From an uncultured Desulfovibrio sp. (GTDB lineage Bacteria > Desulfobacterota > Desulfovibrionia > Desulfovibrionales > Desulfovibrionaceae), in the NCBI RefSeq assembly GCF_944327235.1, contig NZ_CALVHE010000002.1, forward strand, positions 19,089-83,088: a stretch of 64,000 nt of DNA. The letters run 5' to 3'. The notes under the pieces are model-generated. The model worked only from the letters and a program-made list of their open reading frames with translations, had not been told where the DNA came from and did no database searches. The stretch's first letter is position 1, and each line of letters opens with the position of its first letter. A program made the position numbers and the translations under genes. Positions 1-64,000 of the stretch are shown here, piece after piece.

Positions 1-68
1 GGCGGGAGCCGGAGCGTTGCGCGCCTCCTTCTATCGACATTCACCTTTGTCCGTGGTATTTTGCAAAG

Positions 69-773
69 ATGTTTTTTCCCGATATCGACTTCGCACAATC
101 CGTGCGTCTCCTGACGGCCTCTCTGGTGCCCATGCTGCTGGGCATGATCGTGCATGAAGTGGCGCACGGGCTGGCCGCGCGCCGTCTGGGCGACCCCACG
201 GCCTACATGATGGGACGGCTCACGCTCAATCCCGTGCCGCACATCGATCCGCTGGGTCTGGTCAGCTTTGTGATCACCAGTCTTGTGGGGGGCTTCATTT
301 TCGGCTGGGCCAGGCCCGTGCCGGTCAATCCCCGCTATTTCCGCAAGCCCGCGCGCGACATGATGCTGGTGGGGCTGGCCGGGCCGGGCAGCAATTTCCT
401 GCTGGCCCTGCTCTTCGGGCTGGGCCTGGCGGGGCTGGTCGCCGTCTGGCCGGAGGCCTTCGCCGGACGGATGGCCCTGACGCAGCCCACGGCAACGCAG
501 CAATTCCTGGTGCTCATGTGTACGCAGGGCATCCTGGTCAATCTCTGTCTTGCCTGGTTCAACCTGCTGCCTCTGCCCCCGCTGGACGGCAGCCGCGTCG
601 TGACCTATTTTCTGCCCATGCACCTGGCGATCTCCTATGGTCGGCTGGGGGACTACGGCTTCGTGGTGCTGCTTGTCCTGCTGTTCACCGGCGTGCTGGG
701 CCGGGTGCTGGGACCGCTGGTAGACTTTTCCTTCAGCCTGATCCTGCGCCTGACGCTTTCGCTGGTGGCGTGA
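69..773 (+). CDS. Peptidase M50 (site-2 protease family) integral-membrane zinc metalloprotease
   Basis: 234-aa ORF with HEVAHG (HExxH) in an N-terminal hydrophobic segment and NLLPLPPLDG (NxxPxxxLDG) near the C-terminus. Several hydrophobic segments. Confidence 0.85.
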   Translation: MFFPDIDFAQSVRLLTASLVPMLLGMIVHEVAHGLAARRLGDPTAYMMGRLTLNPVPHIDPLGLVSFVITSLVGGFIFGWARPVPVNPRYFRKPARDMMLVGLAGPGSNFLLALLFGLGLAGLVAVWPEAFAGRMALTQPTATQQFLVLMCTQGILVNLCLAWFNLLPLPPLDGSRVVTYFLPMHLAISYGRLGDYGFVVLLVLLFTGVLGRVLGPLVDFSFSLILRLTLSLVA

Positions 774-965
774 GCCGCTGCGTTCTTCCGGTCGTCAGGG
801 ACGGCATGGCGCTGGATGCGGGGGACGCCCCTCGTGTGCGGCGCGTCTCCGACCGGGAGCCGGGAAAGCTCTTCGCCGGGCGGTCTGTTCGTTTTTTTCG
901 TTAACCGCGGTCGTTGGCCGCGCAAGCGTCGCTGCCTGTTCCGGGCAGCCATTCCAGAGGATATC

Positions 966-1952
966 ATGAGCACGGAACGTCCCCGCACCGTATCGGGTAT
1001 GCGTCCTACCGGCCCCCTGCATCTGGGGCACTATTTCGGCGTACTGAAAAATTATGTGGCCCTGCAGCACAGCGAGGAAGCCTACTTCTTCGTGGCGGAC
1101 TGGCACGCTCTGACCAGTGATTACGCCGACCCGTCCAATATCCGGCAGAATATCGCGGAAATGGTCAAGGACTGGGTGGCTGCCGGTCTCGACCCCGCCC
1201 AGTGCGTCATTTTCCGTCAGTCCGCGGTCAAGGAACATGCGGAGCTGTCCCTGCTGCTGTCCATGATCACGCCGGTCTCGTGGCTGGAACGCAATCCCAC
1301 CTATAAGGAACAACAGCAGCAGATCACCAATAAGGACCTGGGCAATGCGGGCTTCCTCTGCTATCCGGTGCTCATGGCGGCGGATATCCTCATGTACCGG
1401 CCGCACGGCGTGCCCGTGGGCGAGGACCAGCTGCCGCACATGGAGCTGACGCGCGAGATCGCCCGGCGCTTCAACTATCTTTACGGGGAGAGCACCTTCC
1501 CGGAACCGCAGGCCATGCTGACGCCCGCTGCCAAATGTCCGGGCCTCGACGGCCGCAAGATGTCCAAGAGCTACAATAACGGCATCTTCCTGCGGGATAC
1601 GATGGCCGACATCGAGCCCAAGGTGAAGACCATGTTCACCGACAAGAACCGCCTGCGCAAGTCCGATCCCGGCAATCCCGACGTGTGCAATCTTTTCCCC
1701 TACCATGTGCTGCTGGCCAACCGTGAAGAGCAGGAAGAGATCCGGCAGGGCTGTACCGGCGCGAGCATGGGCTGTGTGGACTGCAAAAAGCGGTTCCTTG
1801 CGCATCTGGGGGCTTTTCTGGAGCCTTTGCAGGCCCGCCGGGCGGAACTGACGGGCAGCCGTGTGGCGGAGATCCTTGCCGACGGCAATGAGCGCGCCCG
1901 CGCCTTTGCCGCCCGCACGCTGGACATGGTGCGTGATCGCATGGGCTTGTGA
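966..1952 (+). CDS. trpS: Tryptophan--tRNA ligase
   Basis: Class I synthetase motifs: PTGPLHLGHY (HIGH-type) and KMSKS. Start moved to the in-frame ATG at 966 (MSTERPR...), because the ORF-track N-terminal extension has no homology-like features. Confidence 0.93.
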   Translation: MSTERPRTVSGMRPTGPLHLGHYFGVLKNYVALQHSEEAYFFVADWHALTSDYADPSNIRQNIAEMVKDWVAAGLDPAQCVIFRQSAVKEHAELSLLLSMITPVSWLERNPTYKEQQQQITNKDLGNAGFLCYPVLMAADILMYRPHGVPVGEDQLPHMELTREIARRFNYLYGESTFPEPQAMLTPAAKCPGLDGRKMSKSYNNGIFLRDTMADIEPKVKTMFTDKNRLRKSDPGNPDVCNLFPYHVLLANREEQEEIRQGCTGASMGCVDCKKRFLAHLGAFLEPLQARRAELTGSRVAEILADGNERARAFAARTLDMVRDRMGL

Positions 1953-2428
1953 TCCCCGTGAAATGCGTCGGTATCGACTACGGTCTTGAGCGGACAGGGC
2001 TGGCCGCCTGCGATGACGCGGGCGTGCTGGCCTATCCGCTGACCACGTTGCGTCTTGCGGACTATCCCGACCGCAAGGCCTTCCTGGCGGCGCTGGCCGA
2101 GCGCGTGCTGGCCGAGGATCCCGCCGCCGTGGTGCTGGGCCTGCCGCTGCGCGAAGACGGGACGGAAAGCCTGACCACCCGGCAGGTGCGCAACGTGGCC
2201 GGACGGCTCATGCGACGTATCCAACGCCCCTTCTACTGGATGCCGGAACTGCTCAGTTCCGTGGAGGCGGAAATGGACCTGCGCGAGGCGGGTCTTGCCC
2301 GGGGGCGGCGCAAGGCCGTGCTGGACCAGCAGGCCGCCGTGCGCATCCTCTCCTCCTTCCTTGCTCTGCCGCCGGACAGGCGGCGACCCATCGCCGGGGA
2401 AACGCCACGATCCGACGGCTTCGCGTAA
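1949..2428 (+). CDS. ruvX: Putative pre-16S rRNA nuclease / Holliday junction resolvase-like protein (YqgF/RuvX)
   Basis: N-terminal VGIDYGLERTGLA motif typical of YqgF, about 155 aa. GTG start overlaps the trpS stop by 4 nt. An alternative GTG lies at 1958. Confidence 0.8.
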   Translation: MIPVKCVGIDYGLERTGLAACDDAGVLAYPLTTLRLADYPDRKAFLAALAERVLAEDPAAVVLGLPLREDGTESLTTRQVRNVAGRLMRRIQRPFYWMPELLSSVEAEMDLREAGLARGRRKAVLDQQAAVRILSSFLALPPDRRRPIAGETPRSDGFA

Positions 2429-2552
2429 CGGGCGGACCGCGTTCGTAGCTTACGACTCCTTGCTGGAGGTTGTCCCGGACAGGCGGCCTTGAGGCTGCGG
2501 CATTTTCTCGCTACAAGAGGACATCCCGACTGTCCCGCGACGAGGAGTCCGC

Positions 2553-3602
2553 ATGAAGATCCTGCTCCGTCTCTTTGCCTTGCTGTGTCTCTGTATCCTG
2601 CTTGCCGGCGGCGGGCTGGGCTGGCTCGTTTACGATTTCCTGCACAGCGTGCCGGAGACCACAGGGCGGGAGGTCCAGATCGACGTCGTCCCCGGCGCGA
2701 GTTTCGGCAAGATCGCCAGAGAGCTGGAAGAAAAGGGGCTGGTGACGGATGCGAAAAAATTCGGCTGGCTGGCCCGTTACCGCAAGATGGACGACCGCCT
2801 GCAGGCCGGACGTTTTGCCCTGCGCACGGACTGGACGCCGGATCAGGTGCTGGACTGGCTGGTCAACGGGCAGCCGGTGCTTTTCCGGGTGACGGTCCCT
2901 GAGGGGCTGACCTGGTGGCAGACGGGCAAACTGCTGGAGGCGGCGGGTTTTGTCCGCTTTGAGGATTTTCGGGCCGTGGTGCTGGACAAGGATTTCCTGC
3001 GCAAGTACGGCATCCCCTTTGCCTCCGCCGAAGGCTTCCTCATGCCGGACACCTACCTGATCCGCAAGGATGATGCGCCGGACATGGATTCCGCGCGCAG
3101 CGTGGCCGGGCGTCTGGTGGACAATTTCTGGCGCAAGGCCGCAACGCGCTGGCCGGGCGGACAAAAGCCCGCGTCGGATGAACTGAAACGGCTGGTCATC
3201 CTTGCTTCGGTGGTGGAAAAGGAGACCGCCATCGACAGCGAACGGGCGCGCGTGGCGGGCGTCTATGCCAATCGTTTGAAGCGCAACATGCTGTTGCAGG
3301 CGGACCCCACGGTCATTTACGGGCTAGGCGCGGGCTTTGAGGGCAATCTGCGACGCAAGCATCTGGATGATGCCGCCAATCCCTACAATACCTATCAGCG
3401 GCCCGGCCTGCCGCCAGGCCCCATCTGTTCGTTCGGCATGACGGCCCTGTCCGCGGCCATCGCCCCGGAAGAGCACAATTTCCTGTACTTCGTGGCCCGT
3501 ATCGACGGCGGCGAACACATCTTTTCCACCAATCTCAACGATCATAACCGCGCCGTGCGCCAGTATCTGCAAAACCGGCGCAAACAGCGTCAGGCAGAGT
3601 GA
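2553..3602 (+). CDS. mltG: Endolytic murein transglycosylase (YceG/MltG family)
   Basis: N-terminal TM anchor, ILASVVEKET motif and conserved NPYNTYxxxGLPPGPI block typical of YceG. Confidence 0.88.
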   Translation: MKILLRLFALLCLCILLAGGGLGWLVYDFLHSVPETTGREVQIDVVPGASFGKIARELEEKGLVTDAKKFGWLARYRKMDDRLQAGRFALRTDWTPDQVLDWLVNGQPVLFRVTVPEGLTWWQTGKLLEAAGFVRFEDFRAVVLDKDFLRKYGIPFASAEGFLMPDTYLIRKDDAPDMDSARSVAGRLVDNFWRKAATRWPGGQKPASDELKRLVILASVVEKETAIDSERARVAGVYANRLKRNMLLQADPTVIYGLGAGFEGNLRRKHLDDAANPYNTYQRPGLPPGPICSFGMTALSAAIAPEEHNFLYFVARIDGGEHIFSTNLNDHNRAVRQYLQNRRKQRQAE

Positions 3603-3610
3603 GGTCGTTC

Positions 3611-3859
3611 ATGAAATACCTTATCATGCAGGATTTTTCCGGTCAGGCGGTCCCGTTCATCTTTCCCCGCCGCGTGGACCACGGCGACATGCGCGAGCAG
3701 CTCCCTTACGCGCAGGTGGTGTCCGCCGGTTTTGTGGAATACGAGGATGGGGGCTTTGTCTGTCATGGCGGTAATGCCGAGCTCCAGGTGCAGGCGCGCC
3801 CTCAGGAGGATGCCGCCATCATCGCGGAGGCTCTGCGGCCGGAGAGCTGCCGCAAGTAG
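3611..3859 (+). CDS. Small hypothetical protein (82 aa)
   Basis: ORF immediately after mltG, with ATG at 3611 (MKYLIMQDF...). No recognisable motif. Coding status rests on position and length only. Confidence 0.45.
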   Translation: MKYLIMQDFSGQAVPFIFPRRVDHGDMREQLPYAQVVSAGFVEYEDGGFVCHGGNAELQVQARPQEDAAIIAEALRPESCRK

Positions 3860-3936
3860 CGTGGAACAGGTCTGTTGCGCATCCGCGGCGGAAGTCCGTA
3901 CTCTTCGGCTGTCGCGGCTCGCGGGGATCGCGGATA

Positions 3937-4078
3937 GAGCATTTTGCCTTTGAAAAAGGCAAAATGCGAGGCGGCGGCACAGCGCCGCCCGGCCCAAAGT
4001 GAGCGGAATGACCGCGTTTTTCCCGCGAAACGCCAGGTCGTATGTTTGGAACGCGAAGCGTTTCAACGGAAAATACTC
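3937..4078 (+). mobile_element. MITE-like repeat R1, copy A
   Basis: Starts GAGCATTTTGCCTTTGAAAAAGGCAAAA and ends GGAAAATACTC, forming an imperfect TIR. TA at the left flank (3935-3936) and GA at the right. Aligns along its full length with copies at 19672, 28183 and 53927(-). Confidence 0.75.
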
Positions 4079-4149
4079 GAGGGCTGTTTATATGAAATTT
4101 CAACTAATTCAGCAAAATAAGAAAGAATGGGCGGAACTAGCTCCGCGTG

Positions 4150-4216
4150 CCTTTGCGGGAAGCTTCGCATCTCTGACTCTTACACCAACAGGCCGTGAAT
4201 AGTGTTAACAGGCCCT
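4150..4216 (+). repeat. Repeat family R2, short right-end fragment (copy c1)
   Basis: 4186-4216 CCAACAGGCCGTGAATAGTGTTAACAGGCCCT matches the right ends of 23001-23124 and 45868-46157 (AAACAGGCAGCRAATAGTGTCAAYAGGCCCT). The upstream GACTCTT module is also shared. Confidence 0.45.
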
Positions 4217-4223
4217 AACAGAC

Positions 4224-4264
4224 AAAAAACGGCGTCCCTTCCATGAGGGACGCCGTTTTCTTTC
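4224..4264. terminator. Bidirectional rho-independent terminator between convergent genes
   Basis: AAAAAACGGCGTCCC-TTCCATGA-GGGACGCCGTTTTCTTT: a 10-bp GC-rich stem with an A-run before it and a T-run after it. Confidence 0.8.
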
Positions 4265-4309
4265 GGTCGCGGAGGCGGCAGCTTCATTCCCGATGCGGGA
4301 ACATGCGGC

Positions 4310-5755
4310 TTATTCGCTGCTTTGGCTGCCGATCTTGGCGTTGATCTCCTGCAGCAGCTTCTGGGCCTGAGCATTGTCGGGCTCCATCTCCAGCGCCGTC
4401 CGTACCAGCGGCAGGGCGTGCATACTGTCGTTGACGGTAAAGAATACCTCAGCGATGTTGCAGGCGATGGTGGCCGACTTCTGCGGCAGATTGGGATTGA
4501 GGGCCATGGCCTTGAGCATGGACGCCCGGGCGGATTCGTAATCCTTGCCGTCGGCGTAGGCAAGGCCGAGGTTGTAGTGCAGGCCGTCGTTGTCGGGCAC
4601 CACCTTGAGCGCCTTCTTGTATTCTTCCGTGGCTTCCTGCCAGCGTCCCGTCCGGCGCAGGAGCATCCCCACGCGGTTGAAGACCACGAGGTCGTCCTTG
4701 CTCCAGTAGTCGCGCTTGGCTTCCAGACCACGCTGCAGGAAGCTGATGGCCATGTCGGGATCGACCTCGGAATAGGCGTCCGCCACACGGAAGGCCACGC
4801 CGCCCACATGTTCCATGGCTTCGCGGCTGGCCAGCTCGACGCTCTGATTGAACATCTTGCGGGCGTCCTCGCGCCGGTTGAGCTTGAGGTACAGTTCACC
4901 GATGGCCAGCTTGCGCTCCACATTGAGCGGGGAGAGCTGATCAAGCCGTTCAAGGTACTCAAGCTGCTTGAGCGGCTTCTTCATCTCTTCGTAGAGATCG
5001 GCCAGCTTGCGCAGCGGCTCAAGGTACATGTCGGCGCTGCGGCTGGCGTTCTCATACGCTTCACAGGCCTTTTCCCGCTGGCCCATGGAGCGGAACACGT
5101 CACCGATGATCAGCAGGACGGCGGCGGAATTGGCCTTGAGTTCCAGCGCCTGACGGCAGACCTGCAGGGCGCGCAGGTTCTCGCCCTGCGAATGCAGGGT
5201 CCTGGCCCATTCCAGCATACGGCTCATCTTGCCGTGCGGACGCACGGTGGCCGCCAGCCGTTCCAGCAGCTGATCCTGATTGTCGGGCTTGGCGAAGAAA
5301 GCGTCCGCTCCGGCTTCATGCAGGAGCACATAGCGTTGTTGTTCCGTTTCGGCGGCGATGAAAACGATGCGCACTTCGGGGAAACCGTTCTTGACAAGGC
5401 GCACCATATAACTGAGGTCGCGTCCCTTGAGGCTCTGTTCGATGAGCAGCAGGGGCGTCGCGTTTTCGGAGCAGACATTGCGCAGTATCCGCAGCAGCAT
5501 GTCGGCATCATGGGCGATGCTGATCTTGTCGGCCGGCAGCCCAAGATTCTCGTTCAGCACGTTCCGCAGCATATCCGTCAGCGCAACATCATCGGAAACG
5601 CAGATCAGATGGCCGCTATCCTTGAGGAATTCGCGGATGGCGTCTTCATACTGCTTGCTGTCCTGCGGCGCGGACTTTTCCTTGCTCATGCTCGCCTCGA
5701 CCTGCCGCATCGCCATGCGTTGCGCGAGGCCCGACGTCGCGTTGGAATTTGCCAT
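4310..5755 (-). CDS. Receiver-like domain protein with C-terminal TPR repeats
   Basis: The N-terminal region aligns by eye to a CheY-like receiver (ICVSDD ... LLLIEQSLKG ... FAKP). The C-terminal about 300 aa have repeated TPR-like A/L/Y/G patterns. Confidence 0.75.
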   Translation of the reverse strand: MANSNATSGLAQRMAMRQVEASMSKEKSAPQDSKQYEDAIREFLKDSGHLICVSDDVALTDMLRNVLNENLGLPADKISIAHDADMLLRILRNVCSENATPLLLIEQSLKGRDLSYMVRLVKNGFPEVRIVFIAAETEQQRYVLLHEAGADAFFAKPDNQDQLLERLAATVRPHGKMSRMLEWARTLHSQGENLRALQVCRQALELKANSAAVLLIIGDVFRSMGQREKACEAYENASRSADMYLEPLRKLADLYEEMKKPLKQLEYLERLDQLSPLNVERKLAIGELYLKLNRREDARKMFNQSVELASREAMEHVGGVAFRVADAYSEVDPDMAISFLQRGLEAKRDYWSKDDLVVFNRVGMLLRRTGRWQEATEEYKKALKVVPDNDGLHYNLGLAYADGKDYESARASMLKAMALNPNLPQKSATIACNIAEVFFTVNDSMHALPLVRTALEMEPDNAQAQKLLQEINAKIGSQSSE

Positions 5756-5818
5756 TGCTCCCTCCTGTGAGGCTTGCCGGACAACCCGTGTTGCCCGCCA
5801 ATCCTTAGACTCTCAGAT

Positions 5819-7246
5819 TCAGTGCCGTTGCGTCAAGTAGTATACGCGCGGAATCATATACATCAGGCTGGCTATTTTCTTTTCGGGCATGTACTGCACG
5901 GCGACGAGCACCTTGCCGAGGTTCCAGAGGCAGGACATCTCTCCCTCCACCGCATCCGGCTTGCCGAAACGCTGTTCCGCCATTTCCCTGACGCGCTTGC
6001 CGAAGGTGGCGTCGCGGGCGGGATAGTCGATGGAGACGAAGGCCAGCGGCTGCTGCTCGCCGGGGCCGTAGCACATGGCCATCTGATTCGCGCCGGGGAT
6101 GAGCTTGCCCCCCTTGTAGACATCGCAGATGTAGCCGTCCTTCTCGCGTTCCGGCACGGCACCGGCCTGCTTGAGCGCGGCGCGCATGGCGGGCCGGTCG
6201 GCCCCGTCCAGACGCAGGCCGAAGAGCACGGCGTTCTTGGCGCGTTCGGCGCTGACGTCCGCCATGTCTTCCAGTTCCTTCATGGCGGCGGTATTGCCCT
6301 GCATGGCCGCGCCATAGAGCAGCAGCGTGGCGCTTTCGAGGTTTTTCTTCACCACGCGTCCTTCACGGTAGAAATGCCCCAGACGCGCCAGCGCATTGGG
6401 CTGATTGGCGGCGGCGGCCCGGCTGTACCAGGCGGCGGCCGCGGCGTCGTCTTTGCCCACGCCGTGGCCCTGCTCATACAACATGCCTAGGTTGTACTGC
6501 GCTTCCGGCTGGCCCTTGCGCGCGGCGAGATCGAACCAGCGCGCCGCTTCTTCGACATCCGGCGGGATGCCACGGCCCTGTTCCAGCATGCGGCCGAAAT
6601 TGCACATGCCGGACGGGTGTCCCGCCTCGGCGGATTTGGCGTACCAGTGCAGGGCGCGGCCCACGTCGGGCTCCACGCCAAGGCCCTTGTCGTAGAGCAC
6701 GCCCAGATTGTTCATGGCCTGCGGGTCGCCGGCATCGGCGGCGGGCTGCCAGAGGCGCAGCGCCTGATGGTATTCTCCGCGTGCATAGGCTTCCAGCGCC
6801 TTGCGGTTGCGCTCTTCCGCGCTTTCCATGGGGGCGACGGCCGAAGCAGCGGCCGCCGGCGCGGCGGCTGCGGGCGTGGCGGACGGGGCGGGACTGATGG
6901 GAGCGGCGGCTGTGCCCGTCGTGTTGTTGCCGCCCCCCAGCGTCGGCATGGGCTGCGCGGGAGCCGGGACGGAGTAGTCCGGGGGCTGAGGGCCGCGGGC
7001 TTGTCCGCCGGTCTGCTGCGGCGCGGCGGGAGCGGCAGGAGGCTGCACTTGCGGCGTCTGCACCTGCGGCGCCTGTACCTGTGGGCGGGAAATGGACTGT
7101 ACGGCGGCCGAAGCGTCGATGCTGGCGACAAGTCCCGTCCCCAGCGCCGCCGTCAGGCACAGGCCGTAACCGCCGAGGCGCAAGGCCCGCTGACAACAAA
7201 TAATGATGCGCGCCTTACGGCGCGCATACCTGAAAATGCCCGTCAT
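5819..7246 (-). CDS. Secreted Sel1-like repeat (SLR) protein
   Basis: At least five consecutive Sel1 repeats (e.g. AMNNLGVLYDKGLGVEPDVGRALHWYAKSAEAG). Start moved to ATG 7246 (MTGIFRYARRKARIII... signal or anchor). Low-complexity QVQAPQVQTPQVQPP/Ala-Pro linker. Confidence 0.82.
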   Translation of the reverse strand: MTGIFRYARRKARIIICCQRALRLGGYGLCLTAALGTGLVASIDASAAVQSISRPQVQAPQVQTPQVQPPAAPAAPQQTGGQARGPQPPDYSVPAPAQPMPTLGGGNNTTGTAAAPISPAPSATPAAAAPAAAASAVAPMESAEERNRKALEAYARGEYHQALRLWQPAADAGDPQAMNNLGVLYDKGLGVEPDVGRALHWYAKSAEAGHPSGMCNFGRMLEQGRGIPPDVEEAARWFDLAARKGQPEAQYNLGMLYEQGHGVGKDDAAAAAWYSRAAAANQPNALARLGHFYREGRVVKKNLESATLLLYGAAMQGNTAAMKELEDMADVSAERAKNAVLFGLRLDGADRPAMRAALKQAGAVPEREKDGYICDVYKGGKLIPGANQMAMCYGPGEQQPLAFVSIDYPARDATFGKRVREMAEQRFGKPDAVEGEMSCLWNLGKVLVAVQYMPEKKIASLMYMIPRVYYLTQRH

Positions 7247-7262
7247 GGGAATGCCCTGCCTG

Positions 7263-7550
7263 TCAGGAATTGATCTCTGCCCGGAACTTCCGGGAAAGCC
7301 GGAAGACCACGACACGTCTGGGCGGCAGGGTGATGGCCTCGTCCGTTTGCGGATTGCGCCCGCGGCGTGAAGCCTTGTCATAGGACTCGAATTTGCCGAA
7401 ACCGCTGATGAGCAAGGCGCGATCCTTCTTGATGGCGTCTTTCATGATATGCAGCAGCTTCTCCACGACATTCTTCACATCGACACGGTTTTTGTCGGTC
7501 CCTTCGTAGATCCGTTCTATGATATCCGCTTTGGTCAATGTCTTCTTCAT
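7263..7550 (-). CDS. HU/IHF family DNA-binding protein (IHF-like)
   Basis: 95 aa from ATG 7550. Has the GFGKFE...RRGRNPQT...I.LPPRRVVVF arm motif of the bacterial histone-like family. Confidence 0.88.
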   Translation of the reverse strand: MKKTLTKADIIERIYEGTDKNRVDVKNVVEKLLHIMKDAIKKDRALLISGFGKFESYDKASRRGRNPQTDEAITLPPRRVVVFRLSRKFRAEINS

Positions 7551-7598
7551 GAAAACCTCGAAAACAGGCAGCTTCACAAGGGAAATCTTTTTCGGTAG

Positions 7599-7625
7599 AT
7601 TATGCCAAAAAGGCGCATGAGGCAA
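7599..7625 (-). promoter_or_regulatory. Candidate sigma70-type promoter for the IHF-like gene
   Basis: The minus strand reads TTGCCT-15 nt-(TGG)CATAAT, an extended -10, about 50 nt upstream of ATG 7550. Pattern match only. Confidence 0.3.
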
Positions 7626-7696
7626 GGCTTTTCTCGCTTTGCGGCCCTTGCGGTCCCGGCGTGCGCCCCTTGCTGTGCCTTTCTCGTCCCGCTGTC

Positions 7697-8803
7697 ATGA
7701 GATCTTCACCTGTCGCCCTCCTCCACTGGCCCGAACCTGCGGAGCATCCGCCTGTTTTTCCCGTGTTCCTGCCGTTTTCCGGCTGTCCCGTGCGTTGCGT
7801 CTTCTGTGCGCAGGACGTACAGACCGGCTGCGCCCCCCGGGGGGTGGACGACGCGCTTGCCGAGGCGGGGCGGCTGCTGCATGAGCGGGCCGGGCGTATG
7901 CGGCCCGCGCCGGAGCTGGCCTTTTACGGAGGGACCTTCACGGCGTTGCCGTCCGGGGCCTTTGCCGCGTGTCTGGGATTTGCCCGCACGGCCCGGCAAG
8001 AAGGGCGCATCAGCGGGCTGCGCTGTTCCACCCGACCTGACAGCCTGCCGCCGGACAGGCTGGAGGCGCTGCGGGAAGCGGGGTGCGGCTGCGTGGAGCT
8101 GGGTGTCCAGAGTTTTGCCGACAGCGCCCTGCGGGAGAGTCGTCGCGGCTATGACGGCAGGACGGCGCGCGAGGCCTGCGTCGTGCTGCGGGTGGCGGGC
8201 CTGCGGCCGGGAGTGCAGCTCATGCCGGGTATGCCGGGTTCCTCTCCGGAGCAGTTCCTGGAGGATGTGCGGCTGGCGCTGGAGCTGGGGGCGGTCTTCC
8301 TGCGCTTCTATCCCTGTCTGGTGCTGGAGGGGACGGAACTGGCGGCGCTCTGGCGTGCCGGACGTTATCAGCCGTGGACGCTGGAAGCGGTCCTTGACGC
8401 GCTGGCGGAGGGCTTTGGACTGGCGCAACGGGCCGGGGTGCCGGTGATCCGCATGGGACTTGCTCCGGAAGCGGGGCTGTCCGGCAGCGTGCTGTCCGGG
8501 CCGCATCATCCGGCGCTGGGGGCGCGGGTCCAGGCCCGTTGTCTCGTGCGTCAGGTGGCGAACGCTCTCGCGCAGGCCCGCGCCGAAGGGCGTCTGGGCG
8601 CGACCGAACCGGTGGGACTGGTGCTGCCTCGTCGTCTGCAGGGCATGTATCGGGGACATGCGGGCGAGCTCGTGCCGCACTGGGCTGGGCTGGGCATAAC
8701 GAGAGAGCATGTCCGTTTCCATGACGAGCGCCGGGAGATCCGGCTCGTGCGTCTTGCCGGAGCGTCGCTTGACGGCGCTGCAACACCGCATGAGGGATTT
8801 TGA
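7697..8803 (+). CDS. Radical SAM protein (ELP3-like family)
   Basis: CPVRCVFC (CxxxCxxC) cluster motif near the N-terminus in the context FLPFSGC. The start is either ATG 7697 or GTG 7661. Confidence 0.78.
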   Translation: MRSSPVALLHWPEPAEHPPVFPVFLPFSGCPVRCVFCAQDVQTGCAPRGVDDALAEAGRLLHERAGRMRPAPELAFYGGTFTALPSGAFAACLGFARTARQEGRISGLRCSTRPDSLPPDRLEALREAGCGCVELGVQSFADSALRESRRGYDGRTAREACVVLRVAGLRPGVQLMPGMPGSSPEQFLEDVRLALELGAVFLRFYPCLVLEGTELAALWRAGRYQPWTLEAVLDALAEGFGLAQRAGVPVIRMGLAPEAGLSGSVLSGPHHPALGARVQARCLVRQVANALAQARAEGRLGATEPVGLVLPRRLQGMYRGHAGELVPHWAGLGITREHVRFHDERREIRLVRLAGASLDGAATPHEGF

Positions 8804-8881
8804 TTTGACGTTGCGGCTTTTCCCCGGCTAGCGTGGCAATAGATAAGAATCCCTCTCGTTGCCGGCCTCGCGTCGGAGGAG

Positions 8882-10297
8882 ATGCCCATGAGCCAGCCCC
8901 ATCCCGCGGAACCGCTCGTCCCGCGCCGACCTCCCATCGAGACGACACTTTTCGACTTCTTCAAGGTCGGGCCGGGCCCGTCGAGTTCGCATACCATCGG
9001 CCCCATGAAGGCCGGGAACGATTTCGTGGAGTGTTGCGCCGCGCTGCCCGCGGACGAACTGGCCCGCGCCGCGGATCTGCAAGTCACCCTGCTGGGCTCG
9101 CTCAGCGCCACGGGCAAGGGGCACGGGACCGATACGGCGGTACTGGCCGGTCTGCTGGGCAGCAGGCCGGAAAGCTGTTCGCCGGAGGTGCTGCCCTCCC
9201 TGCGTGCCGGCGGCGCGCAGGCCCGGCATGTCCTGCGACTGGGCGGCAAGGAACTTTCCCTTGGGCTGGGCAATATCTGTTTCGGGCCTGTGCAGCACGA
9301 TGCGCCGTTCAGTAATACGCTGCGCTGTTCGCTGCGGGATGCGGCGGGCAGGGAGATCTTCGGCAGGGAATATTATTCCGTGGGCGGCGGCTTCATCCAG
9401 TGGAGAGGCTGGACGCCGCCGGAACGCGGTCGCCCCGTGCATCCGTACGGTACCATGCGGGAGCTGCATCGCTGCCTCAACGAGACCGGCTTGACCCTGC
9501 ATGAACTCATCCTGGAAAACGAGACCGCCATCACCGGCATGTCCCGTCCGGCCATCCTGGAGCGGTTGGACGACATGATGGACGCCATGTACGACAGCGT
9601 CCGGCGCGGCCTGCGGGGCAGCGGGCGGCTGCCGGGGACGCTGGGCGTCTGGCGCAAGGCCGGGGCACTGCTGGAGCGGGCCGCCGCCCTGCCGTACATG
9701 GTGGACCGCTTTCTGGGCAAGCTCAATGCCTATGCCTTTGCCGTGGCCGAGGAGAACGCCTCCGGCGGGGTCATCGTCACCGCGCCGACCTGCGGGGCCG
9801 CCGGGGTCATGCCGGCCTTGCTCTATGCCATGCGTCAGGATCTCAACATCGGTGAGCGGGCCTTGCGTGAAGGGCTGCTGGCGTCGGCGGCCGTGGGCTT
9901 TCTGGCCAAGCACAATGCGGGCATAGCCGGTGCGGAAGTGGGCTGCCAGGGCGAAGTTGGCGTGGCCTCGGCCATGGGCGCGGCCATGCTGACCCATGCG
10001 CGCGGCAATGCCGCCACCGTGGTGGAAAACGCGGCGGAAGTGGCCCTTGAGCATCATCTGGGGCTGACCTGCGACCCTGTGGGCGGGTATGTGCAGGTGC
10101 CCTGCATAGAACGCAACGCCGTGGGGGCCATCAAGGCCTATAACGCCTCCCTGCTGGCGACCTGTGAGGAGAGCGCGCATCACCTCGTTTCGCTGGACGC
10201 GGCCATCATGGCCATGGGCGAGACTGGGCGCGAGATGAGCGCGAAGTTCAAGGAGACCAGCGAGGGCGGTCTTGCCGTCAGCATCGTGGAATGTTGA
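8882..10297 (+). CDS. sdaA: L-serine ammonia-lyase (iron-sulfur dependent, single chain)
   Basis: N-terminal FDFFKVGPGPSSSHTIGPM signature. The C-terminal alpha-domain carries the CIERN and LxCDPV blocks. Confidence 0.9.
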   Translation: MPMSQPHPAEPLVPRRPPIETTLFDFFKVGPGPSSSHTIGPMKAGNDFVECCAALPADELARAADLQVTLLGSLSATGKGHGTDTAVLAGLLGSRPESCSPEVLPSLRAGGAQARHVLRLGGKELSLGLGNICFGPVQHDAPFSNTLRCSLRDAAGREIFGREYYSVGGGFIQWRGWTPPERGRPVHPYGTMRELHRCLNETGLTLHELILENETAITGMSRPAILERLDDMMDAMYDSVRRGLRGSGRLPGTLGVWRKAGALLERAAALPYMVDRFLGKLNAYAFAVAEENASGGVIVTAPTCGAAGVMPALLYAMRQDLNIGERALREGLLASAAVGFLAKHNAGIAGAEVGCQGEVGVASAMGAAMLTHARGNAATVVENAAEVALEHHLGLTCDPVGGYVQVPCIERNAVGAIKAYNASLLATCEESAHHLVSLDAAIMAMGETGREMSAKFKETSEGGLAVSIVEC

Positions 10298-10331
10298 ACA
10301 GTCTTCCTTCCCCCCTCTCTCCCCCCCCGTG

Positions 10332-10362
10332 AGGCCGCTGTACCGCAGCGGCCTTTTCTTTC
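10332..10362 (+). terminator. Rho-independent terminator after sdaA
   Basis: AGGCCGCTG-TACCG-CAGCGGCCT followed by TTTTCTTT. Confidence 0.75.
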
Positions 10363-10431
10363 CGCGCAACCGGGTGGCGAGGAGGGCCGGGACAGCCCCC
10401 GCAGGCGTTTTTTTGCCGTGTCTGATGGGGG

Positions 10432-11259
10432 TCAGGCCTGATCGAGGCCCGCGCGTTCCTCCGGGCTCAGCCAGTCCATCCACTGGCGGCTCATCCGTTC
10501 AAAGTCGTTGATGGCCAGTTCCCGCGCCCATTTCTGGGTGCTGTTCCCTTCCCAGGGCTTGGGGCCGTGGAAATGGACGATATGGGCCGTGGCATGGCAG
10601 TCCGCATGATAGGGCGGACGGTTCCAGCGATCGTCCAGACGGGTGATGCGTTTACCGAAGTAGTAGTTGAGCAGGGACTGGTCGAGATTGCCGATGCGGT
10701 CGAGGTTCTGCTGGCTGAAGGCCAGGAAATGGTCGATGAGCCGCAGACGACGCAGGCGGGCCAGATTGAAGAGCGTGACCCCGCTGGAGAACGTCCAGAT
10801 GGGGAAGGGCATGGGCACGGTATAGGTCCTGCCGTCCAGCTCGTAGGTCAGCTTGCTGTGCTCGTGGTAGAAGGGGGTGGTGTATTCCCGCGCCATGCCC
10901 ATATAGGGCGGGCGCAGGGCAAAGAGTTCGTCCAGGGGCCGCAGGAACATGACGTCCGTATCGCAGTAGAGCACGAAGTCGTCCCCGGCGAGTTCCGGCA
11001 GCAGCGCCAGTTCCAGTTTGAGGAAGCATCCTCGCGAGGAACGGACGTGCTCGCCCGCTCCCTCGAAGGAGAGACGCGGCGTGTGGCGCGCCACAGTGAT
11101 GTCCTCCCCGGCCAGCAGATCCAGCGTGGTCCGGCTGTCGCCCGCATAGACGCAGAGGCAGGGGGCGTCCCGCCCCATGACCTGCCGCAGGGAGCGTACG
11201 GCGACCTTGAGCAGGGTCAGGTAGCGTGGCTTGTCATCGGTGCAGAAGACTACTTTCAT
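10432..11259 (-). CDS. Glycosyltransferase family 8-like protein
   Basis: Start at ATG 11259 (MKVVFCTDD...). Pattern YCDTDVMF (DxD) plus LNYYF...RWN, typical of GT8 LPS/glycogenin-type transferases. Confidence 0.7.
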   Translation of the reverse strand: MKVVFCTDDKPRYLTLLKVAVRSLRQVMGRDAPCLCVYAGDSRTTLDLLAGEDITVARHTPRLSFEGAGEHVRSSRGCFLKLELALLPELAGDDFVLYCDTDVMFLRPLDELFALRPPYMGMAREYTTPFYHEHSKLTYELDGRTYTVPMPFPIWTFSSGVTLFNLARLRRLRLIDHFLAFSQQNLDRIGNLDQSLLNYYFGKRITRLDDRWNRPPYHADCHATAHIVHFHGPKPWEGNSTQKWARELAINDFERMSRQWMDWLSPEERAGLDQA

Positions 11260-11293
11260 CCTGGCTGTCCTGTGGACGGCGGCGGCTCCGCCG

Positions 11294-12556
11294 TCAGATT
11301 TGCAATGCCTGCGCAAGGCGCTGATGCGGCCCGGCAAAAAAGGCGGCGGCATCCTGCCGGAGGGCTTCCGCCTGTGCGGCAAGCTCCGTCTCTCCGGCGG
11401 TCAAAAGTTCCGCCATCATGTCCTGAAGGCGTTTTTCCCGCACGTCGGGCGTGAGCAGATAGTCCATCAGCTCTTCCCGCAGCGGGGTGAGGGTCCGGGT
11501 ATCCTCCGGAGCCACGCGGCTCGCAAAGGCCAGCAGGGGCAGGAGGGTCTCCGGCGAGGCGTGCAGGCGCGTGGCCAGCGTCAGGGTGTCCAGCGCGTCG
11601 CGGAACCGTCCCTGCGCCTCCTGCTGCCGGGCCAGCAGCAGCAAGCCCTCCTGCCAGAGCGGTTCTTGCTGTACGGCTTCGGCCAGCGCGGCCCCTGCCT
11701 GCCGCAACAGCCGCAGCCGGGCCGTCGGCGGCAGGCCGGGCGCGACGGTCAGCCACGGCGAGAGTTCCGGCTGATAGCCGTCGGCACGCCAGTGGGCCGG
11801 TTCGTCCATATGCAGCAGATGGCGGCACAACGCGAAGCAGCGGGCGCTGTTGGCTTCTTCCCAGTCCCGGCGGCCTTCGCTTTGTCCGGCCAGATGGATG
11901 ATGCGCGCTTCGGGGATGACGCGCTGATGCAGGCCCTCGCGGCAGAGGCGCGCGCAGAATTCCACATCCTCGAAACCGTTGATGAAGCCCTCATCCAGCC
12001 CGCCCAGCGCCAGATAGCGCTGCCGGGGGATGAGCAGGGCGGCGGCGGTGATAATCTGCAGGCGGCGGGGCCGCGTGACGACGGGATGGTGCGCGGGCAG
12101 GTATTCGTAGAGGTGGCTGACCCGGCTGCCGGGCGAGAGGACGACCCCGAGGTGCTGCACCCTGTGCAGACCGTCCCTGTCCGGGAGATAGAGCAACAGA
12201 GGCCCGGCAGCGCCGAGTCTCGGGTCCTCGTCGAAGGCGCGCAGCAGCGGCGACGCCCAGCCCGGCTGGGGAAGGGTGTCATTGTTGAGCAGGAAGAGCC
12301 AGTCGCCTCGAGCGGCCGCCGCGGCGATATTGCAGGCCCCGGCGAAGTTCTTGTTCTCCGTTTGCGGCAGAAGGCGGAAGCGCTCTCCGAACAGGCTGCG
12401 GCCCAGCGTCGGACAGGCCCGCGGCGTGGCGTCCGAGGAGGCGTTGTCCACGACGATGACTTCCAGATCCTGTCCTTCGCGGCTTGCCGCGAGCGCTTCC
12501 AGACAGGCGCGGGTCAGTTCCCAGTTGTTGTAGACGGGGATGAGGACGGAGATCAT
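11294..12556 (-). CDS. Glycosyltransferase family 2 protein with helical-repeat C-terminal extension
   Basis: N-terminus ISVLIPVYNNWELTRACLEAL...VIVVDNASSD is the classic GT2 fold signature. The C-terminal about 170 aa are Leu/Ala-rich and helical. Confidence 0.85.
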   Translation of the reverse strand: MISVLIPVYNNWELTRACLEALAASREGQDLEVIVVDNASSDATPRACPTLGRSLFGERFRLLPQTENKNFAGACNIAAAAARGDWLFLLNNDTLPQPGWASPLLRAFDEDPRLGAAGPLLLYLPDRDGLHRVQHLGVVLSPGSRVSHLYEYLPAHHPVVTRPRRLQIITAAALLIPRQRYLALGGLDEGFINGFEDVEFCARLCREGLHQRVIPEARIIHLAGQSEGRRDWEEANSARCFALCRHLLHMDEPAHWRADGYQPELSPWLTVAPGLPPTARLRLLRQAGAALAEAVQQEPLWQEGLLLLARQQEAQGRFRDALDTLTLATRLHASPETLLPLLAFASRVAPEDTRTLTPLREELMDYLLTPDVREKRLQDMMAELLTAGETELAAQAEALRQDAAAFFAGPHQRLAQALQI

Positions 12557-12630
12557 GGTTCAGCTCGCGATGTCGCCACGGGCGGCGTCCCGGAGGAACA
12601 TGCCGGGAACGGCCGTGGCCATGCCTCGGA

Positions 12631-13443
12631 TCAGAAGGGCAGGAAACGGCGTTCGCCGCCCACCACGATGCCGCTTTCCCGATAGCCGTAGCTGCGGGCA
12701 TAGCGGACCAGTTCGTCGAACTGTCCGGCCAGGTCTTCCGGCCTGTGGGCATCCGAGGCCAGCATGATGCGGACATCCTCGCGGGCGGCGATGTCCATGA
12801 TCATGGGACCGGGATAGGGCTCGCAGAAGGGTTGCCGCAGACCGGCGGAAGAGACTTCCAGCAGGACGTCGTTCTGGCGCAGGGCCTGCATGGCCTCCAT
12901 GATGGGCAGGCGGCTCATGGGCTGATAAAGCCATTCCTGGAAGAGGTCGAAGCAGTGCAGCTTGATGAAGTCGGGATGGGAGGCCACATGGACGAGGCCG
13001 CTGCGGGCCATTTCCGCCATGGCCTTGTAATAGTCCTCGAAGCGGCGGAAGGCCTCTTCCACGGGGCAGTCCCAGTTGGCGTTGAAGCCGATGGACATGT
13101 CCCCCAGGAAATGCAGCGAGCCGATGACGTAGTCAAAGGGCTTGCCGGCCAGCAGGTCGCGCATGTACGGCATGTTGGACGGGATCCAGTCCAGTTCGAT
13201 GCCCAGCAGCACCTGCGGGGCGCCGCCCCGTTGCTTGAGGGCCAGCACCTCGTCGCAGAGGGCGGGGAAGTCCCGTTCGAAATGCTCCTGATAGAGGCGG
13301 CAGGAAAAACCGGGCGGGAGCGGGCTGTGCTCGGAGATGCCCAGATATTCCAGACCGGCCTCACGGGCGGCGGCGTACATCTCCTCCACACTGGCTATGC
13401 CGTGGGATACCTTGGTATGGGTATGCAAATCCGCAAGAATCAT
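12631..13443 (-). CDS. PHP-family histidinol-phosphatase-like hydrolase
   Basis: MILADLHTHTKVSHG metal-binding motif, LGISEHSP, and later GSLH and SDAH motifs of the HisJ/PHP family. Confidence 0.8.
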   Translation of the reverse strand: MILADLHTHTKVSHGIASVEEMYAAAREAGLEYLGISEHSPLPPGFSCRLYQEHFERDFPALCDEVLALKQRGGAPQVLLGIELDWIPSNMPYMRDLLAGKPFDYVIGSLHFLGDMSIGFNANWDCPVEEAFRRFEDYYKAMAEMARSGLVHVASHPDFIKLHCFDLFQEWLYQPMSRLPIMEAMQALRQNDVLLEVSSAGLRQPFCEPYPGPMIMDIAAREDVRIMLASDAHRPEDLAGQFDELVRYARSYGYRESGIVVGGERRFLPF

Positions 13444-14450
13444 GCTTCCTCCGCAGGGGCGCCGCAGGACGCCGGGCAGGGTTGAAGGGACATATCGTCT
13501 GTTGCCGTCAGGGCGGCGGCCAGCAGGCTGCGCGCGCAGGCCACATCCCGCGTTATCTGCCGCATGAGCGCCTCGGGGCCGTCAAAGCGGCGTTCCTCGC
13601 GCAGACGCGCCACGAAATCCAGGCGCAGCATCCGTCCATAAAGATCGCCGTGCGCATCGAGCAGGAAGCTTTCCACGCTGAGCGCCGCACCGCCGAACGT
13701 GGGATTGTGCCCGATGTTGGTCACTGCCTGCTGCACGCCGGGCAGCCCGTCCACTCGGGCCAGCGTGGCGTAGACGCCGGGCGGCGGCAGCAGGGTCTCC
13801 GGCAGGGCCATATTGGCCGTGGGGAAGCCCAGCCCTGTGCCGCGTCCCATGCCGTGGGCGATGGGGCCTTCGCAGCTGTGGCAGGTCCCCAGCAGGGCCG
13901 CGGCCGTCTCGACGTCCCCTTCGGCCACGCAGCGGCGGATGCGCGAGGAGCTGACGACGCTGCCCAGATGGAGCACTGGCTCCAGTTGCTCCACGCTGAA
14001 ACTGTATTTTTCGCCCAGGCTGCGCAGGACATCAGGGCCGCCGCTGCGGCCCCTGCCCAGCGAGAAATCATGACCGATGAGCAGATGCCGCACATTGAGC
14101 GGCATGAGCTGCTGACGGACGAATTCCTCAGGCGCGGTGATGGCCAGCGCGGGGGTGAAGGGGAGTTCCAGCAGCTCATCCACGCCCAGAGCAAGGATGC
14201 GGCGGCGGCGTTCCGCGCGGCTGGTCAGGGGCGGCGGGGCTTGTCCGCTGCCCAGTACGGCACGCGGATGCGGCCAGAAGGTCAGCACGAGACAGCGCTC
14301 TCCCCGGGCGCGGGCCACGGCGCAGGTGCGCCGGATCAGGGCCTGATGGCCCAGATGCACGCCGTCGAAATTGCCGATGGTCAGGGCGGCGGGCGGACGC
14401 CTTCCGGCGATGCCGGAAACGGACGCGGATGGGGGGACTGCTGTGCACAT
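13440..14450 (-). CDS. ribF: Bifunctional riboflavin kinase / FMN adenylyltransferase
   Basis: Start moved to ATG 14450, directly after the upstream stop at 14453. Has LTIGNFDGVHLGHQALI (FAD synthetase) and C-terminal riboflavin kinase blocks (GxPTANM, NIGxNPTF). Confidence 0.9.
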   Translation of the reverse strand: MCTAVPPSASVSGIAGRRPPAALTIGNFDGVHLGHQALIRRTCAVARARGERCLVLTFWPHPRAVLGSGQAPPPLTSRAERRRRILALGVDELLELPFTPALAITAPEEFVRQQLMPLNVRHLLIGHDFSLGRGRSGGPDVLRSLGEKYSFSVEQLEPVLHLGSVVSSSRIRRCVAEGDVETAAALLGTCHSCEGPIAHGMGRGTGLGFPTANMALPETLLPPPGVYATLARVDGLPGVQQAVTNIGHNPTFGGAALSVESFLLDAHGDLYGRMLRLDFVARLREERRFDGPEALMRQITRDVACARSLLAAALTATDDMSLQPCPASCGAPAEEA

Positions 14451-14452
14451 GG

Positions 14453-14929
14453 TCAGATGAGACGCCGGAAAATGTCGGTGTAGGCCTTGCGGATGATCAG
14501 CACCAGCTTGAGCTGCAGGGAGCGGGTATCCTTTTCGTTCAACTGGCAGAAGGAACAGAAGTGGCGTGCCACTTCCGTGAAGTCGCTCTCCTTCGTGACG
14601 CGCATCATGTCCCAGTATTGTTCCGCGCGTTCCAGCATCTGCGGCGTCATCTTGTTGTCCTTGTGCCGCTGCCGGTAGGAACGGCAGAAGGCTTCCAGCA
14701 TGGCGTCGGCGTCCTGCGGGAAGGAACGTCCCAGCGCCAGCCGCCAGAGCGCCACATAGAGCCCGCGCCATTCCTGCAGGAGCTGCCTGCGGCGGGTGAA
14801 ATGCAGTCGTCCCACGCCCATGAGGTGCAGATGTGCCGCAAAGTCGGTATCGTCCAGCAGGACGGCGAAATTATCCAGCGCCTCCTGTACGAAATCCTGC
14901 TGGGTCGTTGCGTCAGCCGCTTGTGCCAT
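14453..14929 (-). CDS. Hypothetical protein (158 aa)
   Basis: Tightly packed between the helicase and ribF on the same strand, with plausible composition. No motif recognised. Confidence 0.55.
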   Translation of the reverse strand: MAQAADATTQQDFVQEALDNFAVLLDDTDFAAHLHLMGVGRLHFTRRRQLLQEWRGLYVALWRLALGRSFPQDADAMLEAFCRSYRQRHKDNKMTPQMLERAEQYWDMMRVTKESDFTEVARHFCSFCQLNEKDTRSLQLKLVLIIRKAYTDIFRRLI

Positions 14930-14941
14930 CGCCTGTCCGCC

Positions 14942-16687
14942 TTATTCCGCCTGTGCGCTGGGAGCGGGATCCGAAGAGGCTGCTTCCGCCTGAGCCTTGC
15001 CGCCACGTCCGCGACGCCTGCGCCCGGAACGGCTGCGCGACTTGCGCGCCCCTTCGGCGGCGGGAGCGTCGGAAGGCGTGTCTCCGCCCTCCGTCCGGGA
15101 GGCGGAGTCCTCCCCGTCGGCGTTCCGGCGTTCCGCGGCTTCGCTGTCCCGCTCTTCCCTTTCCCGGCGGGAGGAGCGCTTGCGCCGCGAACGGCCGGAC
15201 TTGCCCTCGCCGGCGGAGCGCTGTTCCGGCAGCCCTTCGGGGAAACGGCTCTCCAGCAGGCTCTGCTGATGGCAGGCGTCGAGCAGCATGGCGAGCATGA
15301 GCTCGCCGTCGCCGCCGTCGTCCTGAGCGGCCAGACTGCGCACCAGCGGCGCATAGCGGGCGACGCGCAGGCGTTCCAGACCATTGAGCTTGCGGAAGCG
15401 GGCTTCCAGGACGGTCAGCAGGCGTGCCCCGGCCACGGCCGCCACGTCCTCGTCCGTGGGGGCGGGCAGCTCGGTGAGGCTGATCTTGAAATGTCGGGCG
15501 ATGCGTTCCAGCTCCATGCGCTGCATGACATCCACCAGAGAGATGACGGTCCCGGCCGCTCCGGCGCGTCCCGTGCGTCCGGCGCGATGGATATAGCTCT
15601 CGTGATCTTCCGGCGGTTCATACAGGAAGACGTGGGACAGCGCGGGGATGTCGATGCCGCGGGCCGCCACGTCCGTGGCCACGAGGTATTGCAGCGCGCC
15701 GCGCCGGATCTTGTCCAGCACGGCCTCGCGGCGGCTCTGGGAAAGATCGGCGGAGAGCTCGTCCGCGCAGTAGCCGAAGCCCTGCAGGACGCTGGTCACA
15801 TAGTGCACATTGGCCTTGGTGTTGCAAAAAATGATGGCGGACGCGGGATTTTCCGTTTCCAGCAGGCGTACGAGCACTCTGTCCTTTTCCATGGGACGGC
15901 AGGCGCAGAACTGATGCTGCACCTCGGCCACATGCACCTCCTTGCGCGAAAGGGAAAGCATGGCCGGGGCGTCCATGAATTCACCGGCCAGACGCAGCAC
16001 ATGCGGCGGATAGGTGGCCGAGAACATGCAGGTATGCACGCGGCGGCGCGGCAGGTGGCGCTGCACTTCCTTCATGTCGGGGTAAAAGCCGATGGAGAGC
16101 ATCCTGTCCGCTTCGTCAAAGACCAGCAGGCGCAGGTCGTCCAGCGAGAGGGTGCGCCGGAGCAGGTGGTCCAGCACGCGGCCGGGCGTGCCCACGATGA
16201 GCTGCGCGCCGTCGCGCAGGGCGTCCATCTGCTTCTTGTAGCCTACGCCGCCGTAGACGGCCGCCGGGCGGATGCCGGTCTCGGCAAAGAGCGTGCGGGC
16301 CTCATGTTCCACCTGTACGGCCAGTTCGCGCGTGGGCACGAGCACAAGGGCCTGCGCGGCCTTCTTTTCCGCGTCGAGACGCGGCAGGAGGGGCAGCAGG
16401 TATGCGCCCGTCTTGCCGCTTCCGGTGCGGGACTGCACCATGATGTCCCGCCCTTCCATGAGGTAGGGCAGGGCGAGGGACTGCACGGGCATGAGGCTCG
16501 TCCAGCCTGCCCGGCCGCAGGCGGCGCGCATGGGCTCCGGCAGCTCGTCCAGACTGACGCGGGGCAGGGCGTCCTCCGGTTCGATGACGGAGATGTGTTC
16601 CTCGATCAGGGCGGCGGCGTCCCCGGCAGGCGCGGCGGGGGTATCGGCAGGCGTGTCGTGAGCGGCTTCGTGTGGCAGTTCGGACAT
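14942..16687 (-). CDS. DEAD-box ATP-dependent RNA helicase with basic Arg/Ser/Gly-rich C-terminal tail
   Basis: Motifs SRTGSGKTGAY (Walker A), DEAD, SAT and HRAGRTGRAG are all present. Confidence 0.95.
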   Translation of the reverse strand: MSELPHEAAHDTPADTPAAPAGDAAALIEEHISVIEPEDALPRVSLDELPEPMRAACGRAGWTSLMPVQSLALPYLMEGRDIMVQSRTGSGKTGAYLLPLLPRLDAEKKAAQALVLVPTRELAVQVEHEARTLFAETGIRPAAVYGGVGYKKQMDALRDGAQLIVGTPGRVLDHLLRRTLSLDDLRLLVFDEADRMLSIGFYPDMKEVQRHLPRRRVHTCMFSATYPPHVLRLAGEFMDAPAMLSLSRKEVHVAEVQHQFCACRPMEKDRVLVRLLETENPASAIIFCNTKANVHYVTSVLQGFGYCADELSADLSQSRREAVLDKIRRGALQYLVATDVAARGIDIPALSHVFLYEPPEDHESYIHRAGRTGRAGAAGTVISLVDVMQRMELERIARHFKISLTELPAPTDEDVAAVAGARLLTVLEARFRKLNGLERLRVARYAPLVRSLAAQDDGGDGELMLAMLLDACHQQSLLESRFPEGLPEQRSAGEGKSGRSRRKRSSRREREERDSEAAERRNADGEDSASRTEGGDTPSDAPAAEGARKSRSRSGRRRRGRGGKAQAEAASSDPAPSAQAE

Positions 16688-16794
16688 GGATTTCTCGGCG
16701 CAAGGCGCAGTTATGGTAAGAAGTGTACCGCTCTATATGGCACAGAAGGCCCGGCTTCGCAAGCCGCCGCCGGGACCGGCCTGTGAAAAAAAAC

Positions 16795-16823
16795 TTGCAA
16801 TTGCCGCAGGCCGGGCCTATCGT
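16795..16823 (+). promoter_or_regulatory. Candidate promoter of the thi operon leader
   Basis: TTGCAA-17 nt-TATCGT preceded by an A-tract, about 20 nt upstream of the riboswitch P1 stem. Confidence 0.4.
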
Positions 16824-16842
16824 ACCTCCATTCCGGCTGGGG

Positions 16843-16947
16843 GAGCCTACTTGACGGCTGAGAAAGGGTGTGAGCGCCCTGACCCCTAGGACATGCGGAT
16901 GCATGTTCCTGTACCTGAAGCAGATAGTGCTGACGAAGGGAAGCTGG
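16843..16947 (+). promoter_or_regulatory. TPP (THI-box) riboswitch aptamer
   Basis: GGGGAGC...GGCTGAGAAA...CCCTGACCC...ACCTGAAGCAGATAGTGCTGACGAAGGGAAG matches the conserved CUGAGA / ACCUGA / GGGAA core. A P1 stem is possible between CCGGCT (16843) and AGCTGG (16942). It lies upstream of thiS-thiG-thiH. Confidence 0.75.
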
Positions 16948-16973
16948 CGACCCGTTTGCCGGGTCTGCGTGTC

Positions 16974-17009
16974 GCCCGCTTCCAGTGATTGGATGCGGGT
17001 ATTTTTTTT
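16974..17009 (+). terminator. Probable riboswitch expression-platform terminator
   Basis: GCCCGC-15 nt loop-GCGGGT followed by T8. The stem is short, so confidence is moderate. Confidence 0.45.
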
Positions 17010-17140
17010 GCTGTCGCGGCGCCCCTGCGGACGGCAGGCTGCCGCGACGGCGAGGTCCCTGATAACGTCAACGAGCGTTTTTCGGCAAGGTCTGTCCCGC
17101 ATGTCCGTTCGGACGGGGCCGCCGGCCGGGAGGAGGCGTC

Positions 17141-17341
17141 ATGCAGCTTACGGTCAATGGAGAAAAAGGCGATTATGCCGACGAGCTCACTGTGGCGGAC
17201 CTGCTGCGCCAGCGCGGACATGATCCGGCGGTGGTCGTGGTGGAGCGCAACGGCGAGATCGTTCCGGCCGCCGCCTTTGCCGCAACGCGGCTTGAGGCGG
17301 GGGACGTGCTGGAGCTGGTGCAGTTCGTGGGAGGCGGTTAG
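17141..17341 (+). CDS. thiS: Sulfur carrier protein ThiS
   Basis: 66 aa with a ubiquitin-like size and a C-terminal GG (…VQFVGGG), upstream of thiG. Confidence 0.9.
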   Translation: MQLTVNGEKGDYADELTVADLLRQRGHDPAVVVVERNGEIVPAAAFAATRLEAGDVLELVQFVGGG

Positions 17342-17477
17342 CCTCCGGTCGGCAGACCAGATGGACGATGAGGCCGCCGTGAGGCGGCGGGGCCGCCATG
17401 TCCTCCCGCACGGGATGACGGCCGGCTGATGTGCCCGCAGGGGCGCAGGATTGCTGCGGGGCAACGGAGTAGAGACA

Positions 17478-18248
17478 GTGGAAGACAAATTCATCCTTGG
17501 CGGCGTGGAACTGAAGAGCCGCCTCTTCATCGGAACGGGCAAATACAGCGCGGACAACCTCATCCCCGCCGTGTGCGAAGCCAGCGGTGCGGAAGTGATC
17601 ACCGTGGCCATGCGCCGCGTGGAAAAGGGACAGCAGGGCATCGTGGCCCATATCCCCAAGACCATGCGTCTCCTGCCCAATACCTCCGGCGCCCGTACCG
17701 CCGAAGAGGCCGTGCGTCTGGCCCGTCTGGCCCGTGCCGCCGGTTGCGGCGACTGGATCAAGATCGAGGTCATCTCCGATGTGCGCCATCTCCTGCCCGA
17801 CGGCTACGAGACGGCCAAGGCCACCGAAGCGCTGGTCAAGGAAGGCTTCACCGTCCTGCCCTACATCAATCCCGATCTTTATGTGGCCCGCGCCTGCGTG
17901 GATGCCGGCGCCGCCGCCGTCATGCCCCTTGGAGCGCCCATCGGCACCAACCGCGGCCTGCGTACCAAGGAAATGATCGGCATCCTCATCGACGAGCTGG
18001 ATGTGCCGATCGTGGTGGATGCGGGCATCGGGCGTCCCTCGCAGGCCTGTGAAGCCATGGAGATGGGCGCCGCGGCCTGTCTGGTCAATACGGCCATCGC
18101 CTCTTCCGCCGACCCGGTGCGCATGGCGTCCGCCTTCCGCGCCGCCGTGGAAGCGGGACGCAATGCCTGGCTGGCCGGGGCCGGAGCCGTCAAGGCCCCT
18201 GGCGAAGCCGCCGAAGCCTCTTCGCCGCTCACCGGTTTCCTGCGCTAG
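17478..18248 (+). CDS. thiG: Thiazole synthase
   Basis: F.LGG...[11 protein letters not shown]-terminal signature. Start placed at GTG 17478, with GGAG 8 nt upstream. The ORF track begins at TTG 17451. Confidence 0.9.
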
Positions 18249-18265
18249 ACCGGGGGAGGTCCGTC

Positions 18266-19387
18266 ATGGAAAATTTCGAGCAATTTCTGGCAAAATGGCC
18301 GCGCGAACGGCGCGCCCGCATCGCTGAAAGCGCCACGGAAGAGCAGGTGCTTGCCGCCCTGTGCAAGGATACCCTCCAGCCCGAGGACTTCCTCGTGCTG
18401 CTCTCACCGGCCGCCGCGCCGCATCTGGAAGATCTGGCCCAGCGCGCCCATGAGCTGACCCTGCGCTATTTCGGCCGGGCCGTGAACCTCTTCACGCCGC
18501 TGTACATCTCGGATGTCTGCACCAACCAGTGCCGCTACTGCGGTTTCAACGCCAAGAACACCCAGCCCCGGCGTCATCTGAACATGGACGAGATCGAAGC
18601 CGAGGCCCGCGTCATCGCGGATATGGGATTGCAGCACATCCTGCTGCTGACCGGCGACGCGCGCAAGCTGTCCTCCCCCGAGTACATTGCCGATGCCGCC
18701 CGCCGCATCAAGCCCATGTTCGCTTCCGTCGGGGTGGAAGTCTACTCCCTGACCGAGGACGAATACCGCCTGCTCATCGACGCCGGTGTGGACAGCATGA
18801 CCATGTTCCAGGAGACCTACAATCCTGAACTCTACGACTGGCTGCATCCGGCCGGGCCCAAGAAGGACTATTCCTTCCGGCTCAATGCGCCGGAACGGGC
18901 CGCCCGTGCGGGGATGCGTTCCCTTGGCGTGGGCGCGCTGCTCGGTCTGGACGAATTCATCCAGGACGCCTTCTGCACCGGGCTCCATGCCTGGTGGCTC
19001 ATGCGGCATTATCCGGGCGTGGACGTGGGCGTCTCCATCCCGCGCATCTGCTCGCATGAGGGGAGCTTCGACATCCCCCATGCCGTGGGCGACCGGCAGT
19101 TCGTGCAGTACATCACGGCCATGCGCTGCTTCCTGCCGCGCTCCGGCATCACCTGCTCCAGCCGGGAAAGCGCCTTCATGCGCGATCACCTCATCCCGCT
19201 GGGCGTGACCCGCGTTTCCGCGGGCGTGTCCACCGCCGTGGGCGGCCGGGCCACCGAGGCCGACAATTCCGGTCAGTTCGACATCACCGACCACCGCAGC
19301 GTGGAAGAGATGACCGCCGCACTGGCCGGCATCGGCTATCAGGCCGTCATCAAGGACTGGGAAGATCCCACCTCCACCCACGCCTGA
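18266..19387 (+). CDS. thiH: 2-iminoacetate synthase (tyrosine lyase), radical SAM
   Basis: CTNQCRYCGF radical-SAM cluster motif and ThiH-length protein directly after thiG. Confidence 0.88.
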   Translation: MENFEQFLAKWPRERRARIAESATEEQVLAALCKDTLQPEDFLVLLSPAAAPHLEDLAQRAHELTLRYFGRAVNLFTPLYISDVCTNQCRYCGFNAKNTQPRRHLNMDEIEAEARVIADMGLQHILLLTGDARKLSSPEYIADAARRIKPMFASVGVEVYSLTEDEYRLLIDAGVDSMTMFQETYNPELYDWLHPAGPKKDYSFRLNAPERAARAGMRSLGVGALLGLDEFIQDAFCTGLHAWWLMRHYPGVDVGVSIPRICSHEGSFDIPHAVGDRQFVQYITAMRCFLPRSGITCSSRESAFMRDHLIPLGVTRVSAGVSTAVGGRATEADNSGQFDITDHRSVEEMTAALAGIGYQAVIKDWEDPTSTHA

Positions 19388-19439
19388 TCCCGCTCCTTTC
19401 GTCGTTCCTTATGCACCGGTCCCTGTGCCGCTCCGGCGG

Positions 19440-19669
19440 CGCGGGGACCATTTTTTGTTTTTTGCGGGGGGAAGGAAGGGGGCTTTTTTGCAAAAAAGCC
19501 CCCTTCCTTCCCCCCGCGCCCCCCATCCATCCCGCAAAAAAATTTGCCGGGGAGGATGGCGGGGAAGCTTGCCCGCGCAGGTCGGTCCCTGCCTGATGGT
19601 CCCCCGGAAGCATGATGCGGAAAAAGCGGGATGGGGTATCCCACTCCGACGCTCTTCCTGGGCATTTTT
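19440..19669. repeat. Rearranged R2-type repeat (copy c5) made of inverted purine-rich modules
   Basis: Contains GGGGGGAAGGAAGGGGGC and GGGGAGGATGGCGGGG modules and their reverse complements. These are the same modules as in 45868-46157 and 56493-56743. It ends in a GACGCTCTTCCTGGGCATTTT module and directly abuts MITE copy B. Confidence 0.5.
19464..19517. repeat. Perfect 54-bp palindrome (27-bp arms, no spacer)
   Basis: GCGGGGGGAAGGAAGGGGGCTTTTTTG|CAAAAAAGCCCCCTTCCTTCCCCCCGC. I checked base by base that the right arm is the exact reverse complement of the left arm. Confidence 0.95.
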
Positions 19670-19671
19670 TA

Positions 19672-19816
19672 GAGCATGTTGCCTTTGAAAAAGGCAAAAC
19701 GCGAGACGGAGGCGCAGCGTAGCCCAGCCCATACCAAGCGGGAAAAACCACGTTTTTTCCGTGAAACGACAGTCCGTACGGTGTGGAACGTGAAGCGTTT
19801 CAAACTGAAAATGTTC
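19672..19816 (+). mobile_element. MITE-like repeat R1, copy B
   Basis: 145 bp flanked by TA on both sides (19670-19671 and 19817-18). The left end GAGCATGTTGCCTTTGAAA matches the reverse complement of the right end GAACATTTTCAGTTTGAAA at 14/19. Confidence 0.8.
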
Positions 19817-19980
19817 TATGATGCTGAGGGTATCGCTGGCTGGACGGCGGGAGGCGAAACGTGGAAACGGCCTTGAGCAAACAGTCCTTCCTTAAAAACT
19901 GTTTGAGTGACCAAACTATTTCTGGACAATGGGGGCGCAAAGGCGCACAGTAGGGCATCCATTTTTCGGGGAGGCATGTC

Positions 19981-20958
19981 ATGCTGGTTGCGTTTTGGGC
20001 CGTGTTGCCGGTGTTCCTGATCATCGGGATGGGGGTATTCCTGCGGGCAAGGGATCTGTTGCCGGACAGCACGGGCAAGGTCATGGGGCTTTATGTGCTC
20101 AAGCTGGCGCTGCCTCTGCTGTTGCTGCACGTCATGGCCCAGGCGGACAGGGACACGCTGGCGCATGGCGGTTTCTGGCTGGGGGCGCTGGGTGCGCCGC
20201 TGGGGTGTTTCGTGTTGGGCTATCTGGCCGACAGGCTGTTCTGCCGCCGTGGAGCCGGGGCGGCGGTCATCTCCGGTCTGGGGTGCAGCGCCTGCAACAC
20301 GGCCTTTGTGGGCCTGCCCATCGTGGAAAGTCTTTTCCCCGGCAACACCGAGGCGCTGGTGGTGGCGGGCCTCATGACGCTGACGCCCAACGTGGTGGTC
20401 ATCCTGGGGCAGGTGCGGCTGGACCTGCTCAATGGCGTCACCGCTTGGGAAGAGGGACAGAGCCGGGCCTGGATACTCTTTCGCGCGCTGGTGTTGGGCA
20501 ATCCCATCCTGCTTTCGACGGTGGCGGGGCTGACGTTGGCCTTGGCCGGAACTGGGCTTTGGGCGCCGCTCGACAGGGCTTGCGCACTGGTGGGGTTCAC
20601 GGCCGCGCCCTGCATGTTGGTCGCTCTGGGCTTCGATCTGGGGCAAAAGCTGCGGCTGGCGCTCACGCGCAGCGCGGGCCATGCCTTCTGGCGGCAGGCC
20701 TGGTTGGTGGGCTGCAAGCTGGTGCTCTGTCCGCTGCTCTGCTGGCTGATCATGGCTCCGCTGGACGTGGAGCCGCTCTGGCTGGGCGTGGGCGTGCTCA
20801 TGAGCGCCACAGGCACGGCGCTGGTGGCCTCGGTGCTGGCGCAGGTCTACAATGCCCTGCCGGAGGAAGCCGCCTTTACGGCTGTCCTGAGCAACGGGGC
20901 CAGCCTCGTCACGCTGACCGCCTGCATCCTGCTGTTGCAATGGGGCGGATATTTTTAG
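19981..20958 (+). CDS. AEC (auxin efflux carrier) family transporter
   Basis: 325 aa and strongly hydrophobic, with about 10 predicted TM segments. The N-terminus resembles the membrane transport protein family PF03547. Confidence 0.8.
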   Translation: MLVAFWAVLPVFLIIGMGVFLRARDLLPDSTGKVMGLYVLKLALPLLLLHVMAQADRDTLAHGGFWLGALGAPLGCFVLGYLADRLFCRRGAGAAVISGLGCSACNTAFVGLPIVESLFPGNTEALVVAGLMTLTPNVVVILGQVRLDLLNGVTAWEEGQSRAWILFRALVLGNPILLSTVAGLTLALAGTGLWAPLDRACALVGFTAAPCMLVALGFDLGQKLRLALTRSAGHAFWRQAWLVGCKLVLCPLLCWLIMAPLDVEPLWLGVGVLMSATGTALVASVLAQVYNALPEEAAFTAVLSNGASLVTLTACILLLQWGGYF

Positions 20959-21069
20959 GCGCATTCCCACGGCAGTCTGAGGACTGACGCGGAAAGTGGC
21001 CTGGTCCGATCTGTTTCTCGTGGCGTTACGCTTTCAATGTCATATATTGCGGTTTTGCGGAAGTACCGC

Positions 21070-21110
21070 AAAAAAACCGCCGGGGCCGCGCTGGGCGCGG
21101 CCCCGGCGGT
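21070..21110 (-). terminator. Strong terminator for the minus-strand DUF362 gene
   Basis: CCGCCGGGGCCGCG-CTGG-GCGCGGCCCCGGCGG is a 14-bp stem. On the minus strand it is followed by T7. Confidence 0.8.
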
Positions 21111-21134
21111 TCGTGCATTCGAGAGGGCAGTCTC

Positions 21135-22262
21135 TCAGGCCTCGATGGTGTGCAGCCGATACTGACGTGTCCCCAGGCCGATACGTTCGGCGTGCTCCAC
21201 CTGACTGGAGCCGTGGGTGTCGGGATGGATGTCGGTAAAGCAGTCGCCGTGGCTGCGCTCGCACTGGCCGAGGAGGCTGGAGGCGATGACCGGCGCGGCA
21301 TTGACCGCGTCGATGCAGGCCTGATCCAGCGCCACGGGGTCGGCGGAGGCGAAGATGCCGATATCCGGCACGATGGCCGTATCGTTGCCGCCGTGACAGT
21401 CGCAGCAGGGCGAGATGTTGTTGGCTATGCTGATATGGAAGTGCGGGCGATCGTGCAGCACCGCGGCGGCGTATTCGGCCATGCGGGCATTGAGGATGTC
21501 GCTGGCGGCGTCGATGGGGCTGAAGATGGCGTCATGGTTGCAGATGCCGATGCAGCGGCCGCAGCCCACGCAGGCCTCCTGATCGATGCTGGCCTTGTGC
21601 TGGGCGTCCCAGCCGATGGCCCGCTGTGCGCAGAAGCGCATACAGGCCCCGCAGCTCCGGCATTTTTCGGCCGTGACCACGGGCTTGCTGCAACTGTGCA
21701 TGGCCATCTTGCCCGCGCGGCTGCCGCAGCCCATGCCCACGTTCTTGATGGCCCCGCCGAAGCCCGTGCGCTTGTGTCCCTTGAAGTGGTTGAGGGAAAT
21801 GAAGACATCGGCATCCATGATGGTGCGTCCGATGCGGGCCGTCTTGAAGATCTCCCCGTTGGGCACGGGGACTTCCACGTCATCCGTGCCCTTGAGGCCA
21901 TCCCCGATGAGGAGCTGACAGCCGACGGAAAGCGGGCTGAAGCCGTTTTCCTGCGCGGCGGCAAGGTGTTCGAGGGCATGTTTGCGCCGTCCCACATAGA
22001 GCGTGCTGCAGTCCGTGAGGAAGGGCAGACCGCCCCGTTCACGGATCATGTCCGCCACGCAGCGGGCGAAGTTGGGTCGCAAAAAGGCCAGATTGCCCGG
22101 TTCACCGAAATGCATCTTGATGGCCACGAACTTGCCGTCCACGTCCAGCGCGTCCAGCCCTGCCGCGCGCAGGAGTTTCTTCATCTTGGTCAGCAGGCTG
22201 TAATCCATGGGGCAGCGCATGTCCGTAAAATAGACATCCGCCACGGACTGGGGGGTGCTCAT
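21135..22262 (-). CDS. DUF362-type iron-sulfur protein with 2x[4Fe-4S] ferredoxin insert
   Basis: Start moved to ATG 22262 (MSTPQSVADVYFT...), because the 702-aa track ORF fuses upstream non-homologous sequence. Contains CRSCGACMRFC and CVGCGRCIGIC motifs. Confidence 0.82.
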   Translation of the reverse strand: MSTPQSVADVYFTDMRCPMDYSLLTKMKKLLRAAGLDALDVDGKFVAIKMHFGEPGNLAFLRPNFARCVADMIRERGGLPFLTDCSTLYVGRRKHALEHLAAAQENGFSPLSVGCQLLIGDGLKGTDDVEVPVPNGEIFKTARIGRTIMDADVFISLNHFKGHKRTGFGGAIKNVGMGCGSRAGKMAMHSCSKPVVTAEKCRSCGACMRFCAQRAIGWDAQHKASIDQEACVGCGRCIGICNHDAIFSPIDAASDILNARMAEYAAAVLHDRPHFHISIANNISPCCDCHGGNDTAIVPDIGIFASADPVALDQACIDAVNAAPVIASSLLGQCERSHGDCFTDIHPDTHGSSQVEHAERIGLGTRQYRLHTIEA

Positions 22263-22846
22263 CCCTTTTGCTCCTGATTCTTGTAGATCATGCCCGCCGT
22301 GTAGGCCGGGGCCACCTCGCTGCCCAGACGGTAATAATGACGGCTCGCCGCGTCGTATACCAGCGGGTCCACCTTGAAGATGTCGGGCTGTTCGCCGTCC
22401 ATGCAGCTTTCCAGAGCGCTGACGTTGCATATTTCGCCGATCATGAGCGAGTGGCTGGGCAGCTCCACATGCTGCAGCAGACGGCATTCCAGCACGATGG
22501 GACATTCTCCGGCATAGGGAGCATCCACGTGTTCGCTGCGGCAGGGGGTCAGCCCCGTAGCGGTGAACTTGTCCACCGTACGGCCGCACGTGATGCCGGC
22601 AAAGTCCGCCTGCGCCGCCATGGCGGCGGAAGGGATGCCCAGCGTGAAGGCCTTGCGCTGCAAAAGGGGATCGTGCGTCCAGCGTGACGGGCGAATGGAG
22701 ACGGTGACGCAGGGCGGCGTGGAATTGCAGATGCCGCCCCATGCGGCGGCCATGAGGTTGGGGCGGCCTTCGGCATCGTAGACGCCCACAAGCAGGACCG
22801 GCATGGGATAGGTCAGGGGACGCGGGCCAAGATCGCGGCGTGTCAT
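22259..22846 (-). CDS. Flavin reductase-like FMN-binding protein (flavoredoxin-like)
   Basis: Start ATG 22846 with an AAGGAG upstream. YPMPVLLVG...NLMAAAWG block of the flavin reductase domain. ATGA overlap with the downstream gene. Confidence 0.82.
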   Translation of the reverse strand: MTRRDLGPRPLTYPMPVLLVGVYDAEGRPNLMAAAWGGICNSTPPCVTVSIRPSRWTHDPLLQRKAFTLGIPSAAMAAQADFAGITCGRTVDKFTATGLTPCRSEHVDAPYAGECPIVLECRLLQHVELPSHSLMIGEICNVSALESCMDGEQPDIFKVDPLVYDAASRHYYRLGSEVAPAYTAGMIYKNQEQKG

Positions 22847-23000
22847 GGCAGGACTCCTTGAAAGGGTTGGCCGCAAGGACGGCGTTCCGTCCCCGGGCGA
22901 TAACAGGCATATCCCTTTTTGCTATCCCGGAGCCCGGCAAGTGTCCAGTCCTGTGCGTGCGTCTCCGTCTGCCCGGTCCGGTGGGACAGACCAAGGTTAG

Positions 23001-23124
23001 TTGATGCAAATTTACAAATAATTTCGATAAATAAGGGGGGATAGTCCGCACGCGCGCCGCTTGCCTTCGCGGGCGGGGTCCCCTTTCCCTCCCAAACAGG
23101 CAGCGAATAGTGTCAACAGGCCCT
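23001..23124 (+). repeat. Repeat family R2, internally deleted copy (c2)
   Basis: AT-rich head TTGATGCAAATTTACAAATAATTTCGATAAATAA and tail CCCTTTCCCTCCCAAACAGGCAGCGAATAGTGTCAACAGGCCCT, both shared with 45868-46157. Confidence 0.6.
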
Positions 23125-23136
23125 GGCGGGATGTTT

Positions 23137-23583
23137 TCAGCGTGGCCCGCGTTCCTTGCCGCAGATATCTTCCACGTCGATGCGCAGCAGATTGACCCGT
23201 CGCAGCATGGCATCCGGGGCGGGACGCGGGCAACGCGAGGCATAGCGCAGGCTCAGGGCATCCAGCGCCCGGCGCTTTTCTTCCGGCTCCTCGACGATGC
23301 GGATACGTCCGCAGCCGCTGACGCTCTTGTACCAGGTGGTGCTCCGTTCGCGGACGATGGTCACGTCCAGCGCGGCCGCAAAGCCCACGCGGTCATCCTG
23401 TCGGAGCAGATCGATCTTGCGGCCCGTGAACGCGCAGTGCAGATAGAGACATCCGTCCAGCCAGACGAAGTTGAGGGGCAGCACATAGGGGAATCCCCCG
23501 CCGGAAAAGCTGACGAAAAGTTCATCGGCCCGCTGGAAGAAGGCGTCCAGCCAGGCGGGATCGTGGCGAAATCGTCCTTTCAT
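23137..23583 (-). CDS. Pyridoxamine 5'-phosphate oxidase-family FMN-binding protein
   Basis: 148 aa from ATG 23583. The pattern PYVLPLNFVW..G.LYLHCA...K resembles the split-barrel PNPOx-like family. Confidence 0.75.
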   Translation of the reverse strand: MKGRFRHDPAWLDAFFQRADELFVSFSGGGFPYVLPLNFVWLDGCLYLHCAFTGRKIDLLRQDDRVGFAAALDVTIVRERSTTWYKSVSGCGRIRIVEEPEEKRRALDALSLRYASRCPRPAPDAMLRRVNLLRIDVEDICGKERGPR

Positions 23584-24266
23584 GAGGCGATGCTCCGAGG
23601 GGATAGGGCGGCGGCATCCGGGGCGGCGAGCGGCGGCTCCTGCGGGGCCAGGACCGCCAGAACGGACTGCCAGCAGGCGCGGGCGGCGGCAAGATCGGCG
23701 GCATCCGGGTGGCGGGCGGCCTCGGCCAGCCGGGCGGCGCGACCTTCGGTCATGGGATGGGTCCCCTTGCGGGCGGAGGCGGCCAGCACGCGCGGGTCGA
23801 CGCGCCCCTGACAAAGGAATTCGCCCACGATCCGGTTGCCGTTGGCCGTCAGCAGGGTACGAGCGCCTTCCAGACAGCGGCAGGCATGAGCGGAGTGGGG
23901 CCAGGCCCCCAGCGTGCCGAAAAGGAAGACATGCTTGTCGCGGATGCCGGACCAGAAGCGTTGCGAGCGGGCGTCCGGCAGTCCCTTGCGGACCCAGAAG
24001 CCCAGAGCAAGCAGGTCATAGGCGGCGACATCTGGTTTCTGCGTCAGGCTGTGGAGCGGGAGCCGCCCCAGGGCCAGCGCTTCAGCCACCCGTCGTGTGT
24101 TGCCCGTGATGGAGGAATAGAGGACAGCCGCGCGCAGGCCGGGCGCGGAGGCGACAGGGGGAAGCCCCTCGGTGCCGCTTTCCGGCAGGAGACAGCGGAC
24201 ATGGGGCCGGGCGGCTTCCGCCGTATCCGGCAGGCGGGGCGCGTCGGGGGCGGGAAGCTCAGTCAT
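23580..24266 (-). CDS. Flavodoxin-like protein
   Basis: Start ATG 24266 overlaps the hcpR stop. AVLYSSITGNTRRVAE matches the flavodoxin (S/T)xTGxT phosphate-binding loop. The Ala-rich C-terminal tail is atypical. Confidence 0.7.
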   Translation of the reverse strand: MTELPAPDAPRLPDTAEAARPHVRCLLPESGTEGLPPVASAPGLRAAVLYSSITGNTRRVAEALALGRLPLHSLTQKPDVAAYDLLALGFWVRKGLPDARSQRFWSGIRDKHVFLFGTLGAWPHSAHACRCLEGARTLLTANGNRIVGEFLCQGRVDPRVLAASARKGTHPMTEGRAARLAEAARHPDAADLAAARACWQSVLAVLAPQEPPLAAPDAAALSPRSIAS

Positions 24267-24957
24267 GGGCGCTGCGCTCCAGGATATCGCGTTGGAGGAT
24301 CTCCACCCGGCGGCGTTCCAGCCGGATGACGCCCGCCCGGGCCAGACCGTTGAGTTCCCGGCTGAGGCTTTCCCGACTGACGCCCAGCAGGCGCGCCAGC
24401 AGTTCCCGCGTGCCGGAAAGATGGAGCGTGCCGCTTTTTTCCATCTTGCTGCGGTGCAGCAGCCACGCGGCGACCCGGCGCGAAACGGAAATGACGCCCT
24501 GCGAGTTGACGATCTTGTTGATGAACAGCCGCTGACGATGGGACAGGACGGCCAGCAGGTAGGCCGCCAGTGCCGGGTTACGGGACAGACAGCGCAGCAG
24601 GGCGCTTTTGTCCAGCCAGAGCACGCGCCCGCTCGTGACCATGACGGCCGAGGTCGGCACGCCCCCCGTATAGTAGAGGGCCGCCACATCGCAGAATGCG
24701 CCGGGCCGCAGCAGATGCAGCACATATTCTCTGGCCTGCGGACCGGCCTTGATCAGCTTGACCTCGCCGGACAGCAGGAAGGGCAGGGCGCTGAGTTCCT
24801 CGCCTTCCCGGTACAGGGTCTCCGCGGCGGCGACGTCCTGCAGTCGGGCGCGGGCCGCCAGTTCCGGCCAGTCGGCCGCTTCCAGCACATCGGCAAGGTC
24901 TCGCTGATGCAGGGCGGCGCGCAGGCGGCTTTCAGGGGTGGTGGCGGTATGCGGCAT
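24259..24957 (-). CDS. hcpR: Crp/Fnr-family transcriptional regulator, HcpR-like by context
   Basis: cNMP-binding-like N-terminal barrel and C-terminal HTH (RELLARLLGVSRESLSRELN). Located directly downstream of hcp, with TGTGA-N6-TCACA boxes upstream of hcp. Confidence 0.8.
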   Translation of the reverse strand: MPHTATTPESRLRAALHQRDLADVLEAADWPELAARARLQDVAAAETLYREGEELSALPFLLSGEVKLIKAGPQAREYVLHLLRPGAFCDVAALYYTGGVPTSAVMVTSGRVLWLDKSALLRCLSRNPALAAYLLAVLSHRQRLFINKIVNSQGVISVSRRVAAWLLHRSKMEKSGTLHLSGTRELLARLLGVSRESLSRELNGLARAGVIRLERRRVEILQRDILERSAHD

Positions 24958-24982
24958 GGCGTCCTCGTGGAGAAAGCGGGAC

Positions 24983-25017
24983 AGGTGCGGCGACCTGCGG
25001 GAAGGGTCGCCGCACCT
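24983..25017 (-). terminator. Stem-loop between hcp and hcpR (possible partial terminator or processing site)
   Basis: AGGTGCGGCGAC-11 nt-GTCGCCGCACCT is a 12-bp stem with only a weak T-tract on the minus strand. Confidence 0.35.
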
Positions 25018-25027
25018 TGGGGGGAAA

Positions 25028-26617
25028 TCAGCCCAGGATGGCCTTGAGGTCTTCTTCCGGGCTGCTGATGGGAGCGATGCCCCATTTTTCGACCAGCAGG
25101 TTGAGGATGTTGGGCGACATGAAAGCCGGCAGGCTCGGTCCGAGCCGCATGTTCCTGACGCCGAGGGCCAGCAGGGTCAGCAGGATGCTGACGGCCTTCT
25201 GCTCGTACCACGACAGGATGAGGGACAGCGGCAGATCGTTGACGCCGCGATCCAGGGCCTCGGCCAGCGCAAGGGCCGTGCGTACGGCCGCGTAGGCATC
25301 ATTGCACTGACCCACGTCGAGCAGGCGGGGCAGGTCCCCGATGCTGCCGAGGTCCTTGTCGAAGAAGCGGAACTTGCCGCAGGCCAGCGTCAGGACAAGG
25401 CAGTCGGCGGGGATCTTCTCCACCAGTTCCGTGTAATAGTTGCGACCGGCACGCGCGCCGTCGCAACCGCCCACTAGGAAGATGTGGCGCAGCTTGCCCG
25501 CCTTGACGGCGTCCAGCACGGCGGGAGCCGCGCCGAGCAGGGTCTGTCGGCCAAAACCGGTCAGCACGCTCTTGCCCGGCACGTCTTCGGCAAAACCGGG
25601 CAGCGCCTGCGCCTTGCGGATGACGGCGGAAAAGTCGCGGTCCGTACAGTGCGTCAGGCTCGGCCAGCCCACATTGCCGGAGGTGAATACCTTGTCCGCG
25701 TAGCCGCGCGGGTCCTGGATGCAGTTGGTGGTGAAGAGCACCGCGCCGGGGAAGGCGGGGAGTTCCTTCTGCTGGTTCTGCCAGGCCGTGCCGTAGTGTC
25801 CGGCCAGATGGGGATGGGCCCTGAGGGCGGGGTAGCCGTGGGCGGGCAGCATCTCGCCATGCGTATAGATGTTGATGCCGGTACCGGCCGTCTGTTCGAG
25901 CAGGGCGGCCAGGTCGGCCAGGTCGTGCCCGGAGACGAGGATGGCCTTGCCCTTGCGCTGTCCCAGCGAGACCGGCGTGGGCGAGGGGTGGCCGAAGGTC
26001 CCTGTATTGCCGTCTTCCAGCAGCTCCATGGCGCGCAGGTTGGTCTTGCCGCATTCCATGAGCAGCTCCAGCCAGCCGTTGAGATCGGGACTGTCGTCAG
26101 CCAGCGGCGTACCGGCCACGAGGCCCTGATAGAGGAAGGTCGCCACAGCGGGGTCCCGGCGGCCGAGCACGGCCGCATGATCGGCATAGGCGGCCACGCC
26201 CTTGAGACCGTAGAGCAGCAGCTGCATGGCCGAACGCACATCCTCGTTATCGGCAAAGGCATCCGTGCCCGTGGGCAGACCGGCTATGAAGGTCTTCCAG
26301 TCCGACGGCGGCTCGGGGAGACCTGCCGCGCGCGCCAGACCGCGCGTCCGCGTCATGCAGGCTTCCTGTAGGGCGGTCAGGGCGTCGGGGTCGAAATTGA
26401 CGTTGGTCAGGGTGGAGAACAGCGCCTTGAAGGCAAAGTCGTCCACGGCGACATCCGTCACCCCGGCGGCGCGGGCGGCCAGGGCCACATCGGCCAGGCG
26501 GCGCAGACCGGCCACGAGTTCGTCCTGTTGCGCCGCCACCGCGGCGGTCTTTCCACACACGCCGAGGACCGTGCAGCCCTTGCCCTTGGCGGTCTGTTCA
26601 CATTGATTGCAAAACAT
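25028..26617 (-). CDS. hcp: Hybrid cluster protein (hydroxylamine reductase)
   Basis: Start ATG 26617 (MFCNQCEQTAKGKGC...GVCGK N-terminal Cys motif) with AAGGAGAAG upstream. Conserved GHDL, YTHGEMLPA, NCDGR-type and WYEQKAV blocks. Confidence 0.95.
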   Translation of the reverse strand: MFCNQCEQTAKGKGCTVLGVCGKTAAVAAQQDELVAGLRRLADVALAARAAGVTDVAVDDFAFKALFSTLTNVNFDPDALTALQEACMTRTRGLARAAGLPEPPSDWKTFIAGLPTGTDAFADNEDVRSAMQLLLYGLKGVAAYADHAAVLGRRDPAVATFLYQGLVAGTPLADDSPDLNGWLELLMECGKTNLRAMELLEDGNTGTFGHPSPTPVSLGQRKGKAILVSGHDLADLAALLEQTAGTGINIYTHGEMLPAHGYPALRAHPHLAGHYGTAWQNQQKELPAFPGAVLFTTNCIQDPRGYADKVFTSGNVGWPSLTHCTDRDFSAVIRKAQALPGFAEDVPGKSVLTGFGRQTLLGAAPAVLDAVKAGKLRHIFLVGGCDGARAGRNYYTELVEKIPADCLVLTLACGKFRFFDKDLGSIGDLPRLLDVGQCNDAYAAVRTALALAEALDRGVNDLPLSLILSWYEQKAVSILLTLLALGVRNMRLGPSLPAFMSPNILNLLVEKWGIAPISSPEEDLKAILG

Positions 26618-26674
26618 GGCTCTTCTCCTTGAGGGAAGTGATGTCCCACTTGACCACAGGACGGCATCCCGCTC

Positions 26675-26690
26675 TGTGATGGTGGTCACA
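26675..26690. promoter_or_regulatory. CRP/FNR-type palindrome, candidate HcpR box 1
   Basis: TGTGA-TGGTGG-TCACA, with its centre about 65 nt upstream of the hcp ATG. Confidence 0.65.
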
Positions 26691-26714
26691 AAAGCGTGGA
26701 TACGTGCGTCATTT

Positions 26715-26730
26715 TGTGACGCTCGTCACA
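26715..26730. promoter_or_regulatory. CRP/FNR-type palindrome, candidate HcpR box 2
   Basis: TGTGA-CGCTCG-TCACA (flanked as TTGTGA...TCACAC), 40 bp from box 1 and about 80 nt upstream of the divergent MFS gene. Confidence 0.6.
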
Positions 26731-26803
26731 CTTTTGTCAAATACCGCAAGCAATCCCGAAGCATTGCCGTATAGTGGGCGAAACGTGCCGGTGAGGAGGC
26801 AAT

Positions 26804-27976
26804 ATGAGCGCCGATACCCGTCTCTGGACCAAGGACTTTGTGGCGATCACCCTGGCCAATTTCTTCCTGATGATAAATTATTTCATGCTGATAGTGGTCA
26901 TGGCCGATTACGCCATGACCACGTTCGGCGCGGCCCCGGCACTGGCCGGCGCGGCCAGCGGCATGTTCATCGTGGGGGCGCTGGTGGCGCGCCTGTTCGC
27001 CGGGGCCTTCATGCAGACCTGGGGGCATCGGGCCATTGCGCTGGTGGGTATCGGCAGCGATCTCCTGTTCTCGGTGACGTATTTCGTGACCGGAGCGCTC
27101 CTGCCGCTGCTGGTCGTCCGCTTCCTGCACGGCTGTGCGTACGGCGCGGCGTCCACGGCGCTGGGGACCATCGTTTCCCGCATGGTGCCGGAAGCTCGGC
27201 GCGGCGAAGGGCTCGGCTACTACATGCTGAGCAATGCCCTTTCCGCGGCGGTAGGCCCGTTCATCGGCGTCTCCCTGCTGCGCAGCGGCTCCTTCGATCT
27301 GCATTTTTCGCTCTGCATCTTCTTCGCCTGCCTGAGCCTCGTCTCGGCCATGTGTTCCCGTTCCCTCTGGCAGGGCGGGCCAAGCCATGCCGGGGTCATC
27401 TTCATCCGTCCCTTGTGGCGCAATTTCCTGGAGCCCCGCGCCCTGCCCGTGAGCTGGCTGGCCTTCCTCATCTACGTGGCGTATTCCAGCATCCTGACCT
27501 TCCTCACCCCGTATGCCAAGGAGCTTTCCCTTGCCGCGACGGCCAGCGTTTTCTTCATCGTCTATTCGGCGGCCATGCTGGTGACGCGCCCCGTCGCGGG
27601 GAGGATCTTTGACCGGCACGGACCGGACCATGTCATGTATCCGGCCATAGTCGTGCTCGCCGTGGGCATCCTGCTGCTGGCCGGCTGCAACGGCAGTCTG
27701 CTCATGCTGCTTTCCGGGGCGTGCATCGGGGCGGGCATCGGCGTGCTGCAGTCCTGCGGCCTGACCATCGCCGTGCAGGCCTCTCCGGCCGAGCATGTGG
27801 GGCTGGCCAACTCCACATACTATATCTTCATGGACATCGCCGTGGGCTTCGGTCCGGCGGCGCTGGGCCTGCTCCAGCCGCTCACCGGCTACCGGGGCAT
27901 GTATGTGGGCATGGCCCTGCTCTGCGCCTTCTGCCTGCTGGTCTACGCCCGCATCCGGCCGCGCGCCGGACGCTGA
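26804..27976 (+). CDS. MFS transporter
   Basis: 390 aa with about 12 hydrophobic segments and a loop 2-3 like motif (GALVARLFAG region). Confidence 0.82.
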   Translation: MSADTRLWTKDFVAITLANFFLMINYFMLIVVMADYAMTTFGAAPALAGAASGMFIVGALVARLFAGAFMQTWGHRAIALVGIGSDLLFSVTYFVTGALLPLLVVRFLHGCAYGAASTALGTIVSRMVPEARRGEGLGYYMLSNALSAAVGPFIGVSLLRSGSFDLHFSLCIFFACLSLVSAMCSRSLWQGGPSHAGVIFIRPLWRNFLEPRALPVSWLAFLIYVAYSSILTFLTPYAKELSLAATASVFFIVYSAAMLVTRPVAGRIFDRHGPDHVMYPAIVVLAVGILLLAGCNGSLLMLLSGACIGAGIGVLQSCGLTIAVQASPAEHVGLANSTYYIFMDIAVGFGPAALGLLQPLTGYRGMYVGMALLCAFCLLVYARIRPRAGR

Positions 27977-28057
27977 GTCCCGTCCCGGCGGCGGAGGCTG
28001 GACTTTGCGCGAAAAACAGGCTATGGGATGCCGATACATCAAACTGGGGAATACCCC

Positions 28058-28183
28058 ATGCTGGAGGAACTCATGGCTCACAAGAAGATCGAGCGCAAGA
28101 AAGAACTGGATCGCCGCCGTCATCGCCGCGCCCAGCGTCTCAAGCAGCGCGTGCGCGAAGCCAAGGCTGCCGCCAAGAATTAA
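28058..28183 (+). CDS. Candidate very basic small protein (36-41 aa)
   Basis: MLEELMAHKKIERKKELDRRRHRRAQRLKQRVREAKAAAKN. GGAGGA lies 7 nt before the second ATG (28073). Too short for the ORF track. Its TAA stop is formed with the first base of MITE copy C. Confidence 0.4.
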   Translation: MLEELMAHKKIERKKELDRRRHRRAQRLKQRVREAKAAAKN

Positions 28184-28327
28184 AGCGTTTTGCCTTTGAG
28201 AAAAGGCGGAACGCAAGGCGACGGCACAGCGCCGCCCGGCCAGGACCAAGCGGGAAAAAGGCGTTTTTCCCGCGGAACGACAGGCCGTATGGTTTGGAGC
28301 GCAAAGCGTTCCAAACTGAAAATGCTT
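28183..28327 (+). mobile_element. MITE-like repeat R1, copy C
   Basis: 145 bp flanked by TA on both sides (28181-82 and 28328-29). Colinear with copies A, B and D. Confidence 0.8.
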
Positions 28328-28592
28328 TAGAGCGGCCGCACTCGTGAAGCGTGGCCGCTCCGGCGGACGCGGGAGCGGACGCCCGCACCCGGGCAGGCGG
28401 AAAGCATGAGCATTTCCGCCGCGCGGGCAGCGCAGTCGTTGCAAAGGCCGCATGTCGAAGCGTTTTGGCGGGGGCTGCGGGCACGGCCCGGACCCTCGCG
28501 GGGCGCAGAGGCGGTCTGCCGCATCCCGGAGACAACTTTTTTCTACGGCCGACAGCCCTTGCGGGCTGTTCTGGCCGCTATTGGCGTCTGTT

Positions 28593-28895
28593 ATGCCCAT
28601 TTACGAATATCAGTGCCCCAAGTGTCAGCATGTGTTTGAAGAGATGGTCTCCCTCTCGCAGGCGCATGGCGAGGAACCCTGTCCCCGCTGCGGCGCGCTG
28701 TCGCCGCGCATGATCTCTCATACGTCCTTCGTCCTCAAGGGCGGCGGCTGGTACGTCAGCGACTACGGCTACCGCAAGGGCATCAAGGAGGAGGGCGGCA
28801 GCTCCGCCACGGACACGAAGTCGTCCTCCGGCGGAGATTCCGCCGCCCCCGCCGCCTCGCCCGCATCAGGCACGCAAACCTCGCCGTCCGCATAG
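28593..28895 (+). CDS. FmdB-family zinc-ribbon protein
   Basis: MPIYEYQCPKCQHVFE...CPRCG is the family signature. Start moved to ATG 28593. Ser/Gly/Ala-rich tail. Confidence 0.82.
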   Translation: MPIYEYQCPKCQHVFEEMVSLSQAHGEEPCPRCGALSPRMISHTSFVLKGGGWYVSDYGYRKGIKEEGGSSATDTKSSSGGDSAAPAASPASGTQTSPSA

Positions 28896-28905
28896 GTATT
28901 GTTCC

Positions 28906-30219
28906 ATGATCGATCGCTACACCCGCCCGGAGATGGGCCAAATCTGGACACTGGAGAATCGCTACCGCGCCTGGCTGGAAGTGGAGCTTGCGGTATGTGA
29001 AGGCTGGGCCGAACTGGGCCGCATCCCCGCCGAGGCGGTGGAGGTCATCCGCCGCAAGGCCGTCATCGACGTGGACCGCATCCAGGAGATCGAACAGACG
29101 ACCCGCCACGACGTCATCGCCTTCCTGACCTCGCTGGAAGAGAAGATCGGGCCGGAAGCCCGTTACATCCATCTGGGCTGCACGTCGTCCGACATCGTGG
29201 ATACGGCCAACGGCTATCTCTTCCTTCAGGCGGGCAAGCTCATCCTGGCGGACATGGACATGCTGCTGGCCTCGCTGCGGCGTCTGGCCGAAAAGTACAA
29301 GGGCGTCCTCTGCATGGGCCGTACCCACGGCATCCACGCCGAGCCCACGAGCTTCGGGCTCAAGATGGTGGGCTTTTACGCCGAGTTCGCCCGGCATCTG
29401 GAGCGGGTGAAGGCCGGACTGGAAAGCGTGCGTGTGGGCAAGCTCTCCGGCGCGGTGGGCACCTACGCCTTCCTTTCGCCGGAGCTGGAAGCCGGGGCGC
29501 TCAAGCGCCTCGGGCTGGAAGTGGACCCGCATTCCACCCAGATCGTGCAGCGCGACCGCTACGCCCACTTCTTCACCTCGCTGGCCATCCTGGCGGGCGG
29601 CGTGGAACGCCTCTGCGTGGAGCTGCGCCATCTCCAGCGTACCGAAGTGCTGGAAGTGGAAGAAGGCTTCGGCAAGGGCCAGAAAGGTTCCTCGGCCATG
29701 CCCCACAAGAAGAACCCCATCTCCGCCGAGAACATGTGCGGTCTGGCCCGTCTGCTGCGCGGCAACGCGCTGGCCTCGCTGGAGAACCAGGCCCTCTGGC
29801 ACGAGCGGGACATCAGCCACTCCTCGGTGGAGCGCGTCATCATGCCCGACTCCACCATCCTTGCGGACTACATCCTCAACCGGCTGGCCCGTCTGCTGGA
29901 CGGTCTGGTGGTGAAGCCCGACCGTATGCAGGAAAATATGGACCGCTCCTTCGGTCTCTACTTCTCGCAGCGCGTGCTGACGGCGCTCATCGCCACCGGT
30001 ATGCCGCGCCAGCAGGCATACGAGGCCGTGCAGCGTCTGGCCATGCAGAGCTGGGAAAGCCGCCGTCCCTTCCCCGAACTGGTGCGCGCGGATGCCGCCA
30101 TGCGGGAACGGCTGGGCGCGCAGCTTGACGAAAAAGCGGCGGACGGACTGTTCGATCCCGCATTCTATCTGCGGCATGAGGACGACATCTATGCTCGCGT
30201 CCTTGGCCGTCAGGAGTAA
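28906..30219 (+). CDS. purB: Adenylosuccinate lyase
   Basis: MIDRYTRPEM N-terminus, and the SSAMPHKKNP signature of the fumarate lyase superfamily / PurB. Confidence 0.95.
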   Translation: MIDRYTRPEMGQIWTLENRYRAWLEVELAVCEGWAELGRIPAEAVEVIRRKAVIDVDRIQEIEQTTRHDVIAFLTSLEEKIGPEARYIHLGCTSSDIVDTANGYLFLQAGKLILADMDMLLASLRRLAEKYKGVLCMGRTHGIHAEPTSFGLKMVGFYAEFARHLERVKAGLESVRVGKLSGAVGTYAFLSPELEAGALKRLGLEVDPHSTQIVQRDRYAHFFTSLAILAGGVERLCVELRHLQRTEVLEVEEGFGKGQKGSSAMPHKKNPISAENMCGLARLLRGNALASLENQALWHERDISHSSVERVIMPDSTILADYILNRLARLLDGLVVKPDRMQENMDRSFGLYFSQRVLTALIATGMPRQQAYEAVQRLAMQSWESRRPFPELVRADAAMRERLGAQLDEKAADGLFDPAFYLRHEDDIYARVLGRQE

Positions 30220-30222
30220 GCC

Positions 30223-30792
30223 ATGACGGATGACATGATGCAGCTCAAGCGGCGTCTGGCGCGCCTGCTGGTGGAAAAGTCCTACCGTGAGGGAGACTTC
30301 GTCCTCGCTTCCGGCCGTCGCAGCGATTATTATTTCGACTGTCGCGTCACGGCCCTCCATGCCGAAGGTTCGTGGCTCATCGGCTCCCTCTTCAATCATC
30401 TGCTTGCCGACCTGCCCATCGTCGGGGTGGGCGGCATGACCATGGGCGCGGATCCGCTGGTCTCCGCCACCACGGTCATTTCGCATACGCTGGGCCGTCC
30501 CCTGCACGGTATGCTCGTGCGCAAGGAAGCCAAGGGGCACGGTACCGGACAATATGTGGAGGGGCTCGGCAACTTCGCTCCCGGCGACCGGGTCGCCATG
30601 CTGGAGGATGTCGTGACCACGGGCGGGTCTCTGCTCAAGGCCTGCGACCGGGTGCGTGATGCGGGTATGGAGATCGTGGCCGTGTGCGCCATTCTGGATC
30701 GTGAGGAGGGGGGTCGTGAAAAACTCCGTGACGCGGGCTATGACCTGCGGGCGCTGTTCACACGCAAGGAACTCGTGGAACTGGCCCGCTAG
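30223..30792 (+). CDS. pyrE: Orotate phosphoribosyltransferase
   Basis: 189 aa with PRPP-binding motif VAMLEDVVTTGGS and an upstream F.L.SGR.S.YYFD block. Confidence 0.93.
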   Translation: MTDDMMQLKRRLARLLVEKSYREGDFVLASGRRSDYYFDCRVTALHAEGSWLIGSLFNHLLADLPIVGVGGMTMGADPLVSATTVISHTLGRPLHGMLVRKEAKGHGTGQYVEGLGNFAPGDRVAMLEDVVTTGGSLLKACDRVRDAGMEIVAVCAILDREEGGREKLRDAGYDLRALFTRKELVELAR

Positions 30793-32929
30793 GAAGGACG
30801 CCGGCCCCTCTCCCCGTTGCCTTACGGCCGCAAAAGGGCTTTGTCGCCTGCTGGCCGCCGGGTGTCTGGGGCTGAGTCTGGCGTTCCCTGCCTACGCCGA
30901 CAACTGGCAGGCCCCTCTGGTCGACGAGGGCCTGCCTTCGCATCTTGTGGCGGTGGACAAGCACCGTCAGTCCTTTCTGTTTTTCGAGCGCAAGAGCCCG
31001 CTGCGTCTCAAGTACACCTTCCCCTGCACCACCGGGCAGGTCCCCGGCGACAAACAGGTCATCAACGACAAGCGCACGCCCGAGGGCATCTATTTCGTCG
31101 AGTACAAGATCGCCAGCGGACTGGATTTCGCGGAGTACGGCGGCGTCGCCTATACCCTGAACTATCCCAATCCCGTGGACAGGCTGCGGGGCAAGACCGG
31201 TCACGGCATCTGGATCCACAGCAAGGGATTCGGCATCTTCCCGCGCGATACGCGCGGCTGTGTGGCCATCGGGCTGCAGGACATCGACACGGTGGGGCCG
31301 AGCCTCGTGCCCGGCACCGCGGTGGTGCTGGCGCACGCGGTGGATGAAAACAACGTGCCGCAGCGGGATGACGGCACGGCCCGTTATCTGCGTCACCGTA
31401 TGCAGCAGTGGAGCGACGCCTGGGCCGCCCGTTCGGAAAAGATGTTCGATTTTTATGACGGCGCGGCCTACAGCAAGGCGACCGAGGATTTCGGCAGGTT
31501 CCGTCAGAACAAGCAGCGTCTGTTCAAGATGCTCTCGTTCATCAAGATCATCAACCGGGATATCCATGTATTGCAGGGGCCCGGCTACTGGGTCACCTGG
31601 TCGGAACAGTTCTATACGGCCTCCAACCTCTCGACCGAGGGGGTACGGCGGCTGTACTGGCAGAAGGACGACAAGGGCGAATTCCGCATCGTCGGCATGG
31701 AGTGGACGCCGCGGGATATGGGTATGCTGGCCGAATTCAAGCAGGGCAAGCTCATCGCGCAGGCCTTGCCGGTCATGAGCGACGGCAGCGAAGGTCCTTC
31801 CCGGCCCGCGCTGGACATGCCGGAAAGCGCCGCGGACGAGAAAGCCGCCGCGACGGCGGCGGGCGGCGAACAGGAACGCCTGTTGGCGGCGGATGCGCTC
31901 GTGCCGCGCAACCAGCCGACGCAGATCACCGGAGAGATCAACTGGGGCGGCGGGAGCGCGCTCGATACGCTGCGCCCGGATGAGCGGGAGCTTTCCCTGA
32001 CGGGGAGCGACGAGGCCCCTGCCGTGGAGACGCCGCAGCAAGCGGCGGCCCCCGCCGAGACGACGCCGGAGACCCTCGCGGCCGATGAGGCGCGGGGACC
32101 TGAGGTCGCGCCCACGCCCGCCGCGCCGGAAGCGGCCACCCCTCCGCCGCCCCCGGCACTGGAGCTGACGCCGTCCCTGCGTGAGGAACTTGCGGCGCGG
32201 GCTTCCGCCTGGCTCTCGGCCTTTGCCGAGCGGGATACGCGGGCCGAGGCGCTGGAAAGCGGCTATTACGACGCCAAGCGTTTCAACAAGACGGCGGGCC
32301 TGCCGCGCGGTCTGAGCCTCGGTCAGGAGCGCCGCGAACGGCAGCGCCTGCTGCGCTCGCCCTGGCTGCGCGTGTACCCCGGCGCGCAGGAGTGGTCTGT
32401 GGACGGACAGACCGCTCTTTGCCGTTTGCCGGTGCTTTTCGTCGGTCAGCGCGGCATCGAGGAGGGCCTGCGGGAACTCTGGTGGCAGCGCGGCGAGGAT
32501 GGCGTCTTTCGTCTGGTCGCCAGCCGCTGGACGCCCGGCGAACACGGATTGTCCATGGTCTATCTGGAAACCGCCAGCGGCGAGGCCAGCGCCATGCTGG
32601 AACGCTGGCGCGCAGCCTGGGAAAAGGCCGATCTGGACGCCTACATGGAATGTTATACCCCCGACGCCCTGCAACAGGGACGGCGCGGAGCGCGCTTCCT
32701 GCGGCAGCAGAAGCAGAACCTCTGGCAGCGCGTCACCCCCACGCTGGTGCAGCTCAGCGGTATGCGCTTCTCATTGGACAAGAAGGGCCTGCGGGCCGAC
32801 ATGATGCAGAACTATGCCGACAGCAAGGGCATGAGCGACCGGGGGACCAAGACCCTGCTGCTGGAATACGACGGGACGAGCTGGCGCATCGCCCGTGAGG
32901 ATTGGGCGGCCGAACCGCCCGCACGCTAG
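30740..32929 (+). CDS. L,D-transpeptidase (YkuD) family protein with long C-terminal extension
   Basis: HGIWIHS...TRGCVAI catalytic His/Cys motif and signal-like LLAAGCLGLSLAFPAYA. Two SnoaL/DUF4440-like segments (W..AW...D...Y..) flank an Ala/Pro/Glu linker. The start is uncertain: the only ATG is at 30740 and overlaps pyrE by 53 nt. Confidence 0.75.
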   Translation: MTCGRCSHARNSWNWPARKDAGPSPRCLTAAKGLCRLLAAGCLGLSLAFPAYADNWQAPLVDEGLPSHLVAVDKHRQSFLFFERKSPLRLKYTFPCTTGQVPGDKQVINDKRTPEGIYFVEYKIASGLDFAEYGGVAYTLNYPNPVDRLRGKTGHGIWIHSKGFGIFPRDTRGCVAIGLQDIDTVGPSLVPGTAVVLAHAVDENNVPQRDDGTARYLRHRMQQWSDAWAARSEKMFDFYDGAAYSKATEDFGRFRQNKQRLFKMLSFIKIINRDIHVLQGPGYWVTWSEQFYTASNLSTEGVRRLYWQKDDKGEFRIVGMEWTPRDMGMLAEFKQGKLIAQALPVMSDGSEGPSRPALDMPESAADEKAAATAAGGEQERLLAADALVPRNQPTQITGEINWGGGSALDTLRPDERELSLTGSDEAPAVETPQQAAAPAETTPETLAADEARGPEVAPTPAAPEAATPPPPPALELTPSLREELAARASAWLSAFAERDTRAEALESGYYDAKRFNKTAGLPRGLSLGQERRERQRLLRSPWLRVYPGAQEWSVDGQTALCRLPVLFVGQRGIEEGLRELWWQRGEDGVFRLVASRWTPGEHGLSMVYLETASGEASAMLERWRAAWEKADLDAYMECYTPDALQQGRRGARFLRQQKQNLWQRVTPTLVQLSGMRFSLDKKGLRADMMQNYADSKGMSDRGTKTLLLEYDGTSWRIAREDWAAEPPAR

Positions 32930-32931
32930 GC

Positions 32932-33693
32932 ATGAGCAACGATACGCGACTGAGCCTCATACTGATGAGTGACGATGGCGCCCGGCGTACTCTGCGGGTG
33001 CGCCGGGGGCGGTTCTATGTCTTCATGATCTGTCTGTTCTGCTTCCCGCTGCTCGCCGGTGGCCTGGGGTGGTGGTCCTTCCAGCTCTGGCGGAGCAATA
33101 TCGCGCTCGAAGCGGAGCAGGTCCGGCTCGAACGGGCGCTGCTTGAGGCCGAGGCCACCGCCGAACGGCTGGAAAATCTCGAGATCCTGCTCAAGGAACA
33201 GAATGTCGACGGGCGGCGTCTGCTGGCCCATCGACTGGTCGGTCATTCCGAAGCCACGGCGTCCGTCGAACCGGAGGAGAGCGCCGAGGTGCAGAAGGAG
33301 ATGGAGCAGGCCCTGAAGCAGCCGAGCGAAGGGCCGGGCCATGCGGAGTTCCCCGCCGTATCCTCAGATCTGGTCAAGGTGCTCAATGTCCGGGCCCGCT
33401 CTCTGGGCAACGGGCGCCTGCGCGTCTCGCTCGACCTGCGTAATACCGAGCGGCAGAAGGTGGTCTCCGGCGTGGTGGAGGTAACGCTGCTGACGGCCGA
33501 CGGGCAGCAGCACGCCGTGAGTTTTGAGCCGGATGATGTGGGGGATTTCCGCATCAGCCGTTTCAAGCGCGCGGTCATGGTGTCCCGTCTTCCCCGTTCC
33601 GTGGGCAAGCTGGAAAACAGTCAGGTCATCATAGAGGTGAAGAAGGCCGACGGCGAGCTTTTGTTCCGCAATATCTTTGCCGTGGAAAGATAG
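32932..33693 (+). CDS. Hypothetical membrane-anchored coiled-coil protein
   Basis: ATG 32932 lies 3 nt after the upstream stop. One TM segment (FYVFMICLFCFPLLAGGLGWW) is followed by a heptad-like LEAEQVRLERALLEAEATAERLENLEILL. Confidence 0.6.
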   Translation: MSNDTRLSLILMSDDGARRTLRVRRGRFYVFMICLFCFPLLAGGLGWWSFQLWRSNIALEAEQVRLERALLEAEATAERLENLEILLKEQNVDGRRLLAHRLVGHSEATASVEPEESAEVQKEMEQALKQPSEGPGHAEFPAVSSDLVKVLNVRARSLGNGRLRVSLDLRNTERQKVVSGVVEVTLLTADGQQHAVSFEPDDVGDFRISRFKRAVMVSRLPRSVGKLENSQVIIEVKKADGELLFRNIFAVER

Positions 33694-33700
33694 TGTTCCG

Positions 33701-33727
33701 GCGCTCCCCTGCGGGAGCGCTTTTTGT
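33701..33727 (+). terminator. Rho-independent terminator
   Basis: GCGCTCCC-CTGC-GGGAGCGC followed by TTTTTGTTT. Confidence 0.8.
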
Positions 33728-33765
33728 TTGGAAAGGTTGTTCTCGCGTATCGCGACAGCCAAAAC

Positions 33766-33794
33766 AAAACGCCCGCTTTGCGGGCGTTTTTTTG
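33766..33794. terminator. Bidirectional terminator, also serving the minus-strand methyltransferase gene
   Basis: AAAACGCCCG-CTTTG-CGGGCGTTTTTTT with A/T runs on both sides. Confidence 0.75.
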
Positions 33795-33882
33795 TGCGCA
33801 TGTATTCGGAGGTCTCATCCCGGATCGTGGATGGATGCCCGGCCCGGCAGGCGGCGCGATCCACCGCCTGCGCTGTCTTGCA

Positions 33883-34851
33883 TCACGCGTTCCGCGCCGG
33901 AAGAGGTTCATTGGCAAATTCGTAGAGCAGGGCGCCGTTGCTCCCGAGACAGCGCGCATGAGGGAACACCCGCTGACATATCTCCAGCCAGGAGAGCGGC
34001 CACAGAGCCTTGTCGGCATAGCGGCGCTCGTAAAAACCGGGCGATGCCATATAGATGTAGCGGCCTCCGGGGGCCAGGCAGTACGAGAGTTTTTTCAGCA
34101 AGGCAAAGGCGGTGGGGAAGTCCGGGATGGCCGTCATGCCTGTCTTGTCGAGGATGAGATCGAAGCGGGGCGGGATAGCGCTGACCTCCTCCGCCCGCGC
34201 GAGCAGTTTGTCGATGAAATCTTCGCAAGGGCTATGCGCCCAGCGCAGATGGGGATAGCGAACGGCGCAGTCCGCAATGGCGGCATAGGAGGCGTCCACG
34301 CCGACGCCGAGGCGTGGCCCGCCACCTGTCGCGCCCAGCGAGCGCATGACAAGCGCCAGCAGTTCGCCCTGTCCGCAGCCCAGTTCAAGCACCGTGTGGA
34401 TGGTGGGGCGCAGATGCGGCGTAAGCATGTCCAGCCATGCGCGTTGTCCCGAGAAGTGGAAGGCTTCTGTACTGTAGAATACTTCATAGGACGAGACGGC
34501 ATCCATAGCGCAATGGTAGAGGATATTTTTTCTGCTGCGTATCAGGAATCTTCTTTCTTGAAGTCTTCTATTGAGAAATATGGCCTGCATGTTGTCGAGA
34601 CAATCTTTGACATGTGTAACATTGGCCGTACAGATAGGACACCAATGGTCGGGATGGATGAGGACCTGTATGGTGATAGGCATTTCTTTGCCAGGCAGGT
34701 CTCGGGAAAGGATATGGTGTTTGAGATTGGTGGATGTGAGTTTTTGCGGTTCTTTACCGGGAATGAAAACTTGCAGATTATTGCCGGAATCGGAGATGGT
34801 GAGATCACGAGGCCTGAAGTATGCCTCATAGTCGAGGCCAAAATCCCGCAT
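33883..34851 (-). CDS. Class I SAM-dependent methyltransferase with an N-terminal domain of unknown function
   Basis: VLELGCGQGE motif I and LILDKTG / LAPGGRYIY blocks in the GC-rich 3' two-thirds. First ATG at 34851, 2 nt after the upstream stop (TGAACATG), with no obvious SD. The track ORF starts at GTG 34872. Confidence 0.72.
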   Translation of the reverse strand: MRDFGLDYEAYFRPRDLTISDSGNNLQVFIPGKEPQKLTSTNLKHHILSRDLPGKEMPITIQVLIHPDHWCPICTANVTHVKDCLDNMQAIFLNRRLQERRFLIRSRKNILYHCAMDAVSSYEVFYSTEAFHFSGQRAWLDMLTPHLRPTIHTVLELGCGQGELLALVMRSLGATGGGPRLGVGVDASYAAIADCAVRYPHLRWAHSPCEDFIDKLLARAEEVSAIPPRFDLILDKTGMTAIPDFPTAFALLKKLSYCLAPGGRYIYMASPGFYERRYADKALWPLSWLEICQRVFPHARCLGSNGALLYEFANEPLPARNA

Positions 34852-34853
34852 GT

Positions 34854-35477
<624 letters not shown>

Positions 35478-35879
35478 GTATGAGCTCCTTTCTACCTAGG
35501 AAGTGATGCCGCCTCTCGACGTTTCAGCAGAGTCGCATCAGGGTGTTGTCTGAGGTCTGCATGGGGATGCCGTACTTTACGACTATGACATATAGCGGAA
35601 GCAACGCGGCATGTCCAGTTTGCTTTGCCATCTCCAGCACCGCTAATGTTCGGACGTGACGCGGAGAGACCCTCTGTCGGCAGATCGCGGTGAGATTCCT
35701 TGCCTGGGAAGATGGCCGGCGGACTTGCGGGATGGTTTGCTGAGGAGGAGGCGGAGACGGAGGGTCGTTCCCGCCGTAGTGGGGCCTTAAAAAAATTCAA
35801 CTGAGGGTGAAGCCTCTGCATGTATGCCTGAAAGGAGGGCCGCGCGGAAAGCTCGTCTGCGGTAGTCTTCTGCTTCCGT

Positions 35880-36150
35880 AAAGTGGATACTGTTGTATTA
35901 CTGCAATAGACGAAAATATGGCTAAAATTTTTCTTGAATAATAATATTATAATATGATTTTGTTATTTTGTTCTCTAATAATCGTCTTGAATAAAATGAT
36001 TTGTTCAAAATTTCTTTTTTAATAAAGTTTGAATCATGCACTGGTTGAACGACCAATCATTTCATATCCCTGAAAAATGCGACGCAAATTTGTGATTTGG
36101 CAGAAAAAAAATATGCATGAGAGATATTTTCTTTGCCTCCTGCACGAAAA
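35880..36150. other. Strongly AT-rich non-coding block with a direct repeat, CTTGAATAA
   Basis: Visibly AT-dominated against the GC-rich background. CTTGAATAA occurs at 35933-35941 and 35986-35994, 53 bp apart. No ORF of meaningful length. Confidence 0.8.
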
Positions 36151-36277
36151 TTTGCTACCCCGAAAGAGCGGACTGCCGTTTCGGCTGGGAACGGCGTTCG
36201 TCTGGTCCGCGGCTGGGCGGCAACGCCCCCCGAAACCACGACCGCAAGGTCGGAAACGCTGCTATGAGGAGGCGGCT

Positions 36278-37687
36278 GTGGAATTTTTGGTTGATCTTTT
36301 GAAATCATTGCAAAGTATCGTCTGGGGTCCCATCATGCTCGTACTGCTGGTCGGTACGGGCCTGTATCTCAATTTCGGCCTCAAGTTTTACTCGTTCCGC
36401 AACTGGATCCGCGCGTATAAATGTCTGTGGGACGGTCGGGATCACAAGTCCGAACACGGGGAGATATCGCCCTGGAACGCGCTTATGACCGCCATCGCCG
36501 CCGACATCGGCACCGGCAACATCGTGGGCGTGGCCACGGCCATCGCCATCGGGGGGCCCGGCGCCCTGTTCTGGATGTGGATCACGGCCCTCGTGGGCAT
36601 GATGACCAAATTTTCCGAAGTGCTGCTTTCCGTGCACTTTCGCGAAAAGACTCCCGCCGGCAACTGGGTGGGCGGCGCCATGTACTTCATCAAGAACGGT
36701 CTGGGCAAAAACTGGACCTGGCTCGCCATCTGCTTCGCCGTGTTCGGGGCCTGCGCCTGTATCGGCACCGGCGCCATGGTGCAGGCCAATGCCGTATGCG
36801 GCAACCTGGTGAGCACGTTCGGCCTCAACAAGTATCTGGTGGCCGTGGTGCTGGTGATTTTGTGCGTGATGGTGCTGCTGGGCGGCGTCAAGCGCGTCGG
36901 CGCCGTGGCCGGCAAGCTCGTGCCCTTCATGGCCGGTTTCTACATCATCATGTGTCTCATCATCATCGGCCTGCACATCGACCGCGTGCCCTCCGTCTTC
37001 CTCTGGGTGGTGACGGACGCCTTCACGCCCACCGCGGCGCAGGGCGGCTTTGTGGGCGCCACTATTATGACGGCCATCCAGATGGGCATGGCCCGCGGCA
37101 TTTTCTCCAATGAAGCCGGCCTCGGCACGGCACCCATGGCGCATGCGGCCTCCACGGCGGAAAGCCCCCTGGTTCAGGCCTCCATCGGCATGCTGGACGT
37201 GTTCATCGACACCATCATCGTCTGCTCCATGACCGGTTTCGTGATCCTGGTCGCCGTTGTGCCCGAAACGCTGCCCGCCGGCGTGGCCGCCGGTGTGGCC
37301 GCCGGCGATCCCCTTTGGAGCAGCGGGCTCAATGGTGGGCAGCTCAGCGCCGTGGCTTTCGGATCCACGCTGGCAGGTTTCGGGGAGTACGGCGTGAGCA
37401 TCGCGCTGGCCCTTTTTGCCTTCACCACCACCCTCGGCTGGTGCGTCTACGGCGAACGCTGCGTCATCTTCCTTTTCGGCGACAAGGCCCAGGTCGCCTT
37501 CCGCATCGTGTATTGCCTTGCCGTGGGCGTGGGCGCCGTCATCGCGCTCGACATGGTGTGGCTCATCGCCGATACCTGCAATGCCCTCATGGCCTTCCCC
37601 AACCTCTTCGGTATCCTCTTCCTGAGTCCGGTGCTCTTCCAGATCGTCCGAGAAGAAGTGAAGAAGGACCCGCGCTTCGTCTGCTAG
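36278..37687 (+). CDS. Alanine/glycine:cation symporter (AGCS family)
   Basis: GTG 36278 preceded by GAGGAGG. 469 aa. WGPIMLVLLVGTGLYL, AIAIGGPGALFWMW and FSNEAGLG blocks are typical of AGCS. Confidence 0.88.
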   Translation: MEFLVDLLKSLQSIVWGPIMLVLLVGTGLYLNFGLKFYSFRNWIRAYKCLWDGRDHKSEHGEISPWNALMTAIAADIGTGNIVGVATAIAIGGPGALFWMWITALVGMMTKFSEVLLSVHFREKTPAGNWVGGAMYFIKNGLGKNWTWLAICFAVFGACACIGTGAMVQANAVCGNLVSTFGLNKYLVAVVLVILCVMVLLGGVKRVGAVAGKLVPFMAGFYIIMCLIIIGLHIDRVPSVFLWVVTDAFTPTAAQGGFVGATIMTAIQMGMARGIFSNEAGLGTAPMAHAASTAESPLVQASIGMLDVFIDTIIVCSMTGFVILVAVVPETLPAGVAAGVAAGDPLWSSGLNGGQLSAVAFGSTLAGFGEYGVSIALALFAFTTTLGWCVYGERCVIFLFGDKAQVAFRIVYCLAVGVGAVIALDMVWLIADTCNALMAFPNLFGILFLSPVLFQIVREEVKKDPRFVC

Positions 37688-37713
37688 CTCGTGCGGCAGT
37701 CAGCGTACTGATG

Positions 37714-37746
37714 AAAAGGGGGCGCCCGCCATGCGTCCCCTTTTTG
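37714..37746 (+). terminator. Rho-independent terminator after the AGCS gene
   Basis: AAAAGGGGGCGC-CCGCCAT-GCGTCCCCTTTTT. Confidence 0.7.
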
Positions 37747-37930
37747 ATGATCGCCGGCAGCCGCCGGCGGAAGGGCCTGCGGCGGCGCGCGGATGGATTC
37801 GCGTCAATGTGAAAAAAAGAGCAGCATATTTGTGGGGTTGAGCGCTTCACAAAAAGTTGCCGTTTTGGTATGTTTGCCTATGAGTCTCCGCTTTCGGCGG
37901 GACATTGTATGACGGCGGGGTGCGCCATTC

Positions 37931-38770
37931 ATGACAAGGAGGGGCAAGGCTTTGCAAAAACGCTATCTTCCCGTGACCATAGTGGTCGTGGTTCTGGCCG
38001 TCCTCGGCATAGGGGGCTATGCTGTGCCCCTGCTCATGCCGCAGGCGGCCCCGGTTTCGCCGCAGCGCATCCTGCTGCCCAATGCCGGCGGCGCCGTGGT
38101 CTTTGACCATAACGCGCATGCGGCCCTGCCCGACATGAGGTGCAGTACCTGTCATCATGACAGTCTGACGCCCCAACCGGACCCTGCCGCCGTGCGTTCC
38201 TGTGCGCAGTGCCACGGCCAGACCTTTGATGCGGCGTTCCGCAAGGAACACGTTACCCGCTACGACCCGGAAGCCTGCGTCACCTGTCACCATTACGAGC
38301 TTGCCCGCAAGGACTGGGGCCACAAGCGTCATGCCCGGGAAATGGGCCTTGATTGCCGGGACTGTCACCACAAGGATACCGGGATCGAGCCTGAACCGCA
38401 GAATTGCGCCGACTGCCACGAGACCGGCGTCGCTCCCACGCACAAGCCCGCCGAAGCCGGTACGCCGCCCAATCTGGCGGATGCCGTCCACGCCCGCTGC
38501 GTGACCTGTCACGAAGACCTGTTCGCCAAGAAGGTCAACGGCTGCGCCTCCTGCCACGATGTGAAGCCCATGCGGGAGCAGCCCGCCGAGGTCCGCAGCA
38601 AGGTGTCGCCGCTCTATGCCGATTGCGTCGTCTGTCATGAGGCGGGTGGGGACAAGCTGCTCCTGGGCCGCATGGACGCTTTCCACAAGCAGTGCATGGG
38701 CTGCCACGAGAGCGCCGGCAAGGGGCCGTTCAAGAAGGGGCAGTGCGCCCAGTGTCATACCTCGAAGTGA
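37931..38770 (+). CDS. dhcA: Membrane-anchored decaheme c-type cytochrome
   Basis: Ten CxxCH motifs counted (CSTCH, CAQCH, CVTCH, CRDCH, CADCH, CVTCH, CASCH, CVVCH, CMGCH, CAQCH). N-terminal TM anchor. Immediately upstream of rnfC, as in Desulfovibrio rnf loci. Confidence 0.9.
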   Translation: MTRRGKALQKRYLPVTIVVVVLAVLGIGGYAVPLLMPQAAPVSPQRILLPNAGGAVVFDHNAHAALPDMRCSTCHHDSLTPQPDPAAVRSCAQCHGQTFDAAFRKEHVTRYDPEACVTCHHYELARKDWGHKRHAREMGLDCRDCHHKDTGIEPEPQNCADCHETGVAPTHKPAEAGTPPNLADAVHARCVTCHEDLFAKKVNGCASCHDVKPMREQPAEVRSKVSPLYADCVVCHEAGGDKLLLGRMDAFHKQCMGCHESAGKGPFKKGQCAQCHTSK

Positions 38771-38777
38771 GGCGAGC

Positions 38778-40049
38778 ATGAAAGAACTTTTCCAGATGCT
38801 GCCGGATCCGCGATTCCATCTGGTCTACGGCATCACGCAGCGATTCAGCGAGGGGCCGAGCCCGCGGCAGGTGCGCCTCAACCGTGAGGGCTTCAAGCTC
38901 CTGGAGGGCATCAGCAAGAAAATGCTGGTGTATCCCCACCAAAAACTGGGGGTGCATCCCTCCCCGGCCAAGGGGGACGTGTTCTCGCCCATTTTCGGGA
39001 AAATAACGGAAGTCAACGAGCGCTCCATCTTCGTGGAGGCGGTGGAGCCGGACGAAGAGCTGCGCGCCGCCGCCCAGAGCGTGGAGAAGGTCGATCTGCT
39101 GGCCATGCCTGAGCGAGGCGGGGAGCTTGTGCCCATCCTCAAGGGATTGGGCCTCAATACCGGTTCGCTCGGTCAGGACTGCGAGACGCTCATCATCAAC
39201 GGGCTCAACCCCGATCCGGGCGTCACCTGGGCCGAGCCCATGCTGCTGGCGCATCAGCGCAATCTGCACAACGGGCTGGAGATGCTGCGCCGTCTCTCTC
39301 CGGCCAGGCGCATCCTGCTGGCCGTGCCCAAGGAGATACGCCTCCAGCATCATGATGTGGAGATCGTGCATGTGCCCTCCCATTATCCGGCCAGCGTCAA
39401 TGCGCTGGTCATCAAGGCCGTGACCGGCAAGGAACGGCCCGACGGCGTGGGCATCGTGGGACTGCACAACGTCTGGAGTCTCGGCCGGGTGGCCGTGACC
39501 GGCCTGCCGCTGACGGAGACGGTCATCACCATCGGCAGCTTCACCCATTCCGGCAACTACATCGTGAAGGAAGGCAGCATGATCGGTGAGCTGCTGGCCT
39601 TCGCCAACATCGAGTTTCGGGACGGGGATACGCTGGTACGCGGCGGCCCGCTGCGCGGCGAGAGCATCGAGAAACTCTCGCGCAGCGTCACCAAGGGCTC
39701 CACGGGCGTCTTTGTGGTGGAGGCGGGCAGCGTGCCCGTCATGGAAGGGCACAGCCCCTGCATCAACTGCGGAGCCTGCGTGCTGGTCTGTCCCGCCCGT
39801 CTGAGTCCCAACCTGCTGAGCCGCTATGCGGAGTTCGCCCTGCACGAACGGGCCCGCAAGGAATACGTGGAACAGTGTCTGGAATGCGGCCTCTGCGGCT
39901 ATGTCTGCATCGCGCGGCGTCCCGTCCTGCAGTATATCCGTCTGGCCAAGCACAAGCTGGCCGAGGCCGATGCCGTCCGGCGTCTGGAAGAACTGAAACC
40001 CGTCGGACAGGGTGAAGCCGCGTCCGGCGCCGCCCAAGGAGGCAACTGA
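38778..40049 (+). CDS. rnfC: Rnf complex subunit C
   Basis: Start ATG 38778 (MKELFQML). Two ferredoxin motifs, CINCGACVLVCP and CLECGLCGYVC. Position at the head of rnfDGEAB. Confidence 0.88.
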   Translation: MKELFQMLPDPRFHLVYGITQRFSEGPSPRQVRLNREGFKLLEGISKKMLVYPHQKLGVHPSPAKGDVFSPIFGKITEVNERSIFVEAVEPDEELRAAAQSVEKVDLLAMPERGGELVPILKGLGLNTGSLGQDCETLIINGLNPDPGVTWAEPMLLAHQRNLHNGLEMLRRLSPARRILLAVPKEIRLQHHDVEIVHVPSHYPASVNALVIKAVTGKERPDGVGIVGLHNVWSLGRVAVTGLPLTETVITIGSFTHSGNYIVKEGSMIGELLAFANIEFRDGDTLVRGGPLRGESIEKLSRSVTKGSTGVFVVEAGSVPVMEGHSPCINCGACVLVCPARLSPNLLSRYAEFALHERARKEYVEQCLECGLCGYVCIARRPVLQYIRLAKHKLAEADAVRRLEELKPVGQGEAASGAAQGGN

Positions 40050-41002
40050 TGACTAGCGCATCGTCTTCCGTTCTGCTGGCCATGAGCGCGCCGCCCTACT
40101 GGCATTGCGGGCGCAGCATCCGGCGGCAAAGTCTCTATATCCTGGCGGCCTTGTTGCCTGCCGTCTGCTTTGCCGTCTGGAACTGGGGCCTGCCCGCCGT
40201 GCGCGTCATGGCCTTGAGCGTCGCCGTCTGCGTGGCGGTGGAAGCTCTCTGTCAGAAACTCATGGGCCGTGAGCTGGCCGTGGACGATCTGACGGCCGTC
40301 TGTTCGGGGCTGCTGCTGGCCTTCCTGCTGCCGGCGGATTCCCCGTGGTGGCTGGTCGTCCTCGGCGCGGTCACCTCCATCACGTTGGGCAAGATGGCCT
40401 TCGGCGGTCTGGGAGCCAATCCGGTCAATACCGTCCTGGTGGGCTGGGCCGTGCTCTTCGTCTCCTTCCCCCTGCACATGGACGCCAATGCCGCCTCGCT
40501 GGGGACGACTTTCGTGGACCCGCTGGTGCGCCTCAAATTCTTCGGGGCCGAGCAGGCCGCCCACATCCCCCTGACGGATCTGCTGCTCGGCCGTCAGATC
40601 AACGGCCTCGGGGCCGGGCAGATCGGGGCGCTCTTTGTGGGCGGTTCCCTGCTCTGTATGCGGGGGATACTGCGCTGGCATTCGGCGCTGGGCTTCTTCC
40701 TCGGCGTGGCGGGCATAGCGGCCATCTTCCACGCGTCCGATCCCATGCTCCACGCCTCGCCGCTCTATCACCTCTGCACGGGTTCGGTCATGCTGGCCGG
40801 TTTCTTCCTGATCACCGACCCCGCCAACGCTCCGTCTCGTCCGCTGCCCATGTTCCTCTACGGGCTCATCGGCGGCGGGCTGGTCATGGCCATACGCAAA
40901 TACGGCGTCTACACGGACGGTACGCCCTTTGCCATCCTGCTGGTCAACATGCTGACCCCGCTTCTGGACATGATCCGTCCCAAACCTTTCGGAGTGCGCT
41001 AG
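40049..41002 (+). CDS. rnfD: Rnf complex subunit D
   Basis: 317-aa polytopic membrane protein of the NqrB/RnfD type, with operon context. Confidence 0.88.
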   Translation: MTSASSSVLLAMSAPPYWHCGRSIRRQSLYILAALLPAVCFAVWNWGLPAVRVMALSVAVCVAVEALCQKLMGRELAVDDLTAVCSGLLLAFLLPADSPWWLVVLGAVTSITLGKMAFGGLGANPVNTVLVGWAVLFVSFPLHMDANAASLGTTFVDPLVRLKFFGAEQAAHIPLTDLLLGRQINGLGAGQIGALFVGGSLLCMRGILRWHSALGFFLGVAGIAAIFHASDPMLHASPLYHLCTGSVMLAGFFLITDPANAPSRPLPMFLYGLIGGGLVMAIRKYGVYTDGTPFAILLVNMLTPLLDMIRPKPFGVR

Positions 41003-41003
41003 C

Positions 41004-41582
41004 ATGGGCGATATCCTACGCATGATCGTTGTGCTGTCGGCCCTGTGCGGCCTGAGCGGCTTTGCGCTTTCCTATCTCAAGATGGTGACGGCGCCGGGCA
41101 TCGAGGAGCAGGTGCTCACCTATGTGCAGGGGCCGGCCATCCACAAGGTCTTTACCGGACTGGACAACAACCCCATCGCTGACCGCAAGGCCTTTTCCCT
41201 GCCGGACGGCCGGGAAGTGCGCGTCTTTCCGGCGCGGCGCGGCGGCCTGCTGGTGGGGGTGGCCATCGAGGACAAGGGCAAGGGCTACGGCGGCGCGGTG
41301 GGCGTCATGGTCGGCTTCAACGTGGCGGACGATACGCTGGCGGGCATCGGCACGACCGACCTCAAGGAGACGCCCGGTCTCGGTATGCGCATCGCTGAAC
41401 CCGCCTTTACCGGGCAGTTCATCGGCAAGCCGCTGCCGGTGGCCCTCAAGGCGCAGGGCGGCGGCATCGACGCCGTTTCCGGGGCGACCATCTCCTCCGC
41501 CGGCGCGGTGACGGCCGTCAACAACGCCGCCGCCGTCTACAAGGCCCTCAAGGCCGAAATCCTCAAGACGTGGGGCAAATAG
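41004..41582 (+). CDS. rnfG: Rnf complex subunit G
   Basis: N-terminal anchor and the DAVSGATISS FMN-attachment motif. Confidence 0.88.
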   Translation: MGDILRMIVVLSALCGLSGFALSYLKMVTAPGIEEQVLTYVQGPAIHKVFTGLDNNPIADRKAFSLPDGREVRVFPARRGGLLVGVAIEDKGKGYGGAVGVMVGFNVADDTLAGIGTTDLKETPGLGMRIAEPAFTGQFIGKPLPVALKAQGGGIDAVSGATISSAGAVTAVNNAAAVYKALKAEILKTWGK

Positions 41583-41591
41583 GAGGGCACC

Positions 41592-42260
41592 ATGAGCGTC
41601 ATGCACGAATTCACCAAGGGCCTCTGGCAGGATCTGCCGCCCTTCCGGCTGGTGCTGGGCCTCTGTCCCACGCTGGCCGTGACCAGCTCGGCCAATAACG
41701 GTCTGGGCATGGGGGCTGCCGTCATCTTCGTCCTCGTGCTCTCCAACATGCTCATCTCCATGGTGCGCGGCATCATCCCCAAAAAGGTGCGCATCGCCTG
41801 CTTCATCGTCATCGCGGCCTCGCTGGTGGTGGCGGTGGAGCTGCTCATGCAGGCCTATGCCTATCCGCTCTATCAGCAGCTCGGTATCTTCGTGCCGCTC
41901 ATCGTGGTGAACTGCATCATCCTGGCCCGTGCCGAAGCCTTTGCCGCCAAGAACGGCGTGGCCGCTTCGGTGGCCGACGGCCTGGGCATCGGGCTGGGCT
42001 TTACCCTGTCCCTGACCTTCCTTGGCTCGCTGCGCGAGATCCTCGGCAACGGGACCTGGTTCGGTATCCCCATCATGTGGGAAGGCTTCGAGCCCTTCCG
42101 CATCATGGTGCAGGCGCCGGGGGCCTTCATCTGTCTGGGGCTCATCCTCGCGGGCATGAACGTCATCAATGTCTGGCAGGCGCGGCGCAAGGGCCTTCGG
42201 GAGCCTGATCCCGTGGGCTGCAGCGGCTGCGGGTGCTGTTCGCTCGACAAGAAGGACTGA
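41592..42260 (+). CDS. rnfE: Rnf complex subunit E
   Basis: Six-TM NqrD/RnfE-type protein (LGLCPTLAVT, IFVPLIVVNCIIL). Confidence 0.88.
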   Translation: MSVMHEFTKGLWQDLPPFRLVLGLCPTLAVTSSANNGLGMGAAVIFVLVLSNMLISMVRGIIPKKVRIACFIVIAASLVVAVELLMQAYAYPLYQQLGIFVPLIVVNCIILARAEAFAAKNGVAASVADGLGIGLGFTLSLTFLGSLREILGNGTWFGIPIMWEGFEPFRIMVQAPGAFICLGLILAGMNVINVWQARRKGLREPDPVGCSGCGCCSLDKKD

Positions 42261-42272
42261 TAGGAGACGGGT

Positions 42273-42848
42273 ATGGAAATCTTCCAGCTGTTCATTGCCG
42301 CCATCTTCGTCAACAACATCGTCCTTGCGCAGTATCTGGGCAACTGCCCCTATCTGGGCTGTTCCAAGGAAAAGAGCGTGGCGCTGGGCATGGGCGGCGC
42401 GGTGATCTTCGTCATCGTCGTCTCCACGCTCTGCACCTGGCTCATGCAGAGATACGTGCTGGCGCCCTACGGCCTCGGCTATCTGCAGACCATCGTCTTC
42501 ATCGTGGTCATCGCCTCGCTGGTGCAGTTCGTGGAGATGTTCCTCAAGAAGATGGTGCCGCCGCTCTACGCGGCGCTGGGCATCTTTTTGCCGCTCATCA
42601 CCACCAACTGCGCGGTCATGGGGGTGGCCATCCTCGTGCAGCGCGAGGAATACGACCTCATGACCTCGCTCTTGTACGGCCTCGCTTCCGGCATGGGCTT
42701 CACGCTGGCCCTGCTGCTCATGGCGGGCATCCGGGAGCGTCTGGACACCTGCCGTCTGCCCAAGGCGCTGGCAGGCACGCCCATCGCGCTGATCATGGCC
42801 GGGCTCATGTCGCTGGCCTTCATGGGCTTCAAGGGTATGGCGCAGTAG
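42273..42848 (+). CDS. rnfA: Rnf complex subunit A
   Basis: NqrE/RnfA-type protein (FVNNIVLAQYLG.CP, IFLPLITTNCAV). Confidence 0.88.
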   Translation: MEIFQLFIAAIFVNNIVLAQYLGNCPYLGCSKEKSVALGMGGAVIFVIVVSTLCTWLMQRYVLAPYGLGYLQTIVFIVVIASLVQFVEMFLKKMVPPLYAALGIFLPLITTNCAVMGVAILVQREEYDLMTSLLYGLASGMGFTLALLLMAGIRERLDTCRLPKALAGTPIALIMAGLMSLAFMGFKGMAQ

Positions 42849-42891
42849 CGCCGTCCGAACACGCCGCCTGCGGGCGGATGAGGATTCTGCT

Positions 42892-43776
42892 ATGGTGACG
42901 ACATCCATCATCATCCTTTTCGGGCTGGGGCTGCTGGCCTCGGTGGTGCTGGCCGTGGCTTCGCGCGTCTTCTACATCAAGGAGGACCCGCGCGTGGAGG
43001 CCGTGCTCGAAGTGCTGCCGGGAGCCAATTGCGGCGGTTGCGGTTTTGCCGGTTGCGAAGGTTACGCCGCCGCCGTGGTCAATGATCCCAAGATCCCGGC
43101 CAATAGTTGTTGCGCCGGCGGCGCACAGACCAGCATCGCCGTGGGCGAGCTGACCGGCAAGACCGTGTCCGAGGCCGAGCCGCTCATGTCCTTGCGACGT
43201 TGCGACAAGGTGGCGGGCAATGTGGCCCTGCGCTATCAGTACCAGGGGATGCCCTCCTGCGCGGCGGCCGCCATGCTGCGCGGCGGCGTGGACAACTGCC
43301 GGTATTCCTGTCTCGGCTTCGGCGACTGCGTGGTGGGCTGCCCCTTTGAGGCCATGCGGATCGTGGACGGGCTCGTGCAGGTGGATGCCCGCAAGTGCAT
43401 CGGTTGCGGGCGCTGCGTCCAGACCTGCCCGCGCGGCGTGCTGGAGCTCGTGCCCAAGCGGGCCCGTGTGGCCGTGTATTGCAATACTCGCGACAAGCTG
43501 CGCGCCGTGACCGACATCTGCGACAGCGGTTGCATCAAGTGCTGCAAGTGCGTCAAGGCCTGCCCGGCCAAGGCTGTACGGCTGGAAAACGCGCGCATCG
43601 TCATTGATCAGCTGCAATGTCTTTCCTACGGCGGCGAGTGCAACGAGGCCTGCGTGGCCGGTTGTCCGCGGCATATCTTCCGGTACACGCGGGGCATCAT
43701 GGAGGAAATCCGCCCCGTCTCCGGGATTATCCCCCAGACCAGCCCCGCCGCCCCCCAGGCGTCCGCGCAGGAGTAA
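42892..43776 (+). CDS. rnfB: Rnf complex subunit B (polyferredoxin)
   Basis: N-terminal anchor, LPGANCGGCGFAGC motif and several CxxCxxCxxxCP clusters. Confidence 0.88.
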   Translation: MVTTSIIILFGLGLLASVVLAVASRVFYIKEDPRVEAVLEVLPGANCGGCGFAGCEGYAAAVVNDPKIPANSCCAGGAQTSIAVGELTGKTVSEAEPLMSLRRCDKVAGNVALRYQYQGMPSCAAAAMLRGGVDNCRYSCLGFGDCVVGCPFEAMRIVDGLVQVDARKCIGCGRCVQTCPRGVLELVPKRARVAVYCNTRDKLRAVTDICDSGCIKCCKCVKACPAKAVRLENARIVIDQLQCLSYGGECNEACVAGCPRHIFRYTRGIMEEIRPVSGIIPQTSPAAPQASAQE

Positions 43777-43780
43777 TGCC

Positions 43781-44794
43781 ATGCTGAAGCCAACTTCCCT
43801 TTTTCGTCCCCTTGCCGCCCGGTGCGGGCGGCGCGACTTTCTGCGCGGTCTGCTGCTGGGCGGCGGCGCGCTGGCCGGCATGAGTCTGCTGCCCGCGCCG
43901 GTCAGGGCCCTTACCCTGCCGGAGACCGGCCCTTATGCGCGCACGGAGCTGTTCATGGGCACCTTCGTGCGGGTGCAGATTGCCGGATGCACTCAGGCGC
44001 AGGCCTCCGAGGCCGCGGAACGTGCGCTGACGCTCGGGCGGCGGCTGGCCTCGCTGTATGACCGCCATGACGGCGGCTCTCCGCTGAGCGTGCTCAATGG
44101 GCAGGGTACGCTCGACGCGGCCCCCGCCGAACTGTGTTCCCTGCTGGAACTGGCGGCGGACATTCATGCCCGCACGCCGCAATTTGACGTCAGTGTGCTG
44201 CCGCTTCTGCAATGGCGGCAGGCCGCGCAGGCCGACACGGCGGCGCCTCGTGATGTGCGCGAGCTGGTGGATGCCCGTGCCATCCGCGTGGACGGCCGGC
44301 GCATCCGCCTGTTGCGGCAGGGCATGGGCATTACGCTGGACGGCATCGCCAAGGGGGCGGTGGTGGACGCCGTTTCCGCCGAACTGCTCCGCTGCGGCTG
44401 CCCCGACCATCTGGTGGACGCGGGCGGCGACATCGTGGCCCGTGGAACCGCCGACGGCGGCAGGCCCTGGATCGTTGCGGTGGAGGACCCCGCAAAGCGC
44501 GGCGATTATCCCGCCATCCTGCCGCTGCGTGATCAGGCCATTGCCACGTCCGGCAACTATGAACAACCTGACGGCCATTTGTGCGATCCCCGCAACGGCG
44601 AGTTCTCCCGCCTGCGCTCGTGCAGCGTACTGGCTGCCCGCTGCGGTCTCGCGGACGCCCTGGCCACGGGACTGTCGCTGCTGCCGGCCGCAAGCGTGGC
44701 CGTCGGAGCGGCGGAGCATGGCGCGGCGAGCTTTGCCGTGGACGCCGGGGGGAACACGGCATGTTCGCCCGGTTGGCTGGTTCGGGGGGCGTGA
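43781..44794 (+). CDS. apbE: FAD:protein FMN transferase (ApbE), Tat-exported
   Basis: Start ATG 43781. RRDFLRGLLLGGGALAG twin-arginine signal. ApbE blocks (MGT.V.., GIAKG, ATSG.YE). Confidence 0.88.
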   Translation: MLKPTSLFRPLAARCGRRDFLRGLLLGGGALAGMSLLPAPVRALTLPETGPYARTELFMGTFVRVQIAGCTQAQASEAAERALTLGRRLASLYDRHDGGSPLSVLNGQGTLDAAPAELCSLLELAADIHARTPQFDVSVLPLLQWRQAAQADTAAPRDVRELVDARAIRVDGRRIRLLRQGMGITLDGIAKGAVVDAVSAELLRCGCPDHLVDAGGDIVARGTADGGRPWIVAVEDPAKRGDYPAILPLRDQAIATSGNYEQPDGHLCDPRNGEFSRLRSCSVLAARCGLADALATGLSLLPAASVAVGAAEHGAASFAVDAGGNTACSPGWLVRGA

Positions 44795-44827
44795 CGCGCT
44801 TCGGCAGCGGTCATACGGTGACAAGTA

Positions 44828-44856
44828 AAGGGAGGCTTCGCGGCCTCCCTTTTCTT
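44828..44856 (+). terminator. Rho-independent terminator of the rnf-apbE operon
   Basis: AAGGGAGGC-TTCGC-GGCCTCCCTT followed by TTCTT. Confidence 0.75.
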
Positions 44857-44989
44857 GTCCGCTGCGGGGGAGACCTTCCGCACGGACGGCGCGGTCTTTC
44901 CGCCTTGTCAATATTCTAGGAATATTCTAGAAAAAGGGACATCGCCCACCGGGGCAGACGCTCCGTTCCCCAGAAAAGAGAAAATTGCC

Positions 44990-45862
44990 ATGTCGCGTTC
45001 CAAACGAAAATCTTCCGAACGGCGGAAAGCTCCCTCCGCCGGTACGCCTGCCGTCGTTTCTCCCGCTGTCTGCAATGAAGCGGCGTCCCTCACGCCCGAT
45101 AACGCCACGGACGCGCCGTGCAACAGCGCTTCGCTCCCCCTGCCGGGAGACATCCCGCCGTCCGCGGCGGCGAACAGGCGGGGAGGCGTCTCCGGGCTCA
45201 CCTGTGCGCTTTGCTGCGGCATATGCCTGCTGGGCGGCATGTTCCTGGGGAACCTCCTTCCCCATGCCCTTGACAGGCAGGAGGATGCGGCGTCCCGGAC
45301 CGTGGCGTCCCAGCCCGCACCGGCAGCGTCCAAGGCCGATGCGGGAGCGCCGCCCTCCGATCCGGCTCCGGCAGCCGTCGCCGCCGTACAGGAAAAGGCG
45401 ATGCAGGCGGCCCCGCCGGTGAACGCGAGCCGGGAGGCGTTGGAACACATCGGCCATCTGGAGAAGCGGCTTGCCGCCAACCCGCAGGATGTGGACGGCT
45501 GGACGGAGCTCGGCAATGCCTATTTCGATACGCATCAGCCCCTCAAGGCCATCAACGCTTACGAGCGCTCGCTGGCTCTGCGGCCCGGCGATCCCAACGT
45601 GCTGACCGATCTGGGCATCATGTATCGGGAAAGCGGCCAGCTCGGGCAGGCGCTGGAGTGCTTCGACCGGGCCATGCGCGCCGATCCTGCGCACGAGAAT
45701 GCCCGCTTCAACAAGGGGGTCATCCTGCTTTTCGACTTGCATCAACACGCCGAGGCCAAGGCGGTCTGGCAGGAACTCCTGCGTATGAATCCCCGGGCAA
45801 CGGCCCCGGACGGAACGGCACTGCGTACGCTCATCGAACAATGCGACAAGCCGTTGCCCTAG
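44990..45862 (+). CDS. Membrane-anchored TPR repeat protein
   Basis: Start ATG 44990 with a basic N-terminus, one TM (LTCALCCGICLLGGMFLGNLL), and a C-terminal run of three or four TPR units (WTELGNAYFDT...AINAYERSLALRP...). Confidence 0.75.
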   Translation: MSRSKRKSSERRKAPSAGTPAVVSPAVCNEAASLTPDNATDAPCNSASLPLPGDIPPSAAANRRGGVSGLTCALCCGICLLGGMFLGNLLPHALDRQEDAASRTVASQPAPAASKADAGAPPSDPAPAAVAAVQEKAMQAAPPVNASREALEHIGHLEKRLAANPQDVDGWTELGNAYFDTHQPLKAINAYERSLALRPGDPNVLTDLGIMYRESGQLGQALECFDRAMRADPAHENARFNKGVILLFDLHQHAEAKAVWQELLRMNPRATAPDGTALRTLIEQCDKPLP

Positions 45863-45867
45863 GGCGC

Positions 45868-46157
45868 GTCAATACAAATTTTATAAATAATTTCAATAGA
45901 TAAAACTACAAGCTGTACACGCTCCGCTTGCCCTTGAGGCAGGGGAGCCTCGAGTCCCCGACTCTTCTCTCAGTAAAAGCGCGCTGGGGAAAGGATGGGG
46001 GGCTTGGGGGGAAGGGCACTCGCTCCCGCGCCGGCGGCGACCGAAAGGCGGCTGCGGACCGTGCTCGTTGGGCGACACGGAAGCCTCTCGAGCATCGAGG
46101 GCAGAGCGGGGGGCTCCCTTTCCTCCAAACAGGCAGCAAATAGTGTCAATAGGCCCT
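45868..46157 (+). repeat. Repeat family R2, longest copy (c3)
   Basis: AT-rich head CAATACAAATTTTATAAATAATTTCAATAGATAAAAC, a GC-rich purine/pyrimidine-tract body, and tail AAACAGGCAGCAAATAGTGTCAATAGGCCCT. CCCTAGGG is present just outside or overlapping both ends. Confidence 0.65.
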
Positions 46158-46175
46158 AGGGGCGGGAGAAAAGCC

Positions 46176-49100
46176 ATGTTTGAACGCATCAGTACGGCGC
46201 TTGTCGTCGTGAGTCTGTCTCGTCTGCGGAGTATGTTGCCGTCCGCGCTGGCGCTCCTGCTGCTGTGCGCCGCCACGGCCGGAGCGGCGATCCTGCAGCC
46301 GCCCGTGCCGCCTGTGCCGCCTGTGGCACTGACGGTCCCGGCCGGAGCCTCCCCGGACACGGTGCCGTCCCACCTGAGCCAGCCCAGTCTGGCGTTGCTG
46401 CCTTATCTTCAGGTCTATATCGACACGACGGGTGAGATGGATGTGGAAGAGGTGGCTGCCCTGCCGCCGGACAAGCATTTCACGCCGTTGGACGTGAAGC
46501 GTCTGCCGCGCGTGTCGGGGGTGACCTGGCTGCGCTTCGTGCTGGATGCCGCCGTGCCGGGACAGGAAAACAGCGCGATTCTCCTGGATATGGGGGAGAG
46601 CGTCCCCGGTACGCCCACGCTGTACAATCCATTGTTCGACACGTTGAGCAATACCGTGGAGTGGCGGGAGAACACGCCGACCTCCCGCAATGTCCTCCTG
46701 CTGCCGCGCGCGGGGGAAGAGGCGCAGGTCTGTTTCCTGCGGCTGGACGGGCTGCCGGGGCTGTGGTTCTCGCCCATGTTGCGCACGCCGCACAATGCCG
46801 CCACGGATCTTTCCGGTCTGGCCTCCAAGAGCGCGCTGGTCGCGCTGGCGGTGGTCATGCTGTTGTGTCTGCTGCGCGGACTGTCGGAGCACGGCCAGTG
46901 GCGCATCTGGACGGCCCTTTACGTCGCGGCCGCGCTCGTGCAGGGCTATTTCGGCGTCCCCGGCAACGGTTCCGGACACTTTTCTCTTGAGGATACGGCC
47001 GCTCTGCTGACGCCGGGACTGGCGCTCATGTTCCTGCCGCATGTGGGCCGCCATCTCATGCAGACGCGGGGCCATCATCGTTTCCTCGATGCGCAGTTCA
47101 TCCTGCTGGTGCTGCCCGGCGCAGCGCTGGCCCTGCTGCCGCTGGTGCCGGACATGGCCTGGACGGCGCGCTACCTGCCTCTCTGGCCTCTCGTCATGCT
47201 GTTGTGCGTGCCCACGGCCACAGCCGCCTGTCTGATGGGCCTGCCGGGAGCGCGGCGTTTCCTGCTGGGCATATTGCTGCCGCCGGCTGCCGTGGCGGCG
47301 TCCATCCTTGGGCTGGATTTCGGTTATGCGCCCGGCGTGCTGGCTTCGCTGCCCCTCTGGGGCACGGCCCTGAGCGCGCTCGTCATCGCCGCGACCGCCG
47401 TTCCTCGGCGGGAGGAGGACGAGGAAGAGGAGGATGCCCCCATCGATCTGACCATGCCGGCGGTCAGTACGGGGACGTTGCTGGTCGATGACGGGCCGCT
47501 GAGTCTGGGGACACCCCAGCGCTCGGAGCAGCTCCCACTGCTGGATGATCCCAATCTGCGTCTGGTCTCTTCCAGCGAGGAGGGCATAGCCTTGCCCCGC
47601 ATGGAAGAGGACGTGCCGCAGCCTGAACCTGTCCCGGTGTCGCCCCGGACGGAAACGCCGCCCGCGCGGTCCGCACGTCCCGCGGCCGACCCGCTGGATG
47701 CCGAGCGTCTGGAGGAGGCCCTGCGGCGTCCGCTGGATGATCTCATGCGGGAGAGCGCCGTACTGGAGCAGTGCTCCCTGCCGCCTTCGGCGCGGGAGAC
47801 GGCCCGCAACATGACCTCGGCCGCCCGGCAGATGCTGGCCGTGTTGCGGGATCCCGCAAGCGTCCTGCCCGGCGTGTCCGCTCCGGCCCTGCAGGAGACG
47901 TTCGATCTGCAGGAGCTCATGCGCTCAGTCCATGATTCCGTGGCCGCAGCCGCGGAAAACAGCGGCATCGCGCTGGCCTGGTACATGCCTCCCTATCTGC
48001 CGTCTTTTTACAGCGGCGAGTATCAGGCGCTGGATGCGGTGTTGCGCGAACTGCTGGAAAGCGCCGTCCGTGCCACGCGGCAGGGCGCTGTGCACTTTTC
48101 GGTGCGACGTGTGCCGGACAGCGACGATCCCGGTCATCTGCTGTTCACCGTGCAGGACAGCGGGTCCGGCACGCCTCCCGCCGAACGTTCCAGCCTGGCC
48201 TTGAGCCATGCGTGGGAGCTGGCCGGACGGAGCAACGGTTTCCTGAGCGCCGAGTGCGGCATACGCGGAGCGACCATCGCCTTTACCCTGCATCTGGAGC
48301 CTGTGGACGGCGTAGCGGAAGTGCCGACGGCCCCGGCGGAGCATACGGGCAAGAGCGCGCGACGGGCGCGCATACTGGTGTGTACGCCCGGCGCCATGGA
48401 TCGTCAGGCGTTGGTGCATATGCTGGATGGCCTGGCCTGCGTGGTCCTGCAGGCGCGCACCCTGCCGGAAGCGCTGGCCCTGCATGAGCAGCGTCCGGTC
48501 ACCATGCTGATCGCGTCGGGTACGCAGGTGTCCGTCAAGGCGCAGGAAACGCTGGAGCGTTTCCGCCAGCGGGCCACGGCGGCGCATCTGCCGGTATTCG
48601 GGGCCATCGCCGTCACCGGGGACGACAGCCAGTGGGATGCGCTGGCCGGAGCGGGCTTCACGCACGCCCTGCTGGAACCTGTGGATCGCGAGGCCCTGCG
48701 CCAGACGGTGCGTGAGATCCTGGAAGCCTTCTTCGGCAGCCAGGGCGAGGAAGCCGCACCGGCATCCGGGGGGGCGTCGGGACATCCCGCCGGATTCCCG
48801 CCGCTCTCCGGTCTGTTGACGCCGCAGTCCCCCAGACGGGAGGAAGCGCGGGAACGGGCGGCCGAGCATGAGGCGGTTGCGGAGGCCGTGTCCGCGGCTG
48901 AGGATGTCGCGCCCGAGGCCGGGGAACAGGAGGCGGGACCGGAGCCTGCCCTTGAGGAGGCCGCTGCCGCGCCCGTTGAGGAACCCGTGCTGCCGGTCAC
49001 GGACGATCTCCCGGTCGAGCCGACCCCTGTCGTGGAATCGGTGTCCGATGACGTGCGGTCGCAGACTGCGGACCCGTCGGAAGGCTCGTCCGCCGAAGAC

Positions 49101-50540
49101 TTGCCGACTATCGACAATCAATGGGGAGCGGCTCCGGCGGCCTCCGTTTCGGAAGAGCTGCCGTCGTTGGATAACCAATGGGGGCAGACCGTGCCCACGA
49201 CATACGTAAAGAGCGGCGAGGCCGCGCCTGACAGCGCCGACGCCTCGGCCGAGCTTGCGGAAGCTCCCGCCCAGGAGACCGAGGTGCCGGTCCCGACGGA
49301 GACGGCGGCCTCCGTGTCTGTCGAGGCCGCGACGACCGTCGAAGAGCTCGTGCCGTCCGGGGCGGAGCGGGACGTGGAGACGGACCTGTCGTCCGCAGCC
49401 GAAGAAAACGTTTCTGAGCCTCAGACTGAAAACCTGCCGCCTCTTGGGGAAGATGCGGTAATGTCCGCGCCTGCGGAGACGGCCGCTCCGTCAGGAGTCA
49501 TGGCGTCCGGAACGGATGCGATGACGGCGGAAGAGTCCGCCGAGGCTCCCGGCACCGGAGGCATGGCTGCCGCGTCGCCTCTTTCGTCCTCTCCCGCGGA
49601 CGCTTCTCCGCTGGCGACGCCGTCCCCCGCTTCGGGAGGATTCATCGAGTGGGTGGGAGAACCCACGCCCATCCCGTCCAGCCGTCCCAGAGCCGAAGTG
49701 CCGCGCAAACCCGCGCAGCCGGCGGAAACGGCAGCCTCTACCGGTGCCGCGCAGCCGGTCACGCTGACCATGCAGGAGGCCCTCAAGGCTGCGGAGCAGG
49801 AGCAGAAGGCAGGCTCGCGGGCGGGAGCCATCCCGCAGACGCGCCAGACGTCACTGGAGATGCCTGCCGACAACGACGCCAATGAAGAAAGCGGAACCGG
49901 CGTGCCGTCCTTCCTGAGGCGGGTGCTGGGACGCCTGCAGGGACAGGGCGACAGCGCCGGTGCGCCCTCGGGGCCCCAGAGCGGTCGTGCCAGAGCCGCT
50001 GATGCTCGTCGCAGAGCGGCTGCGGCGGCTCGTGCGGGCGGCCCCGCCTCGTCCGCTCCCGCCGTATCCGCAACGGCGGTTCCCGCTCCCGCCGTCGGCG
50101 GCCATGCGGCTCCCGTGAGCGCGCCGTCCGTGGAAAAACCTGCGGTTGCCATGCCGTCGCCTCTGGCTTCGCCCCTGTCCCAGCCGCAGCCAGCCATGCC
50201 GTCTGAGACCGTCGTGCCGGATGCGCCCGCCGCACCGGCGCCCGGCAGTGGGGCGGACGCCGCGGATCAGGAGATGCTGGATCTCGTGGCCCGCTTTGAT
50301 GCGGCCGTCCGCAAGGCGCAGCAGGCCTTTGCCAACGGCAATTGTCTGACGGTCGCCGTGGCGGCGGAGAGCATCGCCCGTGACGCGGACGCCTACGGTT
50401 TCCGTTCGCTGGGACGTATGGCGCGCTGTGTGGAGCAGGCCGGCCGCCACGAGGATCTGGGAGCACTGCGGGATCTGCTGCCCGATCTGGTGGCGCAGGT
50501 GGAGCGTAACCGCATCGCCATCCAGAAAGAATTGCGCTGA
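46176..50540 (+). CDS. Giant 7TM-receptor-type hybrid sensor kinase-like protein with apparently degenerate phosphorelay motifs
   Basis: Start ATG 46176. Domain order: signal peptide, about 200-aa periplasmic domain, about 7 TM segments, acidic linker, HisKA-like segment (…LEEALRRPLDDL…), HATPase-like segment (LLESAVRAT…VQDSGSGT), receiver-like segment (RILVCTPG…MLIASG…LLEPVD), about 500-aa Ala/Pro/Glu/Ser low-complexity region, and a helical C-terminal Hpt-like segment. Confidence 0.8.
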   Translation: MFERISTALVVVSLSRLRSMLPSALALLLLCAATAGAAILQPPVPPVPPVALTVPAGASPDTVPSHLSQPSLALLPYLQVYIDTTGEMDVEEVAALPPDKHFTPLDVKRLPRVSGVTWLRFVLDAAVPGQENSAILLDMGESVPGTPTLYNPLFDTLSNTVEWRENTPTSRNVLLLPRAGEEAQVCFLRLDGLPGLWFSPMLRTPHNAATDLSGLASKSALVALAVVMLLCLLRGLSEHGQWRIWTALYVAAALVQGYFGVPGNGSGHFSLEDTAALLTPGLALMFLPHVGRHLMQTRGHHRFLDAQFILLVLPGAALALLPLVPDMAWTARYLPLWPLVMLLCVPTATAACLMGLPGARRFLLGILLPPAAVAASILGLDFGYAPGVLASLPLWGTALSALVIAATAVPRREEDEEEEDAPIDLTMPAVSTGTLLVDDGPLSLGTPQRSEQLPLLDDPNLRLVSSSEEGIALPRMEEDVPQPEPVPVSPRTETPPARSARPAADPLDAERLEEALRRPLDDLMRESAVLEQCSLPPSARETARNMTSAARQMLAVLRDPASVLPGVSAPALQETFDLQELMRSVHDSVAAAAENSGIALAWYMPPYLPSFYSGEYQALDAVLRELLESAVRATRQGAVHFSVRRVPDSDDPGHLLFTVQDSGSGTPPAERSSLALSHAWELAGRSNGFLSAECGIRGATIAFTLHLEPVDGVAEVPTAPAEHTGKSARRARILVCTPGAMDRQALVHMLDGLACVVLQARTLPEALALHEQRPVTMLIASGTQVSVKAQETLERFRQRATAAHLPVFGAIAVTGDDSQWDALAGAGFTHALLEPVDREALRQTVREILEAFFGSQGEEAAPASGGASGHPAGFPPLSGLLTPQSPRREEARERAAEHEAVAEAVSAAEDVAPEAGEQEAGPEPALEEAAAAPVEEPVLPVTDDLPVEPTPVVESVSDDVRSQTADPSEGSSAEDLPTIDNQWGAAPAASVSEELPSLDNQWGQTVPTTYVKSGEAAPDSADASAELAEAPAQETEVPVPTETAASVSVEAATTVEELVPSGAERDVETDLSSAAEENVSEPQTENLPPLGEDAVMSAPAETAAPSGVMASGTDAMTAEESAEAPGTGGMAAASPLSSSPADASPLATPSPASGGFIEWVGEPTPIPSSRPRAEVPRKPAQPAETAASTGAAQPVTLTMQEALKAAEQEQKAGSRAGAIPQTRQTSLEMPADNDANEESGTGVPSFLRRVLGRLQGQGDSAGAPSGPQSGRARAADARRRAAAAARAGGPASSAPAVSATAVPAPAVGGHAAPVSAPSVEKPAVAMPSPLASPLSQPQPAMPSETVVPDAPAAPAPGSGADAADQEMLDLVARFDAAVRKAQQAFANGNCLTVAVAAESIARDADAYGFRSLGRMARCVEQAGRHEDLGALRDLLPDLVAQVERNRIAIQKELR

Positions 50541-50583
50541 GTCCTTCCGGCCCGCCACGGCGGGCCGGAAAACGGTTGTCGCC

Positions 50584-52017
50584 ATGTGGGATACGCTTCA
50601 TCCTGTGCAGCTCGTGCTGCTGCTCCTCTTCCATCTGCTGGCCTGGGGCGCTGCCGGTCATGCGGTGCTGACCAAGCGCGATCCGCGGTCGGCGCTGGGC
50701 TGGTCGGCGGCACTGATCTTCCTGCCTGTGGTGGGGCTGCTGCTCTACCTGACCTTCGGCATCAGTCGGACCCAGAGCGCCGCCCAGCGCATGATGCGCA
50801 GGCTGGCGGCCGGAGAACCGTATATGCCCCTCACGGGGGAGAGCCCGCGGCGTCCGCGGGACATCCCCGCACAGGCCGTGCTGCTGGAGCGGCTGGGCCG
50901 CCGTCTGACGGGACAGGAATTGTGCGGCGGCAACCGCATCGAGCCGTTGCGCAACGGCAATGAAGCCTACCCCGCCATGCTGCGCGCCATCCATGCGGCC
51001 CGGCGCTATGTCTACCTGTCCACGTATATCTTTGCCCACGGCAGCACGGCGGAGGCTTTTTGCGAGGCGCTCGCCCTGGCGGCGGCACGCGGCGTGGATG
51101 TGCGTGTGCTGGTGGACGGCTTCGGCGGGCGTTTCTATTCCCTGCGCCGTCCCTGGGCGCATCTGGCCGGAAGAGGCGTGCGGGTGGCGCAGTTCCTGCC
51201 GCTGCAGCTCATGCCGCCCAAGCTGTGCATCAATCTGCGGACGCACCGCAAACTGCTCGTTTGCGATGAGGTGGCCTTTACCGGCGGCATGAACATCTCG
51301 GATCACCATGTGCTGTCCGGACGGAAGAACGATATGCAGGACATGCAGTTCCGTTGCAGCGGCCCCATCGTTTTGCAGCTCTTGCGGGCCTTCCTGCTGG
51401 ATTGGGGATTTGCATCGGGGCATCCGGAACCCTTGCCGACTTCGGCCGTCCCGGGCGCGTCCGACGGGGAAAGCCTGTGCCGCATGGTGCTGGACGGCCC
51501 GGACTCCGATGATGATACCCTCAATGATCTCATGGCCGGAGCCATCAGCGGAGCGACGCGCAGCGTCCACATCATGACGCCCTATTTCCTGCCGTCGCAC
51601 GAGCTGATGACCAGCCTGCGCAGCGCGGCGCAGCGGGGGCTGGACGTGCGGGTCATCCTGCCGGAGCGCAACAATCTGCCCTATGTGCACTGGGCGACCT
51701 TCCGCCTGCTGCCTTCCCTGCTGCGGGCGGGGGTGCGGGTATGGCATCAGCCGCCGCCTTTTGCCCACACCAAGCTGCTGGCGGTGGACGGCTACTATGC
51801 CCAGATCGGTTCGGCCAATCTGGATGCCCGCAGCTTGCGCCTGAATTTCGAGCTGAATATGGAGGTCTTTGATCCGCGATTCCATGATCTGCTCGTACAG
51901 CACATGCTGGAAGCCGCGGGCCGGGGCCGGGAGGTGACGCTGTCCCGTCTGGCCGCGCGCAGCCTGCCGCTGCGCCTGCGGGATGCCGCCTGCTGGCTGT
52001 TCTCGCCCTATCTGTAG
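50584..52017 (+). CDS. cls: Cardiolipin synthase (PLD superfamily)
   Basis: Start ATG 50584. Two N-terminal TM segments and two HKD motifs (THRKLLVCDE and AHTKLLAVDG). Confidence 0.9.
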   Translation: MWDTLHPVQLVLLLLFHLLAWGAAGHAVLTKRDPRSALGWSAALIFLPVVGLLLYLTFGISRTQSAAQRMMRRLAAGEPYMPLTGESPRRPRDIPAQAVLLERLGRRLTGQELCGGNRIEPLRNGNEAYPAMLRAIHAARRYVYLSTYIFAHGSTAEAFCEALALAAARGVDVRVLVDGFGGRFYSLRRPWAHLAGRGVRVAQFLPLQLMPPKLCINLRTHRKLLVCDEVAFTGGMNISDHHVLSGRKNDMQDMQFRCSGPIVLQLLRAFLLDWGFASGHPEPLPTSAVPGASDGESLCRMVLDGPDSDDDTLNDLMAGAISGATRSVHIMTPYFLPSHELMTSLRSAAQRGLDVRVILPERNNLPYVHWATFRLLPSLLRAGVRVWHQPPPFAHTKLLAVDGYYAQIGSANLDARSLRLNFELNMEVFDPRFHDLLVQHMLEAAGRGREVTLSRLAARSLPLRLRDAACWLFSPYL

Positions 52018-52032
52018 GGGGCTCTCCCACGC

Positions 52033-52827
52033 TCAGGGCAGCCAGCGCACGAGTCCCTTGGGGAAATCCGGGGGCAGCTCGTCCTCTTCGACTTTCTTGA
52101 TCTTGAAACGGACGCGTCCGCCGCTGTGGTCGGTATACTCAAGATAGCTATAGGTCTCTCCCAATCCCAGGAATGGTTCGTGGATCCCCTCCCTGAACTC
52201 AGGGTGCGGCTCCGCTGAGGATTCCCCGAGCAGGGGCCTGAGGTCACTGCCGTCTTTTTCCGTCATCAGGTATTCCCCATAAATGCGTCCATTACGCTCG
52301 CCATACACGGTAACAAGATAATAATTGCCGTACACGCGCCGCCACTGCAGCACATAGCGTCCCCCTTTCATATTTTGCCGGCCTGCGTAGTAGGTATCCG
52401 CGGGCGGGTCATCGGGAGCGTGGAGGGTCGTGCCGTCTTCAAAGCGGACCCAGTAGGGCGCAGCTTTCCCGTCCGCCTCCATGCCCGTGAAACTGCGTCG
52501 TTCCGGATTGTCGAGGTAGGAGATGTTTCTGACTGAGATCCCTTTCGGATCTGTGAGGGAGTAGATCGAGATGGTGGCGATCTTGAGTTTGTCCCCTTGC
52601 GGGACGCTCATGACGACATTCTCGTACTCGCCTCCTTTCAGCATGGGGTGGACGTAGGGAGCGGACGGGTCTGTGGAATGGATATACGGGATGAGCGCCT
52701 CGAGGGGCACCCAGGAGTCCCTGAAAAGATAATATTTGGCCTCCTGTGTGGGCTCTGCCGCGCAGGGGCTGGTCAGGAGCAGGATAAGCGGGAACGCCAG
52801 GCTCAGGCGTCGTCGGAAAGCGGACAT
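52033..52827 (-). CDS. Secreted hypothetical protein, tandem paralog 1
   Basis: Signal peptide MSAFRRRLSLAFPLILLLTSPCAAEP. Shares WRRVYGNYY, DLRPLLGESSAEPHP and the C-terminal LPPDFPKGLVRWLP with the neighbouring gene. Confidence 0.7.
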   Translation of the reverse strand: MSAFRRRLSLAFPLILLLTSPCAAEPTQEAKYYLFRDSWVPLEALIPYIHSTDPSAPYVHPMLKGGEYENVVMSVPQGDKLKIATISIYSLTDPKGISVRNISYLDNPERRSFTGMEADGKAAPYWVRFEDGTTLHAPDDPPADTYYAGRQNMKGGRYVLQWRRVYGNYYLVTVYGERNGRIYGEYLMTEKDGSDLRPLLGESSAEPHPEFREGIHEPFLGLGETYSYLEYTDHSGGRVRFKIKKVEEDELPPDFPKGLVRWLP

Positions 52828-52902
52828 GATGACCTCCTGTGGGGTGCTGCGTCAGGATGCGGCGGGAGCGCCCGCCGTCCGGGAAGGCGAGCGGGGCCGC
52901 GC

Positions 52903-53715
52903 TCAGGGCAGCCAGCGCACGAGTCCCTTGGGGAAATCCGGGGGCAGGTCCTTCTCCTGGACCACCTTGATCTTGTAGCGGATGCGCTTGCCGTCTTGAT
53001 CGGTAGCGTCGAAATAGGGGGCAAGGTCCGCATCGGATGCCACGGTCTTGCGGCAGGTCGTGAAGTCAGGATGCGGCTCCGCCGAGGATTCCCCAAGCAG
53101 GGGCCTGAGATCCTTGCCGTTTTCCTCTGTGATCAGGTATTCCGCAAGCACGAGTTCCCGGGCGTATTTGGTGACGAAATAATAATTTCCGTACACGCGC
53201 CGCCACCGCAGATAGAAACGCGCCTCGGGTATGACATTATTGCCGCGGGAATATTTGCCTACTTCGCCTGTGAAATAGGCGTCTGCCGGCGGGTCGCAGA
53301 AAACATGAAGGGCCGTGTCGCGATCAAAGGTGACGGCGAACGGGGACTGACTGTCAAGCGGCGTCGTTTGCGCCATGCCTGTAAAAATGCGCCGCTCCGG
53401 GTTCTCGAGGTACAGGATCTGCGAAACGAAAGGCCCTTCCTTGTCTGCAATGAATTCCGGCGGGAAGAGGGCGGCCTTGAGGATGTCCCCCTCCTGGACG
53501 GTCATGACGATGAACGAGTAGATGCCAGTGTTATGGATGCGGGGAGCGGACGGGTCGCTGGCACGCAGGTAGGACGCGAACTTTTCGAGGGAGATGCGGG
53601 AGTTCAGGTTGATGATGTTGTATTTTGGCCCCTGTGCGGGCTCTGCCGCGCAGGGGCTGGCCAGGAGCAGGATGAACGAGAACGCAAGGCTCAGGCGTCG
53701 CCGGAAAGCGGACAT
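52903..53715 (-). CDS. Secreted hypothetical protein, tandem paralog 2
   Basis: Signal peptide MSAFRRRLSLAFSFILLLASPCAAEP, with the same conserved blocks and identical last 14 aa as paralog 1. Confidence 0.7.
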   Translation of the reverse strand: MSAFRRRLSLAFSFILLLASPCAAEPAQGPKYNIINLNSRISLEKFASYLRASDPSAPRIHNTGIYSFIVMTVQEGDILKAALFPPEFIADKEGPFVSQILYLENPERRIFTGMAQTTPLDSQSPFAVTFDRDTALHVFCDPPADAYFTGEVGKYSRGNNVIPEARFYLRWRRVYGNYYFVTKYARELVLAEYLITEENGKDLRPLLGESSAEPHPDFTTCRKTVASDADLAPYFDATDQDGKRIRYKIKVVQEKDLPPDFPKGLVRWLP

Positions 53716-53766
53716 GATGACCTCCTTTGGTGGGGGGCATGGGATACGGGGGCCGTCCCGGTACCG

Positions 53767-53791
53767 AAAAAAAAAACGGCAACCCTGCCGT
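53767..53791 (-). terminator. Rho-independent terminator (minus strand) downstream of the methyltransferase gene and MITE copy D
   Basis: The minus strand reads ACGGCA-GGGT-TGCCGT followed by T10. Confidence 0.6.
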
Positions 53792-53926
53792 CAGGCGTAC
53801 GTGAACGCCAGACTGAAGGTGGGCTGCCTTTTCTTGCGGCAATATGGAGCGTTTCGTCCGGCAGAGGGCGGTCTTTCTTGCCGCGGCAAAAAAAGAGCCC
53901 TCGCCATGATCCGCCTCCTGTCCCTT

Positions 53927-54069
53927 GAGCAATTTTAGTTTGAAACGCTGTGCGTTGCAAACCATACGGCCTGGCGTTTCGCGGAAAAACGCGGTGTTTC
54001 CGCTCACTTTTGGCCAAGCGGCGCTGTGCCGCCGCCTCGCGCTTTATCTTTTTCAACGATAAAACGCTC
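53927..54069 (-). mobile_element. MITE-like repeat R1, copy D (inverted orientation)
   Basis: The reverse complement aligns along its full length with copies A-C. TA at 54070-71. Its first base completes the TAG stop (54069-54071) of the methyltransferase gene. The left hairpin carries compensatory changes (TTTATC/GATAAA versus TTTGCC/GGCAAA). Confidence 0.78.
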
Positions 54070-54737
54070 TACCGGGAGGGATGCAGACGCTGTACGCGCG
54101 CCGGGGGCAGATTGATGAGGACGCGCCGCGTGCGGTCCGGCACGAAACCGGCCTGACTGAGCGGCGTCCGGCCCCAGAGGGCGTATGTGAACTGGACGAC
54201 GCAGCCTTCCGCATCCAGACATTGCCGCATGGCGGTCATGATGCCTGCCCGGCATTCCGGGGGCAGACTGAGCAGGGGCAGGGAAGAGACTATGGCCGCC
54301 ACGCGTCTGCCCTGCGGCAGATATTCGGGCAGGCGCATGGCGTCTCCCTGAACGACGGGCACATGCGGGAAGCGATCCTGCAACATACGGCAGAAGGTGG
54401 GCATCCGTTCGATGAGCAGCAGCCGCTGGGCCGGGATGCCCTTTTGCAGCAACGCCCGGGTGACCACTCCCGTGCCCGGCCCCAGTTCCACCACAAGGTC
54501 CTGTCCCTGGATGACGGACGGAGGCAGGAGGTTCGTCATGGTCTGGGCGAGGGCCGCGCTGCTGGGACAGACCGCTCCCACGCCGTGCGGCGCGCGGACC
54601 ATCTGCCGCCAGAAGGCCCCGAAGGAGGCCGCCATGCCAAGCACGCCCCCGTTACCGGCGTAACGGCCCCAGTCGGCGCGCAGATTGCGCCAGGTATTGC
54701 TCAGGCGTTGTTGCGTAAGATGTGCTAAACGGGTCAT
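54069..54737 (-). CDS. Class I SAM-dependent methyltransferase (phospholipid N-methyltransferase / rRNA adenine dimethylase-like fold)
   Basis: Start ATG 54737. VVELGPGTGVVT motif I, and LLLIE and VVQGDA blocks. Confidence 0.72.
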   Translation of the reverse strand: MTRLAHLTQQRLSNTWRNLRADWGRYAGNGGVLGMAASFGAFWRQMVRAPHGVGAVCPSSAALAQTMTNLLPPSVIQGQDLVVELGPGTGVVTRALLQKGIPAQRLLLIERMPTFCRMLQDRFPHVPVVQGDAMRLPEYLPQGRRVAAIVSSLPLLSLPPECRAGIMTAMRQCLDAEGCVVQFTYALWGRTPLSQAGFVPDRTRRVLINLPPARVQRLHPSR

Positions 54738-54905
54738 GCCGAATCCTTTACTGTCTTGCGGCGCGAAAGCCGTGCATCCCGGACGCAGCATAGCCGCAAA
54801 CGCCTGCGGACGCCAGTCTTTCCCGGCGGCTTTTCCTGACCGGCAGCATACGGCGTCTCCCGTCAGCCAAGCGTCATGCGTGCGGGATCGGAACGTGCGG
54901 CGTCC

Positions 54906-56210
54906 TCAGAAGGTATAGCCCACGGTGACGGAATAGATATTGGCCACAGTGTCCCGGCTGTTGCCGCCGCGGATGCCTGACACGCTGCTGCGGATGCCCC
55001 CGGCATCGGTAGTCCCGTAGTCCATGTCATATACCCAGAGATGGGCATACGCCAGATCGAGCGTCCAGTTCTCCCAGGTGAAGCCCGCTCCCAGACCCAC
55101 GCCGGTACGGCCATAGCTGGGGATCATGAAATCGGCGTGGGATTCATTGGTCACCGGCGTTTCATGCCAGACGCCCGCTCGCAGGGCGAGCCAGTCCAGC
55201 GGCTCATACTCCACGCTGGCATTGAAATTCCAGCCGTCGCGCCAGCCCTTTTGGTTGAGGGACTGGTAGTTGGAGTCAAAATAGATGTTCAGGGAGTCGT
55301 AGCTGGACCAGCGGGTGAATACCGTCCCCACCTCAAAGCTCAGATTGTCCAGCGGCTTGTAGGCCAGACCCACGGCAAAGGAGTCCGGCAGATGCACCGT
55401 GCTGTGGGCCCCGGTGTCCACGGTGTGGGGGACCTGCCCCATGTCCGCCAGCATATTGCTCTGATGGCGGGAATAGTCCACCTCGCCGTTGATGTTGAGC
55501 GTGACCGGACTTTTATAGGAAAAGCCCAGCGACAGCTCATCGGTCATGCGGAAGTGGGCTCCCAGATGCAGGCCGGCGCCCCAGCCGCTGCCGTTGAGGG
55601 TCAGCTTGCTGTCAGGGTCTTTCTGGGGGAAGAAACCCGCGAACTGCATGGTGGGGATCTGTTGCGACATGGCGAAATTGGCGTACATGACTTCCACGCC
55701 AGCGGACAGCGAGAGCACGTCGTTGACCTTCATGGCCACGGTGGGCACGAGGGAGAAGGTCTGGAAATTCACGCTGGTGAGATTGTAGCGTCCCACCCAG
55801 TTGTCCGAGAACTCATTGCCGAGACCGAAGCGGGAGAACATGCCCAGCCCCAGCCAGAAACGGTCATTGAGCTGATGGGTGATGTAGGCGTGAGGAGCGG
55901 GCCAGACATTGGGCTTGGTGGTCGTCGCCCTGCTGCTGCCGTCGAGCATCTCGGCGTCGATGGTGCCCATTGGCGCGATGACGGCAAAGCCGCCCATGAC
56001 CCGCGTGCCGGGCAACTGGGTGATGCCCGCGGCATTGTAGGCGAGAGCGGAAGGATCATCGGCGCGACCGACCATGCCTCCGGCCAGCGACAGCCCGCGC
56101 GAACTCCATTCCGTAAGACTAAACCCCTCGGCCCGGGCAACGCTGACCTGACAGGCCCAGATGAGACAGCACAACAGCAACAGATACCGTTTTTTCACCA
56201 CACCCTCCAC
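54906..56210 (-). CDS. FadL/OmpP1/TodX-family outer-membrane hydrophobic-compound channel
   Basis: Signal peptide, an N-terminal hatch-like GF.L.E.S.RGL..A.AG.V.RADD..A...NAAG, alternating beta-strand pattern and terminal ...VGYTF. Confidence 0.82.
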   Translation of the reverse strand: MEGVVKKRYLLLLCCLIWACQVSVARAEGFSLTEWSSRGLSLAGGMVGRADDPSALAYNAAGITQLPGTRVMGGFAVIAPMGTIDAEMLDGSSRATTTKPNVWPAPHAYITHQLNDRFWLGLGMFSRFGLGNEFSDNWVGRYNLTSVNFQTFSLVPTVAMKVNDVLSLSAGVEVMYANFAMSQQIPTMQFAGFFPQKDPDSKLTLNGSGWGAGLHLGAHFRMTDELSLGFSYKSPVTLNINGEVDYSRHQSNMLADMGQVPHTVDTGAHSTVHLPDSFAVGLAYKPLDNLSFEVGTVFTRWSSYDSLNIYFDSNYQSLNQKGWRDGWNFNASVEYEPLDWLALRAGVWHETPVTNESHADFMIPSYGRTGVGLGAGFTWENWTLDLAYAHLWVYDMDYGTTDAGGIRSSVSGIRGGNSRDTVANIYSVTVGYTF

Positions 56211-56302
56211 AACTTTTCCGTCAGAGGCCCGTCCGTCGCAGCGGTCAAGCCTTCCTGAAAAATAAAATTTTGTAAAAATATTCTTGTATTGCGTTATAAG
56301 TC

Positions 56303-56484
56303 AAGTGTTTTGCCGTCGGAAGGGGGCTGTGTAAGGGGAGTGGACGGCAGGCCGCAGCAGGACCGTAGCGGCCGTCGGGAAGCGCTGCGCTGCCCGGCCG
56401 AAACCAAGCGGAACGACCGCGTTTTTTCCGCGAAACGCCAGATGCCTGATTGGGAACACGAAGCGTTTCAAACGGAAAATGCTC
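56303..56484 (+). mobile_element. MITE-like repeat R1, copy E (degenerate left end, expanded GC-rich middle)
   Basis: The right 100 bp align well with other copies (…GACCGCGTTTTTTCCGCGAAACGCCAG…GAAGCGTTTCAAACGGAAAATGCTC). The left end AAGTGTTTTGCCGTCGGAAGG is diverged. No TA flanks. Confidence 0.6.
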
Positions 56485-56492
56485 CAGGGGTT

Positions 56493-56743
56493 GGTAATGC
56501 AAATTTTACAATAATTTCAAAAGATAAGATGGGTAAGCCGTTCGTGCCATCCGTCTTTGGGGAGGGGGCAAGTCGCGTCCCTGACGCTTCTCTCGGTAAA
56601 AGCGCGTTGGGGAAGGGATGGGGGCTTGGGGGGAAGGGAGCGACCGAAAGGCGGCCCGCAGAGCCGTGCCTGTTAGGCGACAAAGGAGCCTTACGGGCAT
56701 CGACAGCAGAGCAAAGGGGGGTCTTCCCCCTCAAAAAAAAGCG
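56493..56743 (+). repeat. Repeat family R2, copy c4 (tail truncated or diverged)
   Basis: The head GGTAATGCAAATTTTACAATAATTTCAAAAGATAAGATG and body modules (GACGCTTCTCTCGGTAAAAGCGCG, GGGGAAGGGATGGGGGCTTGGGGGGAAGGG, CGACCGAAAGGCGGC) are colinear with 45868-46157. Confidence 0.6.
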
Positions 56744-56761
56744 TAATGAGTCCTGAACCTA

Positions 56762-56909
56762 GAGCGGATTCGCATTGAAATCGTGTCCAATTTCCATGCT
56801 GACGCTGCCCTCACACTACGGAAAAAGCGTGGTTTTTCCGTGTGTTCGGTTGCGGGTAGTCGCTCTCGCGACTACCAGAGCAATCCACATTTTCAATGTG
56901 GAATTGCTC
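56762..56909 (+). mobile_element. MITE-like repeat, divergent R1 subfamily (copy F)
   Basis: 148 bp flanked by TA on both sides (56760-61 and 56910-11). The left end GAGCGGATTCGCATTGAAA matches the reverse complement of the right end GAGCAATTCCACATTGAAA. It has the internal CGGAAAAAGCGTGGTTTTTCCG palindrome, as in R1. Its last base completes the TAG stop of the larE-like gene. Confidence 0.65.
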
Positions 56910-57748
56910 TAATCGAAAAAGCCGCTGATGCGTTCCGTCCGCCGGAGAGCGCAGGGCCAGAAACCCGCTGCCTCCAGGATGTGGCGAAGTCGCTCCAGAG
57001 AGGGAGGGGCCGGTCGTTCATGCTGCAGGACCGGTCCAGGACACAGGCGCAGGCGAAAGTCCCCCAGAGCCGGACGCCCGTCAACATCCGTCAGGGCCGC
57101 GAGGGCGGCCTCGGCCTGAGCCAGACGGCGCAACGTCTTTTCATCCGGGCGGCAGCCATAGGCCAGACGGGTCAGCAGGCAGGGGCGGGCCGTCTGTTCG
57201 GGGTCCTCAAGCCCCCAGATCGCGCCCAGCCTGCGCAGGTCCGCCTTGCGGATGCCGGCCTCGGCCAGTGGCGAGGCCACCCCCGCTTCCCGCAAGGCCC
57301 GCAGACCGGGACGATGGGCCCGCAGGTCGTCGGCATTGCTGCCGTCGCAGAGCAGGGCGTCCGGCAGGCCGCGCGAGGCAAGGCGTTCCCGCAGGGCCGC
57401 CAGCAGGGCTTTCTTGCAGGCATAGCAGCGCTCCCGGCTGCCATCGCTCACTTCCGGCAGGCCAAGGGGGGAAAAGGGGACCATCTCCAGCGCGAGGCCT
57501 CGCGCTTCCGCCCAGCTGCGGGCGGCCCGGCTCTCCTCGTCGGGCACATGAGGCCCGTGCGCGTGCAGGGCCGTGAAAGGCAGCCCGGCACGCTGCAGGG
57601 CCAGACAGAGGAAACGACTGTCCACGCCGCCGGAAAGCGCCACGGCCAGCGCCGGAGCCCGCCCCGCGCACGCCGTCAGGCGTTCCCGCAGACGCTGTGC
57701 CGCGTCGGCCAGATCGGCGGGCAGCGCCGACCGGTCTTCGGCTACCAT
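56909..57748 (-). CDS. PP-loop ATP pyrophosphatase family protein (LarE-like / TIGR00268-type)
   Basis: Start ATG 57748. [13 protein letters not shown]-loop motif. Overlaps the hisF stop by 7 nt. Confidence 0.72.
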
Positions 57749-58521
57749 GCCAGACGTACCTTGGCGCCGCGCCGGGCCATTTCTTCCTTGCATTGCCGGA
57801 TGGTGTACTGTCCGTAATGGACGATGGAGGCGATGAGCGCCGCCGAAGCGCCGCCCTTGCTGACGGCCTCGTACATATGTTCGGGATTGCCCGCACCGCC
57901 GGAAGCGATGACCGGGATGCTCACGGCATCGCTGATGGCGCGGGTGAGCGTCAGTTCATAGCCGTCGCGGGTGCCGTCGGCGTCGATGGAGTTGACGCAG
58001 AGTTCGCCCGCGCCCAGTTCCTGACAGCGTTTTGCCCAGGCGATGGCGTCCAGGCCCATGCGTTTGCGTCCGCCGTGGATGACGATCTCATAGCCGGACG
58101 GGATGGCCTCACTCACGGGCACGCGCAGCACGTCCATGCCTACCACGATGGCCTGCACGCCGAAGGCCGCCGCGCCCTCGCTGATGAGCCGCGGGTCCTT
58201 GACCGCCGCCGAGTTGATGGACACTTTTTCGGCCCCGGCCACCAGGACGGCGCGCATGTCCGCCACGCTGGAGATGCCGCCGCCCACGCAGAAGGGGATG
58301 AAGATCTGTTCCGCCACTCGTTCCACCACATCCAGAAAGATGCCGCGCTCCTCGGCGGAAGCCGTGATGTCGTAAAAGACGATCTCGTCCGCCCCTTCTT
58401 CATAATAGCGGCGGGCGCTCTCCACCGGATCTCCGATATCCTCGTTGCCCGCAAAGCGGATGCCCTTGGTGAGGCGTCCGGCCCGTACGTCCAGACAGGG
58501 GATGACGCGTTTACTGAGCAT
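57742..58521 (-). CDS. hisF: Imidazole glycerol phosphate synthase, cyclase subunit
   Basis: Start ATG 58521 ([12 protein letters not shown]...) with conserved DELVFLDI-type, GGGI and ASIFH-like blocks. Confidence 0.93.
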
Positions 58522-59152
58522 GGCGCACCTCGCGGCAGTAGTCGAAGAAGTTGTGGAGGATCTGCAGGCCGGGACGGCCGCTCTTTTCCAGATGGAACTG
58601 CACGGCCCAGAGGCCGTCACGACCGTAGACGGAACAGAACTCCTGTCCGTAACGGGTGGTGGCCATGATCAGCTCCGGGGCCGGTTCCACATAATAGCTG
58701 TGCACGAAGTAGAATTCCGCGTCCGGGGGCAGCTGGGCCAGCAGGCGTCCGGGCCGGTGCAGGGTCAGACTGTTCCAGCCCATGTGCGGCACCGGGGCGG
58801 GGCTGCCGTCCTCCTGCCGCAGGTCGTCGGAAAAACGCAGGCAGCGACCGGGCACGACGCCCAGCGTCTGCACGTCGTTCTCCTCGCTGGATTCCAGCAG
58901 GATCTGGCAGCCCAGACAGATGCCGAGCAGGGGCTGCCCCGCGTCGATGGCCTGCCGCAGCACCCGGTCGAGCCCGGCCTCGCGCAGATGGTTCATGGCC
59001 TGTCCGGCCGCGCCCACGCCGGGGAAGATGATGCCCTGTGCCCCGAGGAGCACGTCCGGGTCCGCCGTGATGGCGCAGGGGATGCCGAGATGCTCCAGCG
59101 CGCGCCGGACGCTGGTCTGATTGCCTGCCTTGTATTCCAGAATTGCCAGCAT
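58511..59152 (-). CDS. hisH: Imidazole glycerol phosphate synthase, glutamine amidotransferase subunit
   Basis: GVGA...LLGICLGCQ catalytic Cys block and the later VQFHLEKS (HPEKS-type) motif. Confidence 0.93.
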
Positions 59153-59335
59153 GTCGTAGTCCTTGCCGGGTTGTCCCGGCCTGCCCGGGGGCGTGTGGCC
59201 GGAGGATGGTAGGGAAGCCGCCCCCGCTGTCCGGCGGCATGGGGTCTCCCGCCTCTTTCGCCGGGTCGCGGAGCGCGCAGGAGTATAGCCGCAAGCCCGG
59301 CGGCGGGCAATGTGTCCCCTGCCGTCGCCGCCGGG

Positions 59336-62300
59336 TCAATAATTGATCTTCCAGCGCACGCCCGCCGAGGTGTTCTCCTGTTCGGTGCGGATCTGGGCCT
59401 TGCTGTGCGGGGTCATCTGGAGTTCGATGATCACGGCGGTGCTGTCCGGCTTCATGCCCTGCGCCACGCCGAGATAGAGTTTTTCTCCGATGAACTTGCC
59501 CGCTTCCAGCGTGCTTTCTTCGCTGTTGTTGCCTTCCTCGTCGGAAGTGGTGCGCGAGCTGACGCGCAGCACGTCCACGCCAAGGGTCTTGCGGGCCACG
59601 TCCAGCACGTTGAGCCCGTCGCCGCCGAACCCCGCCAGTTCGGCCACGGCCGCCGCCAGACGCAGATTCTCGAAGCGGCCGAGATCGCTGGAGGCGCGTC
59701 CGAACATGATGCGCGAGATGATCTCCTCCTGCGGCATGGTGGGCGTGCTCGTCAGCTGGAATTTCGGCTTTTGCGCCGTGCCGCCCACCCGTACGTCCGC
59801 CACGATGTCAGCGGCCTCGTGCCGCAGCACCACATCGAGTAGCGGATTGGACGGAGGTCCGCCCGCGAAGCGCACGATGCCCCGATACAGATTGAATTTG
59901 GCGTTGAGGAAGTTGAAGGTGCCTTCCACCGCTTCCACGCTTCCCGTGACGCGGGGATCGGTCAAGGGACCGCCGGCGCGGATGTCGGCTTTCCAGAGAC
60001 TGTCCAGACCGCGCCCCTTCACCGTGAAGCGCCCGGTCGTGCGCACGCGCGCGTCGAGCCTGCCGACGGCGGGGCGCGTTTTGGGCGCGGGTTTGGCGGC
60101 GGCTGTGGTTTCGCTGATGGGCAGGGTGGTGACGCTGCTGGTGGTCGTGATGCGGTCGATACGCACCTCGCCGGAATCCACGCTGATGTCGGCATCCACC
60201 TGCGGCGCGGTCAGCGGTCCCCGGACCGAGGCCGTGCCGGAAAGGACTATGGTCACGTCGCGCCGCCGCAGGGGGTGGAGCGTATCCAGACGGCCCGACA
60301 GATCGAGCGCCCGTCCCGCCGGGGAAAGTTCGCCGTTGAAGACGGCGCGGCCTGTGCGGCCGTCGCTGAGCGAGGCGTCCAGTCGTACGCGGCCCAGACC
60401 GGCCAGACCGGTCAGGCGGCTGCGGGCCAGCTCCGCCCGCACCTTGATATCCTGCAGCAGTACGCCCAGAGCCACGTCCTCGAAGCGGCCCTTCTCCAGA
60501 CCGACGGAGGCGGCCAGCGTCGGGGCCTCGATCGTGCCGGACAGGTCGGCCCGCAGATCCAGACGGCCGGACAGGCGTCGGTCCGCCATCGGCACGAGCT
60601 TCCAGAGCGGGGCAACGGCTCCCTGCCAGCGCAGTTCGCCCTTGAGCGCGGCCCGGGGAGAGAGGCCGGGCAGGCCGCCGGAAAAGGTCAGGGGAAGGCT
60701 GAAGCGTCCGGAGACCGTCTCCGCGCCCAGCAGTTTGCGGCTGGCCTCGGGCATGTCGAGGGCCAGCGTCAGCTCGCCGCCGTTGCGTCCCTGCCGGATG
60801 CCGCCGGAGATGCCCCAGTCCAGCGGCGGCAGCGGCGCGCCGGGCAGGTGCAGCCCCTCCACCTTCAGGGAGAATTTCCCTTGCGGTCTGGTCGGGTCGC
60901 CGTTCAGTCCGGCCTCCAGCGCCACCTGTCCCTGCGGCAGGGCGGGGATGACCGCCTGCCACGGGGCCAGTTCCGTGGCCAGCAGGCGCAGCCTGGCCGT
61001 CAGCGCATCCGGCGCAAGACGGCCTTGCAGCTGCAATTGCCCCGAAGGCGTCAGCCGGATGTGCAGCGGTTCGCAGTCCAGGCTCCGGGCCGAATAGCGC
61101 AGGCGGGCCGCCTTTTCCAGCCGCAGACCGACCTTGTGCGCGGGCAGGTCGGCTTTCAGGCGTTCGACGGCAAGGATGCCGGGCTGCCATCCCAGACGGA
61201 GGTCGGCCTGCACGTCCCCGGCGGAGGCCGCTTCCAGACGCAACGGCCCGGCCAGAGGGCCGCCAAGTCGCAGATGGGGCCGCAAAAGGCGCAGGGAGGC
61301 CGCTTCCAGCCGTTCCGCACGGAGATCGCAGTCAAGGACGGGAGCGTCCGCCGTCACGGGTGTCCCTTCGGCGGCGGGCGTCCGCTGCGGCGCAAGATCC
61401 GTACGCAGGGCCAGCGCCTGCCAGAGCAGGAGCGTCTCCTGTCCCCGGCGGATGCGCCCGCGCGGGGCGTCCAGCGCCAGATGCCAGTCCGTCACTCCCC
61501 AGAGACGGGCCAGTTCGTCGTCAGGCTCGCGCCCCGTAGCGCTCAAATCCAGGTTCACAGCCTGTCCGTCCGCCCGGAGATCGGGCAGCAGCAGGGCACT
61601 CAGGGCTTCGAGACGTTTCCAGTCCGTGACCGCCAGATGCAGATGTCCCCGCATGGGCGGCAATTCCCGCAGGACAGCGGAGATCCGACGGCTGATGATG
61701 TCGTCCGCCAGATGGCGTTCGTCCGCCGTCGGCGGCGTGGCGGCGGCCTGCGCCATGTCCGTGCCGCTCGTGCCGCCCGCGCCGTCCGGGACAGCGGGCG
61801 GGGCCGGAACGGAGGCGCTGTCGTCCGGGAGGAGCAGATCCACCCCCCAGTGGCCGAGCAGGCGCGCGCCCGCGCCCCCGACCGCCAGATCTTCCAGCGA
61901 GACCCGCCAGAAGGTGCGTCCATCCTGACGGCGTGATCCGGCAGCCAGCAGCATGTCCGCCCGCAGGTCCTGTTCGCTGAAACGGGCTTCGGTATGCAGG
62001 GCGAGCCGCAGCGTACCGCCGTCCAATGCCGCCCGCCAGCGCAGCGGCAGGGATTCCAGCCGCAGACGGGGAGCCGTCAGGCAAAGGGGACGGGCCGGAG
62101 CGGCTGGGGCGGCCTTTGCCGATGCCGTGGCAGGTTGCTTTGCCGCAGCGGGGGCAGGCGTTGCTGTGGCGGGGACGGCAGGCGCGGCAGAGGCCGCCAG
62201 CGCGGCGGGCAGCAGCTCCGTGCCGTCCACGGCAAGAGAGAGCCGCGGTGCGCCCAGCGGGCCGCTCAGAACGAATCCCGCCGTTACCGGGCCGGACAGC

Positions 62301-63484
62301 AGGGCGGTCCAGGCGCAAGCCTGGGATGGCGGCGTGACGGTCAGAGACAGGGAAAGTTCCAGCGGCGCCATCCATAGCCGTTCCGGCCCGGCAGGCAGCT
62401 GCAGGGAAAACCGTCCGGACGCCTGAGCGACGCCGGCCGTGGCCGTGATCTCCGGCAGCGAGAGGGCCCACTGTCCGTCGGTCCGGCGCTGCGCGTGCAG
62501 CTGCAACCGCGCCTCGGCGCTGCCTGTGCCGAACAGGGGACGCAGCGCGTCGGGGATCGCCCGCCGTACGGACGGGACGGAGGCGGGGACGGCTTCGGGA
62601 GGCGTGCCGTTTGCGGCAGCGCCCATATCGTTTGCGGTCGGAGTTCCGGCGGAAGAGGCAGCGGCGGGGGAGGCCGTGTCGGGCTCCGGCGTGTCTGTCG
62701 GGGACGTGTCGTCCTGCGGCCAGAACGCTTGTGCCGTCAGGTCGGCCCGCAGATCGGCGCGAGGGCCCAGACCGCCGTCAAGGCGCAGCTCCAGAGAGAC
62801 ACGCGGGAAGGGACCGTCTTCGTCAGGCGCGGGCTGGGCCGCGGTTGCGGGCGTGTCCTCCTCCGGCGGCAGCAGGACCAGCCATTCCGGCGGCAGGGCC
62901 ACTTTATCCGCACGGACGAGGCCCTGTACGCGCGGCAGGGCCGCGGGCAGGTCGCCCAGCAGGGCAAGCACGTCCCCCACGGTCTGGCCGATGTGATCCG
63001 CCAGCTGGCCGGGCGTACGCTCGGGCTCTTCCTCAGGCGGGCTTTCCGGCAGCAGGGGCAGGCGGTAGAGGCCTCCCCCGCGCAGGGCAAGGGGGTCCAG
63101 ATGCAGCATGAGGCCATCCTGCCAGCCGAGCCTCCAGGACAGGGAGACATCCGGCAGATCCAGCCAGCAGCCTGCGGCGTCCTCGCCGCGTACGGACAGC
63201 CGGGGATGGAAGGGCAGCCCTTCCAGACTGTTCAGGGTCAGGCGCAGGCCGGTGGGGCCGAGTTCGCCTGCCAGCGTGGTGTTGAGTGTCCCCCGCAGCC
63301 AGTCCTGACCGGAGGCGGAACAGAGCCAGATCAGGCCCCCGCCGGTCAGGAGGAGCAGGACCGTCAGCGTGAGCAGCAGACCACGCAGCAGGCGACGTAC
63401 GCGGCGTTTGCCGCGAGACGGCGGAAGCGGGGCGGCGGAAGGCGCCGGAGAGGGGACCGTGTGGCCGGGATCGTCCTGCCGCAT
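59336..63484 (-). CDS. tamB: Translocation and assembly module protein TamB (AsmA-like, DUF490 C-terminus)
   Basis: 1382 aa with an N-terminal anchor and long beta-rich repeats. C-terminal ...GKFIGEKLYLGVAQG...AVIIELQ...VRWKINY. ATGA overlap with the upstream Omp85-family gene. Confidence 0.82.
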   Translation of the reverse strand: MRQDDPGHTVPSPAPSAAPLPPSRGKRRVRRLLRGLLLTLTVLLLLTGGGLIWLCSASGQDWLRGTLNTTLAGELGPTGLRLTLNSLEGLPFHPRLSVRGEDAAGCWLDLPDVSLSWRLGWQDGLMLHLDPLALRGGGLYRLPLLPESPPEEEPERTPGQLADHIGQTVGDVLALLGDLPAALPRVQGLVRADKVALPPEWLVLLPPEEDTPATAAQPAPDEDGPFPRVSLELRLDGGLGPRADLRADLTAQAFWPQDDTSPTDTPEPDTASPAAASSAGTPTANDMGAAANGTPPEAVPASVPSVRRAIPDALRPLFGTGSAEARLQLHAQRRTDGQWALSLPEITATAGVAQASGRFSLQLPAGPERLWMAPLELSLSLTVTPPSQACAWTALLSGPVTAGFVLSGPLGAPRLSLAVDGTELLPAALAASAAPAVPATATPAPAAAKQPATASAKAAPAAPARPLCLTAPRLRLESLPLRWRAALDGGTLRLALHTEARFSEQDLRADMLLAAGSRRQDGRTFWRVSLEDLAVGGAGARLLGHWGVDLLLPDDSASVPAPPAVPDGAGGTSGTDMAQAAATPPTADERHLADDIISRRISAVLRELPPMRGHLHLAVTDWKRLEALSALLLPDLRADGQAVNLDLSATGREPDDELARLWGVTDWHLALDAPRGRIRRGQETLLLWQALALRTDLAPQRTPAAEGTPVTADAPVLDCDLRAERLEAASLRLLRPHLRLGGPLAGPLRLEAASAGDVQADLRLGWQPGILAVERLKADLPAHKVGLRLEKAARLRYSARSLDCEPLHIRLTPSGQLQLQGRLAPDALTARLRLLATELAPWQAVIPALPQGQVALEAGLNGDPTRPQGKFSLKVEGLHLPGAPLPPLDWGISGGIRQGRNGGELTLALDMPEASRKLLGAETVSGRFSLPLTFSGGLPGLSPRAALKGELRWQGAVAPLWKLVPMADRRLSGRLDLRADLSGTIEAPTLAASVGLEKGRFEDVALGVLLQDIKVRAELARSRLTGLAGLGRVRLDASLSDGRTGRAVFNGELSPAGRALDLSGRLDTLHPLRRRDVTIVLSGTASVRGPLTAPQVDADISVDSGEVRIDRITTTSSVTTLPISETTAAAKPAPKTRPAVGRLDARVRTTGRFTVKGRGLDSLWKADIRAGGPLTDPRVTGSVEAVEGTFNFLNAKFNLYRGIVRFAGGPPSNPLLDVVLRHEAADIVADVRVGGTAQKPKFQLTSTPTMPQEEIISRIMFGRASSDLGRFENLRLAAAVAELAGFGGDGLNVLDVARKTLGVDVLRVSSRTTSDEEGNNSEESTLEAGKFIGEKLYLGVAQGMKPDSTAVIIELQMTPHSKAQIRTEQENTSAGVRWKINY

Positions 63485-64000
63485 CAGAATGACTGCCCTA
63501 TGCTGATATAGAATTGGACCGGCGGATCGCCGTCCACGGGATTGAGCGGCGTGGCCACGTCGAGACGCAGGGGCCCCACGGGCGTATAGTAGCGCAGACC
63601 GATGCCGGTGCCCCAGTGCATGTCGTCCAGCGTGGGGTATTGCTCACGGTAGGCCATGCCGCCGTCCAGAAAGGGCACGAGTCCCACGTCGTCCGTGATC
63701 TTGAAGCGGGCTTCCAGATTGACCAGCTGATAGGAGCGGCCGCCCAGCGGATCGCCCTTGCTGTTGCGCGGACCGAGCGACTGATAGGAGTAGCCCCGCA
63801 CGCTGCCCGCGCCCCCGGCGTAATAGCGCATGGAGGCCGGCATGGCGTGCAGGGGGACGCCCGCCATCATGCCCGCCGCCAGCCGGGCCGCCAGCACGAG
63901 CCGGTCATCCGGCTTGCCGCGCCGGGTATGGAAGGGGGCGTAGTAGCCCATCCATTCGGCCTCGCCGGTCAGCGCGGTAAACGTCTTGTCATAATAGCCC
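63484..64000 (-). CDS. tamA: Omp85/BamA-superfamily outer-membrane protein (TamA-like), 3' part only
   Basis: C-terminal beta-barrel strands with GG..SVRGY, and a terminal ...ISIGQSF aromatic residue. The gene continues beyond the window edge. Confidence 0.78.
   Translation of the reverse strand, partial: GYYDKTFTALTGEAEWMGYYAPFHTRRGKPDDRLVLAARLAAGMMAGVPLHAMPASMRYYAGGAGSVRGYSYQSLGPRNSKGDPLGGRSYQLVNLEARFKITDDVGLVPFLDGGMAYREQYPTLDDMHWGTGIGLRYYTPVGPLRLDVATPLNPVDGDPPVQFYISIGQSF

Follow-up and report, generated by a model that had tools for sequence, protein, structure and literature searches.

Among the described systems closest to the repeat analysed here are RUP, a non-autonomous DNA transposon (MITE) of about 107 bp in Streptococcus pneumoniae that is attributed to the insertion sequence (IS) IS630-Spn1, and the Correia elements (NEMIS) of Neisseria, for which we know of no cognate transposase. 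The termini of RUP, Correia, ERIC, Nezha and REP/BIME differ from those of our element, and these families are set apart from it by their descriptions. In the IS630/Tc1/mariner family, insertion is confined to TA, which is duplicated in the process, and the transposase binds the inverted repeats via N-terminal helix-turn-helix (HTH) motifs (PMC2170065); the biochemical model of the IS630 family is ISY100 (PMC2170065). The repeat analysed here lies in a 64-kb stretch of Desulfovibrio DNA (hereafter, the window), and we regard it with high confidence as a MITE of an IS630-family IS living in the Desulfovibrio piger clade. A full-text literature search found no description of the family or of its IS in D. 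piger or its relatives, and the 148-bp family seems to be both undescribed and very abundant.

Copies in the window were located with an nhmmer model built from the four colinear copies A to D. The coordinates below include the terminal TA.

3935–4080, plus strand: MITE copy A, main 148-bp family (nhmmer E = 2e-46, full model)
19670–19818, plus strand: MITE copy B, the feature under study (nhmmer E = 1e-45)
28181–28329, plus strand: MITE copy C (nhmmer E = 8e-46), TA on both sides
53925–54071, minus strand: MITE copy D (nhmmer E = 2.5e-46)
56301–56486, plus strand: MITE copy E, degenerate (nhmmer E = 4e-23)
56760–56911, minus strand: copy F, sister subfamily (marginal nhmmer match, E = 0.007), TA on both sides

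These six places had been reported in a sequence-only reading of the same DNA, and nhmmer and alignment returned the same coordinates for all of them, the strand of copy F being the one exception. Four copies had been called colinear over their whole length, which alignment and nhmmer (E of about 1e-46) bear out: A to D are colinear, E is partial and F aligns poorly. Copy F had been described as a divergent subfamily on the plus strand. It is a real element of a separate sister subfamily, with the TAGAGC...TTGAAA termini and the central A5/T5 hairpin of the main family, but the orientation was wrong, the strand colinear with the main family being the minus strand. The match between its terminal inverted repeats (TIRs) is TAGAGCAATTCCACATTGAAA, and relatives at 90–100% identity occur in four sampled loci (L034, L021, L073 and L042). 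Copy E had been read correctly as degenerate: only 56359–56486 aligns to the model, over positions 40–147 (the right two thirds), and the left end is decayed, with about 40 extra bases. A core pattern of 21–22 nt matches the window in exactly five places, copies A to E, and in none of 100 shuffles. All window copies are intergenic by crude gene calling, in a window of 65% G+C. An AT-rich block, GCAAATTTACAAATAATTTCGATAAATAAG, occurs at 4092–4126, 23006–23040 and 56499–56533, in two cases immediately right of a MITE (copies A and E) and in the other with no MITE.

The left TIR of copy B spans 19670–19690 and the right TIR 19798–19818, and the 14 of 19 matching positions given earlier for its ends are correct by direct reading. 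It lies 283 bp downstream of thiH (18266–19387), beyond that gene's own terminator-like hairpin. TA had been noted on both sides of copies B, C and F and on one side of A and D, and we found the same: A has TA on the left and GA on the right, and D has TA at the left (model) end only. The genes around copy A converge on it, with a small ORF and YceG upstream of that on one side and a minus-strand TPR protein on the other, and the same site is occupied in two same-species contigs (L121 and L122). Copy C has an MFS transporter gene (26804–27976) on one side and a Zn-ribbon/adenylosuccinate lyase operon on the other; six same-species contigs share it, and L117 lacks it. Copy D has the same orientation as the two minus-strand genes that flank it. 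Adjoining it are tandem paralogous minus-strand genes (52033–52827 and 52903–53715, within segments 52027–52842 and 52897–53730) that are approximately 80–90% identical over several blocks, and the gene between copies D and E (54906–56210) encodes a protein whose exact sequence is absent from the records. Given the same-species presence of copies A and C and a mutual identity of 68–85%, the window copies appear mostly fixed and old.

Outside the window, a core-pattern scan of species-representative genomes provided a sample of at least 108 stretches totalling 694 kb from at least 12 assemblies. The search for further copies in relatives that had been proposed yielded many: in these 694 kb, which represent at least 12 species-level genomes, the profile has at least 253 matches, and 138 of these are full length. 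Hosts among the matches listed are D. piger ET209, Ca. D. intestinigallinarum, Ca. D. gallistercoris and several uncultured Desulfovibrio, together with one Desulfovibrionaceae bin and one Mailhella bin, and the densest stretch among them holds up to 8 copies in 6.8 kb. From the 5–6 copies in the 64-kb window and approximately one non-seed copy per 5 kb of loci, we estimate several hundred copies per genome. A 30-nt pattern was found in 57 gut-metagenome contigs, and 35 of 55 metagenome matches (64%) lie within 150 bp of a contig end, where 9% would be expected. The element breaks assemblies.

The edges of conservation are abrupt, running from T1 A2 to T147 A148 in 123 full copies, and the flanks of these copies are random except for a purine bias just to the right of the element. 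The 148-nt consensus is TAGAGCGTTTCACCTTTGAAAAAGGTGAAACGCGAGGCGGCGGCACAGCGCCGCCCGGCCCAAAGTGAGCGGAAAAACCGCGTTTTTTCCGCGAAACGACAGGCCGTATGGTTTGAAACGCAAAGCGTTTCAAACTGAAAATGCTCTA; the full copies used measure 141–155 bp, with a median pairwise identity of 82% (range 49–99%). The left end of the consensus, TAGAGCGTTTCACCTTTGAAA, and the reverse complement of its right end, TAGAGCATTTTCAGTTTGAAA, are identical at 17 of 21 positions. At 148 bp the element has no coding capacity and is too short for a transposase. There are also derivatives of the main family of about 90 bp (L002:53–143, L023:42–131, L047:1832–1921 and L079:3009–3100), which retain both terminal hairpins (model positions 3–48 and 99–147) and lack the two central ones. 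In two other copies (L027:2575–2723 and L053:259–401), the central quasi-palindromic segment (model positions of approximately 69–106) runs in the opposite orientation to the remainder of the element.

To tabulate flanks, we used 152 distinct full copies, of which 72 form the best-conserved class. In that class TA is found on the left in 62, on the right in 59 and on both sides in 52 (72%), against a background of 2.0% of dinucleotides in the same sequences. In the most diverged class, TA is retained at approximately 50% per end, and the losses are mostly transitions to CA or TG. The enrichment of TA flanks suspected from the window is strong in the larger sample and fades with copy age. A pyrimidine precedes the left TA in 74% of copies and a purine follows the right TA in 86%, which gives a target of Y-TA-R. 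Tandem copies share one TA: adjoining copies overlap by exactly 2 nt in L090, L024, L036 and L030, and in L142 three pattern matches follow one another at a spacing of 146 bp (148 minus 2).

Flank-to-flank comparison of the window, the sampled loci and the contigs provided pairs of filled and empty sites, including one at the site of copy C in a sister strain; empty TA sites at orthologous loci had been named earlier as something to look for. The filled site of copy C reads GCCAAGAAT-TA-(element)-TA-GAGCGGCC, the empty site in L117 reads GCCAGGAAC-TA-GAGCGGTCC, both right flanks begin GAGCGG, and an identical MFS protein adjoins. In a second pair, L077 is filled (GTTGCT-TA-(element)-TA-AAGAC) and L109 is empty (GTTGCC-TA-AAGGC). 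L109 holds a segment of about 110 bp twice (3930–4040 and 4335–4446), and the relative of this segment in L077 carries the MITE insertion; because of this duplication, the pair may be paralogous and not orthologous. Two other pairs, L044/L072 and L013/L048, have 2 nt and 3 nt remaining at the site, respectively. Clean filled/empty pairs number only two, with three or four more blurred by divergence. L056/L081, L035/L040, L043/L100 and L048/L162 were rejected as evidence of duplication, as their junctions are too diverged. The TA is the target-site duplication made on insertion.

Occupancy of orthologous loci also differs between species and strains, which speaks to the earlier concern that positional conservation in all relatives would indicate a cis-regulatory RNA. 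For example, within one 4-kb stretch D. piger ET209 and Ca. D. intestinigallinarum share two copies and differ in one (L013/L048). In the thi operon, the D. piger copy between thiS and thiG has no equivalent in the window, and D. piger in turn lacks a counterpart of copy B within 390 bp after thiH; with such different insertion places, positions are not conserved across species. Same-species contigs at copy B break approximately 100–130 bp after thiH, inside another repeat. L109 was considered as an empty site for copy B and rejected, since it continues past thiH but the downstream sequence differs.

The partner of the element came to light in a six-frame scan of the window, the loci and the contigs for the IS630/Tc1 signature Y-S-P-x-L-N-P-I-E. 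There was one match, on a 3.1-kb human-gut contig that starts inside a MITE (L174), and with it a full-length IS630-family IS bearing the same termini, such as had been recommended for search.

L174, 940–1934: partner IS, 995 bp, 43% G+C, with ends TA-GAGCAATTCAACTTTGAAATG ... CATTTCAAAGTTGAAACGCTC-TA

Read inwards, the right end of the IS, TAGAGCGTTTCAACTTTGAAATG, and the left end of the commonest MITE variant, TAGAGCGTTTCAACTTTGAAA, coincide base for base over 21 nt. The IS has two overlapping ORFs of 135 and 208 aa, which join into a protein of 311 aa after removal of one base of a T5A8 run. The joined transposase scores 187.9 bits against the NCBIfam model NF033545 "IS630 family transposase" (cut-off 100), covering model positions 2–298 of 299, and matches DDE_3 (1.4e-33), HTH_23 and HTH_29 in Pfam; its signatures include DNLSSHKS and YSPDLNPIEKMW. 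A protein search returned ORF B clusters at 86–99% identity, two of which hold 82 and 311 members, mostly from contigs of about 1 kb, as well as full-length homologues of 312 aa at 55–58% identity. Six further contigs carry the IS at 86–99.5% identity and with the same ends. TA flanks the IS on every contig showing both ends, usually preceded by C and followed by G or A. Among the at least 108 first loci, there was no inverted pair of MITE-type ends 0.8–3 kb apart, and split partial profile matches were rejected as IS ends because none formed a properly spaced inverted pair.

The IS and the MITE occur together on one contig, L174, which itself carries MITE fragments, and in one MAG, that of Ca. 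D. intestinigallinarum. There, the last 130 bp of the IS (100% identity) open a MITE-bearing contig (L082) and are followed by TA, so the IS lives in MITE-bearing genomes. On L185 the IS abuts a MITE end, and one TA is common to both. An A8 run splits the transposase frame in five of the seven IS contigs (L174, at 1308–1320, L185, L182, L183 and L184), which come from several samples, within a run of T(3-5)A8; with A7 in its place, the frame of the most divergent IS (L180/L181) is uninterrupted. The conserved split at A8 looks like programmed slippage; a defect would be the alternative.

Three non-autonomous families have the termini of the IS: the main 148-bp family, the F type and a 139-bp element (L098 and L126). 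The last consists of approximately the first 117 nt and the last 26 nt of the IS and is, on its sequence, a direct internal-deletion derivative of it. The main family has only the termini of about 21 bp in common with the IS and no internal sequence. In the 64-kb window, tblastn with the partner transposase found nothing significant, in agreement with the earlier statement that no transposase-like ORF is present there.

The most likely mover of the element is the small IS630-family IS present in the same gut Desulfovibrio genomes. Its transposase, predicted at about 311 aa with N-terminal HTH domains and a DDE_3 catalytic domain, would recognise terminal inverted repeats of approximately 21–23 bp with the pattern TAGAGC-N-TT-N4-TTTGAAA. 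Because the 148-bp element has the same repeats at both ends, the transposase could cut and paste it as well, excising it and inserting it at TA, preferably at Y-TA-R, with duplication of the TA. Repeated rounds would have spread it to the several hundred intergenic sites estimated per genome. Action of the partner transposase in trans is what the matching termini suggest, and cut-and-paste transposition is presumed by analogy with the rest of the family. The element has sharp ends, duplicates TA, is polymorphic between filled and empty sites and shares its termini with the IS. The proposal that it is a MITE moved by an IS630/Tc1-mariner transposase, made from the window alone, is supported by copy number, TA duplication, empty sites and the partner IS. 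Against present-day mobility in the window genome, its copies are old and mostly fixed, and the window lacks a transposase.

Some features of the element go beyond what transposition needs. The fold of the consensus has four hairpins, with the two ends also paired, and an energy of -75 kcal/mol, where shuffles give -39 ± 4; over 111 copies, pairing is kept in 92% of pair cells. Double-change cells number 112 against 44 ± 5.5 in column shuffles, with none of 500 shuffles reaching 112, and slid controls yield about a third of the covariation score. Almost all double changes fall in the two terminal hairpins, each of which is made of the inner half of the terminal repeat and an inverted copy of that half, and doubled transposase sites or a small number of master lineages may be their source. 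In 96 of 123 copies the plus sense has the slightly stronger fold, and G-U exceeds C-A by approximately 2:1 in a tally of 20 predicted pairs. By a crude GC3-based gene caller, the element in co-directional intergenic regions is co-oriented with the genes 41:17 (p = 0.002), and the same crude caller places 20 copies in convergent regions and 9 in divergent ones, where the background counts are 44 and 54. The idea that the element carries a promoter or a terminator was dropped, since scans in and around copies B and C found no sigma-70-like promoter and no consistent terminator, only a single weak minus-strand match in B. The hairpins, covariation and orientation bias are superfluous to the transposon model and leave room for a secondary host use.

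How much weight should these features carry? One reading accepts the element as a MITE by origin and holds that host selection now keeps it as a strand-specific structural module; it adds to the transposon origin and does not replace it. When co-transcribed, it might stabilise mRNA 3' ends or be a site of their processing; the other candidate role is as a platform for a DNA-binding protein. The four well-paired hairpins with their excess of double changes, the low folding energy, the steadier plus sense with its surplus of G-U over C-A, the co-orientation with genes and the leaning toward convergent regions all speak for it. However, covariation in a repeat family partly mirrors few master lineages, and kinship alone can beat shuffles. 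The terminal hairpins consist of the transposase-binding repeat with an inverted copy of it and might instead have a function in transposition, the orientation counts rest on the crude caller, no sigma-70-like promoter or consistent terminator accompanies the element, and selection against promoter disruption alone explains a preference for the 3' ends of genes. On balance we consider this reading unlikely, and the narrower version, in which the host has co-opted the 148-bp family as an RNA/DNA structural module at gene 3' ends and specific to one strand, a shade more doubtful still. If it were true, hundreds of copies would shape transcript ends or transcript stability in a major sulfate reducer of the human gut.

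The same structure could be taken to mean that the copies belong to a conserved, non-mobile family of cis-regulatory or small RNA genes fixed at orthologous loci, the more so as some changes are compensatory and copies A and C are fixed in most same-species contigs. This is highly improbable. Rfam, which had been suggested as a query, gave no match in the whole window at gathering scores and none near copy B even at E ≤ 1; positions vary between related species and even within the species of the window; tandem arrays, truncated copies and internal-deletion copies exist; and copies lie in all orientations beside unrelated genes. Empty sites contradict it, and the TA duplication and the termini shared with the IS point to mobility. 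If the element is mobile, another mover might be considered, either a REP-associated tyrosine transposase of the REP/BIME type, which the palindromic units and the high-copy intergenic spread recall, or a TNA-duplicating transposase of the IS5/PIF-Harbinger type, since some IS5-group ends have GAG termini like those found here. We give this equally little credence: empty sites and the tandem period give a duplication of 2 bp and not of 0 or 3 bp, a 148-bp unit with 21-bp terminal inverted repeats is unlike a REP palindrome of 20–40 bp, and an IS630-family IS with matching termini is present in the same genomes. The preferred reading is still that of a MITE served by this IS630-family IS.

Sulfate reduction in the human and animal gut is mainly the work of D. 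piger and its relatives. The density of the repeat, seen in the 64% of metagenome matches near contig ends, would account for the fragmentation of their short-read assemblies and MAGs, and since insertion sites vary between strains and species, they could provide ready strain-typing markers. The 995-bp IS and its MITEs are a compact matched pair for the study of trans-mobilisation, and the orientation bias and conserved hairpins raise possible effects on the expression of neighbouring genes. Other repeats share these genomes. A second dispersed family lies in the window at 45900–46115 and 56495–56740, with a reverse-complement piece at 19500–19540. It consists of G-rich blocks (GGGGAAGGGATGGGGGCTTGGGGGGAAGGG) followed by CGACCGAAAGGCGGC...GTTAGGCGACA..GGAGCCTTACGGGCATCGACAGCAGAG..AAGGGGGG, and its window segments give 45 and 74 BLAST matches outside the window. 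The same-species contigs break in the 19500–19540 piece, and the family also follows the IS in L174. A conserved motif of approximately 30–50 bp, CAAACAGGCAGCGAATAGTGTCAACAGGCCCT, is found in the window at 4183–4221, 23095–23129 and 46128–46162, as well as in L092, L102, L103 and L104.

By analogy, the element is of an ordinary kind and would follow the same logic as RUP, the cyanobacterial IS630 MITEs, Correia and Stowaway, with another sequence and another host. Like RUP, it is short and non-coding, has TIRs matching an IS630-family IS of its host, duplicates TA and occurs in many intergenic copies. The host phylum is another, and no sequence similarity is apparent when the two are compared by description; the Desulfovibrio element is also longer (148 bp) and, by estimate, denser (approximately one per 5–13 kb), and shares only its termini with the IS. 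With Correia it has in common a size in the range of about 100–155 bp, TIRs, TA duplication and high copy number, along with internal-deletion variants and a strong fold when transcribed. However, the Desulfovibrio element has a partner IS, and whereas the ends of Correia form promoters and hold a site for IHF, it has no promoter-like site in the scan of copies B and C. Nezha and other IS630-derived MITEs of cyanobacteria share with it the IS630/Tc1-mariner type of transposase, insertion at TA only and TIR binding by an N-terminal HTH, but sequences and host are unrelated, and compared with Nezha and ISY100 the Desulfovibrio IS is very small (995 bp) and has its frame split by A8 in most copies. 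The plant element Stowaway, which depends on Tc1/mariner transposases, is likewise related to its autonomous element by the TIRs only, with unrelated internal sequence, and shows TA duplication and a preference for genic neighbourhoods; it is eukaryotic and unrelated in sequence. REP/BIME and ERIC of enterobacteria are, like our element, intergenic, palindromic, present in high copy number and often co-transcribed at gene 3' ends. REP sequences, however, are palindromes of 20–40 bp that are moved by RAYT tyrosine transposases without target duplication, and the ends, duplication and partner IS of the Desulfovibrio element do not fit that type.
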